This document shows positions 1-34,247 of a DNA stretch of 34,247 nucleotides, one piece after another. Source of the DNA: Saprospiraceae bacterium (GTDB lineage: Bacteria > Bacteroidota > Bacteroidia > Chitinophagales > Saprospiraceae). The notes beneath the pieces are model-generated. The model had not been told where the DNA came from. It saw only the letters and a program-made list of their open reading frames with translations, and searched no databases. How positions within the stretch are numbered: the first letter of the stretch is position 1; the number at the start of each line of letters is the position of its first letter. The stretch is taken from assembly GCA_020849825.1 (NCBI GenBank), contig JADZFP010000296.1:1-34247 (forward strand). Reading direction: 5' to 3'. Made by a program: the position numbers and the translations under genes.

Positions 1-82
1 ATAAAAATTATTTACATGAATGGCACGTTGTTGTTTGCTATAATTATGCAAAAATGTACTTTTTACGGCTGGATATCAAGGG

Positions 83-90
83 TAGTTTTG
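83..90 (+). promoter_or_regulatory. Candidate Bacteroidota-type -7 box TAGTTTTG (consensus TAnnTTTG), 46 nt upstream of the 136 start
   Basis: Exact TAnnTTTG match read at 83-90. Only a poor -33 partner (TTTTAC, not TTTG) about 20 nt upstream. Confidence 0.3.
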
Positions 91-135
91 TACCACTGAA
101 AACTTGATTCTTCTACACCAATAGTCATTCATCCC

Positions 136-3100
136 ATGAAAGGTATTTTCCACACCTTATTTATTCTGTTCTTCATTGCCGCGTTCGGCCCCGGGAGCAT
201 TGCCCAGAATTCCAGTTGTTTCTCCATCCGGGCGGGAGTCGTCTACGGGCAGCCGGGTGAGGTGGTATCTGTCCCCATTCTTGCTGCCGGTTCCATCGAT
301 GATATGGTCGGTCTGCAATTTGCGCTGACCTGGGAGTCCTCTGCATTGCAATATGCCGCGCCCCCTGTTGCTTTGACAAATACGCTGCCGTTTCTGGATA
401 ATACCAATTTCAATACCGCTCAGCAGGGCGTGTTGCGGTTTCTTTGGCTTGATCTTTTATTGACGGGCGAGTCGCTTCAGCCCGGGGATACGTTGTTTAT
501 GGTCAATCTTGCCATACAGCCCGGAGCAAGCGGTTTTATCCCGATCAGTTTGCCTCCTCAGTATCCGGGTATTCCTTTGGAAGCCAGCAACCTGCTTGCG
601 GGTATTATACCAACCGGTGCGCTCGACGGCGGCGTGTGGGTTAGTCCGGGTCAGGGCAATCCGCTGACCATAGCCGAGGCCTGCCAGTTTCCTGCCGATT
701 GTTCGGCTCCCTATGGCGCAATCGACCTCACCATCACGGGCGGCACGCCACCCTACACCTATTCCTGGGACGGTCCGTCCGGCCCGATACCCGGTTCCGA
801 CAACTTCGCGGCAGCCGGCGCAGGGCAGTATGCCGTCACCGTCACCGATCAAACTGGCGCCACGGCCTCCGGCGCTTTTACACTCGAGTCGGACGTTACT
901 TTTTTGAGTATTTATCCCAATGAAATCCAGCAGCCCAACTGCGTCGGCGGGGGAGGCATGATCGAAGTGGAAGCCATCAGCGGCATACCGCCTTATACCT
1001 ATGCCTGGTCCAATGGCGGCACTACGGCTGTACAGACCAACCTGGCCGCGGGCAATTACACCGTCACGGTGACCGATGCCTCCGGCTGTACCTCCGACGC
1101 CAGCTTTTCGCTGCACGAAGTGTCGGGTTTCAGCCTCAATCTCGGGCTTATAAAACCGCACTGCGGGGCAAATGATGGCGTACTGACCGTATCTGCGGCC
1201 GGGTTTAGCCCGCCTTTTGAGATACTTTGGAACAATGGGGCAACGGGGGCGACCATCGGAAATGCTGGCCCGGGCATATACAGCGTAACGGTGACCAATG
1301 CCGAAGGCTGTACCGAATCCGAAACGGTGTGGCTCGAAACCGCTGGCGTCAACAACGGCTGGGTACACTCGGAATCCGTCGAATGCAACCCGGCTACCAA
1401 CCTCGTCGACATCGCCAGTGTGTTCTGGACGGCGCCCGGCATCACGCTGCCGGTCGAACTGACCTGGAGCAGCGGCTTGGTACAAACGCTGGATACGATC
1501 GATTCGGGCAGTTTTATTTTCGGACTGAACAACCAGCCCCAGGGTCAGCATTATATACAGGTAAGCGACGCCGCGGGTTGCACCTTGTTCATTCCCGTAT
1601 CCGGGGTTTGCCCCGATGCCGACGGCGACTCGCTCACCGTTTCCTGTCTGACCCTCCACACCGGACAGGCGCAACAACTGTCTCCCTACTCCAACAAACA
1701 AAGCGTGCCGGTCACCGTACAGGGCTTCGACAATATCACCAGTCTGCGCTTCGGTCTCGACTGGCCGGCCGATAAGTACTATTTCACCAATCTTCACGCA
1801 ATAGAGTTGTCGCCTTTTACGCCATTCGACCTCAACGTGTTCCAGGATCAGGGCGCATTGCTCATCGATTGGCAAAACCCCTTCGGCGCCGGCCTGACGC
1901 TTGCCGACGGCGAGACGCTGTTTAGGGTGTGTTTTGTCCCTCTGGCCATCCCCGATTTCAGTTCCGGACTGGCATTTACCGACGACTTTTCACCGCAGGC
2001 CACCCGCAACGGCCAGCCCATCGCCCTGGCGGGCTACGACGGTCGCTTCACGAGCAACATTAATATACCCGCCAGCACCTGCGCCGTGGTACCCGATTGC
2101 CTCAACGACGGCGACGGCGGGTTTTACCTCGAAGGCATCTGGTGGACCCCTACGCTCGATATTGATTTGTACCAACACGGCGCACTGCAGTGGAGCGGCA
2201 CGGCCGACGAACTGGCCAGCCTCGCTCCCGGCACCTATCGCGCCGAGCTGCCGACTTCCGGCAATGCGCCGCAATATGCACTCCTGCACCTGCCCCAGAT
2301 TGCCACCGACGACTGCGTTTGGCCCGGCGACGCCGACAACAACGCGGCGGCCAATCACCACGATTTGCTCTACCTGGGTCTTGCGTACGGCGCCAGCGGC
2401 CCCTCCCGGCCGGCCCAGTTGCTCGACTGGTCGGGGCAGGACGGCGACACCTGGAACCAGCAAACCGGCCTGCGCAAGGTCGATTACAAAAACATCGATA
2501 CCAACGGCGATGGCTTCGTGGGCGCCGCCGATACGCTGGCCATCGTCCAAAACTGGGGCCAGGTGATCAATCCGGTCACTGACAACCCCTACGACGCGCC
2601 CCTCGGCAACCAATTGTACCCGACGGCGCCTTTGCTCACCGCTTTACCCGATACGGCCTATTCCGGTCAAGTGGTTTCCATCCCGGTGGTTTTGGGCGAC
2701 CCTGTGCTGTTTCCCGAGAATATGCACGGACTGGCGTTCAGCGTCATTTACGACCCGGCCATGATGCAGCCGCAGGTATACTTTGAACCCGAAACGTCGT
2801 GGCTGGGCGACCCGGCGACCGACCTGCTTTGGCTGCAGCGCAACTTCCACGACCAGGGCCGCCTCGACGTGGCTATCACGCGCTTCGACGGCCAGCCGGT
2901 GACCGGCAACGGTGTGATCGGGCATCTGTTTGTCATCATCGAAGACGATATTTTCTTCCAGACGCCCGTCGACGACGACGGCCCGGGAGCTTCGGCCGAT
3001 GAGGACACCGTGAAATACACGCCCCTGCGCTTTACCAATCTGCAGGCGCTCACGCCCGCCGAACAGCCGGTGCCCTTGGAGGCCGGGATCGTGCAGTTAC

Positions 3101-3390
3101 CCGTTGCAAAGTCGGGCGCCAGCGGCGTAAGCGGCCTCGACGCCGCCACACAGGTGTCGGTCCGGCCCAATCCAGCGGGCGCCTGGGTCGAGTTGAACAG
3201 TGTTGCAGGCGCCATCCGGCGCGTGACGCTCGTATCGCCCGACGGTAAAGTGTTTTTTGATCAAAATATGCCGGGCTGGCATGCCGGCCGGATCGATTTG
3301 TCCGGCGTGCCCGGCGGCTTGTATATGGTGAAAGTAAACACCGACCAGGGCGTATTTTTAACAAAACTGGTCGTGAATACCGCGAAATGA
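136..3390 (+). CDS. Secreted multidomain surface protein with three cohesin-like modules, three SprB-type repeats, a dockerin-like EF-hand pair and a T9SS C-terminal sorting domain
   Basis: 1084 aa. N-terminal signal peptide (MKGIFHTLFILFFIAAFGPGSIAQ). SprB-like repeats (GGTPPYTYSW...YAVTVTDQTG; GIPPYTYAWSNGG...YTVTVTDASGC; PPFEILWNNG...YSVTVTNAEGC). Dockerin-like PGDADNNAAANHHDLLYL ... IDTNGDGFVGAADTLAIVQNW. C-terminus VRPNPAG..VELN...GLYMVKVNTDQGVFLTKLVV is typical of Por/T9SS CTDs. Domain names are from sequence-pattern recognition, not an HMM search. Confidence 0.8.
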   Translation: MKGIFHTLFILFFIAAFGPGSIAQNSSCFSIRAGVVYGQPGEVVSVPILAAGSIDDMVGLQFALTWESSALQYAAPPVALTNTLPFLDNTNFNTAQQGVLRFLWLDLLLTGESLQPGDTLFMVNLAIQPGASGFIPISLPPQYPGIPLEASNLLAGIIPTGALDGGVWVSPGQGNPLTIAEACQFPADCSAPYGAIDLTITGGTPPYTYSWDGPSGPIPGSDNFAAAGAGQYAVTVTDQTGATASGAFTLESDVTFLSIYPNEIQQPNCVGGGGMIEVEAISGIPPYTYAWSNGGTTAVQTNLAAGNYTVTVTDASGCTSDASFSLHEVSGFSLNLGLIKPHCGANDGVLTVSAAGFSPPFEILWNNGATGATIGNAGPGIYSVTVTNAEGCTESETVWLETAGVNNGWVHSESVECNPATNLVDIASVFWTAPGITLPVELTWSSGLVQTLDTIDSGSFIFGLNNQPQGQHYIQVSDAAGCTLFIPVSGVCPDADGDSLTVSCLTLHTGQAQQLSPYSNKQSVPVTVQGFDNITSLRFGLDWPADKYYFTNLHAIELSPFTPFDLNVFQDQGALLIDWQNPFGAGLTLADGETLFRVCFVPLAIPDFSSGLAFTDDFSPQATRNGQPIALAGYDGRFTSNINIPASTCAVVPDCLNDGDGGFYLEGIWWTPTLDIDLYQHGALQWSGTADELASLAPGTYRAELPTSGNAPQYALLHLPQIATDDCVWPGDADNNAAANHHDLLYLGLAYGASGPSRPAQLLDWSGQDGDTWNQQTGLRKVDYKNIDTNGDGFVGAADTLAIVQNWGQVINPVTDNPYDAPLGNQLYPTAPLLTALPDTAYSGQVVSIPVVLGDPVLFPENMHGLAFSVIYDPAMMQPQVYFEPETSWLGDPATDLLWLQRNFHDQGRLDVAITRFDGQPVTGNGVIGHLFVIIEDDIFFQTPVDDDGPGASADEDTVKYTPLRFTNLQALTPAEQPVPLEAGIVQLPVAKSGASGVSGLDAATQVSVRPNPAGAWVELNSVAGAIRRVTLVSPDGKVFFDQNMPGWHAGRIDLSGVPGGLYMVKVNTDQGVFLTKLVVNTAK

Positions 3391-3410
3391 TGTGAAATCT
3401 CTTGTTTTTA

Positions 3411-3447
3411 AGCCGCCGGGAAGGAAACTGTTCCGGCGGCTTTTTTT
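3411..3447 (+). terminator. Rho-independent terminator after the 136..3390 CDS
   Basis: A 9-bp perfect stem AGCCGCCGG (3411-3419) / CCGGCGGCT (3433-3441) followed by T7. Confidence 0.8.
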
Positions 3448-3512
3448 GTGTTTGCCGAGGTGTTGTGTGGGGATTTAACGTCGGAAAAATTTCCGGGATG
3501 GCAGATAAAAAT

Positions 3513-3520
3513 TAGCTTTG
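3513..3520 (+). promoter_or_regulatory. Candidate -7 box TAGCTTTG upstream of the 3564 CDS
   Basis: Exact TAnnTTTG match 44 nt upstream of the ATG. The -33 region reads ATTTCC, an imperfect TTTG. Confidence 0.35.
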
Positions 3521-3563
3521 TGGCACTATTCAAAATTTTCCACATCATAAGCCTATTATTCCG

Positions 3564-4388
3564 ATGAAAAATTTACCCCTCCCCCAATATCGGCTGCTCC
3601 AACTTTTGGTGTCAACCCTGTTTTTGTTTTTGGGAACCCTGTTGCCGTTTAAAGCAAGCGCCCAATGCTGCCCTTTTACCAGTTGCATTCCCGGTTACCC
3701 CGAAAATCCCTCGATCATTTGCGGTCCATATGACGATTTGCCCGGGCCCTATTTTGTCCGAGTTTACCTTTCCAACAACCACAACAATTTCTATTTCGGC
3801 GGAAACACTTTCTACCTGTTCCGGCCCGACAACTTTACCGGCGAGAAAGCCATAAGCGCCGCTATTTCGGCTAATTACGATCTGGATGAAGCCACTGAGG
3901 CCGATTTTGCCGATATACGGGCTGTTCTGGAAACCATACGCGACGTCGTGGACGATGAAGCGCCGCTTGAATCTCTTCCTGAGGATATTCTCGATACGCT
4001 TGAAATCAACTGGGGGACCGATTGCTCGCAAGCTGGGGCCCTGGCGCGCAATCTCCTGCACCGCAATGGGCGCGATCTTCTTCCCGATTGTTCTGTCACC
4101 GCACGCCCGGCGTTGAGTAAAGCAACCCAAATTGCTTTGCCAAGCAACATTGGTATTTATCCCAACCCGGCCGACAGCGAAGTTCGAATCGATTGTTCCA
4201 TGATGCCCGAAGACGCAATTTTAGTGCTGACCAATTTATCTAATGGGGAAACAGTCTGGCAGTTGACACCTAAGTTGATGCCCTTAATCCGCATTGATAC
4301 CGGACATCTTGCTGCCGGGGTTTATCTGCTTGCAGCATACACGCCGAACGGCCGGGTGGCGTACGAGAAATTGTTGATCATTCACTGA
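3564..4388 (+). CDS. Secreted protein of unknown function with a T9SS C-terminal sorting domain
   Basis: 274 aa. Signal peptide ending ..FKASAQ. C-terminal IYPNPADSEVRIDC...GVYLLAAYTPNGRVAYEKLLIIH is a T9SS CTD pattern. Confidence 0.75.
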   Translation: MKNLPLPQYRLLQLLVSTLFLFLGTLLPFKASAQCCPFTSCIPGYPENPSIICGPYDDLPGPYFVRVYLSNNHNNFYFGGNTFYLFRPDNFTGEKAISAAISANYDLDEATEADFADIRAVLETIRDVVDDEAPLESLPEDILDTLEINWGTDCSQAGALARNLLHRNGRDLLPDCSVTARPALSKATQIALPSNIGIYPNPADSEVRIDCSMMPEDAILVLTNLSNGETVWQLTPKLMPLIRIDTGHLAAGVYLLAAYTPNGRVAYEKLLIIH

Positions 4389-4402
4389 GTTTCCAATCCA
4401 GG

Positions 4403-4433
4403 GCGTGGCAAACTCCGGGTTTGCCACGCTTTT
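4403..4433 (+). terminator. Rho-independent terminator after the 3564..4388 CDS
   Basis: A 10-bp stem GCGTGGCAAA / TTTGCCACGC with a 7-nt loop, followed by TTTT. Confidence 0.7.
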
Positions 4434-4446
4434 AACTGTTGTCACC

Positions 4447-5964
4447 ATGAAAAGCGCTCTTGGAGTAGTTGCCTGGCTATTGATGATCGTTTACCTGGCC
4501 AATGCCCAAGCAGGATGGAACGAATCCTATGATTTTAACTTAGGGATCAATCAGTTCAAAACTATCCTTGTAGACAACGATACAATCGTCTTTGTCGGCT
4601 ATGCTAATACCCCGGACTCGCCATTTATTAAAAGTGCACTTGTCGGTCGGATTGATTCAAACGGACAAACTATTAATTACGAGATATTCGAAGATTCTCT
4701 CGGAGATATTCTTGATGTAGGTGAAAACATTATTAAAACTAGCGATGGTAACTACGCGTTTCATTCCGCAATCCTTTTCCGAAATAGCGATGCCTTATAC
4801 AAATTCGGCAAAGACCTTTCCTTGCAATCTATATACGAATTTACAGATACTATGAATTTGTCTGTTGGTTATAGAGGAATTATCGGCTTGGAAAATGGTT
4901 ATCTACTTTCGGGTCATGTGCGACGACCTAATCACAAGTATGATGCTTTTGCAAGGCGTATCGACAACGAAGGAAATACCTTGTGGTTTCATTATTACGG
5001 CCAGTACGAGCAAGACGACATTATGCTGGGTATGACCCAACTAAATGACAGTTTGTTTGCAATAACCGGGGCGAACGCACCTGATTTTTCCATTGTTGAA
5101 GATACTCGTTTGAAAATATGGATGATCGACTCCAACGGGCAGATACAGGTGAACTGGTCGGGATCAGACGATTTACTGGCAATGGGTATATTTGATTTGG
5201 AAATTGTACCGAGTGGAGGATACATCGCTTTTTCGAGGACTTTTTCAGGTTACAACCAATGGGATGATTACCAGTTGCAACCCACGCTGATCAAATTTGA
5301 CGACGACCTGCAAATAGAGTGGATAAAGCGTTTTGGCCCGGCCCATTCCTCGTTCAGCATCTGGCACGACATGAAACCCACGCCCGACGGCAATTACATT
5401 GGCGCCGGCCGGGTAGCGCCCTACGACCTGGCCGACCTGAACGCTCACCTCTACGGCTGGCTGTACAAGTTCACGCCCGAGGGCGACAGCATCTGGGCGC
5501 GGGCCGACCTGAGTACCATTCCTTACCAAAGTGGCATCGACGATAATGTGTTCGGCGGGGTGGATTTTTTGTCGAGCGGCAGCATCGTGGCCGGCGGCAA
5601 CTCCTATATCAATGGTCAACTCTACGGCTGGATCATCAAAGTGACCCCCGACGGCTGCATCGATACGCTGCTGTGCCAGCCTTCGGCCGCGCGGCCCGAG
5701 CCCGAGCCGGGGCAAAAACGCCTGCGCCTGAGCCCGAACCCGGCCGACGGCGAAGTGTCGATTGATTGCACGGGACTGCCGGAGGGGGCTGTACTGGCGT
5801 TAACGGCAATTGCGGACGAGCGCGTCGTATGGCAACAACATGTTAACGACCGGGCATCAGTTCGGGTGGCCACAGACCGATTTGCCCAGGGTTTGTACGT
5901 GCTCTCGGCTTTTACGCCGCGCGGCATTGTTGCTCGTGAAAAACTGTTGATCCTTCATCGTTGA
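4447..5964 (+). CDS. Secreted protein of unknown function with a T9SS C-terminal sorting domain
   Basis: The ORF track starts at GTG 4405, but that start lies inside the upstream terminator hairpin. ATG 4447 gives MKSALGVVAWLLMIVYLANAQA, a clean signal peptide. The C-terminus LSPNPADGEVSIDC...GLYVLSAFTPRGIVAREKLLILHR is paralogous to the CTD of the preceding gene. Confidence 0.75.
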   Translation: MKSALGVVAWLLMIVYLANAQAGWNESYDFNLGINQFKTILVDNDTIVFVGYANTPDSPFIKSALVGRIDSNGQTINYEIFEDSLGDILDVGENIIKTSDGNYAFHSAILFRNSDALYKFGKDLSLQSIYEFTDTMNLSVGYRGIIGLENGYLLSGHVRRPNHKYDAFARRIDNEGNTLWFHYYGQYEQDDIMLGMTQLNDSLFAITGANAPDFSIVEDTRLKIWMIDSNGQIQVNWSGSDDLLAMGIFDLEIVPSGGYIAFSRTFSGYNQWDDYQLQPTLIKFDDDLQIEWIKRFGPAHSSFSIWHDMKPTPDGNYIGAGRVAPYDLADLNAHLYGWLYKFTPEGDSIWARADLSTIPYQSGIDDNVFGGVDFLSSGSIVAGGNSYINGQLYGWIIKVTPDGCIDTLLCQPSAARPEPEPGQKRLRLSPNPADGEVSIDCTGLPEGAVLALTAIADERVVWQQHVNDRASVRVATDRFAQGLYVLSAFTPRGIVAREKLLILHR

Positions 5965-6003
5965 GACGCTCGGGAACTTTTTTTCAGATTTTTTAGAAAC
6001 CCC

Positions 6004-6036
6004 TTTGGAAAATCGAATCTCCTGTGCTTACCTTTG
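6004..6036 (+). promoter_or_regulatory. Candidate Bacteroidota sigma-A promoter for the ribosomal-protein cluster (TTTG-N21-TACCTTTG)
   Basis: TTTG at 6004-6007 and TACCTTTG at 6029-6036, about 83 nt upstream of the rpsJ ATG. Matches the published -33 TTTG / -7 TAnnTTTG architecture. Confidence 0.45.
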
Positions 6037-6118
6037 CGGGCGCTTTTCGGGAAAGGTTTGCAGAATCAAATTTGGTTTACCGGAAAGTAAAGTGTTCAAG
6101 AAGAAATTTTAACAGGTA

Positions 6119-6427
6119 ATGAATCAGAAAATTCGCATCAAACTTCGGTCGTACGACTACAACTTGGTGGACAAATCCACCGAGAAGATCGTCAAGACCG
6201 TACGTGCGAGTGGCGCCGTCGTAACTGGCCCGATTCCGCTGCCTACCGAGAAGGAAATTTTCACCGTGCTGCGCTCGCCGCACGTGAATAAAAAATCCCG
6301 GGAGCAGTTCCAGTTGCGCACCCACAAGCGCTTGATTGAAATCTACACGCCCACCCAGAAAACGGTGGACGCGCTCTCCAAGTTGGAACTCCCGAGCGGT
6401 GTGGACATCCAGGTCAAGCTCACCTAA
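6119..6427 (+). CDS. rpsJ: 30S ribosomal protein S10
   Basis: 102 aa, [13 protein letters not shown]... Heads the canonical S10-L3-L4-L23-L2-S19-L22-S3-L16-L29-S17 order. Confidence 0.97.
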
Positions 6428-6504
6428 GTAATTTTCAGATTCAAGACGGTTGTTTCCGGTAGGGGTCAAAGTGGTCGTTTAACGAACTAACTGATGTCGC
6501 CGAA

Positions 6505-6540
6505 AGCGTTTCCAGGACGTGGAAAGTCGCTTTTTTGCTT
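6505..6540 (+). terminator. Terminator/attenuator-like hairpin with a T-run inside the rpsJ-rplC spacer
   Basis: AGCGTTTCCA (6505-6514), loop GGACG, then TGGAAAGTCGCT with a 2-nt bulge, followed by TTTTTTGCTTTT. Confidence 0.4.
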
Positions 6541-6617
6541 TTCCAGCGCCTGTAAGCCGCCTTGTATTTGATGTAAAAAAATCACCAATCGTTCAACCAT
6601 AAAACATACGCCACAAC

Positions 6618-7238
6618 GTGAACGGTCTGATTGGCAAAAAAATCGGGATGACGAGCATCTATGACGCTTCAGGCAAAAATGTTGCCTGCACGATCATCGA
6701 AGCCGGTCCCTGCGTGGTGACGCAAGTGCGCACCGAAGACACGGATGGTTACGCAGCCCTCCAGCTCGCCTACGGCGAACGCAAAGTAAAAAACACGCCC
6801 GCCCCGCTGCTCGGCCACTTCGAAGCAGCCGGTACGGCGCCCAAACATCAGGTCCGCGAATTCCGCGGCATGAGCCTCAACAAAGAACTCGGCGAACTGA
6901 TCACGGTTTCCGATGTCTTCCAGGAAGGCGACAAAGTCAGCGTAGTCGGCACCTCCAAGGGTAAAGGCTTCCAGGGCGTAGTCCGCCGCCACGGTTTCGG
7001 CGGTGTCATGCAGCAGACGCACGGTCAGCACAACCGCCTCCGCGCCCCCGGTTCGCTCGGCAACTCCTCTTTCGCCGCCAAGGTGATGAAAGGGATGCGC
7101 ATGGCCGGCCAGATGGGCAATGATCGCGTCAAAGTGCGCCGCCTGCAAATTCTGAAGGTATTCCCCGATCAGAACCTGATTCTGATCAAGGGTGCGGTAC
7201 CCGGCCATAAAGGCGCTTATGTCATTATTGAAAAGTAA
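6618..7238 (+). CDS. rplC: 50S ribosomal protein L3
   Basis: 206 aa, GTG start. [15 protein letters not shown] is the typical L3 N-terminus. Confidence 0.96.
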
Positions 7239-7286
7239 AAAACATGCCGCTCCCTCGGGAAAGGCAGACCATAAATTTCTTCGGAA

Positions 7287-7913
7287 ATGAATGTCAATAT
7301 CGTAAATATCAAAGGCGAAGCCACGGGCCGTACCATCGAATTGCCCGAAAACGTGTTCGGCATCGAACCGCATGAGCACAGTGTTTGGCTCGACGTGAAA
7401 CGCTACCTCGCCGCACAGCGCCAGGGCACTCACAAGTCCAAAGAGCGCAGCGAGATGAGCGGCTCCACCCGCAAGTTGCACAAACAAAAGGGTACCGGCG
7501 GCTCGCGTAAAGGCGATATCAACAACCCGCTGTACCGTGGCGGTGGCCGTGTATTCGGTCCGCGCCCCCGCAACTACGACATCCAGGTCAACGCCAAAGT
7601 GCGCCGCCTGGCCCGCCGTAGCGCACTCAGCGCCAAAGCAAAAGCCGGTCAGATCATCGTTGTGGAAGATTTCCGCTTCGAAGCGCCGAAAACACGGGAA
7701 TTCCAGGCCATGCTCAACGCCCTCCAGGTCGCTGACAAAAAGCCGCTGACCGTTCTCGGCGCCTACGACAAAAACGTATACCTCTCCTGCCGCAATATTT
7801 CCAAAGCAGAAATCGCTCCTGCCAAAGATCTGAATACCTATCAGATCATGAATGCCGGTGTGCTCGTGCTCGCGGAAAGTGCAATCGAGGCCATCAAAGA
7901 AACCTGCGCGTAA
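7287..7913 (+). CDS. rplD: 50S ribosomal protein L4
   Basis: 208 aa with the GTGGSRKG...[13 protein letters not shown] motif. Correct position in the cluster. Confidence 0.96.
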
Positions 7914-7966
7914 ACAGTTTGCAGTGACGGGGCGCCCGACACTACGAACGATAAAAGAACACCATC

Positions 7967-8269
7967 ATGGCTAAGCAAATTCTGATCAAGCCGGTCATCA
8001 CGGAAAAATCGACGAAACTCGCCGACAAGCGCAGCACCTACGTGTTCGTGGTGAACAAGAATGCCAATAAAATCGAGGTCAAAAACGCCGTGGAGAAATT
8101 CTACAACGTCAGCGTTGATAGCGTCAACACGGCTGTGATGCCCGCCAAACCGAAGGCCCGCAGCACCAAAACGACCATCGTCCGCGGCCGCAAAGCTTCC
8201 TACAAGAAAGCTTATGTGACCCTCACCCCCGGCGAGCGCATCGATATCTTCGGCGCCACGGAAGAATAA
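7967..8269 (+). CDS. rplW: 50S ribosomal protein L23
   Basis: 100 aa with ILIKPVITEKS. Lies between L4 and L2. Confidence 0.95.
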   Translation: MAKQILIKPVITEKSTKLADKRSTYVFVVNKNANKIEVKNAVEKFYNVSVDSVNTAVMPAKPKARSTKTTIVRGRKASYKKAYVTLTPGERIDIFGATEE

Positions 8270-8298
8270 TTATCGCAAACGATCTCAACTGAGCAATA

Positions 8299-9138
8299 AT
8301 GGCAGTTAAGAAATTCAATCCGATCACGCCCGGCTCCCGCTACCGGGTGGCCGTGGATCGCAAGGAGCTGACCAAAGGCGCCAAGCCTGAAAAATCACTG
8401 CTGCTGACCATCGGCAGCACCGGCGGTCGCAATACCGACGGACACCGTACCATGCGCTATCGCGGCGGCGGCCACAAACGCCGCTACCGTATCATCGACT
8501 TCAAACGCGAAAAAGAAGGGATGACGGCAAAGGTGCAGAGCATCCAGTACGACCCCTACCGCAGCGCTTACATCGCACTCGTGGAATATACCGATGGCGA
8601 AAAACGCTACATCATCGCCCCCAAAGGCCTCACAGTCGGTCAGGAAATCATTTCCGGCCGCGGTGCAGCCCCCGAAACGGGCAATTGCCTCTACCTGGCC
8701 GAAGTACCCCTGGGCGCCGTCGTTCACAATATTGAAATGCAACCCGGCGCCGGCGGCGTTCTGGTTCGCGGCGCCGGCACCGGCGCTCAAATGATGGGCC
8801 GCGAAGACCGCTACGCCGTGCTTCGTATGCCCTCCGGCGAAATCCGCCGCATCTTCCTGACCTGCAAAGCCACTATCGGCACCGTAGGCAACTCCGACCA
8901 CAACCTCGAGATCAACGGCAAGGCAGGCCGCAACCGCTGGAACGGCTGGCGCCCGCGCAACCGCCCCGTTGCCATGAACCCCGTCGATCACCCCATGGGT
9001 GGTGGCGAAGGTCGCGCCTCGGGTGGTCACCCGCGTAGCCGCAAAGGCCTGAAAGCCAAAGGCATGAAGACCCGCAGCCGCACGAAAAAATCCAATGCAC
9101 TGATTATCAGCCGCAAAAAAGGCGGATTGGTGAAATAA
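8299..9138 (+). CDS. rplB: 50S ribosomal protein L2
   Basis: 279 aa with [27 protein letters not shown] and HPMGGGEGR motifs. Confidence 0.97.
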
Positions 9139-9162
9139 ATTATCACTCTTAACTGAAACGAG

Positions 9163-9429
9163 ATGCCGCGTTCGCTCAAAAAAGGCCCTTACGTACACCA
9201 CGCACTGACGGAAAAAGTCGCTAAGGCCAAACAAAGCAACAGAAAACAGGTGATCAAAACCTGGAGCCGCGCCTCCATGATCATCCCGGATATGGTCGGC
9301 GAAACCATCGCTGTCCACAACGGCAAAACATTCATCCCGGTGTTCGTCACCGAAAATATGGTTGGCCACAAACTCGGCGAGTTCGCGCCCACGCGCAACT
9401 TCCGCGGCCACGCCGGTAACAGAAAATAA
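9163..9429 (+). CDS. rpsS: 30S ribosomal protein S19
   Basis: 88 aa with [10 protein letters not shown]...[16 protein letters not shown]. Confidence 0.97.
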
Positions 9430-9573
9430 TGTGCTAATGTGCTAATGTGATAATGTGCTAACGTGGATAATGTGAAAATTTTTCACATCCTGCACTTGAG
9501 CAAATCATCAGCATATTACCTAATTGGCACATCAGCACACTCCTAATTAGCACATTAGCACATTAGCACATTT
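9427..9573. repeat. Octamer-repeat palindromic element #1 (TAATGTGC arms / GCACATTA arms), rpsS-rplV spacer
   Basis: The left arm has 3 GTGCTAA copies and the right arm has 3 TTAGCAC copies. The arms are reverse complements. Internal mini-hairpin GTGAAAATTTTTCAC at 9472-9486. Confidence 0.9.
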
Positions 9574-9581
9574 TTAATAAA

Positions 9582-9944
9582 ATGGAAGCCGTAGCAAAAT
9601 TGCGCAACTGCCCGATGTCGCCCCGCAAAATGCGACTGGTAGTAGATAATATCCGCGGTAAAAACGTGGTGGATGCCCTTAGCATTCTCAAATATACCAA
9701 CAAGGAAGCTGCCATGTGGCTGGAGAAGCTCGTGCTGTCGGCTGTCAACAACTGGGAACAGAAATCTGACCAGGTTGGCGCAGCAGACGACTACGAACTC
9801 TACATCAAAACCGCCCACGTGGATCCGGGTGGCATTATCTACCGCTTCCTGCCCGCTCCTCAAGGCCGCGCCTATCGCGTCCGCAAGCGCCGCAATCACG
9901 TGACGCTCGTGGTCGAAAACAAAGTTCGCCTCGACGGAGAATAA
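9582..9944 (+). CDS. rplV: 50S ribosomal protein L22
   Basis: 120 aa with [26 protein letters not shown]. Correct position. Confidence 0.96.
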
Positions 9945-9994
9945 CAATAACCCCGATCCACCCTCATTCGCACACTCACTCATTCAACAATACA

Positions 9995-10897
9995 ATGGGT
10001 CAAAAAGCAAATCCGATTGGTAACCGCCTGGGCATTATCCGCGGTTGGGATTCTAACTGGTACGCCGACAAAGACTACGGTCTGAAAGTAGTAGAGGACG
10101 AAAAAATCCGCACCTACCTCCGCGCCCGTCGCCCGAAAACGGCCACCGCCGATCCCCGCGAACGCAACAAACCGATGCAAAACGGTATCAGCCGCATCGT
10201 GATCGAGCGTACCCTCAAACGCGTTACCGTCACCATCCATACCAGCCGCCCCGGTATTATCATCGGTAAAGGCGGTAAGGAGGTTGACCTTATCAAGGAA
10301 GAGCTCAAAGTGCTCACCGGCAAGGATGTCCAAATCAACATCTTTGAAATCCGCAAGCCCGAACTCGACGCCAACATCGTAGGCGAACAAATCGCCAAAC
10401 AAATCGAAGCCCGTATCAACTTCCGTCGCGCCATCAAAGGCGCCATCCAGGGCTCGATGCGCGCCGGCGCCGAAGGTATCAAGATCCGCGTAAGCGGTCG
10501 TCTCGGCGGCGCTGAAATGAGCCGTGTTGAAGAACACAAGGAAGGCCGTACGCCGCTCCATACGTTCCGTGCCGACATTGATTATGCACTTGCCGAAGCA
10601 CAAACGGTGTATGGCAAAATCGGTATCAAAGTTTGGCTCTTCAAAGGCGAAGTGCTCCAAAAACGCGAACTCACTCCTTTCGCAGCAGCCGAAGGCACCG
10701 ATCGTGGTGACCGCGGTGGCGATCGCGGCGGAGATCGTCGCGGCGGCGGTGAACGCCGTGGCGGTGGCGAACGCGGAGATCGTGGCGAACGCGGTGAACG
10801 CGGAGATCGTCGCGGTGGCGGCGGTGGTGATCGTCGCGGTGGCGGCGGCGGTGGAGATCGCCGCGGCGGCGGTGGCGGTGGCAATCGCCGGCGCTAA
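9995..10897 (+). CDS. rpsC: 30S ribosomal protein S3 with a roughly 70-aa C-terminal RGG/GDR repeat tail
   Basis: 300 aa. [16 protein letters not shown]-like [18 protein letters not shown] and RADIDYA motifs. Tail is [63 protein letters not shown]. Confidence 0.96.
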
Positions 10898-10930
10898 ACC
10901 GTGAACCTAGGATAATACCATATCTTGTTG

Positions 10931-10938
10931 TAACTTTG
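10931..10938 (+). promoter_or_regulatory. Candidate internal -7 box TAACTTTG in the 115-nt rpsC-rplP spacer
   Basis: Exact TAnnTTTG match 75 nt upstream of the rplP ATG. No clear -33 TTTG. Confidence 0.3.
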
Positions 10939-11012
10939 CAGCCCTTTACGCCGCAATACAGCAAGAGAAATAAATAAAATATTGATTGACAGGCTATTAA
11001 ATCATAGATACG

Positions 11013-11432
11013 ATGCTTCAGCCCAAACGTCAGAAATATCGGAAGCAACATAAAGGCCGCAATAACGGTCTGGCATACAAAGGAAGTTCCATCTCCTTCG
11101 GCTCCTTTGGCTTGAAAGCCATGGAGTTCAGCCGCCTGACCAGCCGTCAGATCGAGGCAGCCCGTGTGGCGCTCACCCGTAACATGAAACGGGAAGGTAA
11201 GGTCTGGATTCGGGTATTTCCCGACAAACCCATCACCTCCAAACCCGCCGAAGTACGTATGGGTAAGGGTAAAGGCGCCGTAGACCACTACGTCTGCGAA
11301 GTGCAGCCCGGTCGTGTGATTTTTGAAATCGAAGGCGTCAGCCAGGAACTCGCTTACGAATCCCTGCGCCTCGCCGCTCAAAAACTGCCGATCATCTGCA
11401 AAGCCGTCACCCGCTACGACTTCGAAGGATAA
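11013..11432 (+). CDS. rplP: 50S ribosomal protein L16
   Basis: 139 aa with [16 protein letters not shown]. Confidence 0.97.
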
Positions 11433-11476
11433 GCCCGATCGCCCTCATTCGCTCATTCGCACACCGCTCATTCAAT

Positions 11477-11737
11477 ATGGCAAAGGAAAAATTGGACCTC
11501 TCCGATAAAAACGTCGCCGAACTGCAAGCAGACCTCGGCAGCGCAGAGCAGGAATACCAGCAATTGAAATTCGATAACGCCGTGCGCGGCATTCCCAATC
11601 CGATGGAACTCCGCGAACTGCGCCGCAAGATCGCCCGTATCCACACCGAACTGCGCAGTCGTGAAATGTCCGCCATGTCGGAAGACGAACTGGCTCTGCG
11701 TTCCAAACTGCGCGCCCGTCGTCGCCGCCAGCGCTGA
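11477..11737 (+). CDS. rpmC: 50S ribosomal protein L29 (with a basic C-terminal extension)
   Basis: 86 aa. Lies between L16 and S17. Helical LRELRRKIARIHTEL core. The tail ...LRSKLRARRRRQR is longer than the usual 63-70 aa protein. Confidence 0.9.
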   Translation: MAKEKLDLSDKNVAELQADLGSAEQEYQQLKFDNAVRGIPNPMELRELRRKIARIHTELRSREMSAMSEDELALRSKLRARRRRQR

Positions 11738-11782
11738 TCAACCTATTCGCCCATACGCATTACCGCACATCGCACCAAAATA

Positions 11783-12043
11783 ATGGAAGAAGCAAGAAAT
11801 CTTCGCAAGCAAAAGATCGGCGTGGTTGTCTCTGATAAGATGAACAAGACCATCGCCGTCAAAGTAGAACGCCGCCTGATGCACCCCATCTACGGGAAGT
11901 TCGTGAAGCGTTCCAAGAAATTCTTCGCGCACGACGAAGAGAACACCTGCAAAGTTGGCGACAAGGTTCGCATTATGGAGACCCGCCCGCTCAGCAAGAA
12001 CAAAAGCTGGCGCCTGGTCGAAATCATTGAAAGAGCACAATAA
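11783..12043 (+). CDS. rpsQ: 30S ribosomal protein S17
   Basis: 86 aa with [27 protein letters not shown]. Confidence 0.96.
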
Positions 12044-12049
12044 CAAGTC

Positions 12050-12415
12050 ATGATTCAGCAAGAATCCCGTTTGAATGTGGCCGACAACTCCGGCGCCAAA
12101 GAAGTGCTCTGCATTCGTGTGCTGGGCAGCACCCGCCAGCGCTATGCCGGCGTCGGTGACAAAATCGTCGTCACCGTGAAAGACTCCACGCCGGGCGGTA
12201 TCAAAAAAGGTACTGTGTCCAAAGCGGTAATCGTTCGCACCAAGAAGGAAATCCGCCGTCGCGACGGTTCGTATATCCGCTTCGACGACAATGCCGTCGT
12301 GCTCCTGAATGCTGCCGACGAACCCCGCGGTACCCGCATCTTCGGCCCGGTAGCCCGTGAGCTCCGCGACAAGGATTACATGCGTATCGTGTCACTGGCG
12401 CCCGAAGTGCTGTAA
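12050..12415 (+). CDS. rplN: 50S ribosomal protein L14
   Basis: 121 aa with [17 protein letters not shown]. Confidence 0.97.
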
Positions 12416-12451
12416 TTCAACCATTTAAAAAAATATTATCCATTTTGTAAA

Positions 12452-12793
12452 ATGGCTACGACTAATAAAAAAGCCCGCGCACCCAAACTGTCGATCCGCA
12501 GAGGAGACACTGTGATCGTGATTGCTGGCGATGATAAAGGCAAAACAGGCGAAGTGCTGCAAATTATGCACGACACCATGCGCGCCGTGGTCGATGGAGT
12601 GAATATCGTGAAAAAACACGTGAAAGCTACCCAGACCGAAGAAGGCGGTATCCAGGAAATGCCCGCCCCCGTGCACATTTCCAACCTGGCTATCTTCGAC
12701 CCCAAAACTCAGACGGCTACCCGCGTGGGCCGTACCAATCAGGACGGTAAAAGCGTCCGTTATTCAAAAAAATCCGGAAACATCATTAAGTGA
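12452..12793 (+). CDS. rplX: 50S ribosomal protein L24
   Basis: 113 aa with the KOW-type [21 protein letters not shown]. Confidence 0.95.
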
Positions 12794-13341
12794 TGAAATA
12801 CGTAGCGCGTCTTAAAAAGAAATACAACGAGGATGTTGTGCCTGCACTGATGCAGCAATTCAACTACTCCTCCGTCATGCAGGTACCCCGTTTGCAGAAA
12901 ATCTGCATCAATCAGGGTATCGGCGATGCCACGGGCGATAAAAAACTCGTCGACCTGGCTGCCGCCGAACTCAGCACGATCGCCGGCCAAAAAGCCGTCG
13001 CCACCAAGGCCAAGCGTTCGGTCTCGAACTTTAAACTTCGCGAAGGCATGCCCATCGGCGTACGCGTAACGTTGCGCGGCGAACGTATGTACGAATTCCT
13101 CGATCGTCTTATCCAGATCGCTCTCCCCCGTGTGCGCGACTTCCGCGGTATCAACGACAAAGCTTTCGACGGCCGCGGCAACTTTACCATGGGCATCACG
13201 GAGCAAATCATCTTTCCGGAGATTGATATCGACAAGGTCAACAAAATCATGGGTATGGATATCACCTTCGTGACCAGCGCCCAGACCGATGCCGAGGCTT
13301 TTGCCCTGCTCAAAGAACTGGGCGTGCCCTTCAAAAAATAA
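12793..13341 (+). CDS. rplE: 50S ribosomal protein L5
   Basis: [20 protein letters not shown]... I prefer ATG 12793 over the track's GTG 12790. It overlaps the rplX stop as TGATG, a translational-coupling layout. Confidence 0.95.
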
Positions 13342-13373
13342 TTTCGATACCAGCCAATACGATCATATAAAAG

Positions 13374-13643
13374 ATGGCAAAGAAATCCATTATCGCCCGC
13401 GAACACAAGCGCCAACGTCTGGTCGCCAAGTATGCTGATTTGCGCAAAAAGCTCAAAGAAGCCGGCGAATACGATGCTTTGGACAAACTTCCGCGCAACG
13501 CCAACCCGATCCGCCTGCACAATCGGTGCCTGCTCACCGGCCGCCCGAAAGGGTATATGCGCAAATTCGGGATCTGCCGCGTCAAGTTCCGCCAAATGGC
13601 GCTCGACGGCAAAATTCCGGGTGTAACCAAAGCCTCCTGGTAA
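13374..13643 (+). CDS. rpsN: 30S ribosomal protein S14 (long form lacking the CxxC pairs)
   Basis: 89 aa, [14 protein letters not shown]...GVTKASW. Only two Cys residues, so it is not the short zinc-ribbon form. Confidence 0.95.
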
Positions 13644-13716
13644 GTTTTTCACGGTCAGCAGGGTCATTTCGACCAACCTGGGCCAATTCTTCATTCGACT
13701 TTATTTTCCAAAACAT

Positions 13717-14124
13717 ATGCAAGTCACCGATCCGATAGCAGATTATCTGACCCGCATCCGCAATGCTCAAATGGCGGGCCATCGTATCGTCGAGATTCCG
13801 GCTTCTAAAATCAAGAAGCGCATGACCGAAATCCTGTACGACCAGGGCTATATCCTCAAGTACACCTTCGACGCTGAAGGCGCTCACAAGCAAGGACTCA
13901 TCAAGATCGCTTTGAAGTACGATCCGGTGACCAAACAACCGGTCATCCGCGAGCTCGTGCGCGTCAGCCGTCCCGGCTTGCGCAAGTTCTCCGGCGCTAC
14001 CGATATTCCGCGCATTATCAATGGCCTGGGTATCATGATCGTCTCCACCTCCAAAGGTGTGATGACCGACAAACAGGCTCGCGAACACAACGTCGGCGGA
14101 GAATTGCTCTGCTATGTGTATTAA
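13717..14124 (+). CDS. rpsH: 30S ribosomal protein S8
   Basis: 135 aa with TDPIADYLTRIRNA. Confidence 0.96.
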   Translation: MQVTDPIADYLTRIRNAQMAGHRIVEIPASKIKKRMTEILYDQGYILKYTFDAEGAHKQGLIKIALKYDPVTKQPVIRELVRVSRPGLRKFSGATDIPRIINGLGIMIVSTSKGVMTDKQAREHNVGGELLCYVY

Positions 14125-14163
14125 TGCTCACAACCTTAACTGATCACGTAAATCATCATAGAA

Positions 14164-14724
14164 ATGTCCCGGATAGGTAAAATGCCGATCGCAGTTCCTG
14201 CCAAAGTGGAAATCTCCGTCGCTTCCGATAACACGGTTACGGTGAAAGGCCCGAAAGGAACCCTGTCGCAAAAAGTTGACCCGGATATCAAAGTGTCGCT
14301 GGAAGAAGGCAATGTCGTTGTCGAACGCCCAACCGACCAGAAACGCCACCGCGCCCTGCATGGTCTGTACCGTGCCTTGCTCAACAACATGGTCACCGGC
14401 GTCAGCCAGGGCTTTGTAAAAGAAATGGAGATCGTGGGCGTCGGTTATCGTGTGGAGAACCAGGGTAACCTCGTTACCTTCATGCTCGGCTATTCTCACC
14501 CGGTCATCTTTGCCGTTCCGCAGGAAGTCAAAGTGACGACCGGCATGGAAAAAGGCCAACCGCCTTTTATCAAGCTGGAATGCCACGATAAAGAACTGCT
14601 TGGCCAGGTTTGTGCCAAGATCCGCAGCTTCCGCAAACCGGAACCGTACAAAGGCAAGGGTATCATGTTCAAAGGCGAAATCATTCGTCGTAAAGCGGGT
14701 AAAACTGCCGGCGGTAAGAAATAA
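14164..14724 (+). CDS. rplF: 50S ribosomal protein L6
   Basis: 186 aa with MSRIGKMPIAVPAKVEI. Confidence 0.96.
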   Translation: MSRIGKMPIAVPAKVEISVASDNTVTVKGPKGTLSQKVDPDIKVSLEEGNVVVERPTDQKRHRALHGLYRALLNNMVTGVSQGFVKEMEIVGVGYRVENQGNLVTFMLGYSHPVIFAVPQEVKVTTGMEKGQPPFIKLECHDKELLGQVCAKIRSFRKPEPYKGKGIMFKGEIIRRKAGKTAGGKK

Positions 14725-14783
14725 AATAGACTATAAGCAGCATCCCGGTCGGCAATCGGGAGCATCTATAACAGCATTCTACT

Positions 14784-15137
14784 ATGCAACGCACCCAACA
14801 GCAAAAACGTCAGCGCATTCACCTGCGCATTCGCAAGAAAGTCAATGGTACGCCCGAGCGTCCGCGCCTCACCGTATTCCGCTCCAATAAAGCGATTTAC
14901 TGCCAGGTGATCGACGATCTCAAAGGTCATACCATCGCTGCTGCCAATTCGCTCGAAAGCGCAATCCCGGCAGGCGTCAACAAAACGGAGCGCGCAAAAG
15001 CCGTCGGCAAACTGATCGCCGACAAGGTCAAAGCAGCAGGTATCCAGTCCGTTGTTTTCGACCGCGGCGGCTACCTTTACCACGGCCGCGTCAAAGCCCT
15101 TGCAGAAGGCGCACGCGAAGGCGGGCTGCAATTCTGA
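14784..15137 (+). CDS. rplR: 50S ribosomal protein L18
   Basis: 117 aa with [20 protein letters not shown]...[28 protein letters not shown]. Confidence 0.96.
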
Positions 15138-15198
15138 TCCGCTTCGTATAGTACAATTATCGCACAATCATTCAATCGCCCATTCGCACATTTATACA

Positions 15199-15717
15199 AT
15201 GGCACGGCAAGAAGAAAATAAATCCCGCACCTCTGATTCCGAATTCAAGGAGAAACTCGTCTCCCTCAACCGCGTCGCCAAAGTGACCAAAGGCGGTCGT
15301 ACGTTCAGCTTCGCCGCTGTTGTGGTTGTGGGCGACGGCAAAGGCACCGTGGGCCATGGCCTCGGCAAAGCCCGCGAGGTCTCCGAAGCCATCGGCAAGG
15401 CCGTCAAAGACGCCGAAAAGAATCTCGTGAAAGTGCCGCTCCACAAAGGTACTATCCCGCACGAGGCGTTTGGTAAATTTGACGCCGGCCGCGTACTGAT
15501 CAAACCTGCCGCTCACGGTACGGGGGTGATTGCCGGCGGCGCTATGCGTGCCGTGCTCGAAATGGCCGGCGTACAAGACGTGTTGGCCAAGTCGCAAGGC
15601 TCCTCCAACCCGCACAACGTCGTCAAGGCTACCATTGCCGCGCTCCGCAGCCTGCGCAGCCCGGTTGAAGTAGCCCGCCAGCGCGGTATTTCGCTCGAAA
15701 AAATCTTCAACGGATAA
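15199..15717 (+). CDS. rpsE: 30S ribosomal protein S5
   Basis: The track ORF 15052..15717 overlaps rplR. The internal ATG 15199 gives [38 protein letters not shown], the canonical S5 region (172 aa). Confidence 0.95.
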
Positions 15718-15802
15718 TTTTGTTGTTCGCTGCTGGTTGTTCGTTGCCTGCTCTTTGCACAACAAATAACCAACAACGGCCAACGCACAACGAACAACGA
15801 AC
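15718..15802. repeat. Imperfect palindromic spacer built from TTGTTCG / CGAACAA short repeats (rpsE-rpmD junction)
   Basis: The left half GTTGTTCGCTGCTGGTTGTTCGTTG is complementary to the right half CAACGCACAACGAACAACGAAC. For example, GGTTGTTCGTTG pairs with CAACGAACAAC. Confidence 0.7.
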
Positions 15803-15982
15803 ATGAGCAAAGTAAAAATTACCTTGGTCAAAAGTCCGATTGACAAAACCAAGCGCCAGAAAGACACCCTGAAGGCTCTGGGTTTCCGCAAAGTCAATCA
15901 AACAGTTGAACACGAGGGCAATCCCCAGATTATGGGTATGGTCCGGGTTGTACAACACCTCGTTCAGGTTGAAAACGCCTGA
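15803..15982 (+). CDS. rpmD: 50S ribosomal protein L30
   Basis: 59 aa, below the ORF-track cutoff and read directly: [59 protein letters not shown]. Lies between S5 and L15. Confidence 0.93.
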
Positions 15983-16091
15983 TCCGTTTTTAGGGCGTTT
16001 TTCCACAAACCTGTAAGGCCAAAACACCTTGCGGGTTTCCCTGCGAAAGAGCCAAATTCTAACTGTCTTTTACGAAAGAAAAAATATAACA

Positions 16092-16538
16092 ATGGAACTC
16101 AATAATCTTCGTCCGGCCAAAGGTTCGGTGAAAACGCGCAAGCGCATTGGCCGTGGTACGGGTTCGGGCCGCGGCGGCACTTCCACGCGTGGTCATAAAG
16201 GTGACAAAGCCCGTAGCGGCGCAAAAGAAAAGCGTCACTTCGAGGGTGGTCAAACCCCGATGCAGCGCCGTTTGCCCAAACGCGGCTTCCAGAACATCAA
16301 CCGCACCGAGTACGTTCCGCTCAACCTCGGCCAACTGGAGCAATTGGTCAAAAAGACTGGCCAATCCACGTTCGACCTCGCCGCGCTCGTAGCAGCAGGT
16401 ATCGCCAAATCCACCGAACGTATCAAAGTGCTGGGCAACGGTAAACTGACCGCCAAAGTGGAACTTACCGTACATGCTATCTCGGCCTCCGCCAAAGCAG
16501 CCATCGAAGCCCAGGGCGGCAGTGTTCAACTCGTATAA
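16092..16538 (+). CDS. rplO: 50S ribosomal protein L15
   Basis: The internal ATG 16092 gives MELNNLRPAKGSVKTRKRIGRGTGSGRGGTSTRGHKG, the canonical L15 start (148 aa). Confidence 0.95.
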   Translation: MELNNLRPAKGSVKTRKRIGRGTGSGRGGTSTRGHKGDKARSGAKEKRHFEGGQTPMQRRLPKRGFQNINRTEYVPLNLGQLEQLVKKTGQSTFDLAALVAAGIAKSTERIKVLGNGKLTAKVELTVHAISASAKAAIEAQGGSVQLV

Positions 16539-16559
16539 AGATTTTTATCCACCGTCGCA

Positions 16560-17927
16560 ATGAAACTGTTTACGGTTTTCCAAAATATCTGGAGCATCAA
16601 AGAGCTCCGCCAGCGCATTCTGTACACCCTTGCACTGCTGTTGGTGTATCGCGTGGGTACCTTTGTCGTACTGCCGGGCGTCGTGCCCGCAGCATTGGCC
16701 AAGGCCAGCCAGAACCGCGGCGCCAATGACCTTTTGGGTCTGATCAACGTATTCACCGGCGGCGCTTTCGACAATGCGGCCATCTTTGCCCTTGGTGTGA
16801 TGCCTTATATCACGGCGTCGATCATCGTGCAATTGCTCGGTTTTGCCGTGCCCTATTTCCAGCGCCTTCAAACGAAGGAAGGGGAAAGCGGCCGCAAAAG
16901 GCTCAACCAGATTACCCGTTTGCTGACGGTGGCCATTACCCTGGTGCAAGGCGGCAGCTACCTCCAATTGCTGCGCAGCACGCCCGGCGCCGTATCGCCC
17001 AACATCCCTGATCCCGTTTTCTGGTTCTCCAATATCATTATCCTGACGGCCGGTACGGTCTTCTGTATGTGGCTTGGCGAGCGGATTACCGATAAAGGCA
17101 TTGGCACCGGTACCTCGCTGATTATTCAGGCCGGTATTATCGCTCGTCTTCCCCAGGCATTCGTCTTCGAATTTCAGAAAATGTTCGGCGAAGGCCGTAT
17201 CATCCTCTTCGTGGTCGAACTGGCGCTGCTCTTCGTGGTTATCATGGCGACTATCCTGGTGATACAGGGCATCCGAAAGATTCCGCTCCAGTTTGCCAAA
17301 CGTATGGTCGGTCGGTCGGGAGGTTCCCTGCCTACCTCCGGCGCGCGCGATTATCTTCCCCTCAAAGTGAACTCGGCCGGCGTTATGCCGATCATTTTTG
17401 CCCAGGCACTGATGTTTATCCCTGCCACGGTATATTCTTACCTGGCCGGCGATAATGGCCAGGGTACCGGTCGTATCCATATGTTCAACGACATTTACTC
17501 ATTCGGCTACAACCTCGTGTTCTTCATCCTTGTCGTAGTATTTACTTACGTGTACACCGCCCTGATGATTAACCCGACCAATTATGCCGAATACCTGAAG
17601 CGCAGCAATGCCTTCATTCCCGGTGTTAAACCCGGCGAGGCCACGGCTTCGTATATCGACAACATTATGACCCGCATCACGCTGCCGGGCGCCGTATTCC
17701 TCGGTCTCATCGGCGTGTTGCCTTCCATTGCGGCTACTTTCGGTGTCAACCAGCAATTCGCACTGTTCTTTGGCGGTACGACCCTCCTCATTATGGTGGG
17801 TGTAGCACTCGACACGCTTCAGGTGATCGAAAGCTACCTGCTGACCCAGAAATACGACGGCCTGATCAAATCGGGTCGTATTCAGGGCCGCGCAACCCAG
17901 GGTGTACAGGTAGGACAACCGCAGTAA
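16560..17927 (+). CDS. secY: Preprotein translocase subunit SecY
   Basis: 455 aa multi-pass membrane protein. Has ALGVMPYITASIIVQLL and the expected position after rplO. Confidence 0.96.
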   Translation: MKLFTVFQNIWSIKELRQRILYTLALLLVYRVGTFVVLPGVVPAALAKASQNRGANDLLGLINVFTGGAFDNAAIFALGVMPYITASIIVQLLGFAVPYFQRLQTKEGESGRKRLNQITRLLTVAITLVQGGSYLQLLRSTPGAVSPNIPDPVFWFSNIIILTAGTVFCMWLGERITDKGIGTGTSLIIQAGIIARLPQAFVFEFQKMFGEGRIILFVVELALLFVVIMATILVIQGIRKIPLQFAKRMVGRSGGSLPTSGARDYLPLKVNSAGVMPIIFAQALMFIPATVYSYLAGDNGQGTGRIHMFNDIYSFGYNLVFFILVVVFTYVYTALMINPTNYAEYLKRSNAFIPGVKPGEATASYIDNIMTRITLPGAVFLGLIGVLPSIAATFGVNQQFALFFGGTTLLIMVGVALDTLQVIESYLLTQKYDGLIKSGRIQGRATQGVQVGQPQ

Positions 17928-17950
17928 CCATTACGATCTGACCATCAATC

Positions 17951-18796
17951 ATGACAGGTTTGTTTTCCAGCGGAGACGATAATAAAAAAGTCTTCTATAA
18001 AACAGATGATGAAATCGAACTGATTCGTCAGTCCTGTCTGATTGTATCCAAAACGCTGGCCCACGTGGGCTCAATGCTCAAGCCGGGCGTTACGGGTAAA
18101 GAAATCGACCGGGCAGCAGAAGAGCTGATCCGGGACCACGGCGGGCGACCGGCTTTTAAAGGCTACCACGATTTCCCGGCAACGCTCTGTGTATCCTTCA
18201 ACGATATCGTAGTCCACGGTATTCCCAGCAACCGAGAGTTTCGCGAAGACGATATCGTCTCTGTCGATTGCGGAGTAGAACTAAACGGGTACTACGGCGA
18301 TGCCGCATTTACCTTTCCCTTTACGGCAGTACAGCCGGAAGTGATGGAATTGCTCAGCGTAACTTACGGATCGCTGTATAAAGGAATCGAGCAAGCCGTT
18401 GTTGGCCATCGGATCGGCGATATCGCCTTCGCCATTCAGGATTTTGCCGAACGCAAGCATGGATATGGCGTCGTGCGCGAACTGGTTGGTCACGGCGTCG
18501 GGCGCTCTCTTCACGAAGAGCCCGAAGTGCCCAATTACGGTAAACGCGGAAAAGGTATGGTCATGCGGGAAGGTTTGGTTATTGCAATCGAACCCATGGT
18601 CAATCTGGGCGTTAAAGAAGTATATCAGGCGCAAGACGGCTGGACGATCCATACCCGCGACCGCAAAGCCAGCGCACATTACGAACACTCGGTGGCCGTG
18701 CGAAAAAACAAGGCCGACGTGTTGTCCGATCATAATTATATTCTGGAGGCAGTAAAAAATAACCCTGCCTTGCAAATAATTTCACCTAAAAGTTAG
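17951..18796 (+). CDS. map: Type I methionine aminopeptidase
   Basis: 281 aa. VVHGIP...VSVDCGVELNGYYGDAAFTF...GHGVGRSLHEEP...VIAIEPM...EHSV metal-ligand pattern. Confidence 0.94.
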   Translation: MTGLFSSGDDNKKVFYKTDDEIELIRQSCLIVSKTLAHVGSMLKPGVTGKEIDRAAEELIRDHGGRPAFKGYHDFPATLCVSFNDIVVHGIPSNREFREDDIVSVDCGVELNGYYGDAAFTFPFTAVQPEVMELLSVTYGSLYKGIEQAVVGHRIGDIAFAIQDFAERKHGYGVVRELVGHGVGRSLHEEPEVPNYGKRGKGMVMREGLVIAIEPMVNLGVKEVYQAQDGWTIHTRDRKASAHYEHSVAVRKNKADVLSDHNYILEAVKNNPALQIISPKS

Positions 18797-18803
18797 AACT
18801 TTG
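18796..18803 (+). promoter_or_regulatory. Near-consensus -7 box GAACTTTG upstream of infA
   Basis: 7 of 8 matches to TAnnTTTG. Embedded in AACTTTGCAGCCC, which also occurs at the rplP candidate box. Confidence 0.2.
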
Positions 18804-18829
18804 CAGCCCAAAATTCGGAAGGGCTTTTT

Positions 18830-19048
18830 ATGGCAAAAGAAGATCTGATCAAACAAGACGGTGTCGTCGCTGAGGCACTCTCCAATGCGAACTTCAAGGT
18901 TCGTCTGGAAAATGGCCACACCATACTGGCGACCATCTCCGGTAAAATGCGGATGCACTATATCCGTATTCTCCCTGGCGACAAGGTTTCCATCGAAATG
19001 TCTCCGTACGACCTGACTCGCGGTCGGATAATTTACAGGTATAAATAA
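18830..19048 (+). CDS. infA: Translation initiation factor IF-1
   Basis: 72 aa with [13 protein letters not shown]...[16 protein letters not shown]. Confidence 0.96.
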
Positions 19049-19103
19049 CTGCCTGATACACAACGATAAAGAACGTTTTTGAACTAAGAAAATAACAGCC
19101 GAC

Positions 19104-19220
19104 ATGAAGGTCAAACCGTCCATCAAGAAGCGCTCCGCAGATTGCAAAATTGTTCGCCGCAAAGGCAAACTTTATGTGATCAACAAGAAAAACCCTAAAT
19201 ACAAACAACGCCAGGGCTAA
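19104..19220 (+). CDS. rpmJ: 50S ribosomal protein L36 (single-Cys, non-zinc-ribbon type)
   Basis: 38 aa, not in the ORF track and read directly: [38 protein letters not shown]. Confidence 0.92.
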
Positions 19221-19267
19221 TTTATCGGCCTGCGTCCAACTTTTGACATTACAACCAACCGCAGAAT

Positions 19268-19645
<378 letters not shown>

Positions 19646-19649
19646 TAAT

Positions 19650-19800
19650 TAATGTGCTAATGTGCTAATGAGATAATGTGCCAATTAAGAGAGCACTTAT
19701 CTGGTTGGTATTCTTAGCCGGTTCAAATAGCCATTAGCACATTAACTAATTAGCATATTATCTAATTAGCACATTGTCAAATTAGCACATTAGCACATTA
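19650..19800. repeat. Octamer-repeat palindromic element #2, rpsM-rpsK spacer
   Basis: 2 GTGCTAA copies on the left and 4 TTAGCAC copies on the right. The central core at 19691-19723 is shared with element #3. Confidence 0.9.
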
Positions 19801-19805
19801 ACAAT

Positions 19806-20198
19806 ATGGCCAAGGGAGCTAGCAAAAAAGTTGTCAAGCGCAAGGTTAAAGTGACGCCGGAAGGCCTCGTCTATATCCACGCCAGCTTCAACAACATCAT
19901 TATCTCGATCACCAACAAGCAAGGCGAAGTGGTATCCTGGGCATCGGCCGGCAAAGCCGGATTCCGCGGCTCGAAGAAAAATACCCCTTACGCTGCACAA
20001 ATCGCTGCCAACGACGCCGCAAAGACGGCTTTCGAGGCAGGCATTCGCGCCGCCGAGGTGTTCGTTAAAGGACCGGGTTCGGGTCGCGAGGCTGCTATTC
20101 GCGCCATCGACCAGTCGGGTATCAAAGTCATGATCATCAACGACGTGACCCCCATGCCCCACAACGGTTGCCGTCCGCCCAAACGCCGCCGCGTTTAA
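19806..20198 (+). CDS. rpsK: 30S ribosomal protein S11
   Basis: 130 aa with [19 protein letters not shown]...[14 protein letters not shown]...[13 protein letters not shown]. Confidence 0.97.
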
Positions 20199-20200
20199 GG

Positions 20201-20390
20201 AATGCGCTAATTAGTTAATGTGCTAATGTGCTAATTAGATAATGTGCTAATTATGAGCGCTTATCAGGTTGGTATTCTTAGCCGGTTTAACTAATCTATT
20301 AGCACATCAATACATTAGCACATTGACTAATTAGCACATTAGCCCCATTACCGAATTAGCACATTAGCACATTATCAAATCAGCACATTA
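20201..20390. repeat. Octamer-repeat palindromic element #3, rpsK-rpsD spacer
   Basis: 3 GTGCTAA copies on the left and 5 TTAGCAC copies on the right. The core at 20255-20287 matches element #2 at 30 of 33 positions. Confidence 0.9.
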
Positions 20391-20396
20391 TCAATA

Positions 20397-21011
20397 ATGG
20401 CTCGTTATACTGGACCAACGACAAAAAAAGCCCGCACGTTCGGCGATTCAATCTACGGCTACGACAAATATTTCGAACGTCGTAAGTATCCGCCCGGACA
20501 GCATGGCCAGGCCCGCAAGAAAAAAGCGGCCTCCAACTATGCTGTGCAGCTGTCTGAAAAACAAAAAGCCAAGTACACCTACGGTGTGCTCGAGCGTCAG
20601 TTCCGCAAGACCTTTCACGACGCCACGCGCCGCCACGGCGTTACCGGCGAAGTGTTGCTCCAACTGCTGGAAGCACGCCTCGACAACACGGTGTACCGCC
20701 TCGGCATCTCCCCGACCCGGCGCGGCGCCCGTCAGTTGGTTGGCCACCGCCACGTGACCGTCAACGGTAAAGTGGTCAATATCCCGTCCTATTCGCTGAA
20801 GCCCGGCGATGTGGTGGCCGTTCGCGGTCGCTCCAAGGGTCTGGAAGTTGTCACTACCCACGTGGGCGCCAAAACCAGCGATGTGCGCAAATTCGGCTGG
20901 CTGGAATGGAACCCCGATAAAATGTCTGGTATCTTCCTGGCCTACCCGCAACGGGATCAGATTCCGGAGAAAATCAACGAACAGCTGATCGTCGAGTTGT
21001 ACTCGAAATAA
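20397..21011 (+). CDS. rpsD: 30S ribosomal protein S4
   Basis: 204 aa with [13 protein letters not shown] and an S4 RNA-binding domain ([13 protein letters not shown]...[14 protein letters not shown]). Confidence 0.97.
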
Positions 21012-21164
21012 GCCTGATGATAGCGGAAAAGGTTGGCGCTCCCGGTGGGACGTCAACCATTTCCGCGTTTTTGCGTTTAAACCCGCCGCCCAAAACTAAA
21101 CGCGACAATCCCCGAATCTTCAATTGCTTTTTCCCACCTCACTCAATTCGGAGCAATCCATACC

Positions 21165-22163
21165 ATGAGTATTCTCAATTTCCAAAAGCCCGACAAAATC
21201 CTGCTCCAAAAAGCAACGGACTTTGAAGGCACTTTTGAATTCAAACCCCTCGAACCGGGCTTCGGCCAAACGGTTGGCAACTCTCTCCGTCGCGTACTCC
21301 TTTCCTCGCTTGAAGGCTTCGCCATCAGCGCTGTACGCATCGGCGGTGTCGACCACGAGTTCGCTACGATGCGTGGCGTCGTGGAAGACGTGGTAGACAT
21401 CGTGCTCAACCTCAAACAGGTTCGAATCAAACAACTTATCCAGGACGAAAAACTCCAGCAGGAGAAAATCTACCTGACCATCAGCGGTCGGGAAGAATTC
21501 CGTGCCGGAGATATCGAAGAATTCACCAACGTGTTCAAGGTGATGAACCCGGAACTCCTGCTTTGCCGCATGGAACCCTCCGTCAACCTCGAACTGGAAC
21601 TCACCATCACCAACGGCCGCGGCTACCAGCCCGCCGATGATATGGTGCCGAAAGACGCCGCTATCGGCGTTATCCCGATCGACGCGATCTACACGCCCAT
21701 CAAAAACGTGGCGTACAAAGTGGAAAATACTCGTGTCGGCCAGCGCACCGACTACGAAAAACTCACCATCGATGTGAAAACCGACGGCACCATCCACCCG
21801 GAAGATGCCATCCGCGAAGCAAGCCGTATCCTGATCCAGCACCTTATGCTGATCACCGACGACAACATCACTTTCGATACGCCGCAAAGCCGCGAGGAAA
21901 ATGTAGTGGACGAGCACATCCTCCACATGCGCAAACTGCTCAAAACCTCGCTCGAAGATCTGGACCTCAGCGTACGCGCCTACAACTGCCTCAAGGCAGC
22001 CAAAATCAATACGCTGGCCGAACTGGTCAAATACGACACCCACGAACTGCTCAAATTCCGCAACTTCGGCAAAAAGTCGCTCGTGGAAATCGAAGAACTC
22101 CTCCAGGAAAAAGGCCTCACTTTCGGCATGGACCTGGCGAAATACAAACTGGACGAAGAGTAA
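21165..22163 (+). CDS. rpoA: DNA-directed RNA polymerase subunit alpha
   Basis: 332 aa with PLEPGFGQTVGNSLRRVLLSSLEG. C-terminal domain has LDLSVRAYNCLKAAKINTLAELV. Confidence 0.97.
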   Translation: MSILNFQKPDKILLQKATDFEGTFEFKPLEPGFGQTVGNSLRRVLLSSLEGFAISAVRIGGVDHEFATMRGVVEDVVDIVLNLKQVRIKQLIQDEKLQQEKIYLTISGREEFRAGDIEEFTNVFKVMNPELLLCRMEPSVNLELELTITNGRGYQPADDMVPKDAAIGVIPIDAIYTPIKNVAYKVENTRVGQRTDYEKLTIDVKTDGTIHPEDAIREASRILIQHLMLITDDNITFDTPQSREENVVDEHILHMRKLLKTSLEDLDLSVRAYNCLKAAKINTLAELVKYDTHELLKFRNFGKKSLVEIEELLQEKGLTFGMDLAKYKLDEE

Positions 22164-22164
22164 G

Positions 22165-22316
22165 TTAATGTGCTAATTAGTTAATGTGCTAATGTGCTAA
22201 TGACAAGGTTGTGTGCTATTTTTTCGAAACATGAGAAAAGCACTCAGCGCCCCGGAAAAGTCCACATCCGCCCATTAGCACATTGGCATATTAACCAATT
22301 AGCACATTAACACACA
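22165..22316. repeat. Octamer-repeat palindromic element #4, rpoA-rplQ spacer
   Basis: 3 GTGCTAA copies on the left and 2 TTAGCAC copies on the right. It has its own core, including the hairpin GTGCTATTTTTTC...GAGAAAAGCAC. Confidence 0.85.
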
Positions 22317-22394
22317 TTTTTTAACAAGTGCAGTAACCGTCGAGCGTCTTCAAGGGCTTGCCCCGGTGCTGCCACCTAAACTTAGGTACATCTC

Positions 22395-23114
22395 ATGCGA
22401 CACGGAGATAAAGTAAACAACCTCGGACGCACCGCGTCCCACCGCCGCGCCCTGCTGGCCAACCTGGCAAACGCCCTCATCGAACACAAACGCATCAACA
22501 CCACCCTGGCCAAGGCCAAAGCCCTGCGCCGCTACGTGGAGCCTCTGGTGACCAAAGCCAAAGACAATACCACCCACTCCCGCCGCGTGGTATTCAGCTA
22601 CCTGCAGAACAAAGACGCCGTCAAGGAACTGTTCAGCACCGTTGCCGCCAAAATCGGCGACCGCCCGGGCGGTTACGTTCGCATCATCAAACTCGGCTTC
22701 CGCCGGGGCGACGGCGCCGAAGTAGCCATGATCGAGTTTGTGGATTTCAACGAAACCTACAACCCGAAAGCCGGTAAAGAAGCCACGAAGAAGAAAACCC
22801 GTCGCGGCAACAAAAAGCCCACGGAATCCAAAGTCAGCGCCAAAGTAACCGAAGCCAAAGCCGCCGCTGCCGCTGCGCCGGTCGTGGAGGAAGAAGTAGC
22901 CCCGGTCGTTGAAGAAACCGTGGCCGCTATCGAGGAAACGCCTGTTGTGGAAGAAACGGTTGCTGCTGTTGAAGAAACCGCACCCGTTGTAGAAGAAACC
23001 GTAGCCGCCGTGGAAGAAACGGTTGCTGCTGTTGAAGAAGCGCCCGCCGCCGAGCCCGAGGCCCCCGCTGCCGAAGAAACGACGGAAGAAGAAAAGAAAG
23101 ACGAAGAAGCCTGA
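22395..23114 (+). CDS. rplQ: 50S ribosomal protein L17 with a roughly 115-aa Lys-rich then acidic Ala/Val/Glu/Thr repeat tail
   Basis: 239 aa. [21 protein letters not shown] is the canonical start. The tail carries repeated [12 protein letters not shown] units. Confidence 0.95.
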
Positions 23115-23148
23115 TTTCCCGGGTCAATCGATTTCAAGATACCATGCG

Positions 23149-23187
23149 AGAGCCGCTCCGAGTGTTCGGGGCGGCTCTTGTTGTTTG
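23149..23187 (+). terminator. Rho-independent terminator closing the ribosomal-protein cluster
   Basis: Stem AGAGCCGCTCCG / CGGGGCGGCTCT (13 bp including one G-U pair) with a 6-nt loop, then TTGTTGTTT. Confidence 0.75.
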
Positions 23188-23204
23188 GTGGACTGGAAAG
23201 GAGC

Positions 23205-23728
23205 GGGATGGGAACGCGGATGACGCGGATTTGGGCGGATGGACACGGATTTTTTACCCGCGCAGCGGTGGTGTTTTTGGACAGGATGAACAAGATTTAC
23301 AGGATCGGACAGGATTTTTTTAGGGAAAGAAGCAACACCCACCATGCCGGCGCAGCCGGCATTTATCCTGTTAATCTTGTTGATCCTGTCTAAAAAAACA
23401 GTTTGGGGTTGGACAGGATGAACAAGATTTACAGGATCTGACAGGATTTTTTTAGGAAAGAAGCAGCACCCGCCATGCCGGCGCAGCCGGCATTTATCCT
23501 GTTAATCTTGTTGATCCTGTCTAAAAAAACAGTTTGGGGTTGGACAGGATGAACAAGATTTACAGGATTGGACAGGATTTTTTTAGGAAAGAAGCAACAC
23601 CCGCCATGCCGGCGCAGCCGGCATCTATCCTGTTTATCGTGTTTATCCTGTCAAAAAAGCACCCGCGCAGCGGGTAAAAAAAATCCGTGTCCATCCGCCC
23701 CAATCCGCGTCATCCGCGTTCCCATCCC
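23205..23728. repeat. Outer inverted repeat (arms 23205-23261 and 23670-23728) enclosing a tandem hairpin array
   Basis: The reverse complement of the left arm equals the right arm except for one substitution and an A-run of 6 versus 8. A 13-nt direct repeat ACCCGCGCAGCGG lies at 23256-23268 and 23661-23673. Confidence 0.9.
23279..23652. repeat. Three tandem units of about 131 nt (starts 23279, 23411, 23542), each an internal hairpin with a GCCGGCGCAGCCGGC apex
   Basis: Units are near-identical on direct reading. The unit arms GGACAGGATGAACAAGATTTACAGGAT and ATCCTGTTAATCTTGTTGATCCTGTC are reverse complements with 2 mismatches. Confidence 0.9.
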
Positions 23729-23751
23729 CCCTACGTCCTCCGCAAGGGCAA

Positions 23752-23793
23752 TAAAAAAAACAGGGCACACATCAGAAACTGACGGCACCCTGT
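23752..23793 (-). terminator. Orphan minus-strand intrinsic terminator
   Basis: On the minus strand, ACAGGG...(TCAG-TTT-CTGA inner stem)...CCCTGT is followed by T9. No minus-strand CDS lies upstream of it. Confidence 0.45.
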
Positions 23794-23886
23794 ATAACCC
23801 CAAAAAACCAAATGAAAACAATCTTAAATATAACGCTCTTTTATCGAGCGGAAATTTGCTGTGTTGTGGTTCGTTTTTCAACGATA
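23752..23886 (-). ncRNA. Hypothetical small RNA of about 135 nt, bounded by a minus-strand TATCTTTG -7 box and the orphan terminator
   Basis: The minus-strand -7 box TATCTTTG sits at plus coordinates 23900-23893. An ATTG ending at 23920 lies 19 nt upstream. No ORF longer than 15 codons lies between promoter and terminator. No match to any RNA family I recognise. Confidence 0.2.
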
Positions 23887-24045
23887 ACGATACAAAGATA
23901 AGGCCGTTTTCTGACTCCGCAATAGTTGTTTAAAAAAATTTTTTCACTCCGTTAACGTACACGCGTAATCAGATTGTGGATAAACGGGAATAGTGACCTT
24001 TGCCGTATCTTCGTGATAAAGGTCGATAAAAATTCAGGGTTTCCC

Positions 24046-24366
24046 ATGATAAACCGCATACAAACAGCCGTTTTATTCTATCTGTTAATCAGTTGGTTGC
24101 TCAGTGCAGCTTGTGGCAGAGACACGGATAAGCTGGTGCAAGCCAAGGTGGCCGAACGCGTCAATGAATACAGTGCCAAACGCATCGCCGAATGTGAGCG
24201 GAATTTATTGGCCCGTGCCGAAAAAATCGCGGATTCGCTGCTGATCCAGGAAGCCATCGACGACCTCAACGACTCCCTGGCCCGCAGCCGCCCTGGCCGC
24301 CCCGATCGCCCTGCACCCATACCGCCGATCGATTCTACGCCGGTAAAGCCGATATTTGAACGATAG
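24046..24366 (+). CDS. Small lipoprotein (helical region plus Pro-rich tail), function unknown
   Basis: The internal ATG 24046 gives MINRIQTAVLFYLLISWLLSAAC with a lipobox-like LSAAC (106 aa). The track start at 23974 adds an implausible N-terminus. Confidence 0.6.
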   Translation: MINRIQTAVLFYLLISWLLSAACGRDTDKLVQAKVAERVNEYSAKRIAECERNLLARAEKIADSLLIQEAIDDLNDSLARSRPGRPDRPAPIPPIDSTPVKPIFER

Positions 24367-24447
24367 TGCCGCGTACATCGATACAAGGCAACGCAAACCG
24401 CTCCCCGGGCGCCATGTGTTGACCCCTGCTGCCTGTCGACACCTTCC

Positions 24448-27400
24448 ATGTTGAGCCACCCAAACCTTACGCCGGCCCGCCGCCGGGTTTCGCTGTTGCC
24501 CAAACGGGCGCAGCGGATGCTGTGCGGCCTGTTATTGTGCTTATTTGGCGCTGCTGACCTGTCTGCGCAATGGACCAACTGGCGTACCCAAACTGTCGAC
24601 GCTTCCCTGCCCGAACAGGTTCTGGATACCCTGAGCCTGCTGCCACCCCTGCTCGGCGCCCAGGATTCCGTCAGTGGCCAGTCGCTGGATGCGCGCTTTT
24701 TTACCCTGCAAAATAACCGCCTGCTGATCGACACGGCCGCTTTGCAAGCCGCTCACCCGGGCTGCTCCCGCCTCACGCTGAGCTACCGCGTTTTGCCCTA
24801 CAACCTGGCCGCTCCTTTCCGCCGCCTCGATACGCTGGCCATTCGACGCCCCGGCGCGCCCGAAGACGATATCCGGTACGATTATTCGCCCTATACGCCT
24901 TCCAAAAACATCTGGGAAACCAACAGCCTGCGCTCCAACGGCGCCTATGTGCGCGGTCTCTCCTTCGGCAACAACCAGAACCTGGTATTCAACTCCAACC
25001 TCACCCTGCAACTCGATGGGCGCCTGGGCAACGATCTCGAACTGAGCGCTGCCCTCTCCGACAATTCCATTCCACTGCAACCCGACGGCACCACCCGCCA
25101 GTTGCAGGAGTTCGACCGGATTTATATCCAGTTGCGCCGCAAAAACACGGCGCTTACCGCCGGCGACTACGACCTGACCCGGCCCCAGGGCTATTTTTCC
25201 AATTATTTCAAACGCCTGCAAGGGGGTATGATCAATGGCTTGGAGCGCTTGCCGGGCCGCGATACCCTGACTTACCGCGCCGCAGCAGCCGTGTCGAGGG
25301 GCAAATTTGCCCGGCAAATCATCCAGGGACAAGAAGGTAATCAGGGCCCCTATCGCCTGCAAGGGGCGGAAGGCGAGCGGTTTATCATTGTGCTGGCTGG
25401 CACGGAGAAAGTGTATATCGACGGTCAGCTGCTGCGCCGGGGGCTCGACGACGACTACATTATCGACTACAATCTGGGAGAAGTGAGTTTCACCCCGCGC
25501 CGCCTGATTACCAAAGACAGCCGCATTATTGTCGAGTTTGAATACGCCGTGCAGGCCTACCTGCGCGCCACCATGGCCGGCAACGTAGAGTGGCGGCAAG
25601 CCCGCGGACGTACTTACCTGAATGTTTACTCCGAACAGGACAGCCGCAACAGCGGTGGCGCGCAGGACCTTTCGCCGGAAGAGCGCAGCCGGCTGGCCCA
25701 GGTGGGCGACGATTTGTCGGAAGCGTTTGCATCCGGTGTGGATACGCTGAGCGACTACGACCCCGCCCGCGTGCAATACAAAGCCCTGGATACCCTGATC
25801 TGCGGTGTTCTGCAAACCATTTTAGTGTATTCGGTGAATGCCGACAGCGCGCGATACGCGGCGCGATTTACCGAGGTGCCGCAGGGGCAGGGGCGCTATG
25901 TACAGGCTTTTACCGCCGCTAACGGGCGGGTTTTTCGCTGGGCGGGTTTTGACCCGAATACCTGCCAGCCATTGGGCAATTTTGAGCCGGTGGTGAAACT
26001 GATCGCGCCCGAGGGGCGGCAATTGTTTGCCCTGGGCTCGGAATACCGGCTCGGCGCCCGCACCCAGTTGAGCGCTGAAACTGCTCTAAGCCGCCTGGAT
26101 CTCAACCGTTTTTCGCCACTCGACAGCCGCGACGACGCCGACGTGGCCGTTTTTGCCGGTATTCGCCATGTGCTGGTGCCGGACAAAAAAGGCTGGCAGA
26201 TGCAGCTGCGCGGCAATTACGAACGCACTGGTACATATTTTACGCCGTTAAATCCCTACCGCCCCGCCGAATTTATCCGCGACTGGAACCTCGGCGCCAA
26301 TGAAACCAAAACAGCGGAACAACTGGCAAGAGCGGAATTATTGACCCAAAAAAAGGGATGGGGGAGTGCCCGCTACGAATTCGGGTCGTTTACAAGAAGA
26401 GGGTTGTACGACGGGCAAAGGCATTTTGCCCAGACCCGGCTAAGCCGCGGCGGCTTTGAATTTTTCGGAGAAATAAATGCCCTGCACACCGCTTCGTCGC
26501 TGGATGATACTCGGTTTTCGCGACCCAAATTTGATTTTTCCAAAACCCTTTTTACCCGAAAAGACAGTCTCAGCCGCGTACCGTTCATCAAAATAGGGGT
26601 GTACGGCGAGCGCGAAAAAAACGAACGCCGCTCAACGGGCAACGATACGCTGACCCAGGCCAGTTTCTGGTACGATCTCGGCCGTTTGTACATTCAAATG
26701 CCCGAAGGCAGCGGCCCCTTGCAACTCGGCGCCAGCCTGACCCACCGCTCCGATTTTGCCCCGATGGGCGCGCTTTTTCGCCAAAATACCGCCGCCGACG
26801 AAATCAACTTCAACGGTCGCTGGCAACCCGCCGGCGCCTTGCCGGTTCGCAGCATAAGCCAGTCGGTATCGTGGAACCTGAGCTGGCGCCAGTTGCGCAT
26901 CATCGAGCCCGAACTGACCAACCAGGAAGCGCAAAACACGTACCTCGGGCGGGTCGATTACACCCTGAGCGCCTGGAAAAATGCCCTCAACCTGACGACC
27001 GGTTATGAGATCAGTTCGGGGCAAAGTCCACGCCTGGAGTTCAGTTACGTCAAGGTCAATCCCGGCGAAGGGCAATACACCTGGGTTGATCGTAACCGCG
27101 ACAGCATTTTGCAGGTAGACGAGATGGAAATTGCCGTGTTTCAGGATCAGGCAACTTACGTACGGGTGGCGGTGAGCACGACCGATTACATCCGGACCGA
27201 CAACGTCGTGTTTAACCAAAACCTGCGTTTCGAACCCCGCGTGTTGTGGGCCGGCGCCAAACGCGGCTGGCGGCGTGTGGGCCGGCGCTTGTCGACCCAA
27301 AGCACCCTGCAGATCAACCGCCGGGTTTATTCCGGCATAGAAGGCATATCGCCCTGGAATCCGTTCGACTTGTCTATCGCCGATACGGCCCTGGTGACGG

Positions 27401-28074
27401 TCTCTTCCACCGTGCGCAACGTGTTGTTTTTCAATCGGGCCGACCCTGCCTGGGATGCTTCGCTGGCCCAGGGCGACAGCCGGAGCCGTGTGGCGCTGAC
27501 CACCGGATTTGAAAGCCGCCGTGTGGCCGACTGGACCTTGCACGGTCGGCTCAATCTGGGTCGTCGGTGGAGTGTGGAGGCAGACGTGGCATTGAATCAA
27601 AAGGCTTCGGACAACGAAGTGTTTGCCAGCCGCGACTACCGCGTGTCGGGCTGGCAGGCGGGTCCCAAAGTGAACTGGCTTCCCCAGCGCAGTTTGCGAC
27701 TTTCCCTCGTGTTTTCGGGGCAAAATCTGGCCAACAGCCTGCCTTCGGGCGAAAATGCCACGCAGACCGACTGGAACCTCGAACTTACCTGGAACCCGGC
27801 CGGACAACCCAATGCTGCCGGTTTTCGGCCTGCCACCTCGCTGCGCGCCCGCGCGACCTACGCCGACGTGCGTTATACCGGCCAGCCCAATACGCCCGTT
27901 GCCTATGCCATGCTGGAAGGGCTGCAAAACGGCCGCAATTATTTGTGGGGCCTGACCCTCGACCGCCAGTTGTCGAAATCCCTGCAACTCAACCTGAGTT
28001 ACGAAGGGCGGAAGACCGGCGAGTTCGGCCGTTTGGTACACGTGGGGCGGGCGCAGGTGCGGGCGGTGTTCTGA
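24448..28074 (+). CDS. Large predicted outer-membrane beta-barrel protein, function unknown
   Basis: 1208 aa. Signal-like LCGLLLCLFGAADLSAQ. Long run of alternating-pattern strands. C-terminus ...GRAQVRAVF ends in an aromatic residue, typical of OMPs. The start is ambiguous (ATG 24448 or ATG 24517). Confidence 0.6.
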   Translation: MLSHPNLTPARRRVSLLPKRAQRMLCGLLLCLFGAADLSAQWTNWRTQTVDASLPEQVLDTLSLLPPLLGAQDSVSGQSLDARFFTLQNNRLLIDTAALQAAHPGCSRLTLSYRVLPYNLAAPFRRLDTLAIRRPGAPEDDIRYDYSPYTPSKNIWETNSLRSNGAYVRGLSFGNNQNLVFNSNLTLQLDGRLGNDLELSAALSDNSIPLQPDGTTRQLQEFDRIYIQLRRKNTALTAGDYDLTRPQGYFSNYFKRLQGGMINGLERLPGRDTLTYRAAAAVSRGKFARQIIQGQEGNQGPYRLQGAEGERFIIVLAGTEKVYIDGQLLRRGLDDDYIIDYNLGEVSFTPRRLITKDSRIIVEFEYAVQAYLRATMAGNVEWRQARGRTYLNVYSEQDSRNSGGAQDLSPEERSRLAQVGDDLSEAFASGVDTLSDYDPARVQYKALDTLICGVLQTILVYSVNADSARYAARFTEVPQGQGRYVQAFTAANGRVFRWAGFDPNTCQPLGNFEPVVKLIAPEGRQLFALGSEYRLGARTQLSAETALSRLDLNRFSPLDSRDDADVAVFAGIRHVLVPDKKGWQMQLRGNYERTGTYFTPLNPYRPAEFIRDWNLGANETKTAEQLARAELLTQKKGWGSARYEFGSFTRRGLYDGQRHFAQTRLSRGGFEFFGEINALHTASSLDDTRFSRPKFDFSKTLFTRKDSLSRVPFIKIGVYGEREKNERRSTGNDTLTQASFWYDLGRLYIQMPEGSGPLQLGASLTHRSDFAPMGALFRQNTAADEINFNGRWQPAGALPVRSISQSVSWNLSWRQLRIIEPELTNQEAQNTYLGRVDYTLSAWKNALNLTTGYEISSGQSPRLEFSYVKVNPGEGQYTWVDRNRDSILQVDEMEIAVFQDQATYVRVAVSTTDYIRTDNVVFNQNLRFEPRVLWAGAKRGWRRVGRRLSTQSTLQINRRVYSGIEGISPWNPFDLSIADTALVTVSSTVRNVLFFNRADPAWDASLAQGDSRSRVALTTGFESRRVADWTLHGRLNLGRRWSVEADVALNQKASDNEVFASRDYRVSGWQAGPKVNWLPQRSLRLSLVFSGQNLANSLPSGENATQTDWNLELTWNPAGQPNAAGFRPATSLRARATYADVRYTGQPNTPVAYAMLEGLQNGRNYLWGLTLDRQLSKSLQLNLSYEGRKTGEFGRLVHVGRAQVRAVF

Positions 28075-28175
28075 TCAAAAATCTCTTACTTTTGCACACA
28101 ACCCAGTTGCGGAAAGGGCGTTTGTAGAGATCGACAGGATACCGGGCGCTTTTCCGACCTTGTTGTACGCCATTT

Positions 28176-30035
28176 ATGAAAGAAACCAAGTTCATCGAAC
28201 AGAATAAGGACAAATGGGCCGAATTCGAGTCGTTGCTGGCCAGCAATCAGCGCGATCCCGAGCGGCTCAACGACCTGTTTATTAAAATCACGGACGATCT
28301 TTCCTACGCCCGCACCTTTTACCCCAACCGCTCGGTGCGGATGTACCTGAACAGTCTGGCCCAACGGGTATTTCACAATGTGTACCGGGGCAAACGTATG
28401 CCCGCCGGCCGCTTGCGCCGGTTCTGGGCGCTGGATTTGCCGCAGGTCATGTGGGAGGCGCGCTGGGCGTTGTTGCTGGCGTTCAGCATTTTCGTGCTGG
28501 CATTTACCATCGGGGTGGTTTCGAGTATCCTGAATCCCGACTTTGCGCGGGTGGTATTGAGCGACGAGTACGTGGAAATGACGCTGGCCAATATCGAAAA
28601 CAACGATCCCATGGCCGTGTATAAAGACAGCGGGCCCCTGGGGATGTCGGTCGGCATTGCGGCCAATAACCTGTTCGTGGCGTTGCGGACGGCCATTTTC
28701 GGGGTGCTGGCTTCGATCGGGACGGTATTCATGTTGTTGTACAACGGAATCATGGTTGGGGCATTTCAGTATTTTTTTATCGAACGCGGGCTGTTTTGGG
28801 AGTCTTTTTTGACCATTTGGATACACGGCACCCTCGAAATCAGCGCGATTATCATCGCGGGCGCCGCGGGCCTGGTGGCCGGTTCGGGTTTGTTGTTTCC
28901 CGGCACGTACCGGCGGGTGCAGGCATTTCAGATTTCCATGCGAAGGGGTTTGAAGATTTTTATCGGGCTCGTCCCGGTGTTTATCCTCGCGGCCATTTTT
29001 GAAGGTTTTTTGACCCGTTACACCCAAACGCCCGATGTGATCAGGGGGCTGTTTATACTGTGTTCCCTGTTTTTCGTGCTCTGGTATTTTGTTTGGCTGC
29101 CCTGGCACCTGGCCCGCCGCGGGGCATTTGACGGAAAAGAGCAGGGCAAGGAATTGCCCCCTGACCGTGCGGATGCCATTGATTTTAAGACCATTAAGAA
29201 TGCGGGCGAGATTTTGTCCGACACCTTTACGATGTTGCGCCGCCACCCTCGTACAACCTTGTTCGGGCTGCTGGGCGCAACGGTTTTGTTGCTGATCCCC
29301 GCTTTTGTGCTGTCGCCTGCACAACCGGCCGATACTTTTTCCTTTACGGGATCGTGGCTGGGCGTGCTCGACGGCGTAGACAATATGATGGGCACCGAAG
29401 AAATGCCCTGGCTGTTTTATGCGCAAATAATTGTTTTCGTGCTGATTGCGTCGGCTGCTTTCCGGGCTGCAAGGCAGGAGATGCCGGACGACATCAGAGA
29501 AGTATACGGTTCGGGCAATCTTTTGCTCAGCACCCTGGTATTAATCATCCCCATGCCTTTTTTCCTTTGGGTGTTTCGGCTCGACGCAAATATGATGACC
29601 TGGTTGCTCATCTGGTTTACCTATCCGTTTTTGGCGCTTTGGTGCGCTGTGCTGATGTTTGAGACACAAAATCCGTTTACGGCTCTGGGGCGCACTTTTT
29701 CCCTGATCCGTTGGGGAGAAGCCATATTGCTGGGTTTTTTGGTCAGCAGTTTAGGGGTGTTGTTGTATTGGTTTCTCGACTCGGAAATCTGGGATCTCAT
29801 ACTCCGGTTTTTCAGCTGGATGGTGCCTTCGGGGGAGGGGAATATGCGAAATTTCGTGACGATCGCTACCGCTATTGCGGCCAGCATCGTGACCTACTTC
29901 ATGTTTCTGACACTCATTCTGGGCGGTGTTTTGCAGTATTTTTCCGGCCGGGAAGTAGCAGATGCAGCCCAGTTGCGGGAAGGCATTGAAAAAATTGGTA
30001 CAGTCCGGCAAATCCGGGGGCTGGCGCGTGAGTGA
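28176..30035 (+). CDS. Membrane protein with an N-terminal SpoIIM/DUF95-like domain and an extra C-terminal polytopic half
   Basis: 619 aa. The first roughly 320 aa match my memory of stage II sporulation protein M-like proteins (HGTLEISAIIIAGAAG...IFEGFLTRY). Residues from about 330 to 619 add several more predicted TM helices. Confidence 0.7.
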   Translation: MKETKFIEQNKDKWAEFESLLASNQRDPERLNDLFIKITDDLSYARTFYPNRSVRMYLNSLAQRVFHNVYRGKRMPAGRLRRFWALDLPQVMWEARWALLLAFSIFVLAFTIGVVSSILNPDFARVVLSDEYVEMTLANIENNDPMAVYKDSGPLGMSVGIAANNLFVALRTAIFGVLASIGTVFMLLYNGIMVGAFQYFFIERGLFWESFLTIWIHGTLEISAIIIAGAAGLVAGSGLLFPGTYRRVQAFQISMRRGLKIFIGLVPVFILAAIFEGFLTRYTQTPDVIRGLFILCSLFFVLWYFVWLPWHLARRGAFDGKEQGKELPPDRADAIDFKTIKNAGEILSDTFTMLRRHPRTTLFGLLGATVLLLIPAFVLSPAQPADTFSFTGSWLGVLDGVDNMMGTEEMPWLFYAQIIVFVLIASAAFRAARQEMPDDIREVYGSGNLLLSTLVLIIPMPFFLWVFRLDANMMTWLLIWFTYPFLALWCAVLMFETQNPFTALGRTFSLIRWGEAILLGFLVSSLGVLLYWFLDSEIWDLILRFFSWMVPSGEGNMRNFVTIATAIAASIVTYFMFLTLILGGVLQYFSGREVADAAQLREGIEKIGTVRQIRGLARE

Positions 30036-30067
30036 TTTGGTTTCGATATAATTTTGACAGATCCGAC

Positions 30068-30772
30068 ATGATGTACAGGAAAATAATATTGCTCTTGTTG
30101 TTTGGCTGGCTGGCGGTGTCGTCCGTTTCGGCCCAGGAGGAAAATGCAATACCGCAAGCCCAGGCTCCAACGGCGGTCAGGCCAGTCGACGAGACGAAAT
30201 GGGCGGATGCAACCCGTTCGCTGGACTACAGCGACGACCGCTACAAGGAAAGACAGCGCAAGCCGCGGAATTTGCCGACCAATACCGGTCCTTCGGGGCG
30301 CGACTGGACTTTGAATACGGGCCTTTGGGGCAATGTTTTGCAGACCATTGCCATCATTCTGGCCGTACTGGCCATTGCTTTCGGGATTTATAAAATGATG
30401 CAACAGCCTCGCAACAAGGCCATTGCGCGCGACGGAGTTGAAATTACCTTCGACAATCTGGAAGACTACCTGCACGAAACCGATCTCGACCGCTTTTTGA
30501 AACAAGCCCTGGCCGACCAAAACTACGCCCTTGCGATCCGGGTCTATTATTTACAAATTATCAAAGACCTCTCCGCCAAAAACGCCATCCATTGGTCGAG
30601 GGAAAAAACCAACCGCGACTACCTGCGCGAAATGCGCCAACACCCCAAGGCAAGCGCTTTTCGTGACGCCACCCAGACCTTCGAACGGGTATGGTACGGC
30701 AACGTAAACCTTACGGCCGATACTTACCGTCAGATCGAGCCGCGGTTCAGGCAATTATTGTCCAACCTTTGA
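30068..30772 (+). CDS. DUF4129-like membrane-anchored protein
   Basis: The internal ATG 30068 gives MMYRKIILLLLFGWLAVSSVSAQ. There is a mid-protein TM segment (LQTIAIILAVLAIAFGIY). The C-terminal ...REKTNRDYLREM...FERVWYGN pattern recalls DUF4129. Confidence 0.6.
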   Translation: MMYRKIILLLLFGWLAVSSVSAQEENAIPQAQAPTAVRPVDETKWADATRSLDYSDDRYKERQRKPRNLPTNTGPSGRDWTLNTGLWGNVLQTIAIILAVLAIAFGIYKMMQQPRNKAIARDGVEITFDNLEDYLHETDLDRFLKQALADQNYALAIRVYYLQIIKDLSAKNAIHWSREKTNRDYLREMRQHPKASAFRDATQTFERVWYGNVNLTADTYRQIEPRFRQLLSNL

Positions 30773-30800
30773 ATGCCGCCCTCCGGGCCCATTTACCGAC

Positions 30801-31928
30801 GTGCATCTTTACCTCCACATTCCTTTTTGCAAAAAGGCCTGCCATTATTGCAACTTTCATTTTTCCACCTCCATGCGGTTGAAAGATGCCATGCTGGATG
30901 CCCTGGTGCTCGAACTGGATATGCAACGCGATTACCTCGACGGCGCCGAACTCACCACCGTGTATTTCGGTGGCGGCACGCCCTCTCAACTGCCAGTCGG
31001 CGACCTGGTGCGGATTTTTGAACAAATCAGCCGGCTGCACCGCGTAGCCCCCGATGCGGAGATCACCCTCGAAGCCAACCCCGACGACCTCTCCGCAGCG
31101 TATCTGGCCGACCTGCGCCGCTACACGCCCGTCAACCGGCTGAGCATCGGAATACAGTCGTTCAGCGATGCCGATTTGCAGTGGATGAACCGCGCACACT
31201 CCGCCGAACACGCCCGCACCTGCCTGGAAGCCGCACACGCTGCGGGCTTTGACCAGCTGACTGTCGATCTGATTTATGGCGCGCCGACTACATCCGATGC
31301 GCAATGGGCGGAAAATCTGCGCATTGTTTTTGAACACGGCGTGCCGCACTTGTCGTGCTATTGCCTTACGGTGGAGGAGGGTACGGCCCTGGGCAACTGG
31401 GTGGCGAAAGGTAAAGCGCCCGCGGTGGACGAGGAGAAAGCCGCCGGGCAATTCGATTTTCTGCTGGAAGCAAGCGCTGGTGCGGGTTACGAACAGTACG
31501 AGATTTCAAATTTTGCCCGCCCGGGGCATTATTCCCGGCACAACAGCAGTTACTGGCAGGGGGAGCCCTACCTCGGTATCGGGCCGTCGGCGCACTCGTT
31601 CAAAGACATGACGCGACAATGGAACGCAGCCAATAATGCCTTGTACATCAAGGCATTGGAAGCCGGTCAAATACCGTTCGAATCGGAGGTACTCCGTCCG
31701 GAACAGCGTTATAACGAATTGGTAATGACCGGTTTGCGCACCAGTTGGGGGCTCGATACAGCGAATCTGGACCGTCTTGGCCCCGAATTCAGACCCTATT
31801 TCGAACGCCAGGCGATACCGTATTTGGCGTCGGGCGCCTTGTTGAAAAAAGGCACGGTCTATTATTTGAGCGCGGCCGGAAAATTCCTGGCCGATGGAAT
31901 TGCCGCTTCCTTGTTTTGGGATAAATAG
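30801..31928 (+). CDS. hemW: Radical-SAM heme chaperone HemW (oxygen-independent coproporphyrinogen-III oxidase-like)
   Basis: 375 aa, GTG start. LYLHIPFCKKACHYCNF is the CxxxCxxC radical-SAM motif. A HemN C-terminal-like region follows. Confidence 0.85.
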   Translation: MHLYLHIPFCKKACHYCNFHFSTSMRLKDAMLDALVLELDMQRDYLDGAELTTVYFGGGTPSQLPVGDLVRIFEQISRLHRVAPDAEITLEANPDDLSAAYLADLRRYTPVNRLSIGIQSFSDADLQWMNRAHSAEHARTCLEAAHAAGFDQLTVDLIYGAPTTSDAQWAENLRIVFEHGVPHLSCYCLTVEEGTALGNWVAKGKAPAVDEEKAAGQFDFLLEASAGAGYEQYEISNFARPGHYSRHNSSYWQGEPYLGIGPSAHSFKDMTRQWNAANNALYIKALEAGQIPFESEVLRPEQRYNELVMTGLRTSWGLDTANLDRLGPEFRPYFERQAIPYLASGALLKKGTVYYLSAAGKFLADGIAASLFWDK

Positions 31929-31974
31929 CCGAATTTTTACCTTGGGGCGCAATTCAAAACAAAATTTCAAGCTT

Positions 31975-32298
31975 ATGTGGAAAGATTTTAAAGCATTTAT
32001 GCTCCGCGGAGACGTCCTGGCACTTGCCATCGCTGTCATTATTGGCGGCGCCTTTCAAAAGATCGTGGACTCGCTGGTGACGGACGTCATCACCCCAATC
32101 ATCGGTATGATCGGCGGGAATCCCGATTTTTCCAGTATCGTCATCGGCGGTAAAGTTGACCCGGCCGATCCGAGCAAGGTAGTCGGCGGAATCATGGTAG
32201 GGAATGTCCTCAATGCCGTGATTAGTTTCATCACCATCGGCTTCGTGCTGTTCATGCTGGTGCGCGCCGCTGGCAAAAAAGGAGAAGACATCAAGTAA
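31975..32298 (+). CDS. mscL: Large-conductance mechanosensitive channel
   Basis: The internal ATG 31975 gives MWKDFKAFMLRGDVLALAIAVIIGGAFQKIVDSLVTDVITPIIG, the canonical MscL N-terminus (107 aa). Confidence 0.92.
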   Translation: MWKDFKAFMLRGDVLALAIAVIIGGAFQKIVDSLVTDVITPIIGMIGGNPDFSSIVIGGKVDPADPSKVVGGIMVGNVLNAVISFITIGFVLFMLVRAAGKKGEDIK

Positions 32299-32334
32299 AT
32301 TCGACCCATTAGACCAATATTACCTGTCGAGTGA

Positions 32335-32368
32335 GGCGCCGGTATCATACCGGCGCCTTCATTGTTTT
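32335..32368 (+). terminator. Rho-independent terminator after mscL
   Basis: A perfect 10-bp stem GGCGCCGGTA / TACCGGCGCC with a 3-nt loop, then TTCATTGTTTT. Confidence 0.8.
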
Positions 32369-32427
32369 AAAGAATGCAGAGTAGGGTATTTTTGGCCCTA
32401 AATTTGACCCGTTTACGAACTTACGTT

Positions 32428-34152
32428 ATGAAGAAACTACTGTTTGCCACGCTGCTCCTGCTGAGCGGCGCATCCGTTTTTGCCCAGACCAAAGCCGAAC
32501 GCGACCTTGAAACCGCCGTGCGGAAATACAACGCCATGCGCGATTTTGCGGGATCGTTGAAGCCGTCTACCGTGACCGATGCGGACATTACCAGCATCAG
32601 CAACAGCGTGGAGGAAGGATTGACCCTGCTTGATCCGATCATCAAAACGGAAAGCGGCCAGATCGCCGACGTAGCCCGGTATTTCAGGGCCAACTACCTG
32701 TATCAGAAGGGATTTACGCTGGGGATGAAAGGTCGTATGACCGAAGCGTTCGATCTCCTGCGTTCGATTGATTCCGATATCAATGGTTTTACAAGCAGCC
32801 GTTTCCCTTTGCGGTACGTATTTGAGGGGCGCAATTTTATCATCAAATGGGAAAACTTCGCACCCACGCAGGCCGAGTACAACGTCTCCATGACGGAGTT
32901 TTACTTCGGTAAAAAAGATTTTACCAACGCCCTGGCTTATGCTGCCAAAGCGAATGAAAACAGCTCCTATTTGTCTGATTATCTGCGCACAATCAATAAT
33001 TACTGGATTGTGCAAATGAAATCCGAGCGCGGAGAAAAAGACCCCGTAGCGCTCGAAGCCAGCCTTGTGTCGCTGGAAAGTTACGGTGCGCTGGATGCCG
33101 ACGAACGCCAGGGCGGCGGAAGCGACCTGGTCAAAATACTCGATCGCTCGCCCGAAATGCTCGACAACGTACTGACCGCACGACCCGACCTGGTTGCCGG
33201 CGGCACGCCTTACGCGCGCGCAGCACGGGTATTGAAGGCAGAAGGCAGGGGAGAGCAATATCGCGGCTATGCCGCCAAGGCGATCCGGGCGGGTTATCGC
33301 GACCGGGAGTTTCTGAACCAGTCGCTCAACGACGCTGCGACGGCAAAAGACCGCCCGCTGGGGCTATTGGCCGCCGAAGCCCTCGGCGGTATGACCGCGG
33401 CCGACGACTGTGCAGGACTTGCCCGTCTGGCCGATCAGTATGAACTGATTGGAGAACGGACCAGGGCAGCCGACATTCGCGCCAAATCCAATGCCTGCTT
33501 TCGCAAACAAAAGAAAGCGCAAGTGCGCGCCTCGCGCGATTTCGGTCTGTACCTCGGCAGTTATGTTTTTCCGCTGTTTCGCCGCGATTGGGGCGCGGTG
33601 ATGGGCATCCAGACCCGAAAAGTATACATCGAGGCTTCCTATCAGCGCGCCAACAACAACCGCGACCGGCTCTGGGACCTCCGTTTCAGCGAAGTTGACA
33701 ATGCCGAAGACGAAAAGGTGTACTGGAATGGCTATTACTCCCACCTGGCGATTAACTGGATTTCCAAAGACAGCCGCCGCGGCTTCCGGCCCTATACAGG
33801 AGTGCTGCTGGGGTACAATCATCGCGAATTCGATGCCGTCGATACTGATGTTTTTAACCGGGAAACGAATCTTTATCTCGGCCGGCAGCGATTTGAGCCC
33901 GTTCAGGAGAGTTATATATTAATGCTGAATCTCGGCGCGCACAGCTATGGCAAACTGCTGGCTGCCGACTTGTATGCCAGTATCGGCGCCACGTACAATA
34001 TGTTTGAGCGGGGCAACGAGGCGTTCAACGACAGCGATACTTTCCTGTATGAAAACCTGTTGCTCGAAAACCGGAAGGAAAACCGTGTTGCTTTTATTGC
34101 CAGGGTAGGTTTGACGATAGGCTTGCAGTTCGGAAGCAATAACAGGCGATAA
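32428..34152 (+). CDS. Secreted protein with a helical (TPR-like?) N-terminal half and a beta-barrel-like C-terminal third, function unknown
   Basis: The internal ATG 32428 gives MKKLLFATLLLLSGASVFAQ (574 aa). The C-terminal region shows alternating hydrophobic strands (YLGSYVF, VYIEASYQ, YYSHLAINW, TGVLLGYN, LMLNLGAH, LYASIGATY, RVGLTIGLQFG). Confidence 0.55.
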   Translation: MKKLLFATLLLLSGASVFAQTKAERDLETAVRKYNAMRDFAGSLKPSTVTDADITSISNSVEEGLTLLDPIIKTESGQIADVARYFRANYLYQKGFTLGMKGRMTEAFDLLRSIDSDINGFTSSRFPLRYVFEGRNFIIKWENFAPTQAEYNVSMTEFYFGKKDFTNALAYAAKANENSSYLSDYLRTINNYWIVQMKSERGEKDPVALEASLVSLESYGALDADERQGGGSDLVKILDRSPEMLDNVLTARPDLVAGGTPYARAARVLKAEGRGEQYRGYAAKAIRAGYRDREFLNQSLNDAATAKDRPLGLLAAEALGGMTAADDCAGLARLADQYELIGERTRAADIRAKSNACFRKQKKAQVRASRDFGLYLGSYVFPLFRRDWGAVMGIQTRKVYIEASYQRANNNRDRLWDLRFSEVDNAEDEKVYWNGYYSHLAINWISKDSRRGFRPYTGVLLGYNHREFDAVDTDVFNRETNLYLGRQRFEPVQESYILMLNLGAHSYGKLLAADLYASIGATYNMFERGNEAFNDSDTFLYENLLLENRKENRVAFIARVGLTIGLQFGSNNRR

Positions 34153-34247
34153 TTTTTTTATCGTCGACTATTCAAAATTTAAATTTACCAATTTGCGGAA
34201 AAGGCGTCTGATAAGGCACTTTTTGCGCATGTCTATTTTATGGACTG

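Follow-up and report, generated by a model that had tools for sequence, protein, structure and literature searches.

Octamer repeat arrays arranged as palindromes between genes of a Saprospiraceae ribosomal-protein operon: probable REP/BIME-like simple-sequence repeats of gene boundaries

The window analyzed here is a 34,247-nucleotide contig of a Saprospiraceae bacterium (GenBank assembly GCA_020849825.1, contig JADZFP010000296.1, forward strand) that carries a ribosomal-protein operon. Within this operon, the genes encoding S19 (rpsS; 9163..9429) and L22 (rplV; 9582..9944), both on the + strand, flank a palindrome of approximately 150 bases (copy 1; 9427-9573, + strand), which was delimited with inverted- and tandem-repeat finders. 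The left arm (9427..9474) consists of about six G/U-rich units, TAATGTGC and variants thereof, in the order TAATGTGC TAATGTGC TAATGTGA TAATGTGC TAACGTGG, and the first TAA of this arm (9427-9429) is the rpsS stop codon. A variable core (9475..9545) follows; it includes most of a mini-hairpin, GTGAAAATTTTTCAC (9472-9486), the first 3 nt of which belong to the left arm as well. The right arm (9546..9573) is made up of three ATTAGCAC units, is G-poor and AUG-free, and ends (at approximately 9573) 9 nt before the rplV ATG (9582). An extra right-arm unit, ATTAGCAT, is present at this site in most conspecific contigs. The sequence reads as a first-pass annotation had described it, including the arm octamers, the stop codon inside the first unit, the mini-hairpin and the short gap to the ATG. 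Likewise, its proposal that the reverse-complementary arms allow the transcript to form a long hairpin tolerating slipped registers was confirmed, and RNA folding of positions 9420-9590, the check it had suggested, yielded a stable structure (-55.6 kcal/mol; z = -7.0 compared with dinucleotide shuffles).

Palindromes built from TAATGTGC/GCACATTA octamers occupy four spacers of the operon, rpsS-rplV, rpsM-rpsK, rpsK-rpsD and rpoA-rplQ, with gene identities (S19, L22, S13, S11, S4, RpoA and L17) confirmed by NCBIfam. Copy 2 (rpsM-rpsK spacer; 19649..19801, + strand) comprises a left arm (19650-19687), a core (approximately 19688-19732) containing GGTTGGTATTCTTAGCCGGTT, and a right arm (19733-19801) that ends 5 nt before the ATG. 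Copy 3 lies in the rpsK-rpsD spacer (about 20201..20393, + strand) and has a 33-nt core segment in common with copy 2 (94% identity by BLAST of the cores). Copy 4 (about 22164..22314, + strand) begins just 3' of the rpoA stop codon, and its core terminates in GTCCACATCCGCCC, which abuts the right arm. The inverted- and tandem-repeat finders that delimited copy 1 also detected these three elements, placing copy 3 at 20201-20390 and copy 4 at 22164-22311. Left arms start 0 to 4 nt after the stop codon in all four copies. The distance from the end of the right arm to the ATG is 5 to 9 nt in copies 1 to 3 and 80 nt in copy 4. The arms are 30 to 46 nt long and 73 to 96% complementary and thus constitute terminal inverted repeats; Tandem Repeats Finder (TRF) reported period-8 arrays of 3.4 to 11.5 copies in all four elements, and folds of all four spacers had z scores of approximately -9 relative to mononucleotide shuffles. 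The exact octamer occurred 23 times in the window, compared with 0.95 times expected from shuffles, none of which gave 23. As the first-pass annotation had stated, the window contains four copies of this architecture, all within the operon; the sole octamer outside them is a single unit at 18674-18681 within the map gene.

The same architecture was found in the atpH-atpA spacer of the atp operon in a conspecific metagenome-assembled genome (MAG). The GTCCACATCCGCCC motif recurs in that element (contig L067) and, in inverted form, in the S11-S4 element of another contig (L177), so that the junction of GTCCACNNCCGCCC with an array is present at three loci and in both orientations relative to transcription. 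All six elements known from this species reside in highly expressed polycistronic operons (ribosomal protein and atp), in a small sample for which one of the two operon loci was found via the repeat itself.

Related designs occupy further spacers of the operon. In the S5-L30 spacer (15718..15802, + strand), the architecture is the same but the short repeat is another one, of GTTGTTC type in the left arm and of GAACAAC type in the right arm, and a similar hairpin lies at the orthologous junction in two outgroups (L178 and L181). The L16-L29 spacer (11433..11476, + strand) carries a G-poor, period-8 array of the CTCATTCG type that abuts the ATG and has no left arm, and similar G-poor arrays are present in the L22-S3 (9945-9994) and L29-S17 (11738-11782) spacers on the same strand. 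In many operon spacers of four Saprospiraceae/Lewinellaceae outgroups, the order is stop codon, G/U-rich arm, loop, C/A-rich arm and AUG, with units that differ from the octamer. Folding z scores were below -3 in 22 of 54 operon spacers, and arm polarity was 30 to 1. Matched-arm hairpins recur at orthologous junctions across several genera despite turnover of their sequence. The commonest tandem period in 864 kb of Bacteroidota loci was 8, and many other unit sequences occupy the same positions as the octamer arrays.

The octamer elements are hypervariable, undergoing 8-nt unit insertions and deletions as well as exchange of cores between loci and strains. Among contigs with 99% identity, the S19-L22 spacer measures 152 or 160 nt, a difference of one 8-nt unit, and the core of copy 1 is identical; in a MAG contig with 97 to 98% identity (L159), this core is replaced by unrelated sequence. 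S11-S4 alleles of 198, 206 and 174 nt (+8 and -24 nt) were recovered from contigs encoding identical proteins, and a core swap was also observed at this junction. Units were gained and lost independently in the left and right arms. In BLAST comparisons of all fetched loci, cores were mostly unique, with the exception of the 33 nt common to copies 2 and 3 and a 14-nt subterminal motif at three loci; the copy 2/3 core had no matches in JGI metagenomes. In a sister species (approximately 90% identical), the S19-L22 spacer is only 19 nt long and contains a single unit. The junction between the filled and nearly empty sites is ambiguous by 2 nt (AT). The 19-nt spacer fits the earlier view of an insertion into a normally tiny, conserved junction. 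However, the corresponding spacers of the four outgroups are 75 to 112 nt long, with hairpins formed from other short repeats in three of the four, and that of Ferruginibacter is 95 nt long. Judged from these spacer sequences, a long S19-L22 spacer is the norm in the Saprospiraceae/Lewinellaceae family. Nearly all contigs carrying the L22 gene of this species are shorter than 5 kb, which suggests that the repeats may fragment short-read assemblies.

A k-mer scan for the double octamer, the 18-mer ATTAGCACATTAGCACAT, identified at least 118 stretches in species-representative genomes, compared with a chance expectation of roughly 17 in 596 Gb (an arithmetic estimate), and 32 further stretches in viral-contig DNA. 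Titled matches among those listed were nearly all from Bacteroidota and represented many orders. Carriers include the Prolixibacteraceae chromosome OY760498.1 and the cultured strains Flaviaesturariibacter amylovorans JCM 17919 and Alloprevotella rava DSM 22548. Phylum-wide loci were examined as pieces of 8 to 20 kb, in which 124 of 125 arrays were intergenic. The genes flanking them belong to approximately 145 unrelated Pfam families (66 + 79), and the Pfam search revealed neither a functional enrichment nor a prominent transposase family among these flanking genes. Together with the atp-operon copy, this breadth contradicts the suggestion that the repeats might be confined to translation-related operons. 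The first-pass annotation had also reasoned that copies scattered at random through intergenic DNA would mark an ordinary REP/MITE; the copies are indeed scattered through intergenic DNA, which by this measure assigns the element to the REP/MITE class, but their scatter is not random.

Instead, array placement is strictly ordered with respect to stop and start codons. The G-rich TAATGTGC orientation is located at a stop codon or within approximately 10 nt of one, while the AUG-free GCACATTA orientation precedes start codons. With the repeat unit written as ATTAGCAC (reverse complement, GTGCTAAT), arrays lie a median of 20.5 nt from the next gene, compared with 107 nt on the other side (72 versus 23; p = 5e-7), and the gap is 6 to 9 nt where the neighbor is a gene end, that is, where the G-rich orientation lies at a stop codon. 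The first unit itself supplies the stop codon, as TAA or TGA, in 19 of 55 cases. Viral contigs obey the same rule (33/35), and arrays in phage contigs extend right up to the ATG. Arrays were found between divergent genes in 9 cases and between convergent genes in 21 cases, and G-rich arrays lie close to stop codons even between convergent genes. There is no preference for either transcription strand, with half of the arrays facing the opposite way, at gene ends. Eleven of the 42 start-proximal arrays lie 5' of a promoter -7 box and are therefore probably outside the leader of that gene. Within the unit, conservation is highest at CACATT. Most arrays in the phylum have a single orientation, and only a minority have an inverted partner; where a spacer holds both orientations, a hairpin can form.

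Several analyses addressed whether the palindromes behave as RNA elements. In 37 of 54 operon spacers, the more stable fold was that of the antisense strand (mean difference from the sense strand, 3.3 kcal/mol; p = 0.0025), indicating that the stems are not optimized for folding in mRNA; G-U wobble pairing, considered as a sign of selection at the mRNA level, likewise gave the opposite result. A conserved cis-regulatory mRNA hairpin is not what the data describe, given these stronger antisense folds and the independent changes in unit number of the two arms. An Rfam search of the whole window yielded no match at gathering score, ribosomal-protein leaders included, and a permissive search of 19600-22420 returned only subthreshold hairpins resembling miRNA precursors on both strands; known RNA families are therefore inapplicable. 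The hairpins have AU-rich stems and long loops; a terminator scan flagged none of the elements as intrinsic terminators, and the overall terminator count equaled the shuffle expectation. Tracts of U5 to U6 occur 3' of copies 1 and 4, and the sister species has the same U5 without a stem. Other conceivable readings include DnaA-box similarity, an IHF-like site, Chi/KOPS-type polar octamers, DNA-uptake sequences, PUF-type 8-nt RNA readers and Rho utilization sites, of which the last fits the stop-codon orientation of the arrays poorly. Opening the rpsK start region was predicted to cost 16.8 kcal/mol with the element present, up from 5.7 kcal/mol, while accessibility barely differed at the rplV start (4.8 versus 4.5 kcal/mol over -12 to +6) and changed negligibly at rpsD. 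Consistent occlusion of start regions was thus rejected, with a strong effect predicted at rpsK only.

Taken together, we consider the palindrome to be probably (roughly 0.6) a REP/BIME-like simple-sequence repeat that originated at the DNA level and is tolerated in the operon, rather than a dedicated element of ribosomal control. It would represent an inverted pair of 8-nt simple-sequence repeat arrays whose unit is common between genes of Bacteroidota and their phages. Where a spacer between co-oriented genes contains both array types, its arms would automatically be reverse complements, and the polycistronic mRNA could form a long AU-rich hairpin whose base is at the stop codon, with the start codon only a few nucleotides past it. 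The arms may have arisen together in DNA, by inverted duplication or by copying of array-core-array cassettes in which the arrays serve as homology arms, with replication slippage altering array size afterwards. Such an element could be tolerated in an essential operon because it loops out, keeping stop and start near each other, and because the start-side arm lacks G-rich structure and false AUGs. The latter would matter since Bacteroidota initiate translation without Shine-Dalgarno pairing. Around the start codons of Bacteroidetes, AUG is underrepresented and initiation is tuned by secondary structure (PMC6847099). Effects on mRNA processing, stability or translational coupling would then be secondary and copy dependent, with no conserved regulatory RNA involved. 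Among the four roles offered by the first-pass annotation (REP/MITE-like element, processing or stability site, translational insulator and protein-binding array), the REP/MITE-like element best fits the evidence. Its view that these roles are indistinguishable from sequence did not hold, as the unit insertions and deletions, core swaps, lack of a sense-fold advantage and lack of strand preference do discriminate between them.

Selection for an intercistronic mRNA hairpin, acting in translational coupling or as an RNase III or exonuclease-block site for processing or stability, is an unlikely alternative. In its coupling version, the terminating ribosome would melt the base of the stem and free the next start; as a processing or stability site, the hairpin would set the ratios of ribosomal-protein or ATP-synthase subunits. 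The close fit of left arms to stop codons in all four copies and of right arms to the ATG in three, the predicted occlusion at rpsK, and the same design at atpH-atpA are consistent with this, as are the hairpins of matched repeats at many operon junctions in four other genera and Ferruginibacter; recurrent orthologous hairpins are also expected under selection for intercistronic structure. However, sense folds are systematically weaker than antisense folds, the arms change their unit numbers independently, cores are swapped within the species, and a 19-nt spacer suffices in the sister species. Furthermore, start accessibility is almost unaltered at rplV and rpsD, most arrays in the phylum lack an inverted partner, and roughly one in four start-proximal arrays is located 5' of a promoter -7 box. 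A classical MITE, i.e., a nonautonomous element with terminal inverted repeats that is mobilized in trans by a transposase with a specific target, is the least probable of the explanations considered. Long terminal inverted arms, filled and nearly empty sites among related genomes, a subterminal motif at three loci in both orientations, and the common core of copies 2 and 3 are all features of such elements. In contrast, the 2-nt junction ambiguity does not amount to an unambiguous target-site duplication, one unit is already present at the "empty" site, and the cores other than those of copies 2 and 3 are unrelated, so that a conserved internal sequence was not found. The shared core was also without a match in the metagenomes searched, the arms are slippage-variable tandem 8-mers, phylum-wide arrays are mostly of single orientation, and the flanking genes include no conspicuous transposase family.

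Alternatively, the arrays themselves could be the signals, either as a DNA- or RNA-binding array for a conserved Bacteroidota factor or as a G-poor, Shine-Dalgarno-independent leader of the type (CACAUUNN)n, with the palindrome arising as a by-product. The presence of one octamer across orders and phages, the conservation of CACATT, the extension of phage arrays to the ATG, and the preference of Bacteroidetes initiation for unstructured, AUG-depleted leaders (PMC6847099) point in this direction. This reading is nevertheless improbable, as half of the arrays are oppositely oriented at gene ends, the arrays 5' of a -7 box are probably outside the leader, unit number and presence differ among strains without obvious constraint, and many different unit sequences occupy the same positions. 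The idea that the octamer marks gene boundaries throughout the phylum, being recognized by the translation machinery or a conserved factor and operating as a ribosome relay, is more doubtful still. In the stop-proximal unit UAAUGUGC, the UAA overlaps an AUG (UAAUG), and the common variant UGAUGUGC retains this stop/start overlap. One UAAUG per unit results in a chain of overlapping two-codon mini-open reading frames (AUG-UGC-UAA), with a shift of -1 from one to the next. After termination, a ribosome could start again at each successive unit of the left arm, unzipping the stem until it reaches the right arm; being free of AUG and poor in G, this arm would let the ribosome land for the next cistron independently of Shine-Dalgarno pairing. 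If correct, such a relay would be a form of long-range translational coupling built from repeats, and it would account for two observations, the exact coincidence of array starts with stop codons and the conservation of the unit in hosts and phages alike. Under the preferred reading of a tolerated simple-sequence repeat, neither the retention of one octamer throughout the phylum nor the G-rich arrays at convergent stop codons is explained by slippage and AUG avoidance; the arrays may therefore be recognized by a conserved factor acting in trans or have a role related to termination.

The octamer elements resemble several known repeat systems. Correia elements of Neisseria are intergenic MITEs of approximately 100 to 200 nt with terminal inverted repeats that are cotranscribed, form long hairpins and vary in presence; they possess a conserved internal sequence, defined terminal repeats and a TA target duplication. 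The octamer elements are likewise intergenic, approximately 100 to 200 nt long, terminally inverted and variably present, but they have mostly unrelated cores, slippage-prone arms and no evident target-site duplication. REP units are imperfect palindromes of 20 to 40 nt with a GTAG or CGTC head that are linked to RAYT (Y1 transposase) proteins. In contrast, the octamer arms are tandem 8-mers with neither an internal dyad nor a GTAG/CGTC head, and no RAYT association was seen in the pieces of 8 to 20 kb examined. The REP/BIME (REPIN) elements of enterobacteria and pseudomonads share with the octamer elements an extragenic abundance in 3' untranslated regions and operon spacers, an occurrence as single units or inverted hairpin pairs, and strain variability (PMC2817692, PMC3733652).

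Long simple-sequence repeats with units of 5 to 11 nt have been described (Mrazek et al. 2007, as cited in PMC4679880). The octamer elements belong among them, with head-to-tail units, a length beyond chance, oriented placement and whole-unit copy-number changes between close relatives. Direct repeats of the heptamer TAACTGA occur in Beggiatoaceae, cyanobacteria and a few Bacteroidetes (MacGregor 2015, PMC4679880), in forward orientation beside start codons, with one reverse set directly 3' of a stop codon in a Bacteroidetes genome; a single indirect repeat was reported among 169 direct sets, and the patchy distribution was attributed to horizontal transfer. Both are intergenic short repeats a few nucleotides 5' of start codons, but they differ in unit sequence and length, and inverted array pairs capable of hairpin formation are not known among the TAACTGA repeats.

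A close parallel in placement is found in the GGGGA(C/T)T heptamers of Xanthomonas and Nostoc/Anabaena, which form intergenic tandem arrays enriched between co-oriented and depleted between divergent genes (Rehm et al. 2015, PMC4692102). Their G-rich strand is sense within 50 bp of, or overlapping, the stop codon, and their C-rich strand is sense just before open reading frames (PMC4692102). The octamer arrays follow this grammar, including the depletion between divergent genes measured here. However, the octamer unit is 8 nt long and cannot form G-quadruplexes, it spans a phylum and its phages rather than a few genera, and its arrays often occur as inverted pairs whose stems of 20 to 45 bp bridge stop and start. 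As a unit without G-quadruplex capacity obeys the same stop/start grammar, this grammar cannot depend on G-quadruplexes; its more likely basis is what gene ends require in general, for instance a preferred stop codon context, AUG avoidance and G-poor leaders in the absence of Shine-Dalgarno pairing. No literature match was obtained for the exact repeat string, and nothing specific on octamer or 8-bp repeats in Bacteroidetes was found in the literature searched; the octamer family is undescribed, or at least not readily findable.

Overall, if the preferred reading is right, the palindromes of this ribosomal operon are the visible part of a gene-boundary repeat family of Bacteroidota and their phages. 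Arrays of this family can provide the stop codons of genes and could be misread as regulatory RNAs or MITEs. As naturally variable intercistronic hairpins of 20 to 45 bp in essential operons, they would also constitute a natural experiment on the ribosomes of Bacteroidota.

The first-pass annotation had described a long octamer palindrome at 9427-9573, between rpsS and rplV, and the text it gave matched the window sequence exactly. Tandem-repeat and inverted-repeat finders returned this element (copy 1) and three others, at 19649-19801, 20201-20390 and 22164-22311 (copies 2 to 4). By NCBIfam match, copy 1 lies between S19 and L22, copy 2 between S13 and S11, copy 3 between S11 and S4, and copy 4 between RpoA and L17. 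Counting both strands, the window has 23 occurrences of the octamer TAATGTGC, compared with 0.95 in shuffled sequences, none of which reached 23; outside the four elements, only one lone octamer was found in the window, within the map gene. The G-rich arm began 0 to 4 nt past the stop codon in all four copies, and the C-rich arm ended 5 to 9 nt before the ATG in copies 1 to 3. Copies 2 and 3 have a 33-nt core in common. The rpsS-rplV transcript segment folded at -55.6 kcal/mol (z = -7), and folding z-scores were about -9 for each of the four element spacers. Sequence, gene identities, octamer count, repeat finders and folding all bore out the original observation. The S5-L30 spacer of the window holds a hairpin of the same layout made from another short repeat, and G-poor arrays without a partner arm occupy the L22-S3, L16-L29 and L29-S17 spacers.

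The S19-L22 junction had been called normally tiny, which fails in this family. Four Saprospiraceae/Lewinellaceae outgroups (L22 identity, 84 to 91%) have S19-L22 spacers of 75, 106, 112 and 102 nt, three of the four with hairpins of -25 to -32 kcal/mol, and in Ferruginibacter the spacer is 95 nt long and contains a hairpin made from another unit. Octamer palindromes are present at L4-L23 and L2-S19 in Ferruginibacter and at rpoA-L17 in Flaviaesturariibacter. Many spacers of these operons share one order, namely, stop codon, G/U-rich short-repeat arm, loop, C/A-rich short-repeat arm, A-rich stretch and AUG, with units that vary by junction (GTTGTTC/GAACAAC, GGTTAT/ATAACC, GATTTAG/CTAAATC and AATGTG/CACATT). 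Among 54 operon spacers of at least 60 nt, z was below -3 in 22; G exceeded C in the left half and C exceeded G in the right half in 30, and the reverse pattern occurred in 1. The IF1-S13 "spacer" (19104-19220) holds a 38-codon rpmJ (L36), shorter than the ORF length cut-off used, so this junction is not a long noncoding spacer.

Contigs of a sister species, with identical S19 and 84 to 92% nucleotide identity to the window, have an S19-L22 spacer of 19 nt (AAAATAAT/TAGCACATTTTT) that retains one octamer-like unit. As the outgroup spacers are long, this short spacer is the exception, and the length difference may reflect gain in the window or loss in the sister species. The three remaining sister-species element spacers are shorter than their window counterparts, with a TAATGTG unit at the stop codon or at most about 20 nt from it and one to three ATTAGCAC units before the ATG (farther upstream at rpoA-L17). 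Conspecific contigs with identical L22 are 99.3 to 99.5% identical to the window, and most carry an extra right-arm unit. Contig L159 (97 to 98% identity), from a conspecific metagenome-assembled genome (MAG; NCBI assembly GCA_016787345.1, whose contig L067 bears the title "Saprospiraceae bacterium MAG-363"), retains the arms around an unrelated core. At S11-S4, conspecific alleles are 8 nt longer, 24 nt shorter or altered in their core, and across conspecific alleles the two arms gain and lose units independently. A junction of the 14-nt motif GTCCACNNCCGCCC with a C-rich array recurs at rpoA-L17, atpH-atpA and S11-S4, in both orientations relative to transcription. The unstable units, swapped and common cores and repeated GTCCACNNCCGCCC junction point to DNA-level events, slippage together with the copying of array-core-array cassettes. 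In one short contig (L177; JGI 3300010356, 1238-1648), a minus-strand ORF takes the place of rpoA after rpsD and the S11-S4 core is different; the repeat may have been the site of a rearrangement, or the assembly may be chimeric. Contigs with the window species' L22 are almost all short (32 of 38 blocks below 5 kb in a contig-length histogram), and many contigs with the sister species' S19 exceed 50 kb, a pattern that fits fragmentation of the window species' short-read assemblies at the repeat elements.

Whether the octamer arrays are restricted to translation-related operons had been posed as a question to test. In the conspecific MAG (atp genes identified by NCBIfam), atpH-atpA has the same design as the window elements, namely, stop codon, (TAATGTGC)n, core, (GCACATTA)n, AACAAT and ATG, and a right-arm array precedes atpF. 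With each species represented by a single genome, the 18-mer ATTAGCACATTAGCACAT matched at least 118 stretches, against about 17 matches that we calculated to be expected by chance in 596 Gb. It was also present in 32 more stretches of viral-contig DNA. Among the matches listed, nearly all titled records were from Bacteroidota (Bacteroidales, Chitinophagales, Sphingobacteriales, Flavobacteriales, Saprospiraceae, Cytophagales and Prolixibacteraceae). In the 8- to 20-kb pieces sampled per genome, with genes taken from simple ORF calls, most loci had a single-orientation array of period 8 with related units (e.g., ATCAGCAC, ATTGGCAC, ATTATCAC and ATTAACCC), of which CACATT was the least variable part, and 124 of 125 arrays were intergenic. 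TRF on 864 kb of array loci found period 8 most often (250 regions), followed by period 7 (133), with higher-order periods of 16 and 24. The genes beside the arrays represented 66 and 79 different Pfam families; none was enriched, and transposases were not prominent. Thus, the octamer repeat is specific neither to translation operons nor to the lineage of the window.

The double octamer was also seen in a few MAGs labeled non-Bacteroidota: L034 (a long array of >17 units), L043 (Candidatus Didemnitutus), L077 (Polynucleobacter; a palindrome) and L054 (Nitrososphaerales). The last looks like an isolated chance match; misbinned Bacteroidota contigs, horizontal transfer or real presence elsewhere are possible for such matches. 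A group of related IMG/VR viral contigs (L126 to L157), notably those from sample 3300045988, is dense in arrays, often with a 16-nt higher-order period (CACATTAGCACATTCC), that extend to start codons or lie against stop codons; some form palindromes with a short loop directly before an ATG (e.g., L127, ~2390-2500).

Array orientation relative to transcription was about 50:50, and position was set by orientation. Arrays read as ATTAGCAC lay a median of 20.5 nt from the next gene, compared with 107 nt on the opposite side (72 versus 23; binomial p = 5e-7). Where the neighbor was a gene end, the gap was 6 to 9 nt and the array read TAATGTGC in the gene's sense; at gene starts, it was about 50 nt. 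Arrays were rarer in divergent than in convergent spacers (9 versus 21). The viral contigs followed the same rule more tightly (3 nt versus 110 nt; 33 of 35 cases), and none of their arrays lay within an ORF. The first unit supplied the stop codon, as its TAA or TGA, in 19 of 55 cases, and most other stop-side arrays began within about 10 nt of the stop. The earlier remark that the rpsS stop is the first TAA of the first octamer therefore describes a family-wide property. GGGGA(C/T)T heptamer repeats of Xanthomonas and Nostoc show the same placement grammar (PMC4692102), and a comparable rule has been described for TAACTGA repeats, which lie forward beside start codons, with one reverse-orientation set right after a stop codon (PMC4679880). 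When stop-side and start-side arrays of one unit meet in a co-oriented spacer, the spacer is automatically palindromic. Only the AUG-free, G-poor orientation would be tolerated beside start codons, through AUG avoidance and the demands on structure of Shine-Dalgarno-less initiation. In Bacteroidetes, AUG is underrepresented near start codons and structure matters in such initiation (PMC6847099), from which we infer a reason for this tolerance.

If the stems were kept as mRNA structures, G-U wobbles would be expected to favor sense-strand folding. Of 54 spacers, however, 37 folded more strongly on the antisense strand (mean, 3.3 kcal/mol; Wilcoxon p = 0.0025), as did the octamer elements themselves. 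At arm mismatches, right-arm units shift from U to C and stay G-free. Predicted occlusion was strong only at the rpsK start region (16.8 versus 5.7 kcal/mol); it was marginal at rplV (-12 to +6; 4.8 versus 4.5 kcal/mol) and at rpsD. No Rfam family matched the elements, and a terminator scan did not flag them. Antisense-favored folding and independent change in unit number argue against tuning as RNA structures and, together with the U-to-C mismatches, lead us to conclude from sequence comparison that the elements probably arise as DNA palindromes, later eroded by sense-strand C>G composition. The regulatory interpretation of the first-pass annotation is weakened. A functional role in translational coupling, in termination context or through a conserved binder appears unlikely overall, and its ribosome-relay version highly improbable. 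In favor of such a role, one octamer is retained across the whole phylum and its phages, hairpins with matched arms recur at orthologous junctions, and G-rich arrays hug stops even between convergent genes, where AUG avoidance is irrelevant. In our reading, a UAAUG stop/start overlap and a mini-ORF of two codons are also present in every G-rich unit.

Several other features of the operon were observed. Downstream of rplQ (23205-23730) lies a different nested palindromic repeat, a 131-nt unit present 2.9 times at 95% identity. In each unit, a GC hairpin (CATGCCGGCGCAGCCGGCAT) is flanked by inverted ACAGGAT-type heptamer arrays, and the block is enclosed by an outer inverted repeat of GCGGAT-type units (~23205-23255 and 23680-23730). 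The corresponding sister-species region is far shorter (~340 nt in contig L005 versus ~770 nt in the window, 22978-23746). Immediately before the rplQ ATG, ~80 nt (22316-22394; AACAAGTGCAGTAACCGTCGAGCGTC...CCACCTAAACTTAGGTACATCTC) are near-invariant between the window and sister-species contigs, and the adjoining octamer element is not conserved between them; this candidate L17 leader or autoregulatory RNA had no Rfam match. A Bacteroidota-type -7 motif, TAnnTTTG, with CAGCC after it (TAACTTTGCAGCC), is present in both the S3-L16 (10898-11012) and the Map-IF1 (18797-18829) spacer and suggests internal promoters before rplP and infA; outgroups L178 to L181 have the equivalent TACATTTGCAGCC at S3-L16. 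The rpsJ-rplC spacer is long (190 to 233 nt) in three genera (window, 6428-6617; L178, 6777-7009; L180, 6772-6965) and folds at -47 to -59 kcal/mol with modest z-scores of -1 to -3; a conserved leader or attenuator, independent of the repeats, is one possibility. In-frame tandem repeats encode a GGR/RGG-type extension at the S3 C terminus (10704-10890) and a repetitive L17 C-terminal extension (22908-23108); L17 matched the NCBIfam "sunset domain variant" of L17 below the curated cut-off.

The element is REP/BIME-like in behavior and a member of the long simple-sequence-repeat class. It is not a REP proper, lacking an internal 20- to 40-nt palindrome or conserved head; it is unlikely to be a classical MITE, given the absence of a conserved core and of a clear target duplication; and it failed the defining test for a conserved cis-regulatory RNA. 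Compared with the Xanthomonas and Nostoc heptamers, the octamer family obeys the same published grammar but has no G-quadruplex potential. Relative to the open-access literature searched, what is new is an octamer family common to the whole phylum and often paired as long hairpins inside essential operons, and its phylum-wide placement grammar merits experimental follow-up.

Follow-up and report, generated by a model that had tools for sequence, protein, structure and literature searches.

The ATT[A/C]GCACA motif upstream of ribosomal-protein genes is the repeat unit of 8-nt-period intergenic arrays in Bacteroidota

The sequence ATT[A/C]GCACA, which an initial annotation had placed near the start codons of seven ribosomal-protein genes, is the repeat unit of intergenic tandem arrays with a period of 8 nt, whose main unit is TTAGCACA and whose local variant is ATTCGCMC. 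It is neither specific to ribosomal-protein genes nor a conserved leader signal. The arrays occupy the space between genes as far as the gene ends: before start codons, the mRNA-sense strand is almost always poor in G and free of start codons, Shine-Dalgarno (SD)-like sequence and self-structure, and a complementary G/T-rich array sits on or directly past the upstream stop codon. If a spacer contains the two together, they fold into a long hairpin in which most of it is looped out, and the effective stop-to-start distance is then ~26 nt. Judged from the sequence, and with a probability of roughly 55%, we read the whole as fast-turnover simple-sequence arrays that provide a putative permissive, start-free leader for initiation without SD pairing, with the hairpins looping out extra spacer.

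The window, that is the whole 34,247-nt stretch of DNA that was analysed, carries the S10-spc-alpha ribosomal-protein cluster, and its closest genomes are Saprospiraceae within the Bacteroidota. The following leaders and palindromes are considered:

15138..15198, + strand: rpsE leader, identical with the rplR-rpsE intergenic region; rpsE ATG at 15199; without hairpin
9427..9575, + strand: rpsS-rplV palindrome; inverted repeat of 30 nt, 93% complementary; TRF period 8
9945..9994, + strand: rpsC leader; ATTCGCACA at 9966-9974, then CTCACTCATTCAACAATACA; period-8 self-similarity
11433..11476, + strand: rpmC leader; (CTCATTCG)n array at 11444-11473; TRF period 8, 3.9 copies
11738..11782, + strand: rpsQ leader; near-copy ATTACCGCACA, GCACA at 11765-11769, weak period-8 array
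15718..15803, + strand: rpsE-rpmD hairpin of a different unit; right arm (ACAACGA)n at 15759-15803, abutting the rpmD ATG
19646..19805, + strand: rpsM-rpsK palindrome; (TAATGTGC)n on the left (19650-19685), (ATTAGCAC)n on the right (19728-19800)
20199..20396, + strand: rpsK-rpsD palindrome; arms at 20201-20251 (left) and 20298-20390 (right, (ATTAGCAC)n)
22164..22323, + strand: post-rpoA palindrome; arms at 22164-22202 (left) and 22273-22311 (right), T6 at 22318-22323

All seven leader sequences quoted in the initial annotation (rpsE, rpsK, rplV, rpsD, rpsC, rpmC and rpsQ) are present in the window as written there. ATT[A/C]GCACA is exact in six of them, namely in rpsE at 15182-15190 (8 nt before the ATG), in rplV at 9562-9570 (ending 11 nt before the ATG), in rpsK at 19789-19797 (8 nt before the ATG), in rpsD at 20363-20371 (25 nt from the ATG), and in the form ATTCGCACA in rpsC and, at 11455-11463, in rpmC (20 and 13 nt before the ATG, respectively). 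The rpsQ leader has a near-copy only, and rpsD carries an additional near-copy, AATCAGCACA, 9 nt before its ATG. Altogether, the window holds 27 copies, whereas dinucleotide shuffles predict 0.50 and never contain more than 4, and all 27 lie in intergenic regions of the ribosomal-protein cluster. Taken over the window as a whole, the bare pentamer GCACA shows no enrichment (79 copies versus 76 expected). Within the leaders of the cluster genes (positions -40 to -1), it is found in 8 of 28 as compared to 1.07 expected, a value reached by none of 2000 per-leader shuffles, and ATT[AC]GCACA is found in 6 of 28 as compared to 0.01 expected from such shuffles. A/C-richness of the leaders therefore does not explain the enrichment. 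The assumption that the organism does not use SD pairing holds as well: an SD-like tetramer occurs in one of 30 window leaders, and the nearest genomes are Bacteroidota. With regard to pairing of the motif with 16S rRNA, a set of 426 loci (3.85 Mb) was looked through and proved to contain no 16S gene. Among these 30 leaders, 19 have A at -3 and one contains an upstream start codon. The seven named leaders have A at -3 throughout and no more than two G in their last 20 nt, and ATG, GTG and TTG are absent from -20 to -1 in all of them. Likeness of the motif to DnaA boxes, Chi, PUF sites and the Bacteroidota -7 promoter (TAnnTTTG) was dismissed by eye, the matches being poor.

The short leaders and the long palindromes, for which a link had been proposed, indeed consist of the same kind of unit. 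Each of the seven leaders matches itself best at a shift of 8 nt (0.43-0.64), a property that control leaders lack, and TRF detects period-8 arrays of 3.4-11.5 copies in the window, with TTAGCACA or ATTCGCAC as the octamer. The rpsE leader is made up from 15159 to 15198 of a degenerate octamer array, ATCGCACA ATCATTCA ATCGCCCA TTCGCACA TTTATACA, which is followed in register by the ATG. Its shift-8 match is 0.49, its RNAfold z-score of +1.5 indicates structure below that of shuffles, and the period-8 layout is found in the closest genome (L119) too. The rpsC leader (shift-8 match 0.48; z +0.3), in which TCGCACACTCACTCATTCAA is kept in L119, is likewise unstructured, and together with rpmC (0.50; z +1.1) and rpsQ (0.43; z +0.9) this makes four short leaders without any stem (z +0.3 to +1.5). 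Arrays in the window end 8-20 nt before the ATG, the G-poor strand typically stopping one degenerate unit (8-11 nt) short of it, with A at -3.

The arms of the palindromes are tandem octamer arrays of 30-90 nt, and their A/T-rich stems are far longer than those of typical terminators. In the rpsS-rplV palindrome (MFE -55.6 kcal/mol; z -6.9), the left arm, (TAATGTGC)n at 9427-9474, begins inside the rpsS stop codon, and T5, AATAAA and the rplV ATG at 9582 come after the right arm, (ATTAGCAC)n at 9506-9572. The entire rpsS-rplV intergenic region of L119 comprises 19 nt with one TTAGCACA unit; a 152-nt palindrome in the window thus corresponds to a single unit in the closest genome, which supports the kinship of palindromes and leaders. 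The right arm of the rpsM-rpsK palindrome (MFE -58.1; z -7.0) ends with TTAGCACA TTAACAAT, followed by the rpsK ATG at 19806, and L119 has the right-arm array alone. In the rpsK-rpsD palindrome (MFE -72.0; z -7.2), the right arm ends with TCAGCACA TTATCAAT A, and the rpsD ATG follows at 20397. The latter two elements have the interior sequence CTTATCWGGTTGGTATTCTTAGCCGGTT in common, and the interiors of the other elements are unrelated. A search for the shared interior with GGTTGGTATTCTTAGCCGGTT yielded no further match in 198 loci and the metagenome collection. Three of the four palindromic intergenic regions (rplV, rpsK and rpsD) are paired upstream of about -5 to -24. The post-rpoA palindrome directly follows the rpoA stop codon, has 39-nt arms that are 92% complementary and lies 72 nt upstream of the rplQ ATG; folded in its entirety, the rpoA-rplQ region, in which a second structure lies downstream, has an MFE of -95.1 and a z-score of -8.6. 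The T6 run after its stem gives it a terminator-like appearance, and at this site L119 has a hairpin of different sequence that is also followed by T6. The corresponding run after the rplV hairpin is weak (T5), and there is none after the rpsM-rpsK and rpsK-rpsD hairpins. The rpsE-rpmD hairpin (inverted repeat; TRF period 7, 6.4 copies; MFE -28.2, z -2.2) shares its right arm with L119 and differs from it in the left arm.

For comparison, 80 related ribosomal-protein loci were chosen by RpsE similarity; outside the window the ORF calls are crude, and distances to start codons are therefore approximate. In the leaders of these clusters, GCACA is enriched just 1.7-fold, ranks 61 among 1023 pentamers and is concentrated in few genomes, and orthologous leaders use other G-poor units of 7-8 nt such as TAACTCA, CACATTGAC or AATCGTA. 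These results speak against (A/C)GCACA(T/C) as a functional element of highly expressed genes, as had been suggested. The array units are very diverse across the related clusters. Periods of 7 (120 repeats) and 8 (60 repeats) dominate in their intergenic regions, and multiples of 3 in coding sequence. On the sense strand, the 103 start-proximal arrays contain A, C, G and T at fractions of.43,.26,.05 and.25, with C exceeding G in 92 and G exceeding C in 4 of them; among the 81 stop-proximal arrays, G exceeds C in 61 and C exceeds G in 17. Start-proximal arrays contain 1.3 ATG, 0.3 GTG and 2.3 TTG per kb, and 91% of them lack all three; the figure for ATG is 43 per kb among the stop-proximal ones. 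Of the long intergenic regions, 30% have z-scores below -3. In the latter, the main stem begins approximately 4 nt past the stop codon and ends approximately 15 nt before the AUG (medians), reducing the real length of 111 nt to an effective 26 nt. This assessment is based on z-scores and stem-tail lengths, which replaced a first 'bridging hairpin' criterion that did not discriminate (332 observed versus 277 in shuffled intergenic regions). Units and hairpins differ even among close relatives (window versus L119 and L426), and the presence of elements varies between genomes with 91-100% identical ribosomal proteins (window versus L119).

An earlier scan of sequence collections with a 17-mer was weak, as ~70 chance matches are expected in 596 Gb, and was redone with the 32-mer (TTAGCACA)x4. 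The 32-mer occurs at more than 116 loci in many Bacteroidota orders, nearly all of the loci belonging to this phylum. Complete genomes rich in arrays include the Prolixibacteraceae chromosome OY760498.1 as well as Flavobacterium or Chryseobacterium isolates. In the scans run, (TTAGCACA)n is found almost only in Bacteroidota and the related Ignavibacteria and not in Cyanobacteria, and arrays of the same architecture are present in viral contigs, that is in some Bacteroidota phages. This distribution does not support a restriction of the motif to highly expressed or ribosomal-protein genes: only 2 of 118 array loci phylum-wide lie in ribosomal-protein clusters, and the downstream genes are ordinary (6-phosphogluconate dehydrogenase, nuoJ, atpF, aldehyde dehydrogenase). 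Nor does the supposed start-proximal (A/C)GCACA(T/C) core gain support, since arrays border on stop codons more often than on start codons and the G of this core is the most variable position of the unit; changes away from G are commonest, changes to G are rare, and C5, A8 and T1 vary least. The sequence reads TTAGCACA before start codons and TGTGCTAA directly past stop codons, the ratio of orientations being 67 to 18 for arrays close to starts and 114 to 40 for those close to stops, and the stop codon is often a TAA supplied by the array itself. The approximate distance between array end and ATG has its mode at 9 nt phylum-wide, and the junction ATTAACAAT recurs in loci L064 and L258 and at rpsK of the window. 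About 28% of the TTAGCACA arrays are inverted pairs forming hairpins of 40-50 bp from stop to start, and 71% are single arms, which keep the strand rule relative to the genes. Paired arms are arranged in the order GTGCTAA..TTAGCAC in 63 cases and inside-out in 3. Phylum-wide, the palindromes lie between 36 co-directional, 12 convergent and 5 divergent gene pairs as compared to 70%, 16% and 14% in the background; as they roughly track the background, translational coupling cannot be their general role. Finally, no gene family (transposase, reverse transcriptase or RNA-binding protein) recurs beside the arrays, the largest cluster comprising 5 of 239 flanking ORFs.

The initial interpretation is supported with regard to the lack of SD use and the kind of unit shared by leaders and palindromes, and finds no support with regard to an element specific to highly expressed genes. 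In the reading that we prefer, the arrays would arise and turn over via slippage and inverted duplication, and selection would tolerate them solely in the orientation that leaves the initiation region unstructured and without competing start codons; non-SD ribosomes of Bacteroidia presumably need an initiation region of this kind. As the tolerated orientation would be the one in which the initiation region stays open, the motif may represent a permissive landing-pad spacer rather than a sequence-specific enhancer. The hairpins could act secondarily as intercistronic or 3' stem-loops that draw stop and start together, and those followed by a U-run, as post-rpoA, may attenuate transcription or stabilise the upstream mRNA. 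However, the exact octamer TTAGCACA recurs phylum-wide, which a role of composition only does not predict and which hints either that a factor recognises the sequence or that it has spread horizontally. Moreover, the units are not all free of G, as TTAGCACA retains one, and in two window elements the 3' arm of the hairpin is paired to 5-9 nt before the AUG, which should hinder initiation rather than help it.

A sequence-specific factor, a generalised form of the initial proposal, could be accommodated if tandem UUAGCACA provided multivalent sites for a conserved Bacteroidota protein (bS1, a cold-shock or an RRM protein) that tunes downstream initiation. Identical octamer arrays in many orders and in viral contigs with the same architecture, the sharply preferred ATG distance, the recurring junctions and the constancy of C5, A8 and T1 agree with such a role, and a like proposal exists for the TAACTGA repeats (PMC4679880). 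We nevertheless consider it unlikely, given that orthologous leaders carry many unrelated units in the same positions, that TTAGCACA-type arrays (mostly as the complement TGTGCTAA) are more numerous at stops than at starts with 71% being single arms, that the flanking genes are unrelated and ordinary, and that the G of the proposed core varies most. Just as unlikely appears a wider version, according to which (UUAGCACA)n and its complement are a phylum-wide cis-signal for a conserved factor (e.g. bS1 or an RRM/Csp-type protein) and the hairpins bring the terminating ribosome to the next start, replacing SD-based coupling in chromosomes and phages. Somewhat more doubtful still is a selfish MITE-, foldback- or REP-like palindrome that has the octamer arrays as terminal repeats, inserts at gene boundaries and leaves the short leaders as excision remnants. 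The variable presence of the elements among near-identical ribosomal-protein clusters, the arms and interior shared by the neighbouring rpsM-rpsK and rpsK-rpsD elements, the near-constant order of the arms, their occurrence in viral contigs and their abutment on TAA stop codons would all fit mobility, but the shared interior is without match in the loci and metagenomes searched, the remaining interiors are unrelated, ends are not defined, arm lengths vary, no target-site duplication is recognisable in comparison with L119, and no transposase or other gene family accompanies the arrays. In addition, most arrays are single-armed and obey the strand rule, which mobility alone does not explain.

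The palindromes might also be mainly RNA 3'-end or processing signals (terminators, attenuators, RNase III sites or exonuclease blocks) that set cistron ratios, the start-proximal motif being the 3' half of the stem. The runs of T after the post-rpoA hairpin, its L119 counterpart of different sequence and the rplV hairpin, the start of the stems close behind stop codons, the slight palindrome excess between convergent genes and the analogy with the REP elements of E. coli point in this direction; yet the rpsM-rpsK and rpsK-rpsD hairpins lack a U-run and lie inside an operon with essential downstream genes, four of the seven leaders have no stem, and most arrays phylum-wide have no partner arm. 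A scan for sigma-70 promoters and terminators revealed no enrichment over shuffles, using generic models that are ill-suited to Bacteroidota promoters. We regard this possibility as improbable, and a purely neutral origin, i.e. slippage-prone simple sequence shaped by mutation alone and without effect on expression, as the least probable of all. The rapid turnover and the great diversity of units are consistent with neutrality, as is the mutational preference for 7-nt repeats that Mrazek's long simple sequence repeats (LSSR; cited in PMC4679880) show in many bacteria. Against this, a neutral process should produce both orientations equally frequently, contrary to the strand asymmetry of 92 to 4, and the arrays are confined to intergenic regions, stand in register with the ATG and are nearly devoid of start codons beside starts.

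Prior work on start choice and the coordination of cistrons without SD in Bacteroidota has described single-nucleotide preferences and AUG depletion. Entire leaders that consist of tandem 7-8-nt repeats, poor in G and in register with the ATG, are far more conspicuous than these. One unit, TTAGCACA, is common to the phylum and some phages, and in many cases its complement, with which it pairs, sits on the stop codon before it. If the arrays are tolerated filler, leaders in these organisms must exclude G, start codons and structure; should a factor recognise the octamer, this would amount to a new post-transcriptional signal. In both cases, the arrays give rise to artificial C-terminal ...Met-Cys ends, complicate the calling of gene boundaries, represent hypervariable markers among close strains and offer natural, ready 5' leaders for Bacteroidota expression constructs.

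With regard to known systems, the arrays share with autoregulatory leaders their location in leaders and intergenic regions of ribosomal-protein operons, but differ from those in Rfam in that the octamer-array sequence is not conserved across genomes. Rfam, including its ribosomal-protein leader RNAs, gave no match at gathering thresholds; at relaxed thresholds, the palindromes were overlapped solely by sub-threshold miRNA-precursor (generic long-hairpin) models because they are long hairpins. REP/BIME palindromes, which are thought to stabilise mRNA or terminate transcription, resemble the present elements as abundant, strain-variable intergenic or intercistronic palindromes near stops. REP sequences are, however, single imperfect palindromes of 20-40 nt that bear a GTAG or CGTC tag and are associated with a RAYT transposase (PMC3733652). 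Identity with REP/BIME is contradicted by the 30-90-nt octamer-array arms, the missing tag and the lack of a recurring neighbouring gene family. Initiation regions of Bacteroidetes show low structure, A at -3, -6, -12 and -13, under-representation of AUG near starts and no SD (Baez et al. 2019, PMC6847099), and ribosomes of Bacteroidia are reported to sequester the anti-SD (PMC7797042). The seven leaders agree with these Kozak-like regions in A at -3, in having at most two G and no start codon in -20 to -1 and, as for the four short ones, in low structure (z > 0). They differ in that positional nucleotide preferences are described there and tandem arrays plus hairpins are found here, and A at -12/-13 is no feature of TTAGCACA leaders.

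The closest likeness is to short tandem repeats. Cyanobacterial heptamer repeats, for which STRR is said to be another name (reportedly Mazel 1990), also place tandem units near start codons. They are contiguous, occur genome-wide near starts or promoters, and alter reporter output upon deletion, no binding partner having been identified (Pradhan et al. 2022 preprint, 10.1101/2022.06.06.494920). The present arrays belong to another phylum, have another period and other units, and form stop-to-start hairpins that are not described there. The direct repeats of the heptamer TAACTGA are known from Beggiatoaceae, Cyanobacteria and few Bacteroidetes (MacGregor 2015, PMC4679880); they are intergenic, run forward a few nt upstream of non-SD starts, including those in ribosomal-protein operons, and for them binding by bS1, Csp or CsrA has been proposed. 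In Flexibacter, a reverse-orientation set directly follows a stop codon (PMC4679880). A keyword search of the literature returned this paper and a Nostoc preprint and nothing on TTAGCACA, and the exact repeat strings gave no match. Different from the TAACTGA repeats are the octamer, whose sequence is another one (TAACTGA itself occurs in the window as singletons only, at 6488, 9150 and 14137, in three ribosomal-protein intergenic regions), the absence of TTAGCACA from Cyanobacteria in the scans run, and the ~28% of inverted pairs as compared to one indirect repeat among 170 sets (PMC4679880). Both consist of short intergenic tandem units that run forward near non-SD starts, also in ribosomal-protein operons, and the related (TAACTCA)x4 is found in Bacteroidota as well as in filamentous Cyanobacteria. 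With their head-to-tail copies, their forward intergenic placement near non-SD starts and their patchy range that includes Bacteroidetes, the arrays described here are of the same kind as the TAACTGA and the cyanobacterial heptamer repeats.

The window carries a complete S10-spc-alpha ribosomal protein (r-protein) cluster on the + strand, which extends from rpsJ (6119) to rplQ (23114) and is flanked by genes unrelated to it. Its RpsE is 97% identical to that of the closest genome, the Saprospiraceae MAG L119, followed by RpsE proteins of further Saprospiraceae and Chitinophagales (Bacteroidota). GC-rich tandem repeats (period 24/27 at 10704-10890, the rpsC 3' end; period 21/42 at 22908-23108, the rplQ 3' end) give RpsC (300 aa) and RplQ (239 aa) long C-terminal extensions, which look like tails of low complexity appended to r-proteins that are ordinary in other respects. 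The initial annotation had assumed an organism without Shine-Dalgarno (SD) pairing, and this is borne out: an SD-like tetramer is present in only 1 of 30 leaders in the window, matching the expectation for Bacteroidota. A is found at -3 in 19 of the 30 leaders, and a start codon within -20 to -1 in a single one. Initiation in Bacteroidetes depends on weak folding of the leader and the presence of A at -3, -6, -12 and -13, and AUG is scarce around start codons (Baez et al. 2019, PMC6847099).

The motif ATT[A/C]GCACA occurs 27 times in the window as compared to 0.5 copies expected, and all 27 copies fall into intergenic regions (IGRs) of the r-protein cluster; bare GCACA is not enriched across the whole window (79 vs 76). 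Of the 28 leaders (-40 to -1) of cluster genes, 8 contain GCACA and 6 contain ATT[AC]GCACA, as compared to 1.07 and 0.01 expected when each leader was shuffled. The enrichment at starts is therefore real and no by-product of A/C-rich leaders. The seven leaders originally quoted (rpsE, located in the rplR-rpsE spacer at 15138-15198, rpsK, rplV, rpsD, rpsC, rpmC and rpsQ) read as described. In five of them, an exact copy lies 8-20 nt from the ATG; in rpsD the exact copy is 25 nt away, with a near-copy closer by (9 nt), and rpsQ has a near-copy only. Self-matching peaks at a shift of exactly 8 nt in all seven leaders, with no such peak in four control leaders; the rpsE leader, for instance, consists of the units ATCGCACA ATCATTCA ATCGCCCA TTCGCACA TTTATACA, followed by ATG. 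Thus, the proposed tie between short leaders and long palindromes is right at the level of a common period-8 repeat format.

Copies of ATTAGCACA are parts of four long palindromes, and copies of ATTCGCACA sit in the short leaders of rpsC, rpmC, rpsE and, loosely, rpsQ, which lack a partner arm and show less structure than their shuffled versions (folding z-score +0.3 to +1.5).

Long palindromes in the r-protein cluster of the window
rpsS-rplV IGR: long palindrome
rpsM-rpsK IGR: long palindrome
rpsK-rpsD IGR: long palindrome
directly after rpoA: long palindrome

In all four, the left arm is a tandem (TAATGTGC)n starting within the upstream stop codon or right behind it, and the right arm is (ATTAGCAC)n, which in three of the four stops one degenerate unit short of ATG (e.g. 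TTAGCACA TTAACAAT ATG). The corresponding RNAs are predicted to form very stable hairpins (-55 to -95 kcal/mol, z -6.9 to -8.6). The rpsE-rpmD hairpin is built from another unit, the heptamer ACAACGA. Two further structures were observed. The rpsD-rpoA IGR (21012-21164; z -4.05) contains a stable hairpin, GCGGAAAAGGTTGGCGCTCCCGGTGGGACGTCAACCATTTCCGC, followed by GTTTTTG, which is retained in L119 despite internal changes and is likely an attenuator or terminator ahead of rpoA; the same IGR has z < -3 in 31 of 54 related genomes. Downstream of rplQ (23115-23700), a 131-nt unit is repeated 2.9 times with 95% identity (tandem repeat search, TRF, array 23277-23658), each copy comprising a palindrome of ATCCTGT-type short repeats (ATCCTGTTAATCTTGTTGATCCTGTC / GACAGGATGAACAAGATTTACAGGAT) and the GC-rich hairpin GCCGGCGCAGCCGGC; these units are another repeat-armed hairpin family.

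Comparison with relatives points to rapid turnover. The r-proteins of L119 are 91-100% identical to those of the window, and the palindromic IGRs are the most divergent parts of the cluster. Where the window has the 152-nt rpsS-rplV palindrome, L119 has a spacer of 19 nt (TAA-TTAGCACATTTTCAATAAA-ATG); only the right-arm array is retained in rpsM-rpsK of L119, and its rpoA is followed by a hairpin of unrelated sequence and then T6 as in the window. A metagenome contig with an identical rpsS 3' end carries a palindrome of the 9-mer CATTGACCA at the rpsS-rplV position. The motif had also been regarded as a possible translation enhancer, but it is not a conserved one: GCACA is enriched only 1.7-fold in leaders of 80 related clusters (rank 61 of 1023 pentamers, mostly from few genomes), and orthologous leaders of more distant Saprospiraceae use other tandem units, e.g. 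CACATTGAC, AATCGTA, GTCCAAC, ATCCAGC, AAACACT or TAACTCA. Across relatives, the repeat format is conserved, but its sequence is not.

Other intergenic features were noted. The rpsQ-rplN IGR of L119 (~6900-6985) has an 85-nt insert without tandem-repeat palindrome, as compared to 6 nt in the window. The ~190-nt rpsJ-rplC spacer (window 6428-6617; L119 1287-1477) is conserved in the closer Saprospiraceae clade including 15 other loci, with invariant blocks GTTTCCGG, GTCAAAGTG, AACTGA, CGAAAGCG, TCGCTTTT and CAATCGTTCAA, one stem that varies with several compensatory changes, and another, AAAGCG..CGCTTT, that resembles a terminator and precedes a T-run. The spacer has no match in Rfam and has the appearance of an r-protein leader or attenuator not described so far. 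TAACTGA, the Beggiatoa/cyanobacterial heptamer, occurs as + strand singletons in three r-protein IGRs, namely at 6488 inside this element, at 9150 (7 nt before the rpsS ATG) and at 14137 (21 nt before the rplF ATG); AACTGA is also found upstream of rplB, and is present in 3 leaders vs 0.31 expected. Finally, the 13-mer AACTTTGCAGCCC is identical at 10932-10944 (before rplP) and 18797-18809 (before infA), is also present in L119, and probably marks internal promoters at both sites: with its preceding T the rplP site reads TAACTTTG, which fits the -7 promoter box of Bacteroidota (TAnnTTTG). In leaders of the 80 related clusters, TTTGC and TTGCA belong to the most enriched pentamers.

Four exact tandem copies of TTAGCACA (32 nt) were searched for in 185,579 species genomes (596 Gb), for which chance matches are estimated at ~0. 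Among the matches listed there are more than 116 loci, nearly all from many orders and families of Bacteroidota (Bacteroidales, Chitinophagaceae, Saprospiraceae, Flavobacteriales and Cytophagales-type families), plus Ignavibacteria and Kapaibacteria. For comparison, (TAACTCA)x4 returned Bacteroidota and filamentous Cyanobacteria among the matches listed. The motif is not specific to r-protein genes or, as had been suggested, to highly expressed genes: r-protein clusters account for only 2 of the first 118 TTAGCACA loci listed, and downstream of the arrays lie metabolic genes of ordinary kinds; no recurrent gene family adjoining the arrays was found. Among 225 loci, the sense strand reads TTAGCAC in 67 vs 18 arrays located up to 60 nt from a start, and GTGCTAA in 114 vs 40 arrays located up to 60 nt from a stop. 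The last TTAGCAC precedes the ATG with a sharp mode at 9 nt, and the junction ATTAACAAT is identical in two unrelated genomes and at rpsK of the window. An inverted partner exists for ~28% of arms, in the order GTGCTAA..TTAGCAC in 63 vs 3 cases; the remaining arms are single and keep the strand rule. Palindromes are distributed over co-directional, convergent and divergent gene pairs in about background proportions. Within units, the single G is substituted most often, and changes to G are rare. Very often the array's own TAA is the stop codon, giving proteins that end in Met-Cys. Where (TAATGTGC)n runs over a gene end, the ORF stops within the first unit (ATG TGC TAA), as in L039, L013, L257, L203 and L227, and this artificial-looking C-terminus recurs in Bacteroidota gene calls. 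Identical arrays in the same arrangement adjoin gene starts in seven IMG/VR viral contigs (L427-L433), with at least three exact TTAGCACA units each and, in several, a complete GTGCTAA..TTAGCAC palindrome. The palindrome of L427 is followed by a gene start after 9 nt (TTAGCAC ATTAACTCT ATG), the arm in L428, L429 and L433 lies ~11 nt before a gene start, and three contigs have the short loop TGAGTGGCGCAGCCATTAGC in common.

A sampling unbiased towards the motif was obtained by applying TRF to the window and to the 80 loci, which had been selected for similarity of their RpsE. Periods of 7 (120 arrays) and 8 (60) dominate in IGRs, followed by 14 and 16, and coding-sequence repeats have periods in multiples of 3. 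The strongest regularity of the arrays is strand, not sequence. Start-proximal arrays (<=25 nt upstream, n=103) have a sense-strand composition of A.43, C.26, G.05 and T.25; C exceeds G in 92 of them and G exceeds C in 4. Stop-proximal arrays (just after the stop, n=81) mirror this, G exceeding C in 61 and C exceeding G in 17. ATG, GTG and TTG occur at 1.3, 0.3 and 2.3 per kb in start-proximal arrays, 91% of which have none at all, and ATG reaches 43 per kb in stop-proximal ones. Next to starts, the mRNA-sense strand is poor in G, lacks start codons and cannot self-fold. Long IGRs of the related clusters are strongly structured (z < -3 in 30%); in these, the main stem extends from a median 4 nt past the stop to a median 15 nt short of the AUG. 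The unpaired stop-to-start distance left in these IGRs of 111 nt is 26 nt, which is about the length of hairpin-free IGRs.

Taken together, ATT[A/C]GCACA is a unit of a lineage-typical, fast-turnover class of intergenic short tandem repeats. What stands of the original interpretation is the SD-less organism and the unit common to palindromes and leaders. A G-poor, start-free, unfoldable strand is what an SD-independent ribosome requires and, since strand is the strongest regularity, the arrays may be read as permissive spacer. Arrays would be generated by slippage and palindromes by inverted duplication, selection would retain arrays in the harmless orientation, with their last unit reshaped into the A-rich -1 to -8 context. 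Hairpins could loop out surplus sequence, thereby holding stop and start near each other; the one after rpoA has a U-run and a structural counterpart in L119, and it probably serves in transcription attenuation or 3' end protection as well. From the pattern we infer selection for initiation, and from the hairpins coupling or attenuation. However, that exactly TTAGCACA is common to the whole phylum is not explained by permissive spacer, so that a sequence-specific factor or horizontal spread remain rival explanations.

A literature search for the exact repeat string returned no paper, and Rfam no match at gathering thresholds. The closest description is that of TAACTGA heptamers, which form direct repeats just upstream of SD-less starts, r-protein operons included, in Beggiatoaceae, Cyanobacteria and five Bacteroidetes, with one set reversed after a stop codon; binding of bS1, Csp or CsrA has been proposed (MacGregor 2015, PMC4679880). 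In Nostoc, heptamer repeats occur genome-wide near starts and have reporter effects, with no partner identified (preprint, 10.1101/2022.06.06.494920). The motif of the window adds a new, often palindromic octamer form to this poorly understood heptamer-repeat phenomenon.

Follow-up and report, generated by a model that had tools for sequence, protein, structure and literature searches.

The spacer between rpsM (S13) and rpsK (S11) in this Saprospiraceae ribosomal-protein operon is one copy of a small palindromic repeat that has runs of octamers as its arms and is apparently mobile. We give a probability of roughly 50% to the reading that this element is a small, non-coding repeat of the foldback/MITE type, co-transcribed with the operon, whose RNA hairpin is a tolerated by-product and not a dedicated regulator. 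Comparison with relatives shows the long palindrome to be a recent expansion, specific to this lineage, of an older short array that these relatives carry before the rpsK ATG. Throughout, the window denotes the whole stretch of DNA that was analyzed (34,247 nucleotides).

The sequence of 19646-19805 matches the octamer-repeat palindrome that the initial annotation had described in this spacer. The palindrome occupies 19649-19801, and both of its arms consist of tandem octamers (Table 1); an array scan places the left array at 19644-19687 and the right array at 19730-19810. The spacer measures 160 nt with a GC content of 0.32, and its best inverted repeat has 39-nt arms with 90% complementarity. 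The stem is A+T-rich and is followed by ACAAUAUG. The left arm is G/T-rich, with TAA and ATG in every consensus unit. The right arm is G-poor and AUG-free, reaches its highest purity beside the ATG, and leaves 6 nt between the end of its last CACATT and the start codon. As read from the sequence, each consensus unit contains a stop codon, and three successive units therefore place a stop in every frame on both strands. By our own reading of the sequences, a variant unit in one arm of a window copy has its counterpart at the mirror-image position in the other arm. The S13 protein encoded upstream is identical to S13 (Pfam Ribosomal_S13) in related contigs.

Table 1. Coordinates of the octamer elements in the window and of the parts of the rpsM-rpsK element.
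Feature	Position	Strand	Remarks
rpsM (S13) stop codon TAA	19643..19645	+	Left arm begins 3 nt later; ORF 19268-19645
Left arm, ~5 tandem octamers	19649..19687	+	TAATGTGC TAATGTGC TAATGAGA TAATGTGC CAATTA; direct-repeat family D2, inverted repeat I1
Core/loop of the rpsM-rpsK element	19688..19729	+	Includes GGTTGGTATTCTTAGCCGGTT, also in the rpsK-rpsD element
Right arm, ~9 units of GCACATTA type	19730..19801	+	Direct-repeat family D1 (8-nt spacing), inverted repeats I1-I3
rpsK (S11) start codon	19806..19808	+	Stem foot/last unit 5 nt upstream; ORF 19806-20198
rpsS-rplV spacer element	9427..9573	+	Same arm family, core unrelated; TAA of the first unit is the rpsS stop codon
rpsK-rpsD spacer element	20199..20396	+	Paralogous copy: arms and same core, same orientation as the rpsM-rpsK element
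Post-rpoA element	22164..22320	+	Same arm family, core unrelated; conserved rplQ leader downstream
GTGCTAA/TTAGCAC sites	9431-9569, 19654-19796, 20220-20370, 22170-22305		No sites elsewhere in the window

No terminator-like site is found at 19646-19805, where the stem is not G+C-rich; the real operon terminator seems to lie at 23146-23181. A scan for terminators and for sigma-70 promoters, a model outside of which Bacteroidota promoters fall, returns nothing meaningful. The variant unit TAATTTGC was considered as a Bacteroidetes -7 box (TAnnTTTG) and rejected by eye, as it carries TTG instead of TTTG.

The initial tally of 11 GTGCTAA and 14 TTAGCAC motifs, all confined to four spacers, is borne out. 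Over both strands the window contains 25 GTGCTAA (11 on the plus and 14 on the minus strand) against 2.7 expected by shuffling, and 0 of 100 shuffles reach 25. The rpsM-rpsK and rpsK-rpsD elements are 86% identical over 164 aligned positions. Their core 21-mer GGTTGGTATTCTTAGCCGGTT is present in the window only at 19703-19723 and 20267-20287, and outside the window only in contig L132, the spacers of which are near-identical to those of the window. A search of JGI metagenomes with the 21-mer gives no match, indicating that the core is local to this lineage. The rpsS-rplV and post-rpoA elements have only the arms in common with the other window elements, and both finish in T5-T6 runs. The constant polarity of the motifs, with GTGCTAA promoter-proximal and TTAGCAC distal, had been taken as evidence of orientation. 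This argument is invalid because the reverse complement of such a palindrome keeps the same left/right order; orientation is readable from the center only.

Contigs L120 to L124 carry S11 genes identical to that of the window. In relatives with identical S13 and S11, the rpsM-rpsK spacer is 83 nt (160 in the window) and the rpsK-rpsD spacer is 112 or 122 nt (198 in the window); both are without the long left arm and without the core. The 83-nt spacer has about three start-proximal units and a small hairpin, with about 31 nt free ahead of the ATG. In one relative (L125) the rpsS-rplV spacer is reduced to 19 nt, reading only TAA-TTAGCACATT-TTCAATAAA-ATG, while the post-rpoA position holds a one-unit version in a second relative (L120) and an unrelated hairpin in a third (L122). 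In a lineage whose S11 shows 89% identity, the spacer is 25 nt long. An exact look-up of the RpoA protein encoded in the window gave no record. Other Saprospiraceae, for which hairpins were compared with mononucleotide shuffles, build palindromes in the same spacers from other octamers (TAATGGGA/TCCCATTA and CAATGTGG/CCACATTG), the 5′ arm again being G/T-rich and the 3′ arm G-poor. The initial annotation had named absence from close relatives with unchanged S13/S11 expression as evidence against its proposal. The first half of this is what the 83-nt and 19-nt spacers reveal, and it weakens the case for an essential regulatory role.

Nor is the structure purpose-built for this operon, as had been implied, since the same octamer family lies beside unrelated genes in many Bacteroidota and at phage late-operon junctions. 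The 20-mer TAATGTGCTAATGTGCTAAT is found in at least 119 genome stretches, against roughly one match expected by chance according to our own estimate from database size. Among the matches listed, nearly all are from Bacteroidota and span many orders; a further 23 are IMG/VR phage stretches, the phages being of the Bacteroides type. Carriers include Flaviaesturariibacter amylovorans JCM 17919 and Niastella populi. The unit consensus is TAAT[G/T]TGC, with a 6-mer core (AATGTG/CACATT) at a fixed 8-bp period, and the longest arrays reach 36 units. Every one of the 166 arrays that have two callable flanks lies between genes, and the elements tend to span the whole interval between one gene's stop codon and the start codon of the next. 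In other genomes, 110 arrays are single-armed and 56 are paired; of the array pairs, 34 have the order TAATGTGC...GCACATTA and none has GCACATTA...TAATGTGC. Of the 110 single arrays, 89 lie closer to a gene boundary with their outer than with their inner end (p = 4e-11); the boundary on the outer side is a start in 63 of the arrays and a stop in 47. The outer half of an array is purer than the inner half by 79 to 32 (p = 5e-6). Between the last CACATT and the ATG, the most frequent spacing is 6 nt (26 of 83 in total, 9 of 47 when host loci are taken separately). Arrays are kept at orthologous sites of diverged genomes, and the rpoA-rplQ spacer of Flaviaesturariibacter (L037) also holds an octamer palindrome. 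Array-adjacent repeats are also found between loci within single host genomes. The arms lengthen singly by tandem duplication of 16-nt double units, indicating that in situ slippage contributes. An exact-sequence search of the literature for the octamer repeat returned no papers.

One phage group carries 4 to 7 elements per 10-14 kb, located at the TerS-TerL, portal-protease, and major tail-amidase junctions and after the major head protein; in the cultured relative Bacuni_F1 (75% major-capsid identity), the genes at these junctions overlap or lie tightly together. One phage locus (L222) has at least five copies with a common core of about 50 nt at 91-98% identity. Within-locus core pairs, on one transcription direction, comprise 19 in the same and 12 in opposite orientation. 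The elements are 150-200 nt long, non-coding, and bounded by terminal inverted repeats, and copies of one genome have internal sequence in common, in either orientation. No target-site duplication is seen when filled junctions are compared with empty or tight ones (rpsS-rplV, rpsM-rpsK, and TerS-TerL), though the repetitive arms could mask a 2-nt TA. Within 8-kb stretches, no mobilizing gene or transposase is found between distant arm pairs, which are 0.6-2.2 kb apart and enclose ordinary genes or nothing. Against a simple MITE model, about two thirds of the arrays are one-armed, which such a model does not predict. Furthermore, persistence at orthologous sites and the sharp CACATT-N6-ATG spacing may point to selected function over mere tolerance.

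A rival account is that the arrays are functional simple-sequence leaders and trailers that grew in place by replication slippage, with no transposition and with the hairpin incidental. Here, (GCACAUUA)n would be a selected, Shine-Dalgarno (SD)-independent unstructured leader, perhaps a landing site for bS1, and (UAAUGUGC)n would be a selected trailer. The one-armed majority, the SD-like 6-nt peak, the greater purity beside genes, and the independent expansion of arms all fit this account, as does the retention of the start-proximal array by relatives. Other leaders in the ribosomal-protein operon are likewise G-poor repeats, and the TAACTGA heptamer arrays provide a direct precedent (PMC4679880). 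Moreover, GCACAUUA contains no AUG, and AUG is depleted near start codons in Bacteroidetes (PMC6847099). Growth in place does not explain how a non-repetitive core of about 50 nt comes to lie in both orientations within one phage genome, why 4 to 7 full palindromes occupy junctions at which a related phage has its genes tightly packed, or why variant units are mirrored between the arms of the window copies. Because the outer boundary is a start in 63 arrays and a stop in 47, one double-stranded motif would have to serve two unrelated functions in RNA. The arrays are also too rare and patchy to be a general initiation signal. We consider this account somewhat unlikely.

Folding of 19640-19815, the check originally proposed, yields a stable structure at -58.1 kcal/mol (z = -7.1), and 0 of 200 shuffles are as stable. 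The other spacers give -55.6 (rpsS-rplV), -71.6 (rpsK-rpsD), and -94.5 kcal/mol (after rpoA), with z of -7.0 to -9.2. The fold predicts a hairpin that extends to the rpsK initiation region, as had been suggested, though the minimum-energy structure has 30 arm-to-arm pairs (21 + 9) in place of the claimed stem of about 60 bp. The stem base contains 21-23 unbroken pairs in the folds of the rpsM-rpsK, rpsS-rplV, and post-rpoA elements. Several pairing registers are possible because the right arm (~9 units) is longer than the left (~5 units).

Initiation in Bacteroidota is SD-independent and structure-sensitive (Baez 2019, PMC6847099), and the initial annotation held the rpsK stem to be hard to square with a need for unstructured leaders unless it is processed or melted. 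We calculated an opening cost as the ensemble cost of keeping positions -20 to +12 around the start codon single-stranded. For rpsK it is 19.7 kcal/mol, compared with 4.2-13.3 (median ~7.5) in the 27 other operon genes tested. At this predicted cost, the clash with structure-sensitive initiation is real for rpsK. The conflict is weaker for rplV (13.3 kcal/mol), and rpsD (7.8 kcal/mol) and rplQ (10.2 kcal/mol) fall within the range of other genes; about 30 nt of the rpsK-rpsD array is unpaired ahead of the rpsD ATG. In a simple melting model, a ribosome footprint on the rpsM stop codon decreases the rpsK opening cost from 19.7 to 11-12 kcal/mol; since the repeats re-register, the barrier is lifted only partly. 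A register of the rpsM-rpsK RNA that leaves the leader free folds at -38.8 kcal/mol.

Returning to the foldback/MITE reading, the element would spread by copy-and-insert or by a template-switch/gene-conversion process, and would survive at gene junctions by virtue of ends that are compatible with translation. The 5′ arm would supply stop codons in all frames and the 3′ arm a G-poor, AUG-free leader with its last CACAUU about 6 nt before the AUG. The element would be co-transcribed with the operon, and the arms would pair in the mRNA and place the rpsM stop and the rpsK start at the foot of a stem of about 30 bp. Synthesis of S11 would then rely on ribosomes that terminate at the end of rpsM and melt the foot of the stem, through coupling or re-initiation, such that the hairpin may enforce coupling as a by-product. 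Alternatively, a kinetic register could pair the left arm with inner right-arm units and leave about 37 nt free, or a nuclease could process the structure.

A more elaborate idea, which we entertain with considerable doubt, is that the palindrome is a portable junction module for SD-less translation, which transmits or enforces coupling over a long spacer and with which phages punctuate their late operons. Its 5′ arm, (UAAUGUGC)n, reads as overlapping UAAUG stop-start mini-cistrons (AUG-UGC-UAA) that could hold the terminating ribosome to unzip the stem. The 3′ arm, (GCACAUUA)n, may be an AUG-free, G-poor runway whose last CACAUU lies 6 nt from the AUG, an SD-like distance. In a stronger form, CACAUU at -12 to -7 may be recognized by the Bacteroidota 30S subunit, through protein or rRNA, as an alternative ribosome-binding signal; none of the loci analyzed includes a 16S rRNA.

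It is distinctly unlikely that the element is a dedicated intercistronic signal for RNA processing or stability. Such a signal might be an RNase III substrate like the intergenic sites of phage T7, with cleavage stabilizing the upstream mRNA and freeing the rpsK leader, or might protect the 3′ end as a REP-like hairpin and thereby set different expression levels for genes of the operon. Correia and ERIC elements are substrates of RNase III or RNase E, and REP sequences stabilize upstream mRNA. The unbroken pairing at the stem base would suit this role, as would the location of the elements in highly expressed polycistrons (the ribosomal-protein operon, and phage late operons after major head and tail genes) and the recurrence of hairpins with different arm sequences in the same Saprospiraceae spacers. 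A dedicated signal is difficult to reconcile with close relatives that have identical flanking proteins and no element, or with the 25-nt spacer at 89% S11 identity. Mismatches between the arms, counted as G·U versus A·C, likewise give no indication that pairing in the sense RNA is under selection. The host count is 10 to 9; the phage count of 22 to 101 runs in the opposite direction to pairing selection, although these counts are not independent, the skew being driven by a systematic TAATATGC left-arm variant and orthologous copies. The phage arms carry a systematic A·C mismatch on the sense strand. Rfam finds nothing in the window at gathering thresholds, and in E-value mode over 19000-23200 it leaves the rpsM-rpsK element unmatched. 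The plant miRNA-precursor hairpins that match neighboring elements are far below the Rfam threshold, one of them on both strands, and were rejected.

Finally, an array of DNA-binding sites set head-to-head around the spacer center, for a nucleoid-associated protein, a regulator, or a phage stoperator-like system, is very improbable: polarity that is equal on both strands and independent of flanking gene direction (start 63, stop 47), a core recurring at a fixed 8-bp period, arrays in phages and hosts alike, and the lack of an RNA-strand signal in the mismatch test are in its favor, but the 8-bp period sets successive sites on different helix faces, up to 36 units is far beyond known operators, the tight stop/start placement and N6 spacing to the ATG favor translation, and a candidate protein was not found.

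Bacteroidota ribosomes ignore the Shine-Dalgarno sequence and are thought to need open leaders, and how internal operon genes start and reach stoichiometric output is poorly understood. The octamer family is a natural insertion set for probing coupling, re-initiation, and leader requirements. If it is simply selfish DNA, it plainly illustrates how a mobile element can be shaped so that it does no harm within essential operons. There are practical consequences as well. The arrays end contigs in several assemblies (including L003, L027, L050, L080, and L095), inflate the ribosomal-protein operon spacers used for phylogenomics, and could be mistaken for regulatory RNAs.

The S13-S11-S4 block is translationally coupled in E. 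coli. As in structure-mediated coupling and the RNase III hairpins of phage T7, the predicted stem closes the downstream initiation region and would be opened by a terminating ribosome or a cut. The octamer element differs in being dispensable in close relatives and not specific to the ribosomal-protein operon.

TAACTGA heptamer arrays occur 1-43 nt upstream of start codons, among them starts within ribosomal-protein operons, and are present in some Bacteroidetes as well (MacGregor 2015, PMC4679880). Together with cyanobacterial STRR sequences, they share with the octamer elements short “forward” tandem units a few nt upstream of starts, and they too have a patchy taxonomy that includes Bacteroidetes, with shorter, repeat-free spacers in close relatives. 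The octamer arrays likewise consist of an oriented direct-repeat unit within 5-11 nt (8-nt period) lying a few nt upstream of starts. The unit itself, TAAT[G/T]TGC or TAATGTGC, is not TAACTGA. In the BOGUAY genome, only 1 of 170 repeat sets is indirect (inverted), whereas about a third of octamer arrays are paired into palindromes. A common core and phage copies, as found for the octamer elements, are not described for TAACTGA arrays.

Foldback and Galileo-type transposons of Drosophila (PMC3573991) also have long terminal inverted repeats made of short tandem repeats and fold back. They belong to eukaryotes, measure kilobases, and possess a known transposase (of the P-superfamily in Galileo); the likeness is one of architecture only. 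REP sequences are characterized as imperfect palindromes of 20-40 bp, one end of which bears a GTAG or CGTC tag (PMC3733652). Identity with REPs or REPINs is rejected, as the octamer arms begin with TAATGTGC, form arrays of 40-100 nt, and have no GTAG/CGTC head.

The closest parallels are MITEs and REPINs (Correia of Neisseria, ERIC, and REP doublets; REPINs PMC3116915), which are similarly small, non-coding, intergenic, and multi-copy with inverted terminal repeats, and which occur in either orientation, are co-transcribed with their neighbors, and can form RNA hairpins. The BrickBuilt MITE of Porphyromonas gingivalis (PMC4596501) also combines tandem repeats with inverted ends in a Bacteroidota genome, but it lies 49-591 nt from genes, whereas the octamer elements directly adjoin a stop codon on one side and the following start on the other. 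Unlike these families, the octamer elements show no GTAG/CGTC tag or visible target duplication, and no partner transposase or RAYT is found for them in the 8-kb stretches covered. Their arms are themselves 8-nt tandem arrays of variable unit number, and the arm sequence spans the whole phylum and its phages.

The window carries a Saprospiraceae S10-spc-alpha ribosomal-protein cluster, and we conclude that positions 19649-19801, between rpsM and rpsK, hold one member of a family of palindromic repeats of the foldback, MITE-like kind, with arms built of tandem octamers. The sequence of this spacer agrees with the description in the initial annotation, as do its counts of GTGCTAA (about 11 and 14): 11 copies lie on the plus strand and 14 on the minus strand, all confined to the same four spacers. 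Shuffles give an expected total of 2.7, and the observed 25 was reached in 0 of 100. The arms form a 39-nt inverted repeat with 90% complementarity, and shifted registers are almost equal. GC content of the element-bearing spacers is 0.32-0.39 versus 0.54 for the window. The position of every GTGCTAA on the promoter side had also been noted; it is uninformative with respect to transcription, because such palindromes show the same order on either strand. The leaders of rpsC (S3), rpmC (L29), rpsQ (S17), rpsE (S5) and rpmD (L30) are also G-poor and consist of short imperfect repeats (CATTCGCAC, CTCATTCG, CAACGAA) with no complementary arm.

Positions of the octamer elements and of other spacer features in the window
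Feature	Position	Strand	Description
rpsM stop	19643-19645	+	TAA
Left arm, rpsM-rpsK element	from 19649		TAATGTGC TAATGTGC TAATGAGA TAATGTGC CAATTA
Centre, rpsM-rpsK element			42 nt, between left and right arms
Right arm, rpsM-rpsK element	end 19800/19801		~9 GCACATTA-type units
rpsK ATG	19806	+	
rpsS-rplV spacer	9427-9573		element-bearing
rpsK-rpsD spacer	20199-20396		element-bearing
rpoA-rplQ spacer	22164-22320		element-bearing
G-poor repeat leaders (examples)	9945-9994, 11433-11476, 15138-15198, 15718-15802		
rpmJ	19104-19220		L36, 38 aa
rpsD-rpoA spacer	21012-21164		long hairpin
Stretch upstream of rplQ	22320-22394		G+C-rich, structured

The rpsM-rpsK spacer is predicted to fold at -58.1 kcal/mol, far more stably than shuffles, and the other three element-bearing spacers at -55.6, -71.6 and -94.5 kcal/mol (z-scores of all four against shuffles, -7.0 to -9.2). 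The stable stem proposed at the rpsK start is thus predicted, but the minimum-energy fold contains 30 arm-to-arm pairs rather than the suggested 60 or so. We computed an opening cost, that of making positions -20 to +12 single-stranded, for 28 operon genes (median ~7.5 kcal/mol). The predicted cost is 19.7 kcal/mol for rpsK, 13.3 for rplV, 10.2 for rplQ, 7.8 for rpsD and 4.2-12.3 for the remaining 24. Since rpsK stands above the other genes, the concern that its start conflicts with a requirement for unstructured leaders is justified for this gene specifically. In Flavobacterium johnsoniae, mRNA structure and upstream adenines tune translation initiation, and AUG is scarce near start codons (PMC6847099). 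A modelled ribosome footprint on the rpsM stop lowers the rpsK cost to 11-12 kcal/mol and no further, because leftover units re-pair in another register. An alternative register pairs the short left arm with the inner units of the right arm; it keeps 37 nt unpaired, folds at -38.8 versus -58.1 kcal/mol and would be the first to form during transcription. The element would be co-transcribed with the operon, its predicted ~30-bp stem holding the rpsM stop and the rpsK start at its foot. It may be tolerated through the stop codons supplied at its 5' end and the AUG-free, G-poor leader at its 3' end; the consequence for S11 could be coupling to rpsM translation, register slippage or processing.

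Three other features of the operon spacers were observed. The rpmJ gene, absent from the 50-aa ORF list, lies between infA and rpsM, so the apparent 219-nt gap there is two short spacers. Upstream of rplQ (L17), a conserved G+C-rich structured stretch (GCAGTAACCGTCGAGCG...GCCCCGGTGCTGCCACCTAAACTTAGGTAC) is retained in relatives whose preceding palindrome differs, with apparent compensatory changes (ACCG/CGGT in the window versus ATTG/CAAT in the comparison locus L136); no Rfam match to it was found, and it may be an L17 leader. The rpsD-rpoA spacer contains a conserved long hairpin (GCGGAAAAGGTTGGCGCTCC..GGGACGTCAACCATTTCCGC), not built of octamers, with a second stem and then a G-poor leader downstream of it. 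This hairpin is found with small changes in L120, L122, L135 and L136, and may serve as attenuator, terminator or protein-binding site.

Close relatives were taken as contigs encoding S11 or S13 proteins identical to those of the window. One contig, L132, has the same rpsM-rpsK spacer and an rpsK-rpsD spacer that differs by one base, in the right arm. In all other retrieved spanning contigs (11 compared) the rpsM-rpsK spacer measures 83 nt: a single degenerate unit at the stop (TAATGTGT) precedes a small G+C hairpin, after which comes CACATTAGCACATTAACTCATTAGCACATTAGCACATAAAAAT-ATG. The predicted fold of this version has only 11 bp between the stop region and its first unit, and ~31 nt are free before the ATG. 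The relatives' rpsK-rpsD spacers, of 112 or 122 nt, contain the exact 7-mer TTAGCAC once or twice, and the rpsS-rplV junction of one of them (L125) is merely TAA-TTAGCACATT-TTCAATAAA-ATG. Downstream of rpoA there is a one-unit version in one lineage and an unrelated hairpin in another. Relatives keep start-proximal units without the long left arm or core, so the start-proximal GCACATTA array at rpsK is the older part, and the long left arm, core and extra units are gains by which the element was recently enlarged in the window's lineage.

The rpsM-rpsK and rpsK-rpsD elements align through arms, core, arms with 86% identity over 164 positions, and are copies of one another. Variant units occupy mirrored positions in their left and right arms, as read directly from the sequence, so the arms stem from inverted duplication of one array and not from two independent arrays. 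A 21-mer of the core occurs within the window only in these two elements, among the other retrieved loci only in L132, and has no match in JGI metagenomes; the rpsS-rplV and rpoA-rplQ elements share only arms with them. A Saprospiraceae MAG whose proteins are 97% identical to those at the window's right end (L091, 3411-3655) contains an octamer palindrome outside any ribosomal-protein operon. The first unit of this palindrome is fused to the stop codon, its segment of core plus right arm is duplicated, and it ends CACATTAAAAAA-ATG; the homologous region falls just past the window end.

In the species-representative genome set the 20-mer TAATGTGCTAATGTGCTAAT matches at least 119 stretches, where roughly one match is expected by chance (estimated from database size). 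The matches listed come from Bacteroidales, Chitinophagales, Sphingobacteriales, Flavobacteriales, Cytophagales, Saprospiraceae, Ignavibacteria and Chlorobiota. They include 223 arrays with the consensus unit TAAT[G/T]TGC (median 5 units, maximum 36), and every one of the 166 arrays whose flanks could both be called lies between genes. Opposite-sense arrays at most 300 nt apart follow the order TAATGTGC...GCACATTA in 34 cases and the reverse in 0. Among single arrays in the same matches, the outer end is nearer a gene boundary than the inner end in 89 of 110 (p = 4e-11; median distances 26 and 129 nt); 63 of the outer boundaries are start codons and 47 are stop codons. The outer, gene-proximal half of an array is the purer (79 vs 32). 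Several contigs end inside arrays. Arrays are retained at orthologous sites of diverged genomes, for example after rpoA in the window and in Flaviaesturariibacter.

Three short contigs (4.7-6.7 kb; L017, L024, L095) of one MAG named Candidatus Didemnitutus (Verrucomicrobiota) also match the 20-mer, with arrays of up to 36 units; among the matches listed they are the sole records naming a phylum outside Bacteroidota, Chlorobiota and Ignavibacteria, and could reflect mis-binning or real transfer. Another match, L108, is labelled only 'uncultured bacterium'. In a Crocinitomicaceae MAG (L046, 1269-1824), at least 8 copies of a ~52-nt higher-order unit follow one another in tandem; each is made up of 2-3 GCACATTA units plus ATTAGCAA units and a small G+C hairpin (CCCGAAGGATCGGGAC), and the repeat stops a few nt short of an ATG. 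In a Saprospiraceae MAG (L012, 1700-1900) the unit shifts stepwise from GTGGTGTG to GTGATGTG, CTGATGTG, CTAATGTG and TTAATGTG before a complementary ATTAGCAA/ATTACCAA arm, as if slippage had left a record of how the unit evolved.

On the main rival reading, the arrays would be leader and trailer sequences that are under selection and grow in place. Many arrays are indeed one-armed, TAACTGA arrays offer a precedent (PMC4679880), and the spacing to the start codon also supports it: exactly 6 nt separate the end of the last CACATT from the first ATG of the ORF downstream in 26 of 83 cases, and in host genomes alone the distance is 6 nt in 9/47 and 3-9 nt in 23/47. On the other side of the spacer, a repeat unit supplies the TAA stop codon in 31 of 107 cases, a count that is partly an artefact because an array stops every reading frame. 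What growth in place leaves unexplained are the gains in phage and the cores shared in both orientations. The 20-mer is found in 23 IMG/VR stretches. One siphovirus contig group (GC 0.52) contains four to seven full palindromes per 10-14 kb, each filling the gap between co-directional late genes, at the small-large terminase, portal-protease and major tail-amidase junctions and downstream of the major head protein. The major capsid protein of this group shares 75% identity with its counterpart in Bacuni_F1, a cultured phage of Bacteroides uniformis, in which the corresponding junctions overlap or measure 6-39 nt, so the palindromes are gains. A single phage genome holds at least 5 copies with a common ~50-nt core at 91-98% identity. 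Within-locus pairs of cores have the same orientation in 19 cases and opposite orientations in 12, beside genes that all run in one direction; this is the signature of a multi-copy element inserting regardless of strand, and shows a core with no strand-specific RNA role. The mobile-element and selected-array views are compatible if translation shaped, or exploits, a mobile element.

Selected pairing in the sense RNA should leave G·U rather than A·C transition mismatches between the arms. Host elements show no such bias (10 vs 9), and in phage elements the counts (22 vs 101) run opposite to the prediction, because a systematic TAATATGC left-arm unit faces GCACATTA and orthologous copies are not independent. 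The arms also grow separately, by 16-nt double units. Neither the mismatches of host and phage elements nor this separate expansion thus gives evidence of selection on a sense-RNA hairpin. We consider three further explanations less likely: a dedicated RNase III site, a regulatory RNA belonging to the operon, and an array of DNA-binding sites.

Palindromes of other short units (TAATGGGA/TCCCATTA, CAATGTGG/CCACATTG, GGTTACAA/TTGTAACC, GTTGATTG/CAATCAAC) occupy the same operon spacers in lineages at 89-93% S11 identity and in the Saprospiraceae MAG L083. In every one the 5' arm is G/T-rich and the 3' arm G-poor and adjoining the ATG, usually with ~35 nt of free G-poor leader beyond the stem. This recurrence with different arms could reflect either selection or the manner in which the elements form. 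One lineage of this set has a 25-nt rpsM-rpsK spacer without a hairpin, and the spacer measures 6-50 nt in most other sampled Bacteroidota. A different conserved motif, CTGCCGGATCC..GGTGC..GGGGAGG(A/T)G, is present in S13-S11 spacers of 91-243 nt in several unrelated metagenomic Bacteroidota and Flaviaesturariibacter (L147, L169, L209, L172, L037). Because it includes an SD-like GGGGAGG although SD pairing is not used in this phylum, it may be a structured leader.

The octamer element behaves like MITEs, REPINs and Correia/ERIC elements, and resembles eukaryotic Foldback/Galileo elements in architecture and TAACTGA and STRR arrays in placement. It lacks the tag of a REP. Its structure and copy number are those of a MITE; neither a target duplication, on comparing filled with tight phage junctions, nor a partner transposase, in the region between distant arm pairs, was found, and the mechanism of spread is one we infer. 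The element matches no Rfam family, and a literature search by repeat sequence returned no paper with the octamer repeat. What sets it apart is that the arms derive from a single octamer common to a phylum and its phages, that the element sits flush between stop and start codons, that the order of its arms is strict, and that it keeps an SD-like spacing to the ATG in a phylum without SD pairing.

Follow-up and report, generated by a model that had tools for sequence, protein, structure and literature searches.

The putative palindrome between rpsK and rpsD is the entire intercistronic spacer of these two genes in a ribosomal-protein operon of Saprospiraceae. Its arms are microsatellites, members of an 8-nt tandem repeat family found throughout the Bacteroidota, and not inverted repeats private to this locus. 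The spacer, element #3, is considered here together with elements #1, #2 and #4 of the same window, i.e., the whole analysed stretch of 34,247 nt. We consider it rather probable that the arms behave as microsatellites, that their polarity produces the hairpin as a side effect, and that the middle segments move between elements by recombination via the shared arms. The 33-nt core common to elements #2 and #3 most likely records one exchange of this kind, between the middles of two spacers, and not a jumping element. Taken alone, this core is a small bit of recent history of two adjacent spacers, and its context is of more interest: one 8-nt family is common to the Bacteroidota and strictly oriented at gene starts and ends, and the spacers that carry it are among the fastest-changing parts of a highly conserved, highly expressed operon, through gain and loss of units and replacement of middles.

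All features are listed in Table 1. Element #3 consists of (TAATGTGC)n from the rpsK stop codon, some 45 unique bases, and (TTAGCACA)n up to the rpsD start. It was rightly described in an earlier note on this DNA as the longest copy, spanning rpsK-rpsD: the 198 nt lie between the genes with the Ribosomal_S11 and Ribosomal_S4 domains. TRF reports a period of 8 at 20201-20251 (6.4 copies) and 20298-20390 (11.5 copies), and likewise in elements #1, #2 and #4, so all four carry head-to-tail tandem repeats. The inverted arms of element #3 (20201-20244 and 20346-20389) comprise 44 nt with 86% complementarity. In element #1, the stop codon TAA of rpsS is at the same time the TAA of the first unit.

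Table 1. Coordinates of the four elements, their parts and the neighbouring genes within the window.
Feature	Position	Strand	Description
Element #1	9427..9575	+	rpsS-rplV spacer; arms as in the other elements, middle unrelated and with a small hairpin of its own
Element #2	19646..19805	+	complete rpsM-rpsK spacer, 160 nt; paralogue of #3
#2 core copy	19691..19723	+	
rpsK (ribosomal protein S11)	19806..20198	+	Pfam Ribosomal_S11; between #2 and #3
Element #3	20199..20396	+	complete rpsK-rpsD intercistronic spacer, 198 nt; between S11 and S4 genes
#3 left arm	20201..20252	+	about 6 (TAATGTGC)-type octamers; begins 2 nt past the rpsK stop codon
#3 core copy	20255..20287	+	unique middle about 20253-20297
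#3 right arm	20298..20390	+	about 11.5 (TTAGCACA)-type octamers; ends 6 nt ahead of the rpsD ATG
rpsD (ribosomal protein S4)	20397..21011	+	Pfam Ribosomal_S4 and S4; downstream of #3
Element #4	22164..22311	+	3' of rpoA; same arms, unrelated middle

The operon is apparently transcribed through the elements. The only canonical Bacteroidota promoter (TTTG...TAnnTTTG) of the window is located at 6004-6036, and none occurs inside an element; neither tRNA nor tmRNA genes were found in the window. Three further candidates were rejected. An intrinsic terminator is not indicated, as a T-run directly follows element #1 only and is absent after elements #2 and #3. Mini-ORFs crossing the core use different frames in elements #2 and #3. 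A resemblance of TTAGCACA and TTATCCCA to the DnaA box TTATCCACA leaves three mismatches in the best register and comes without origin context.

The two core copies, GAGCGCTTATCAGGTTGGTATTCTTAGCCGGTT in element #3 and GAGCACTTATCTGGTTGGTATTCTTAGCCGGTT in element #2, have the coordinates and the common orientation given in the earlier note. They are identical at 31 of 33 positions, with mismatches at positions 5 and 12, where 30 matches had been counted before. The agreement goes beyond local composition: not one of 100 window shuffles reached even a single match of the 31/33 type, the local alignment of the cores was better than in 2000 of 2000 shuffles, and blastn-short assigns the pair an E-value of 4e-8 in 1.36 Mb. 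Similarity extends past the core (35/39 around it), and a collinear, end-to-end alignment of the spacers 19646-19805 and 20199-20396 has 84% column identity over about 160 columns. Even the variant arm units occur in the same order in both spacers (TGTGCTAA TGTGCTAA TKAGATAA TGTGCYAA TTA...). Since this homology covers the middle as well as the order of variant arm units, sequence comparison supports a relation of elements #2 and #3 by descent and not by independent slippage. To that extent the earlier view holds; its opposition of descent to microsatellite slippage is a false choice, as both operate here. The middles of elements #1 and #4 are indeed unrelated to the core (p = 0.25-0.97, either orientation).

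Beyond elements #2 and #3, no copy of the core was detected in the window or in 1.7 Mb of fetched loci, and plasmids and phages gave 0 matches. The same holds for the JGI metagenome contigs, a weak test of copy number with the species barely assembled there (L257). The sister species L001 and L003 do not carry the core either. A lineage diverged from the window by 7% at third codon positions already has both copies, including the two differences private to each, and the core-sharing event would predate the split of these two lineages.

Between strains, the spacers differ in whole units. Alleles of element #3 measure 174, 180, 198 and 206 nt; the left arm is shorter by three units (24 nt) in the lineage L250/L254/L256, and the right arm is longer by one unit in L123/L248, L253 and L255. 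Element #1 occurs in alleles of 152 and 160 nt, differing by one unit (+8 nt), and element #2 is identical in L123, L249 and L250. Alleles of this kind are found among strains whose flanking genes are 96.6-100% identical. Such whole-unit copy-number differences (+8 and -24 nt in element #3, +8 in element #1) are what defines a VNTR. The likeness extends to the long simple sequence repeats of prokaryotes treated by Mrazek et al. 2007, here as cited in PMC4679880 and PMC4060949, which likewise consist of 5-11 nt units in head-to-tail order, lie between genes and differ among strains by whole units. VNTRs and long simple sequence repeats are usually lineage-specific and tied to host adaptation or phase variation, whereas the octamer is phylum-wide and strictly oriented.

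The middles are exchanged as well. Strain L257 has an rpsD gene 99.4% identical to that of the window, yet its element #3 lacks the core: the arms are kept and the middle is replaced. Only 4 of 615 positions in rpsD and 2 of 333 in rpsK differ, without extra divergence beside the swap. In L263 the middle of element #1 is replaced between retained arms, and element #4 of L253 has a different middle with the arms kept, the whole spacer start being replaced. In spirit, the proposal of different cargo between constant arms is thus borne out. The new middle of element #3 in L257 matches the middle of element #4 in the window at 20 of 23 positions in inverted orientation, a score reached by 0 of 2000 shuffles; segment 22252-22274 of element #4 is the module that recurs. 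Of 132 middle-to-middle comparisons, p < 0.001 was obtained only for this pair, for elements #2 and #3, and for one orthologous pair.

These observations are in good agreement with the following course of events. The arrays would lengthen and shorten in 8-nt steps, presumably by replication slippage, the indels themselves being observed. The arms common to all elements in the genome would offer homologous tracts at which ectopic recombination, gene conversion or template switching might act, and recombination via the arms could replace or flip the middles, of which we observe the replacements and one inverted module. For the middles of L257 and L263, the analysis revealed neither a donor copy nor a recombination intermediate. 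The 33-nt core would then be the footprint of one middle swap between two spacers 560 bp apart, which L257 appears to have overwritten since. Probably, the core has no function of its own.

Point substitutions are rare in the spacers. Between the window and L250 there is 1 difference in 415 spacer nucleotides versus 49 in 694 third codon positions (p = 1.5e-9), and for element #2 alone 0 in 160 versus the same 49/694 (p = 4e-5). A pure junk model does not predict such a low rate. It points to purifying selection on the spacers, cores included, or to recent sharing of alleles.

The arms are by no means confined to this operon. The 19-mer TTAGCACATTAGCACATTA was found in at least 119 stretches of species-representative genomes, with about 4 expected by chance. 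This count was set against chance expectation, while scrambled octamers were compared in viral contigs only, where the octamer (24) exceeds them (7 and 4) by a factor of merely 3 to 6. Arrays of TTAGCACA are present in every major order of the Bacteroidota, and isolates carrying the 19-mer include Niastella populi, Flaviaesturariibacter amylovorans and Hymenobacter terricola. Among the matches listed, one Chlorobiota contig, one Ignavibacteria contig and three contigs of a single Verrucomicrobiota MAG fall outside the phylum, and one "uncultured bacterium" contig has no phylum in its title. Most of the listed arrays have a single orientation, an 8-nt register and variant units mixed in. In sister lineages, the corresponding spacers are built in the same way from other units (TTATCCCA, TTGACCACA). 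Like TTATCCCA, TTAACCCA is a variant unit of the octamer. We found no description of this octamer family in the literature; a full-text sequence search returned no relevant match, and a paper on the RNA-binding protein RbpB holds no motif fitting the octamer.

The arrays obey a strict placement rule. Among the matches listed, those arrays that lie no more than 30 nt from a start codon carry TTAGCACA in sense orientation in 30 cases and in antisense in 2 (p = 2e-7), with peaks of distance at 8 and 16 nt. Near stop codons (up to 30 nt away), TGTGCTAA is in sense in 51 arrays and in the opposite orientation in 10 (p = 1e-7); the TAA of the unit is the stop codon itself in 18 arrays, and 20 of 64 lie at a distance of 0 or less, again among the matches listed. 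Where two orientations meet in these at least 119 loci, the junction is always of the type '-+' (23 of 23), in tandem, convergent and divergent gene pairs. In other words, reading outward from any coding sequence, the spacer opens with (TGTGCTAA)n. If both boundaries of a spacer hold an array of this fixed polarity, an inverted pair results, and the hairpin is an automatic by-product. The polarity formerly ascribed to the core therefore exists, but it belongs to the arms at gene boundaries and not specifically to the core. The genes next to the arrays are real and functionally unrelated: the 20 proteins inspected belong to unrelated Pfam families, and no functional association was found among them.

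A precedent for the placement rule is known from the TAACTGA heptamer arrays, which follow the same one (PMC4679880). MacGregor 2015 described these direct repeats in Beggiatoaceae, cyanobacteria and a few Bacteroidetes (PMC4679880). They are intergenic, contain forward-reading stops, stand 'forward' within a few nt upstream of starts, vary in unit number and mix related units; in Flexibacter litoralis, one set is reversed directly after a stop codon (PMC4679880). The octamer arrays resemble them and the cyanobacterial STRRs in being intergenic, start-proximal, stop-rich and variable in unit number, and 30 of the 32 start-proximal arrays among the matches listed share their placement and forward orientation. 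In contrast to the heptamer, the unit is here the octamer TTAGCACA, of another sequence, and its distribution in the Bacteroidota is phylum-wide, not patchy. Furthermore, at least 119 loci yield 23 inverted junctions compared with one 'indirect repeat' in PMC4679880, where exchangeable middles are not described either.

Recurrence of the same 19-mer across anciently diverged orders and its strict placement at gene boundaries might also indicate binding sites of a conserved trans-acting factor, be it a DNA- or RNA-binding protein present throughout the phylum or a small complementary RNA, with the hairpins being incidental. S1, Csp or Csr proteins were suggested as binding partners of comparable heptamer arrays from other phyla (PMC4679880). 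We regard such a factor as unlikely: no candidate was found, the units turn over between related lineages (TTAGCACA, TTATCCCA, TTGACCACA) and are mixed within arrays, a single RNA-binding factor cannot read both orientations, and the flanking genes have no common function.

The earlier note had likened the arms to terminal inverted repeats and allowed for transposition. As a miniature transposable element (MITE), the arms would be recognised by a transposase, cargo elements would have inserted at four operon junctions, and elements #2 and #3 would be two insertions of one element. Inverted termini, variable middles which differ among close strains, and two copies with a common middle in the same orientation agree with this. 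So do the short-read unitigs, which break at the arms and hence indicate that the arms are multi-copy in the genome. However, the arms are arrays of variable unit number, different between strains and between arms, and thus have no defined terminus, and throughout the phylum the octamer occurs mostly in partnerless single arrays. Elements #2 and #3 are flanked by no direct repeat beyond the palindrome itself and so by no recognisable target-site duplication, TA or TTAA being indistinguishable from arm sequence. At these junctions, the sister species and other relatives have no empty sites but arrays around different middles. Across the window, the fetched loci, JGI metagenomes, plasmids and phages, the core amounts to two adjacent copies. 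The '-+' polarity is also kept in convergent and divergent gene pairs and thus follows gene boundaries, not element ends. Finally, no transposase gene is evident in the ORF list of the window, the protein-family scans having covered the ribosomal ORFs. Transposition is not supported by these sequence data, and we judge a MITE very unlikely. Recombination via shared arms, our preferred reading, would account for the middles. The arrays disrupt short-read assemblies and can also be mistaken for mobile elements when genomes are scanned.

Several known repeat classes share single features with the spacers. MITEs such as Correia elements are of like size (150-200 nt), have inverted termini, lie between genes within transcripts and are predicted to form long RNA hairpins. 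They differ from our elements, which have neither a defined terminal inverted repeat nor target-site duplications or empty sites, whose arms also occur alone across the phylum, and whose middle has no dispersed copies in the collections searched. Enterobacterial REPs consist of one imperfect palindrome of 20-40 nt, its GTAG head being conserved, and are mobilised by RAYT transposases, and the dRS3 component of the Neisseria NIME (dRS3-RS) is a 20-bp repeat. REP/BIME and NIME are intergenic, often intra-operonic inverted repeats that form mRNA hairpins and are recombination hot spots with strain polymorphism. The mosaic of conserved repeats flanking variable or common inner motifs is found here as well. 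In place of a single 20-40 nt palindrome, though, the arms are tandem octamer microsatellites with slippage polymorphism, and we know of no transposase for octamer arrays.

Predicted RNA folds of the spacers are very stable. Element #3 is assigned -68 kcal/mol (z = -7.9) and element #2 -58 kcal/mol (z = -6.9), and the stems of all four elements range from z = -7 to -9. The long stem might be a selected, functional hairpin of the operon mRNA, which would tie translation of rpsK and rpsD to that of the preceding cistron, or would serve as a site of RNase III processing or stability that tunes subunit stoichiometry. In line with this, the stem has the stop codon at its 5' base and, in elements #1 and #2, the start 4-9 nt away from its 3' base, and the layout of stop, hairpin and start recurs in other orders (L010, L023, L094). 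L133 and L134 fold hairpins in the same two spacers from different octamers, so that the arms co-vary, and the few point substitutions in the spacers would fit as well. Yet co-variation of arms is automatic wherever the polarity rule applies and a single unit family prevails in the genome. The left and right arms vary independently (three left units fewer, or one right unit more), and most arrays in the phylum have no partner. L001 and L003, with an identical S11 protein, are almost without the left arm and fold weakly (z = -1.5 to -3.6). In 9 of 11 informative spacers, the fold of the antisense strand is equally good or better (p = 0.065), and a G-U wobble test of whether the mRNA strand is under selection went, if anything, the opposite way, with fewer G-U pairs on that strand. 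A selected hairpin is a real possibility, but on this evidence a doubtful one. The strains offer a natural allele series for testing effects of the hairpin on expression.

Neither RNA check proposed in the earlier note gave support to the core as a motif. It is not consistently a single-stranded loop in the predicted folds, and an Rfam scan assigned the cores to no family at gathering score. At gathering thresholds the whole window has no match, and under permissive settings (E up to 10) the region 19600-20450 matches only models of plant and animal miRNA precursors, i.e., generic long hairpins. As a positive control, the S4-Flavobacteria leader RF03141 was recovered in relatives (L144, L166, L182, L198). 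This conserved 33-nt structured motif occupies the same rpsK-rpsD position in related Bacteroidota, and neither element #3 nor its core matches it in sequence or structure. E. coli regulates this operon through S4. The core, carried by a long stem ahead of rpsK as well as rpsD, might be a regulatory RNA motif in its own right, a candidate site of S4 or S11 autoregulation. The curated leader in the same spacer of relatives, the location upstream of two genes of an operon under S4 control in E. coli, and the persistence of both copies unchanged between lineages 7% apart at third codon positions speak in its favour. We nevertheless hold it to be extremely improbable. No Rfam family, S4 leaders included, is matched even at E = 10. 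The two copies differ in predicted MFE and pairing profiles, though n = 2 gives this comparison little power. At core position 12, a U-G pair becomes an A/G mismatch, and this T-to-A difference breaks the sole small stem they share. A conserved fold with structure-preserving substitutions was not observed in the two copies. Absence of the core from the sister species and from L257 of the same species marks it as dispensable.

The placement rule itself may be related to translation. Bacteroidota initiate translation without Shine-Dalgarno pairing, so sequences abutting starts and stops are direct candidates for marking the start and for coupling neighbouring genes. As RNA, (UUAGCACA)n contains no AUG, GUG or UUG, little G, and UAG in three frames, and (UAAUGUGC)n supplies UAA in three frames directly past the stop. 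Owing to this freedom from start codons and this supply of stops, the orientation rule fits selection related to translation. According to the folding model, the spacer would form a long imperfect hairpin with the upstream stop and the downstream start region at the stem base. The hairpin would loop out the expanded spacer, and a ribosome terminating on rpsK could nevertheless open the rpsD start and use it (translational coupling).

A more far-reaching idea takes the arrays for a translational punctuation of the whole phylum in place of Shine-Dalgarno use. Arrays of (UUAGCACA)n before starts would act as unstructured leaders free of start codons and with stops in all frames, and (UAAUGUGC)n after stops would provide a UAA chain with one-codon AUG-UGC-UAA mini-ORFs. 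Facing arrays would zip into a stem and pass the terminating ribosome straight to the next start codon, by analogy with the shunt structure of plant pararetroviruses, and the common arms would in addition make the spacers a recombining cassette system. We give this idea little credence.

In the window, matches to TTAGCACA with at most one mismatch number 32, against 5 expected, and are gathered in four clusters, in each of which the minus-strand copies come first and the plus-strand copies second. These clusters form the opposed arms of elements #1 to #4. Those of #1 to #3 fill the rpsS-rplV, rpsM-rpsK and rpsK-rpsD spacers, and that of #4 takes up the beginning of the rpoA-rplQ spacer. The surrounding genes constitute a ribosomal-protein super-operon of a Saprospiraceae bacterium on the plus strand (rpsJ ... 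rpsS, rplV, rpsC ... secY, map, infA, rpmJ, rpsM, rpsK, rpsD, rpoA, rplQ). A scan of the window with the canonical Bacteroidota promoter consensus TTTG-N17-21-TAnnTTTG, which has at least one match in 32/100 shuffles, gave a single exact match, located 5' of the first ribosomal-protein gene. The L22 protein of the window is also found on contig JAEUUU010000046 of GCA_016787345.1, where rplV differs at 4/363 nt.

Features of the window and their positions
Feature	Position	Remarks
Promoter consensus match	6004-6036
Octamer cluster, element #1	9429-9571
C/A-rich periodic units	9945-9994; 11433-11476; 11738-11782; 15138-15198	spacer ends; degenerate 8-nt units, e.g. CTCATTCG; sense orientation, directly before the start codon, no inverted partner
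RpsC tandem repeats	10704-10890	in frame, 24/27-nt units; C-terminal extension of RpsC (300 aa)
rpsE-rpmD array hairpin	15718-15802	inverted heptamers, left TTGTTCG-type, right CGAACAA-type
Tract across #2	19595-19849	255 nt, zero substitutions against the L250 lineage
Octamer cluster, element #2	19652-19798
Core copy in #2	19691-19723
Octamer cluster, element #3	20202-20388
Core copy in #3	20255-20287
Octamer cluster, element #4	22168-22307
Hairpin 5' of rplQ	22328-22374	in conserved block 22318-22394
RplQ tandem repeats	22908-23108	in frame, 21/42-nt units; C-terminal extension of RplQ (239 aa)
131-nt tandem repeat 3' of rplQ	23277-23658	2.9 copies, 95% matches; separate, GC-richer family, recurring around 23680-23720

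The earlier note had described a 33-nt core shared by the middles of #2 and #3 in the same orientation. Both copies are indeed found where it placed them, and the strong match stands; its count of 30 identical positions has to be corrected to 31/33, since the copies differ at two positions. The match exceeds chance (0/100 window shuffles; blastn-short E = 4e-8; 0/2000 shuffles). Elements #2 and #3 are whole-element paralogues. Their entire spacers are collinear with 84% identity, and the order of the variant arm units left of the core is common to both. In line with the earlier note, neither #1 nor #4 has a middle related to the core. No Rfam family matched the core, its predicted pairing is unlike in #2 and #3, and one of the two differences disrupts the sole small stem that both copies could form in the predicted folds. 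No match to the core was obtained in plasmids, phages, JGI metagenome contigs or 1.7 Mb of fetched loci, and it is absent from the sister species (L001, L003). The L250 lineage carries the two copies as well, and each has its own two differences there; therefore the copying event is older than the split from this lineage, which shows 7% third-position divergence.

Variation of the elements among strains and relatives
Loci	Divergence from the window	Observed change
L123/L248, L253, L255	rpsD 1-3/615 nt	#3: one added right-arm unit
L250, L254, L256	rpsD 21/615 nt	#3: three left-arm units missing, core retained
L257	rpsD 4/615, rpsK 2/333	#3: both arms present, middle replaced, no core
L258-L262, L264-L266 (eight strains)	rplV identical	#1: one added unit
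L263	rplV 4/363	#1: middle replaced
L253	rpsD 1/615	different start of rpoA-rplQ spacer, containing AATGATGA-type units
L001, L003 (sister species)	S11 protein identical; 87-95% nt identity in four genes	right-arm arrays retained, left arm nearly absent, middles unrelated
L133, L134, L135	S11 89-93% identical	like architecture in same spacers from TTATCCCA or TTGACCACA-type units

The comparison of strains shows that the arms slip by whole units and that middles are swapped out while the arms persist. In strain L257 the core is dispensable, and no clustering of divergence was seen beside the swapped #3 middle. When inverted, its new middle agrees with that of #4 in the window at 20/23 bases with one gap (0/2000 shuffles). 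Across the 132 comparisons between middles, the sole pairs to stand out are this one, #2-#3 and one orthologous pair. The earlier note had likened the arms to terminal inverted repeats carrying different cargo; a transposable element is not supported by the loci and collections searched. The common arms could instead provide homology for ectopic recombination, gene conversion or template switching, by which middles would be moved or flipped, and the 33-nt core may be the footprint of one such arm-mediated event between neighbours 560 bp apart. In more distant relatives the spacers are short. The Flavobacteria-like loci L144, L166, L182 and L198 carry the curated S4-Flavobacteria leader RF03141 in the rpsK-rpsD spacer, the place of #3; locus L170 also has a Bacteroidales small SRP RNA.

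The arms consist of an octamer microsatellite that occurs across the phylum and keeps a strict polarity at gene boundaries. With one genome per species, TTAGCACATTAGCACATTA yielded at least 119 stretches against approximately 4 expected by chance; in a scrambled control, run on viral contigs, the real 19-mer had 24 stretches and two scrambled versions had 7 and 4. The matches listed stem from Bacteroidales, Chitinophagales, Flavobacteriales, Sphingobacteriales, Cytophagales and Saprospirales, including the isolates Niastella populi, Flaviaesturariibacter amylovorans and Hymenobacter terricola. Of those that fall outside the Bacteroidota, Chlorobiota and Ignavibacteria contribute one contig each and one Verrucomicrobiota MAG contributes three; one "uncultured bacterium" contig has no phylum in its title. 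The listed arrays keep a strict 8-nt register, interspersed with variant units such as TTGGCACA, TCAGCACA, CTAGCACA, TTAGCAAA and TTAACCCA, and the majority have a single orientation and no inverted partner. In Logan unitigs with rplQ, rpsD or rplV of this species (L124-L132, L251-L256, L265-L267), contig ends fall inside the octamer arms, which suggests that the genome has multiple copies of the arms and that these break short-read assemblies. At L049 (1333-1816) and L045 (Crocinitomicaceae MAG Ww7), a small GC-rich hairpin (tcccgaagggtcggga) and TTAGCACA / TTAGCAAA octamers follow one another in turn within a composite tandem repeat of 52-60 nt, which resembles an octamer array with a REP-like hairpin set into it.

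For the polarity analysis, genes were called by a codon-usage model, with which every ribosomal-protein gene of the window was recovered, and arrays were oriented as TTAGCACA.

Distances between array ends and gene boundaries among the matches listed
Array end and boundary	Cases	Median (nt)	Within 30 nt
3' end, start of same-strand gene	85	49	30
3' end, stop of opposite-strand gene	64	7.5	51
5' end, stop of same-strand gene	89	131	10
5' end, start of opposite-strand gene	45	149	2

Among these matches, the start-side and stop-side asymmetries each reach p ~1e-7, and start-proximal distances peak at 8 and 16 nt. On the stop side, 20/64 arrays lie at a distance of 0 or less, and in 18 cases the TAA finishing the octamer directly before the first perfect unit serves as the stop codon. 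Thus, outward from any coding sequence, the spacer opens with (TGTGCTAA)n. Pfam matches reaching the last residues show that the genes on either side are genuine; in function they are unrelated. Where both boundaries of a spacer bear arrays, an inverted pair of one polarity therefore results: in the matches listed from 119 loci, 23/23 orientation switches are of the "-+" type (p = 2e-7); the gene pairs around them are tandem (15), convergent (2) or divergent (2). Since both boundaries follow the rule, the palindromes are its consequence and not a separate design. As one strand of the unit contains TAG, the other contains TAA, and 8 is coprime with 3, an array places stops in all six frames and is excluded from gene interiors. 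Reading the repeats directly, (UUAGCACA)n holds no AUG, GUG or UUG, and (UAAUGUGC)n forms AUG-UGC-UAA mini-ORFs with a one-base overlap. The polarity may reflect selection for start-codon-free, G-poor leaders and UAA-rich trailers.

Folding predictions give a long imperfect hairpin for each of the four spacers (-56 to -95 kcal/mol, z = -6.9 to -9.4). In the operon mRNA, such a hairpin could loop out the expanded spacer and bring stop and start codons together, so that coupling would survive. Relative to the L250 lineage, the operon spacers of the window show 1 substitution in 415 nt, compared with 49/694 at third codon positions (p = 1.5e-9); #2 has 0 in 160 nt (p = 4e-5 against third codon positions), and the longest difference-free tracts all cross spacers. 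Either selection against point changes or recent allele sharing would account for this deficit, which keeps a functional role of the folded spacer alive, though large changes are plainly tolerated. A test for selection on the mRNA strand, which looked for an excess of G-U pairs and for folds more stable than those of the antisense strand, came out negative: the antisense folds equally well or better in 9/11 informative spacers (p = 0.065). For the rpsE-rpmD spacer, which has a second kind of array hairpin, the antisense strand folds approximately 10 kcal/mol better than the sense strand.

No description of the octamer family was found in the literature. BIME and NIME elements have a mosaic structure and form intra-operon hairpins, and the elements described here resemble them in both respects. 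Among described phenomena, the TAACTGA heptamer arrays come nearest; their start-proximal and stop-proximal placement is the same as that of the octamer arrays (PMC4679880). Cyanobacterial heptamer repeats, the role of which is still open, are similar as well (bioRxiv 10.1101/2022.06.06.494920).

The hairpin just 5' of rplQ matched no Rfam family. It is common to L001, L003, L133 and L134, with 4/15 predicted pairs staying paired via two-sided changes, and is a candidate L17 (rplQ) leader.

Follow-up and report, generated by a model that had tools for sequence, protein, structure and literature searches.

A tandem-repeat foldback between rpoA and rplQ in a Saprospiraceae bacterium and its replacement among close relatives

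The stretch of DNA analysed here, referred to as the window, comprises the 34,247 nucleotides of contig JADZFP010000296.1 from a Saprospiraceae bacterium (assembly GCA_020849825.1). It is a ribosomal-protein cluster of Bacteroidota, in which rpoA, rplQ, rpsD, rpsK, rpsM, rpsS and rplV are confirmed by NCBIfam. A promoter motif of the canonical Bacteroidota type (TTTG ... TACCTTTG) is found at about 5990–6036, 5' of the first ribosomal-protein gene in the cluster. No other good TAnnTTTG accompanied by a −33-like element was seen close to where the operon begins. The rpoA reading frame occupies 21165–22163 on the forward strand, ending in a TAA stop codon at 22161–22163, and is followed on the same strand by rplQ at 22395–23114. 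The closest rpoA genes in the genome collection belong to Saprospiraceae MAGs and encode proteins of 92–93% amino-acid identity. The rpoA–rplQ spacer contains no TAnnTTTG promoter motif, while a consensus terminator scan identified a GC-rich, terminator-like hairpin 3' of rplQ. Together these suggest that rplQ is probably co-transcribed with rpoA through the element described below.

Several other features of the cluster may be recorded. The L17 protein encoded by rplQ has 239 residues, with a C-terminal extension encoded by 21/42-nt tandem repeats (22908–23039), and it scores below the cut-off for the NCBIfam ‘sunset domain variant’. GC-rich coding repeats of 24/27 nt also occur near the 3' end (10704–10890) of a 300-residue open reading frame at 9995–10897. 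The rpsD–rpoA spacer (21012–21164, 153 nt) is kept in all close relatives. It carries a strong hairpin, GCGGAAAAGGTTGGC...GCCAACCATTTCCGC, at 21023–21066, whose inner stem varies among relatives and which is followed by a T5 run at 21068–21072; hairpin and T5 resemble a terminator or attenuator ahead of rpoA.

Immediately after the rpoA stop codon lies a 148-nt quasi-palindrome (22164–22311), here called element 4. It consists of two 39-nt arms, 92% complementary to each other, separated by a 70-nt core. The 5' arm (22164–22202, forward strand) is a G/T-rich tandem array of the octamer TAATGTGC, and the 3' arm (22273–22311) is an A/C-rich array of the complement units, of the GCACATTA type. 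In both arms the TAATGTGC units are interleaved with TAATTAGT-type variants, which produces a higher-order period of 16 nt. Counted by hand, the arms differ from perfect pairing at one A·C and two G·U positions, and the stem includes a run of 23 consecutive pairs, two of them G·U. The RNA fold of the element has a predicted energy of −72.1 kcal/mol, compared to −30.1 ± 3.4 kcal/mol for shuffled sequences (z = −12.5; none of 200 shuffles was as good). In the minimum-energy fold, positions 22160–22161, and 22164 onward, pair with 22311–22315, so that the rpoA stop codon is located at the base of the long stem. The core (22203–22272), which is specific to this copy, has only a weak inner hairpin (22208–22248), and its fold is marginal (z = −2.0; 8 of 200 shuffles as good). 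An earlier note on this DNA, made from the letters alone, had placed a separate core hairpin, GTGCTATTTTTTC / GAGAAAAGCAC, at about 22194–22234. The hairpin is indeed present, although its position is 22213–22243 and it is only marginal.

Element 4 is one of four such elements in the window, as the earlier note had recognised. Allowing up to two mismatches, TAATGTGCTAAT occurs 37 times in the window against 1.5 expected, and these occurrences form four clusters, at 9427–9573, 19650–19800, 20200–20390 and 22166–22309. Element 1 (9427–9573) lies between rpsS and rplV, where the TAA stop codon of rpsS is the first TAA of the array. Element 2 (19649–19801) separates rpsM from rpsK, and element 3 (20201–20390) separates rpsK from rpsD; all are on the forward strand. 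Elements 2 and 3 have a 33-nt core in common, and they are the only pair with a homologous interior. The composite GCTAATTAGTTAATGTGC is common to elements 2, 3 and 4. The flanks of the four copies share only a TA or TAA that belongs to the repeat unit itself, and thus reveal no target-site duplication. Elements 1–3 span their spacers almost completely, with the stem starting 0–5 nt past the upstream stop codon and ending 4–9 nt before the next ATG. Element 4 shares the position directly after a stop codon but, as had been noticed before, stands apart from the next start codon, its end being 83 nt from the rplQ ATG (78 nt if counted from 22316).

Related arrangements, the first two made of other unit families, occur elsewhere in the window. 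In the rpsE–rpmD spacer (15718–15802) a foldback combines a G/T-rich 5' arm with a 3' arm of (ACAACGA)n that runs into the ATG, and at 11444–11473 a one-sided (CTCATTCG)n array stands immediately 5' of the next ATG. A nested palindrome is located 3' of rplQ (23186–23735); its outer arms consist of about 75 nt of GCGGAT-type units and enclose three tandem 131-nt hairpin units with arms of ACAGGAT / AACAAGATTT-type repeats. An open reading frame within it (23568–23933) has no match in Pfam or NCBIfam and is probably spurious.

The length of these elements is not fixed. Element 2 is constant at 160 nt in four related contigs, while the spacer holding element 3 exists in alleles of 174, 198 and 206 nt; the differences, 8 and 24 nt, amount to whole octamers. 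Arms are thus lengthened and shortened by complete units, the pattern expected of replication slippage. Element 4 itself is unchanged in contigs of 99.8% identity, in an assembly of 99.4% identity (L204) and in nine independent short-read contigs that carry L17. Independent short-read contigs (L205–L213 and L364–L369) terminate inside the arms of elements 3 and 4.

At slightly greater distances the whole of element 4 is replaced. In L200, which is 97% identical in DNA over 8 kb, the flanks of the junction are identical (GAGTAAGTT on the left, TTTYTMAACMAAGYGCAG on the right), and between them a 72-nt hairpin of GAGGATTY / CGAATCCT octamers stands in place of element 4. L366, at 94.8% identity and with both its S4 protein and its element 3 unchanged, carries an array of AATGATG-type heptamers at the same junction. 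At 84–87% identity, L201 and L202 have a small TAATGTGC hairpin with a different core and L203 has a GATGAATGG hairpin. Two other relatives are L120, which contains a hairpin with 41-nt arms of GATTGGTT-type units, and L121, which contains GAATGAT hairpins. Six junction hairpins of relatives fold strongly (z = −3.7 to −10.7), and the cores of the orthologous elements are unrelated to that of element 4. Closely related strains thus hold different repeat families at the rpoA–rplQ junction. Their neighbours are conserved in all close genomes: the rpsD–rpoA spacer on one side and the last ~65 nt before rplQ on the other. More distant Saprospiraceae have short rpoA–rplQ spacers without such a hairpin. 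A TAATGTGC palindrome directly after rpoA is found again in two Chitinophagaceae (L147 and L174) and is absent from the Chitinophagaceae loci L149–L153, listed beside L147. Some hairpin occupies the junction in every close relative, which is the chief indication that the structure itself may be important; the hairpin as such could then be under selection and more functional than we assume here.

The sequence between element 4 and rplQ behaves quite differently. It begins with a junction of ACACA, T6 and AACAAGT (22312–22329), in which the T6 run occupies 22317–22322. A T-rich run stands right before AAGYGCAGTAAC in all six of the closest relatives, irrespective of the sequence upstream; L200, L201, L203, L120 and L121 keep it, with different elements before it. 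In relatives the distance from hairpin to run ranges from 1 to 27 nt. The T6 run therefore belongs to the conserved flank of the rplQ leader and not to element 4.

Next to this flank, and inside the 78-nt stretch that follows element 4, lies a separate hairpin, GCAGT-AA-CCG ... CGG-TGCTGC (22330–22372, forward strand). A homologous motif is found 15–30 nt 5' of rplQ across three classes, Saprospiria, Chitinophagia and Sphingobacteriia (loci L147–L199), and is made up of a 5' stem, AATTCC, a variable insert, ACGGT and a 3' stem. In 40 loci from Chitinophagia and Sphingobacteriia the closing helix is 94.3% paired, and six of its seven pairs have changed on both sides. The covariation score of 0.82 was reached by none of 500 shuffles (0.30), and sliding the partner columns gives no more than 0.22. 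Neither this hairpin nor its related loci have a match in Rfam, and the published predicted L17 leader has been reported from Actinobacteria and Proteobacteria only (PMC7247131). The hairpin at 22330–22372 is therefore proposed as an unannotated candidate L17 leader and a conserved candidate regulator of rplQ. Judged by conservation and covariation, it is this hairpin, and not the palindrome, that behaves like a leader.

To what extent repeat-armed hairpins are general was assessed in the spacers of 83 Bacteroidota rpoA loci, 80 of which were picked by protein similarity alone from Saprospiria, Chitinophagia and Sphingobacteriia. Tandem arrays of at least 2.8 copies in these 80 loci most often repeat every 7 nt (69 arrays) or every 8 nt (29 arrays); no other period accounts for more than 14. 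An ungapped search for inverted repeats with arms of at least 14 nt yielded 47 hairpins in 388 plus-strand spacers of 40 nt or longer. The arms have a 7- or 8-nt periodicity in 29 of the 47. Most of the hairpins (31 of 47) start within 10 nt past the upstream stop codon, but few (7) reach to within 15 nt of the following ATG. A G/T-rich 5' arm is seen in 34 cases, an A/C-rich one in 11. The preferred units differ by lineage, AGATNTG in Sphingobacteriaceae being one example. On the sense strand, mismatches within spacer hairpins comprise 25 G·U and 22 A·C (p = 0.77) in addition to 53 transversions; the absence of any excess of G·U over A·C gives no sign of selection on the sense RNA.

The orientation of TAATGTGC arrays is strongly biased. 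Among the matches listed, 132 exact arrays from 119 Bacteroidota loci have their TAAT end within 15 nt of an open reading frame boundary 51 times and their GTGC end only 3 times. For 32 of the 51 the boundary is a stop codon, which in 15 cases is the first TAA of the array, and for the other 19 it is a start codon, the sense strand then reading GCACATTA...ATG. Where such an array has an inverted partner among the matches listed, the partner is on the TAATGTGC...GCACATTA side in 37 cases and on the other side in 3. A palindrome is identical on both strands, so this polarity cannot separate causes acting on RNA from causes acting on DNA. On one simple selective reading, it is always an A/C-rich arm free of start codons that precedes the downstream gene, an arrangement which would suit Shine-Dalgarno-independent initiation.

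The distribution of the unit beyond the phylum was also considered. A scan for 2.5 copies of TAATGTGC found at least 119 stretches, almost all in Bacteroidota, and the same scan with the unrelated octamer GAGGATTC found at least 117, in many phyla. The idea that a phylum-wide occurrence makes TAATGTGC a special motif was rejected, the GAGGATTC array being equally widespread. As the collection comprises 185,579 genomes and there are about 4,100 classes of octamer, a wide occurrence would be expected provided that arrays of this kind are common. Viral contigs show a modest excess, with 23 stretches of TAATGTGC against 3 for a permuted control. The observation that arrays are never found in genes was likewise set aside as trivial, since three or more units contain stop codons in all frames of both strands. 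The GAGGATTC arrays (L240–L318) come from Acidobacteriota, Planctomycetota, Desulfobacterota, Verrucomicrobiota, Bacteroidota and others, with some MAGs carrying them on at least nine contigs, and in Saprospiraceae the type also forms foldbacks of the form (GAGGATTT)n, loop, (CGAATCCT)n. In a rumen MAG of Bacteroidales (L005, 2364–2399), 36 nt are identical to the 5' arm of element 4, with the TAATTAGT variant at the same position; this stretch stands directly 5' of a start codon on the other strand and could reflect coincidence or shared descent. An 18-mer from the end of rpoA had only four chance matches in JGI metagenomes, and no record of the exact RpoA protein was found. A literature search with 16-mers of the element returned no match, and one for octamer or heptamer repeats in Bacteroidetes returned only general surveys of simple sequence repeats and the TAACTGA paper discussed below.

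What, then, might element 4 do in the transcript? The earlier note had suggested a terminator or attenuator, or a partner of the S4-mediated feedback known from the corresponding operon of E. coli. Either role, that of an intrinsic terminator or attenuator dedicated to the rpoA–rplQ junction or that of an operator to which S4 or some other ribosomal protein binds, would agree with a very stable stem that has T6 within 1–5 nt and that lies between cistrons whose products are needed in different amounts. An element which is not kept even at 97% identity, and is replaced again at 94.8%, cannot be a conserved regulatory operator. At the orthologous position relatives have different hairpins, and their T-rich run is present regardless of the hairpin, so that the combination of hairpin and U-run seen here looks incidental. 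The stem base is A/U-rich and the 70-nt interior is unlike that of canonical terminators; the terminator scan that called the hairpin after rplQ did not call element 4. With respect to ribosomal-protein binding, no conserved secondary structure with compensatory changes, as is expected of a leader, was found for the palindrome among relatives. The whole window has no match in Rfam at the gathering score, including to the ribosomal-protein leaders held there; with E values up to 10 the region gives only sub-threshold plant miRNA hairpins, and ten related loci give nothing relevant. The known S4 leaders of Bacteroidia and Flavobacteria, moreover, are located 5' of rpsD (PMC7247131). Neither suggestion is supported, and we consider a dedicated terminator or operator very improbable. 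Hardly better is the prospect of translational coupling, in which the G/U-rich 5' arm would mask a Shine-Dalgarno-independent enhancer in the A/C-rich 3' arm until a ribosome that reaches the stop codon at the foot of the stem, and terminates there, opens the helix and frees the initiation region further on. Elements 1–3, which reach from stop codon to ATG, have the geometry for this. The A/C-rich arm is usually the 3' one (34 against 11), and one-sided GCACATTA-type arrays stand directly 5' of start codons in 19 of 51 boundary-abutting arrays among the matches listed. Arrays of the heptamer TAACTGA just 5' of start codons have been proposed as post-transcriptional sites (PMC4679880). Against this stands the small share of large hairpins that end close to an ATG (7 of 47), and for element 4 the geometry fails, a conserved leader being interposed in the 83 nt before rplQ. 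A further idea, that overlapping AUG-UGC-UAA mini-ORFs in the UAAUGUGC units support repeated termination and reinitiation, was dropped as other unit families do not have this property.

The origin of the elements leaves two further alternatives to be weighed. In the simpler, the foldbacks are neutral by-products of local events: slippage lengthens an array in place, intramolecular template switching copies one arm from the other, nothing moves and expression is unaffected. Length changes in whole units, cores specific to their locus, symmetric mismatch types and the lack of a transposase or target duplication all agree with this. So does the wide occurrence of an unrelated octamer array in many phyla, which makes that of TAATGTGC nothing special, and long simple sequence repeats of 5–11 nt, most commonly heptamers, have been attributed to slippage in many prokaryotes (Mrazek 2007, in the summary given in PMC4679880). 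Other observations are hard to obtain locally. Within one genome several loci share the same unit family and the same higher-order arrangement of units. A different spacer, rpmJ–rpsM, of L120, a genome only ~78% identical, contains an arm that matches the 35-nt arm of L366 exactly. Hairpins of unrelated units are swapped whole between identical flanks at 97% identity, and slippage alone would not be expected to yield the strict TAATGTGC...GCACATTA polarity. A purely local origin is thus unlikely, although of the alternatives it deserves the most serious consideration. The other possibility is that the elements act as DNA, as an array at which a nucleoid, replication or recombination protein binds or as a site resembling the attC of integrons. 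The polarity is symmetric relative to gene direction, mismatch types do not tell the strands apart and alleles are exchanged at one junction, all of which would be compatible with such a role. No single binding protein would account for units which are wholly different between families and lineages, however, and no candidate protein was identified; we regard this as the least probable of the explanations. The attC comparison in particular was rejected: attC core sites read GTTRRRY and RYYYAAC, and the ends of the element, GTTAATG and CATTAAC, misfit them when compared by eye.

Copying between sites accounts for more of these features. The higher-order unit arrangements shared by copies within one genome show that these copies are related by copying and did not originate independently. 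In the genome of L200, two further contigs carry the GAGGATTY family in the same architecture. Shared cores and arms, taken with the replacement of alleles at one junction, point to copying or exchange between sites. Classical transposition finds no support as the route. The flanks give no target duplication; the core shared by elements 2 and 3 was found in the genome collection only at the corresponding two sites of one relative; no common flanking target was seen at the TAATGTGC loci examined among the matches listed; and no transposase lies within 2.5 kb of the 119 TAATGTGC loci among those matches. When the 503 open reading frames within 2.5 kb of arrays were clustered, only ABC-transporter ATPases were recurrent, and the one frame flanked by opposed arrays encodes an aminotransferase.

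In architecture the elements recall several known kinds of repeat without coinciding with any. Eukaryotic Foldback (FB) transposons have long inverted arms made of tandem short units, whose length varies between copies; they are of kilobase scale, and some copies contain coding sequence. The likeness is one of arm structure only and implies no relationship. The REP, BIME and REPIN sequences of Proteobacteria are closer in size and position. REPs are abundant extragenic palindromes, located mostly just 3' of genes and transcribed as hairpins, with stems of 5–13 bp, loops of 2–20 nt and a GTAG or CGTC tag (PMC3733652). In E. coli they are reported to combine the properties of a leaky terminator and an mRNA stabiliser, varying between strains (bioRxiv 10.64898/2026.03.23.713779). 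Like them, the present elements are post-gene palindromes at strain-variable positions, and a REPIN likewise consists of two inverted units in one long hairpin. Unlike them, element 4 has 39-nt tandem-octamer arms, 70 nt between these and neither tag at or near its ends, and many unrelated unit families coexist. Neither the window nor the 2.5 kb around the arrays listed showed a RAYT transposase.

Long simple sequence repeats (LSSRs) offer a second comparison. TAACTGA heptamer arrays occur in Beggiatoaceae, Cyanobacteria and some Bacteroidetes, and a Beggiatoa genome contains 169 direct sets as opposed to one indirect repeat (PMC4679880). As in the present case, the arrays are intergenic, with 7–8-nt tandem units in variable copy number, often abut start codons and have the same unit in distant lineages with no known carrier. 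Element 4 has non-coding period-8 arrays above chance in both arms; variation in copy number is seen in the alleles of element 3, whereas element 4 is invariant in contigs at least 99.4% identical. LSSRs have been described as direct repeats, in contrast to the inverted arrays found here, which form a foldback of fixed polarity around a unique core. MITEs of bacteria, such as Correia/NEMIS, RUP and the one of P. gingivalis that contains an internal minisatellite (PMC4596501), are similarly small, non-coding and multicopy, have terminal inverted repeats, as element 4 does, and are able to occupy operon spacers and alter mRNA processing. What sets MITEs apart is that they are flanked by target-site duplications, have interiors homologous to one another and share their ends with a parent IS; no such feature was found here. 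With ribosomal-protein leaders, namely the predicted L17 leader and the S4 leaders of Bacteroidia and Flavobacteria (PMC7247131), the palindrome has in common that it would form RNA structure in the region of the alpha operon. Leaders show conservation and covariation, and the palindrome shows neither.

Element 4 is best regarded as belonging to a class of repeat-armed foldbacks that evolves fast, has been little described and mixes properties of LSSRs with those of REPs and MITEs. The reading we favour, and hold to be reasonably probable, is that of a miniature non-coding foldback repeat, changed by slippage of its units and copied between spacers, with a probably REP-like effect on RNA. Each copy consists of two inverted arms of tandem 7–8-nt units, the G/T-rich one first and the A/C-rich one second, around a core of its own. 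The copies would have moved or been exchanged between spacers by a copy-paste or recombination route. An insert that folds on itself would keep the upstream stop codon beside the downstream leader or start codon, and this may allow it to persist in tightly packed ribosomal-protein operons. The transcript of the present locus would then contain a stem of about 39 bp beginning at the rpoA stop codon. Such a stem may act as a barrier to 3' exonucleases, protecting the rpoA-proximal mRNA, and it may also be a site for a double-stranded RNase or for leaky termination, lowering read-through into rplQ in this strain. The synthesis of L17 would be set by the separate conserved hairpin at 22330–22372. 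Most likely, the effect of element 4 on RNA would be REP-like at most, modest and specific to the strain.

A bolder version of this reading can be put forward only tentatively, and we think it considerably less likely to be right than wrong. The elements may represent an undescribed class of mobile foldback repeats in Bacteroidota, and perhaps other phyla, with tandem 7–8-nt arms and several families per genome, each served by a putative trans-acting enzyme. They would be targeted to sites just after stop codons, even in core ribosomal-protein operons, and their exchange between strains of one species would amount to a strain-level dial on operon stoichiometry.

There are practical consequences in that the elements break short-read assemblies inside core operons. 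There is also a risk that they are taken for regulatory RNAs and that the actual conserved candidate, the hairpin before rplQ, is overlooked. Few parts of a bacterial genome are as constrained as ribosomal-protein operons, yet their spacers here hold large hairpins that differ between strains at 95–97% identity. If these hairpins are mobile, they would constitute a repeat class without a known enzyme, combining features of simple sequence repeats with those of REPs and MITEs in a phylum from which elements of these kinds have been little described. If they alter mRNA stability or read-through, the balance between RNA polymerase alpha and ribosomal proteins would vary from strain to strain on their account.

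Follow-up and report, generated by a model that had tools for sequence, protein, structure and literature searches.

The window analysed here is a stretch of 34,247 nt from a Saprospiraceae bacterium (contig JADZFP010000296.1). It contains a cluster of ribosomal-protein genes with rpoA, the final gene of which is rplQ, assigned to L17 by Pfam. The intrinsic terminator of rplQ is followed by a composite of 524 nt (23205-23728), which begins downstream of the terminator and does not include it. Genes downstream of the composite occupy positions 24046-28074. The terminator and the parts of the composite are as follows.

23146-23191, plus strand: intrinsic terminator of rplQ (L17), detected by the terminator scan as a 16-bp stem followed by a T-rich tail
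23205-23255, no strand: outer left arm GGGATGGGAACGCGGATGACGCGGATTTGGGCGGATGGACACGGATTTTTT, CGGAT-type, with five GGAT-ending repeats at a spacing of about 9-12 nt, then a T-run
23256-23268, no strand: left GC mini-hairpin ACCCGC-GCA-GCGG
23269-23278: linker TGGTG and T5 after the left mini-hairpin
23279-23410, no strand: inner unit 1, an ACAGGAT-type hairpin whose arms align with solo ACAGGAT arms and with ACAGGAT arms that bracket GxxExxY genes
23279-23322: left arm and T-run of inner unit 1, followed by a spacer (23323-23343)
23344-23362: GC mini-hairpin ATGCCGGC-GCA-GCCGGCAT of inner unit 1
23363-23399: right arm and A-run of inner unit 1, followed by a linker up to 23410
23411-23541, no strand: inner unit 2, with the layout of unit 1; missing from MAG contig L001
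23542-23660, no strand: inner unit 3, with the layout of unit 1 and a more diverged right arm (ATCCTGTTTATCGTGTTTATCCTGTC), then A6 and GC
23661-23675, no strand: right GC mini-hairpin ACCCGC-GCA-GCGGGT
23676-23728, no strand: A-run and outer right arm, CGGAT-type, the mirror of 23205-23255

A repeat search of the window returned the outer arms (23205-23255 and 23676-23728) as an inverted pair, and the outer inverted repeat could be extended to 74 nt at 88% (23205-23278 and 23655-23728). An earlier reading made from the sequence only had described these arms as reverse complements differing by one substitution and by the length of the T/A-run; this was confirmed, as were all of its statements about the sequence itself, and the inverted ends that it had ascribed to the insert were recovered in the repeat analysis. 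The interior of the composite consists of three tandem units of about 131 nt, each of which is a hairpin by itself. Their starts are spaced by 132 and 131 nt, and the 51-nt left arm is 95-96% identical between the copies. The folding energy of a 546-nt stretch was -308.7 kcal/mol versus -166 +/- 6 for shuffled sequences (z = -24); the whole region folds as a single palindrome, far beyond chance.

At gathering thresholds, Rfam 15 gave no match for the composite, and at an E-value threshold it returned generic miRNA-precursor hairpins alone, far under their gathering scores. An 80-aa open frame across the composite was used as a search query and yielded no candidates. Readings of the repeat motifs as DnaA-box, IHF or parS-like sites were dropped because of their poor fit to the motifs, and also because the architecture recurs with many unrelated motif families.

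Outer arms (CGGAT-type) and inner arms (ACAGGAT-type) form two distinct families with a common arm layout. Their modularity is real, as both occur solo, empty or nested. The outer left arm fits its family pattern and was aligned in register with arms from Bacteroidota, Chloroflexota and Methylobacter. The outer pattern was found in at least 120 genome stretches, the carriers among the matches listed being Saprospiraceae, Chitinophagales, Flavobacterium, Caldilineaceae, Ardenticatenaceae, Methylobacter, KSB1 and others. The inner pattern was found in at least 120 metagenome stretches, mostly as the solo hairpins that the sequence-only reading had proposed to look for and that proved abundant in metagenomes. 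Among 59 paired elements, apex length was continuous from 10 nt to the 432 nt of the window. The two arms of one element match at 87.4% versus 76.3% against other copies, a difference reached in 0 of 2000 permutations. The ratio of G.U to A.C mismatches in the arms, compared as a distinction between RNA and DNA hairpins, was 12 to 7 (p = 0.36).

Mobile-element genes were sought in and around these repeats. A phage origin was rejected, as the outer pattern was present in 1 of 2.9 million viral contigs. For an enriched transposase, all ORFs of at least 150 aa from about 240 loci (1.5 Mb) were clustered all-versus-all, and only large housekeeping families were obtained; the GxxExxY genes described below encode 125 aa and are absent from this clustering because of the size cut-off. 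No Y1 (RAYT) gene was found in the window by Pfam and no such family was enriched among the ORFs of at least 150 aa, the profiles used being the general Pfam ones. The sequence-only reading had suggested an encoded enzyme of the Y1 or RAYT kind; a nuclease candidate was indeed obtained, of the PD-(D/E)XK type instead, in the GxxExxY family.

GxxExxY genes were bracketed by periodic-arm inverted repeats in 20 of the 22 loci sampled. The assignment of the cargo proteins is firm (E = 1e-37 to 1e-40), with scores of 127-137 bits where the cut-offs of TIGR04256 and PF13366 are 35 and 22. A family arm was located within 200 nt of 7 of 10 GxxExxY genes versus 8.6% of 3603 other ORFs (Fisher p = 3.5e-6), and the three genes far from the arm by which their locus had been selected were each bracketed by periodic inverted repeats of their own. 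Most loci in this association were chosen for containing an arm, the samples were small, and the controls consisted of the own-repeat check, an unselected plasmid sample and four new loci. In the plasmid sample, six of eight GxxExxY genes were bracketed and two had no clear bracketing repeat. For proteins of the clade of locus L116, arms of CGGAT or CTGAT type were predicted, and this held in all four new loci. The identity of the GxxExxY protein tracks the arm family and not the phylum.

In the cassettes, only a few nucleotides separate the first arm from the ATG, the gene encodes about 125 aa, and the mirror arm lies over the stop codon or behind it. The cassettes lie co-directionally inside operons, for example between nuoF and nuoG or between fabD and fabG; at the latter position, a pair of filled and empty sites was available, and the insertion was clean and discrete, with no duplication. 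The outer arms of the window align in register with the arms of L079 and L116, and the inner arms with those of L176, L164 and L168, all of which bracket GxxExxY genes. Judged by this homology to gene-bracketing arms, the arms of the window qualify as members of a proposed class of GxxExxY-associated periodic-arm hairpins. An HMM search detected no GxxExxY gene in the 34-kb window itself, and a scan for other small ORFs bracketed by inverted repeats gave no second recurrent cargo family. The proteins P0097 and P0059, each found in identical form on many contigs, were considered as proof of multiple contexts and rejected: all copies come from one locus of one abundant species, so that they do not constitute direct evidence of recent transposition. 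GxxExxY had no PHROG match, and for a link to defence systems there were only marginal, partial PADLOC matches. No description of the association between arm and gene emerged from literature searches that covered the sequences of the arms, the names GxxExxY and PDDEXK_3, and bacterial repeats of the foldback type.

GxxExxY is a named NCBIfam/Pfam family (TIGR04256 / PF13366, PDDEXK_3) with a minimal PD-(D/E)XK nuclease fold, and comprises 13,276 clusters at 50% identity. The AF2 model of the protein reached a pLDDT of 93.9, its Foldseek neighbours were Cas4, lambda exonuclease, MGME1 and Hjc, and the D..ExK triad (D66, E76, K78) was invariant. GxxExxY is taken here as a predicted PD-(D/E)XK nuclease. 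Sequence searches returned no solved structure, and the literature searched contained essentially nothing on the family.

The arms of both families tightly bracket a GxxExxY gene elsewhere, and therefore the families are read as foldback-type cassettes. On this basis, the 524-nt feature is probably built of gene-less hairpin modules that belong to two periodic-arm families, derive from GxxExxY cassettes and are stacked in mirror-symmetric layers. The layers are the outer CGGAT-type arms, a GC mini-hairpin on each side in the middle, and three tandem ACAGGAT-type hairpins inside. In the gene-bearing form, the apex of the hairpin would house the nuclease gene; empty hairpins, which are far more numerous and include those of the window, would be non-autonomous derivatives analogous to MITEs or REPINs. 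As a putative mechanism of mobility, the GxxExxY nuclease may recognise its cognate arms by their short repeats or by the structure that they extrude, and may promote their spread by break-and-repair or by excision and insertion without target duplication. Additional modules would accumulate at the apex because only there can DNA be added without destroying arm pairing. Composites, once formed, may propagate as units, and a locus may later change by unit slippage or unequal exchange, the loops of the mini-hairpins by small inversion or short-patch conversion. Close assemblies do differ in unit number and loop orientation, and the P0097 locus has two or three right arms, each state being present in several independent assemblies. 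In the window, this last stage would have happened to leave the mini-hairpins direct instead of mirrored.

A broader proposal is put forward more tentatively. Periodic-arm hairpins and GxxExxY genes may together form previously undescribed, cross-phylum selfish elements of the foldback type, in which the PD-(D/E)XK nuclease recognises its own arms, as short repeats or as an extruded cruciform or hairpin, and drives copy-out/copy-in without target duplication. Insertion would be preferentially into the apices of other hairpins and, within operons, into short spacers between genes. Empty hairpins and spurious ORFs of the 'IRVIRVP' type in Bacteroidota, Chloroflexota and other phyla would be non-autonomous progeny, and the window would hold a fossil stack of two families.

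Among the alternatives, selection by the host is the least improbable, but it is considered unlikely. At the 3' end of the highly expressed ribosomal operon, the giant palindrome would then insulate or terminate transcription in both directions, or would serve as an element of mRNA stability or for RNase III, and its repeats would be kept by selection and not by selfish spread. The composite does lie directly downstream of the rplQ terminator, and the terminator scan scored the right mini-hairpin, read on the minus strand with T6 after the stem, as an inward-facing intrinsic terminator. Arm complementarity is maintained, and hairpins of the second family fill spacers between ribosomal-protein genes of the same cluster, and are therefore tolerated in highly expressed transcription units. 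However, a canonical terminator is already present upstream of the composite, and the left mini-hairpin fell below the criteria of the terminator scan. The number of units and the orientation of the loops vary between near-identical assemblies, which argues against tight constraint. In contig L009, whose L17 protein is the same, the sequence departs from that of the window right behind the terminator, and an outer arm is missing there. The repeat families also occur at unrelated loci, adjoining gene starts and gene ends alike. The divergent tail of L009 was also considered as an empty site; this was rejected, as the window does not contain the tail sequence and so short a contig does not allow interpretation.

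The sequence-only reading itself had proposed an outer hairpin of about 120 nt with a single ACCCGCGCAGCGGGT apex, which was hit by a transposable inner element so that a 13-nt stagger duplicated ACCCGCGCAGCGG. The direct repeat behind this proposal is real: ACCCGCGCAGCGG occurs exactly twice in the same orientation, at 23256-23268 in the left and at 23661-23673 in the right mini-hairpin, and thus at both junctions of an insert with inverted ends. Uninterrupted outer-type hairpins exist elsewhere, and the 5' A and the GCA loop common to both copies are not predicted by a simple inverted repeat. ACCCGCGCAGCGG on its own forms a palindromic mini-hairpin with CCGC/GCGG as stem and GCA as loop, and therefore any inverted repeat that holds it gives a direct repeat of the stem; specifically direct are the orientation of the 3-nt loop and one or two flanking bases, nothing more.

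Several observations made a target-site duplication very improbable. Two contigs, L004 and L007, encode an L17 protein identical to that of the window and carry the left mini-hairpin in flipped form (CCCGC-TGC-GCGGG), so that the direct repeat is not constant among carriers. At the right junction of this allele, the contigs with the downstream 106-aa ORF end about 70 nt short of the element. In six comparable composites of other genomes (L023, L034, L046, L062, L097 and L133), the loops of the mini-hairpins are mirror images (TGC/GCA, TGCC/GGCA, TGAC/GTCA, TTGC/GCAA), and therefore the mini-hairpins belong to the long inverted repeat. The intact outer copies called for by the insertion model were common in other genomes as uninterrupted hairpins with other short apices, but an apex with one mini-hairpin only, as predicted for the ancestor, occurred in 0 of 59 paired outer-type elements, a sample from genomes other than the source. 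Duplications were also expected to flank other copies; the modal flanking direct repeat was 0 nt in 35 outer-type and 32 inner-type elements, equal to the shifted-flank control, and these 67 solo elements had no flanking target-site duplications. No transposase was found in the window by Pfam, and none was enriched among the ORFs of at least 150 aa near the elements. Finally, L034, from another Saprospiraceae MAG, carries the homologous succession of arm, mini-hairpin and inner hairpin at a non-orthologous locus with a purC-like neighbour, which goes part of the way towards the arrangement being a standard form, the outcome that the sequence-only reading had itself named as contrary to its model. 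Of the nesting of element into element, there remain two independent families that are also found nested, but not the 13-nt scar.

A purely local origin by slippage and fold-back (template-switch) replication, with neither mobility nor a trans-acting enzyme, is just as improbable. Processes of this kind are suggested by whole-unit indels between close assemblies. MAG contig L001 has two inner units versus three in the window, with a clean difference of 131 nt at 23342-23472, and an 8-nt unit indel separates close assemblies in the second hairpin family. In addition, the arms are arrays of short direct repeats, the boundaries of the inverted repeats vary among copies, which have ragged ends, and target-site duplications are absent. 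Against this origin, arms with an identity of about 80-90% along some 45 nt are shared by different phyla and by hundreds of loci unrelated to each other, and therefore independent local slippage cannot be their source; the filled and empty sites likewise differ by a discrete insertion. Slippage was retained only as a secondary process after arrival.

An assembly or chimera artefact at the repeat is extremely improbable: short-read contigs do break inside the inner units, and collapse of a tandem repeat in assembly could explain the two units of L001, but the left junction of outer arm and inner unit recurs beyond the window in one independent MAG contig and, across different samples, in seven further independent short-read contigs, five of the seven being identical to the window at this junction and two having the mini-hairpin flipped.

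By itself, the composite is a mosaic of palindromic repeats, elaborate but of an ordinary kind, and it lacks the insertion scar that had been hoped for. The follow-up of the composite provides a testable handle on the function of the GxxExxY protein, and on the origin of the abundant tandem-arm hairpin repeats of Bacteroidota, Chloroflexota and others that yield spurious ORFs. Should the nuclease turn out to mobilise the arms around its gene, prokaryotic DNA would have a new way of moving, with a compact pair of protein and recognised DNA motif that exists in many specificities; should it not, the tight packaging of gene and hairpin inside operons still needs an explanation. In practice, the hairpin elements break short-read assemblies, and masking them is advisable in gene calling.

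The elements were compared with known repeat systems. REP, REPIN and BIME sequences of proteobacteria, associated with RAYT transposases, are high-copy extragenic palindromes in which empty hairpins far outnumber the coding partner and which make no target-site duplication. In BIMEs, units of opposite orientation are joined by conserved linkers into mosaics, and the number of units varies between strains. The elements described here likewise are palindromic high-copy repeats, mostly empty, with no target-site duplication and with a variable number of units. A REP unit is an imperfect palindrome of 20-40 nt with a GTAG or CGTC head (PMC3733652). In contrast, the present arms are non-palindromic arrays of three to five short direct repeats, GGAT-ending 9-12-mers in the outer and ACAGGAT 9-mers in the inner family, and lack such a head. 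The associated gene is GxxExxY inside the hairpin and not a Y1 RAYT gene flanked by REPs, and the families cross phyla whereas REPs are lineage-restricted.

Bacterial MITEs (Correia, RUP, Nezha) are small non-coding elements with terminal inverted repeats that form hairpins between genes and are sometimes nested. Hairpin-folding inverted repeats dispersed between genes are found here as well. MITEs, however, are derivatives of DDE insertion sequences with fixed ends and target-site duplications, whereas the present inverted repeats have ragged, variable ends, no associated DDE transposase and no target-site duplication, including at the filled and empty pair.

Eukaryotic Foldback (FB) elements have long arms of short tandem subrepeats and variable length; most are gene-less, and a minority carry central coding DNA. 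They are the best architectural analogy, by analogy only and with no evolutionary relationship, as FB elements are eukaryotic, of kilobase scale and moved by an unrelated transposase. The intervening sequences of 23S rRNA (Leptospira S23p-type) form a long hairpin with a small apex ORF, co-directional in an essential transcription unit, and GxxExxY cassettes are likewise wedged co-directionally inside operons. The protein family and the target are different, and excision by RNase III is demonstrated for the intervening sequences.

IS1397 and ISKpn1 insert into REP loops and are a precedent for palindrome apices as insertion sites. IS1397, a complete element of the IS3 family, duplicates its target, unlike anything involved here. 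'Flip-flop' inversions of the loops of small hairpins are frequent, and by this precedent the GCA/TGC polymorphism of the mini-hairpin loops may be due to such an inversion.

The composite hairpin at 23205-23728 lies in a ~930-nt spacer 3' of rplQ (L17), with which the ribosomal-protein/rpoA cluster ends, and is preceded by the terminator of rplQ itself. T9SS and SprB proteins are also encoded in the window; together with the nearest repeats among the matches listed, they indicate Bacteroidota, probably Saprospiraceae. The inverted arms and the twofold presence of ACCCGCGCAGCGG, as described in the sequence-only reading, were verified in all their sequence statements.

Parts of the composite hairpin
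23205-23255, outer left arm, reverse complement of the right arm except for one substitution and the length of the T/A run
23256-23268, 13-mer ACCCGCGCAGCGG, first copy
23661-23673, 13-mer, second copy
23676-23728, outer right arm, mirror of 23205-23255
Inner unit, in order: left arm of ACAGGAT/ACAAGAT 9-mers, T-run, 21-nt spacer, mini-hairpin ATGCCGGC-GCA-GCCGGCAT, right arm, A-run

The outer inverted repeat of the window reaches 74 nt at 88% complementarity. The interior consists of three tandem units of ~131 nt with start-to-start spacings of 132 and 131 nt, and every unit is a hairpin in its own right. Folding of the full 546 nt resulted in a single nested palindrome of -308.7 kcal/mol, compared to -166 +/- 6 for shuffled sequences (z = -24). 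The right mini-hairpin was scored as a terminator facing inward, and the structure may serve the host secondarily as an insulator or terminator. Three observations speak against such a role as the main explanation: the polymorphism of the structure, the canonical terminator that rplQ already has upstream, and the varied loci occupied by these families.

The two 13-mers had been interpreted as a possible target-site duplication, formed on insertion of the inner element into the outer-hairpin loop. This model is disfavoured by five lines of evidence. The 13-mer itself forms a palindromic mini-hairpin (CCGC-GCA-GCGG), and a direct repeat of its stem arises automatically because the inverted repeat contains a palindrome; what is specifically direct is confined to the orientation of the loop and one or two flanking bases. 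First, the left copy reads CCCGC-TGC-GCGGG in two contigs (L004, L007) with an L17 protein identical to that of the window. Second, the mini-hairpins are mirror images in six comparable composites of other genomes, with loops TGC/GCA (L034 and L133), TGCC/GGCA (L046), TGAC/GTCA (L023 and L062), and TTGC/GCAA (L097). Third, the predicted ancestor, an apex with a single mini-hairpin, was found in 0 of 59 non-redundant paired outer-type elements. Fourth, direct repeats flanking other copies (35 outer-type, 32 inner-type) were not above a shifted-flank control. Fifth, a homologous composite in another Saprospiraceae MAG (L034) is non-orthologous in position, with a purC-like gene on one side and an unrelated gene on the other; it has the same outer arms and CCCGC mini-hairpin as the window, and its ACAGGAT hairpin has the asymmetric loop segment TTAGGGAAAG in common with the window's. 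We infer that the direct orientation in the window most likely stems from a small inversion of the loop, or else from short-patch conversion of one mini-hairpin by the other.

Outer and inner arms have a common layout (GGATGA-N4-GATT-N4-5-GGAT-N6-GGAT-T-run) and are two separate families, each also occurring without the other, as the sequence-only reading had proposed for its two parts. The outer CGGAT-type pattern matched at least 120 stretches in a species-representative genome collection, the matches listed being from Saprospiraceae, Chitinophagales, Flavobacterium, Bacteroidales, Caldilineaceae, Ardenticatenaceae, Methylobacter, KSB1, Calditrichia, and a few archaeal MAGs. Across phyla, the arms were ~80-90% identical, which purely local slippage cannot explain. 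Apex length was continuous from 10 nt to 432 nt, the longest being that of the composite in the window. Both forms sought as a check on nesting were recovered: uninterrupted, cargo-free outer hairpins are common in other genomes, and solo hairpins form the majority of the inner-type matches listed (at least 120 metagenome stretches matched). The latter frequently adjoin gene starts or ends and are occasionally nested within other periodic-arm families. Apices take up further DNA, including other hairpins, and a further inverted-repeat layer surrounded 7 of 29 outer-type hairpins vs 0 of 29 in the control. Arms matched each other better within an element (87.4%) than they matched arms of other copies (76.3%; 0 of 2000 permutations as high). 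At ~985-1330 of L034, a third palindromic layer of CGATTGG type (CGATTGGGGCGATTGGCGA ... TCGCCAATCGCCCCAATCG) encloses the composite, with four nested layers overall. No recognisable partner was present for 57 of 132 arm matches (~40%), and in five loci (L056, L105, L121, L132, L054) the CGGAT-type arm forms a direct tandem array with ~60-200-nt spacers and without an inverted partner.

A nuclease or transposase had been suggested as a lead. Pfam searches recovered no transposase in the window, and none was enriched near elements among ORFs of 150 aa or more in the sampled loci; a small nuclease-fold gene was found in apices elsewhere. On inspection, long apices proved to contain a small ORF that is their exact cargo. 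At the Chloroflexota locus L079, 12 nt separate the left CGGAT arm from the ATG, the right arm overlaps the stop codon, and the cassette is squeezed between genes resembling those for 4-hydroxyphenylpyruvate dioxygenase and homogentisate dioxygenase. The apex ORFs encode GxxExxY proteins (TIGR04256 / PF13366, E = 1e-37 to 1e-40). The hairpin families are units of which a minority of copies carry this gene in the apex; gene-bearing hairpins are far fewer than empty ones. In 1.56 Mb of retrieved loci, a family arm was located within 200 nt of 7 of 10 GxxExxY genes, compared to 8.6% of 3603 other ORFs in the same size range (Fisher p = 3.5e-6). The remaining three genes, far from the locus-selecting arm, each lay between periodic inverted repeats that belong to other sequence families (31 nt at 87%, 33 nt at 88%, 28 nt at 93%). 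In an independent sample of annotated plasmids and chromids, picked by protein similarity alone, 6 of 8 genes were bracketed (Bacteroides, Gemmatirosa, Sphingomonas, Bernardetia, Treponema, Prevotella). The association rests on tens of loci, not thousands; no description of it was found in the searchable literature, the coverage of which was incomplete, and an earlier description is possible.

Gene and arms are co-inherited across phyla, and protein identity tracks arm family rather than host phylum. Identity within families was 59% for a CGGAT pair (Chloroflexota vs Bacteroidota), 56% for a CACAGAG pair, 57% for a CACGAA pair, and 47-65% among five ACAGGAT-armed proteins; between families it was mostly ~30-45%, with a few values at 50-59%. 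CGGAT/CTGAT-type arms were therefore predicted for proteins of the L116 clade and were found at 4 of 4 new loci, including nuoF-X-nuoG and DUF4350-X-moxR. Cassettes are inserted as discrete pieces and leave no target duplication, as seen in one filled/empty pair: a ~437-nt cassette (TTCACGCGAAGG...CCTTCGCGTGAA) occupies the 32-nt fabD-fabG spacer of one Sphingomonas species and is absent from another, and comparison of the two showed no duplication. The cassette gene was co-directional with the flanking genes shown at every locus with annotated or called neighbours. Co-directional cassettes in conserved operons or between housekeeping genes occur at L289 (nuoF-X-nuoG), L264 (fabD-X-fabG), the locus of protein P0047 (leuS-X-serS), and L079, and the spacers on either side range from only a few nucleotides to a few tens. 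Some GxxExxY genes are surrounded by stacked arms (L187, ~13600-14576; L289, 364-500; L269-L288, 1888-2050), several left arms preceding the gene and as many as six or more tandem right arms following it; the right-arm number varies among strains of one species (2 vs 3).

The GxxExxY family comprises 13,276 clusters at 50% identity (E <= 0.001) and more than 8000 matches at E <= 1e-10 in the 90% identity set. Sequence searches yielded no solved structure and no PHROG match, and PADLOC gave marginal matches only. According to the AF2 model (pLDDT 93.9), the protein is a minimal PD-(D/E)XK core. The folds nearest to it are those of Cas4, lambda exonuclease, MGME1, and Hjc-type resolvases, the resemblance being confined to the fold level (TM ~0.45-0.55). 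D66, E76, and K78 are invariant, together with the G..E..Y motif. On function, a single published remark was found: 'unknown; multiple transfers, mixed clades' (PMC3424549). Members of ~260 aa with two tandem domains (P0121-P0125, P0138, and others) are possibly fused neighbouring cassettes.

The putative nuclease would work on its cognate arms, by recognition of repeat motifs or extruded structure, and may promote spread by break-and-repair or excision-insertion. The hairpin may matter as DNA or as RNA; a G.U bias, which would point to an RNA-level hairpin, was not significant in the mismatch counts (12 vs 7, p = 0.36). Apices would be favoured for added DNA because only there does addition leave arm pairing intact, and a composite, once assembled, would propagate as a unit. 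The feature of the window is itself an ordinary repeat mosaic, most likely a gene-less stack of two families with later growth by tandem duplication of the inner unit. In this it would resemble populations of REP/REPIN/BIME elements or MITEs, whose empty palindromes derive from an element linked to a protein. The defining features of those families were not found: a GTAG/CGTC-headed palindromic unit and a RAYT for REP, a target-site duplication and a DDE partner for MITEs. Closest in architecture are eukaryotic Foldback elements, the arms of which likewise consist of tandem subrepeats; ORF-bearing 23S rRNA intervening sequences are also similar.

Close assemblies vary in unit number and loop orientation. 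The MAG contig L001 is ~99.8% identical to the window across 12.8 kb and differs by exactly one 131-nt inner unit, which could result from assembly collapse; at another locus, an analogous difference of 2 vs 3 arms was present with each state in several independent assemblies. An assembly artefact as the origin of the composite is excluded, as the left junction recurs in one MAG contig and in seven contigs assembled from short reads of different samples. In the short-read contig L009 (SRR32193929), which encodes the identical L17 protein, the sequence departs directly after GTTGTTTG (rplQ terminator) and continues with CGAGGATGCTGGGTTATCTCGTCAACGCT, for which the window has no counterpart; this short contig may represent a strain with another downstream neighbourhood or an allele without the composite.

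A second hairpin family with 8-nt tandem units (AATGTGCT / ATTAGCAC) occupies ribosomal-protein spacers at 9423-9587 (before rpsS), 19646-19806 (rpsM-rpsK), 20196-20400 (rpsK-rpsD), and 22154-22323 (rpoA-rplQ). These hairpins span from the stop codon to a few nt short of the next ATG, and two copies have a conserved 39-nt non-palindromic apex (GAGCACTTATCTGGTTGGTATTCTTAGCCGGTT...) in common. Compared to L001, one 8-nt unit was gained or lost at 20330. A 1-nt indel at 13257, near the 3' end of rplE (L5), gives an ORF of 183 aa in the window and 159 aa in L001, and is probably an error in one of the two assemblies. L17 (22890-23081) has a long acidic C-terminal extension from 21-nt coding repeats (VEETVAA...), and S3 (rpsC, 10694-10901) a Gly/Arg/Asp-rich C-terminal extension from coding tandem repeats (GGDRGG-like).
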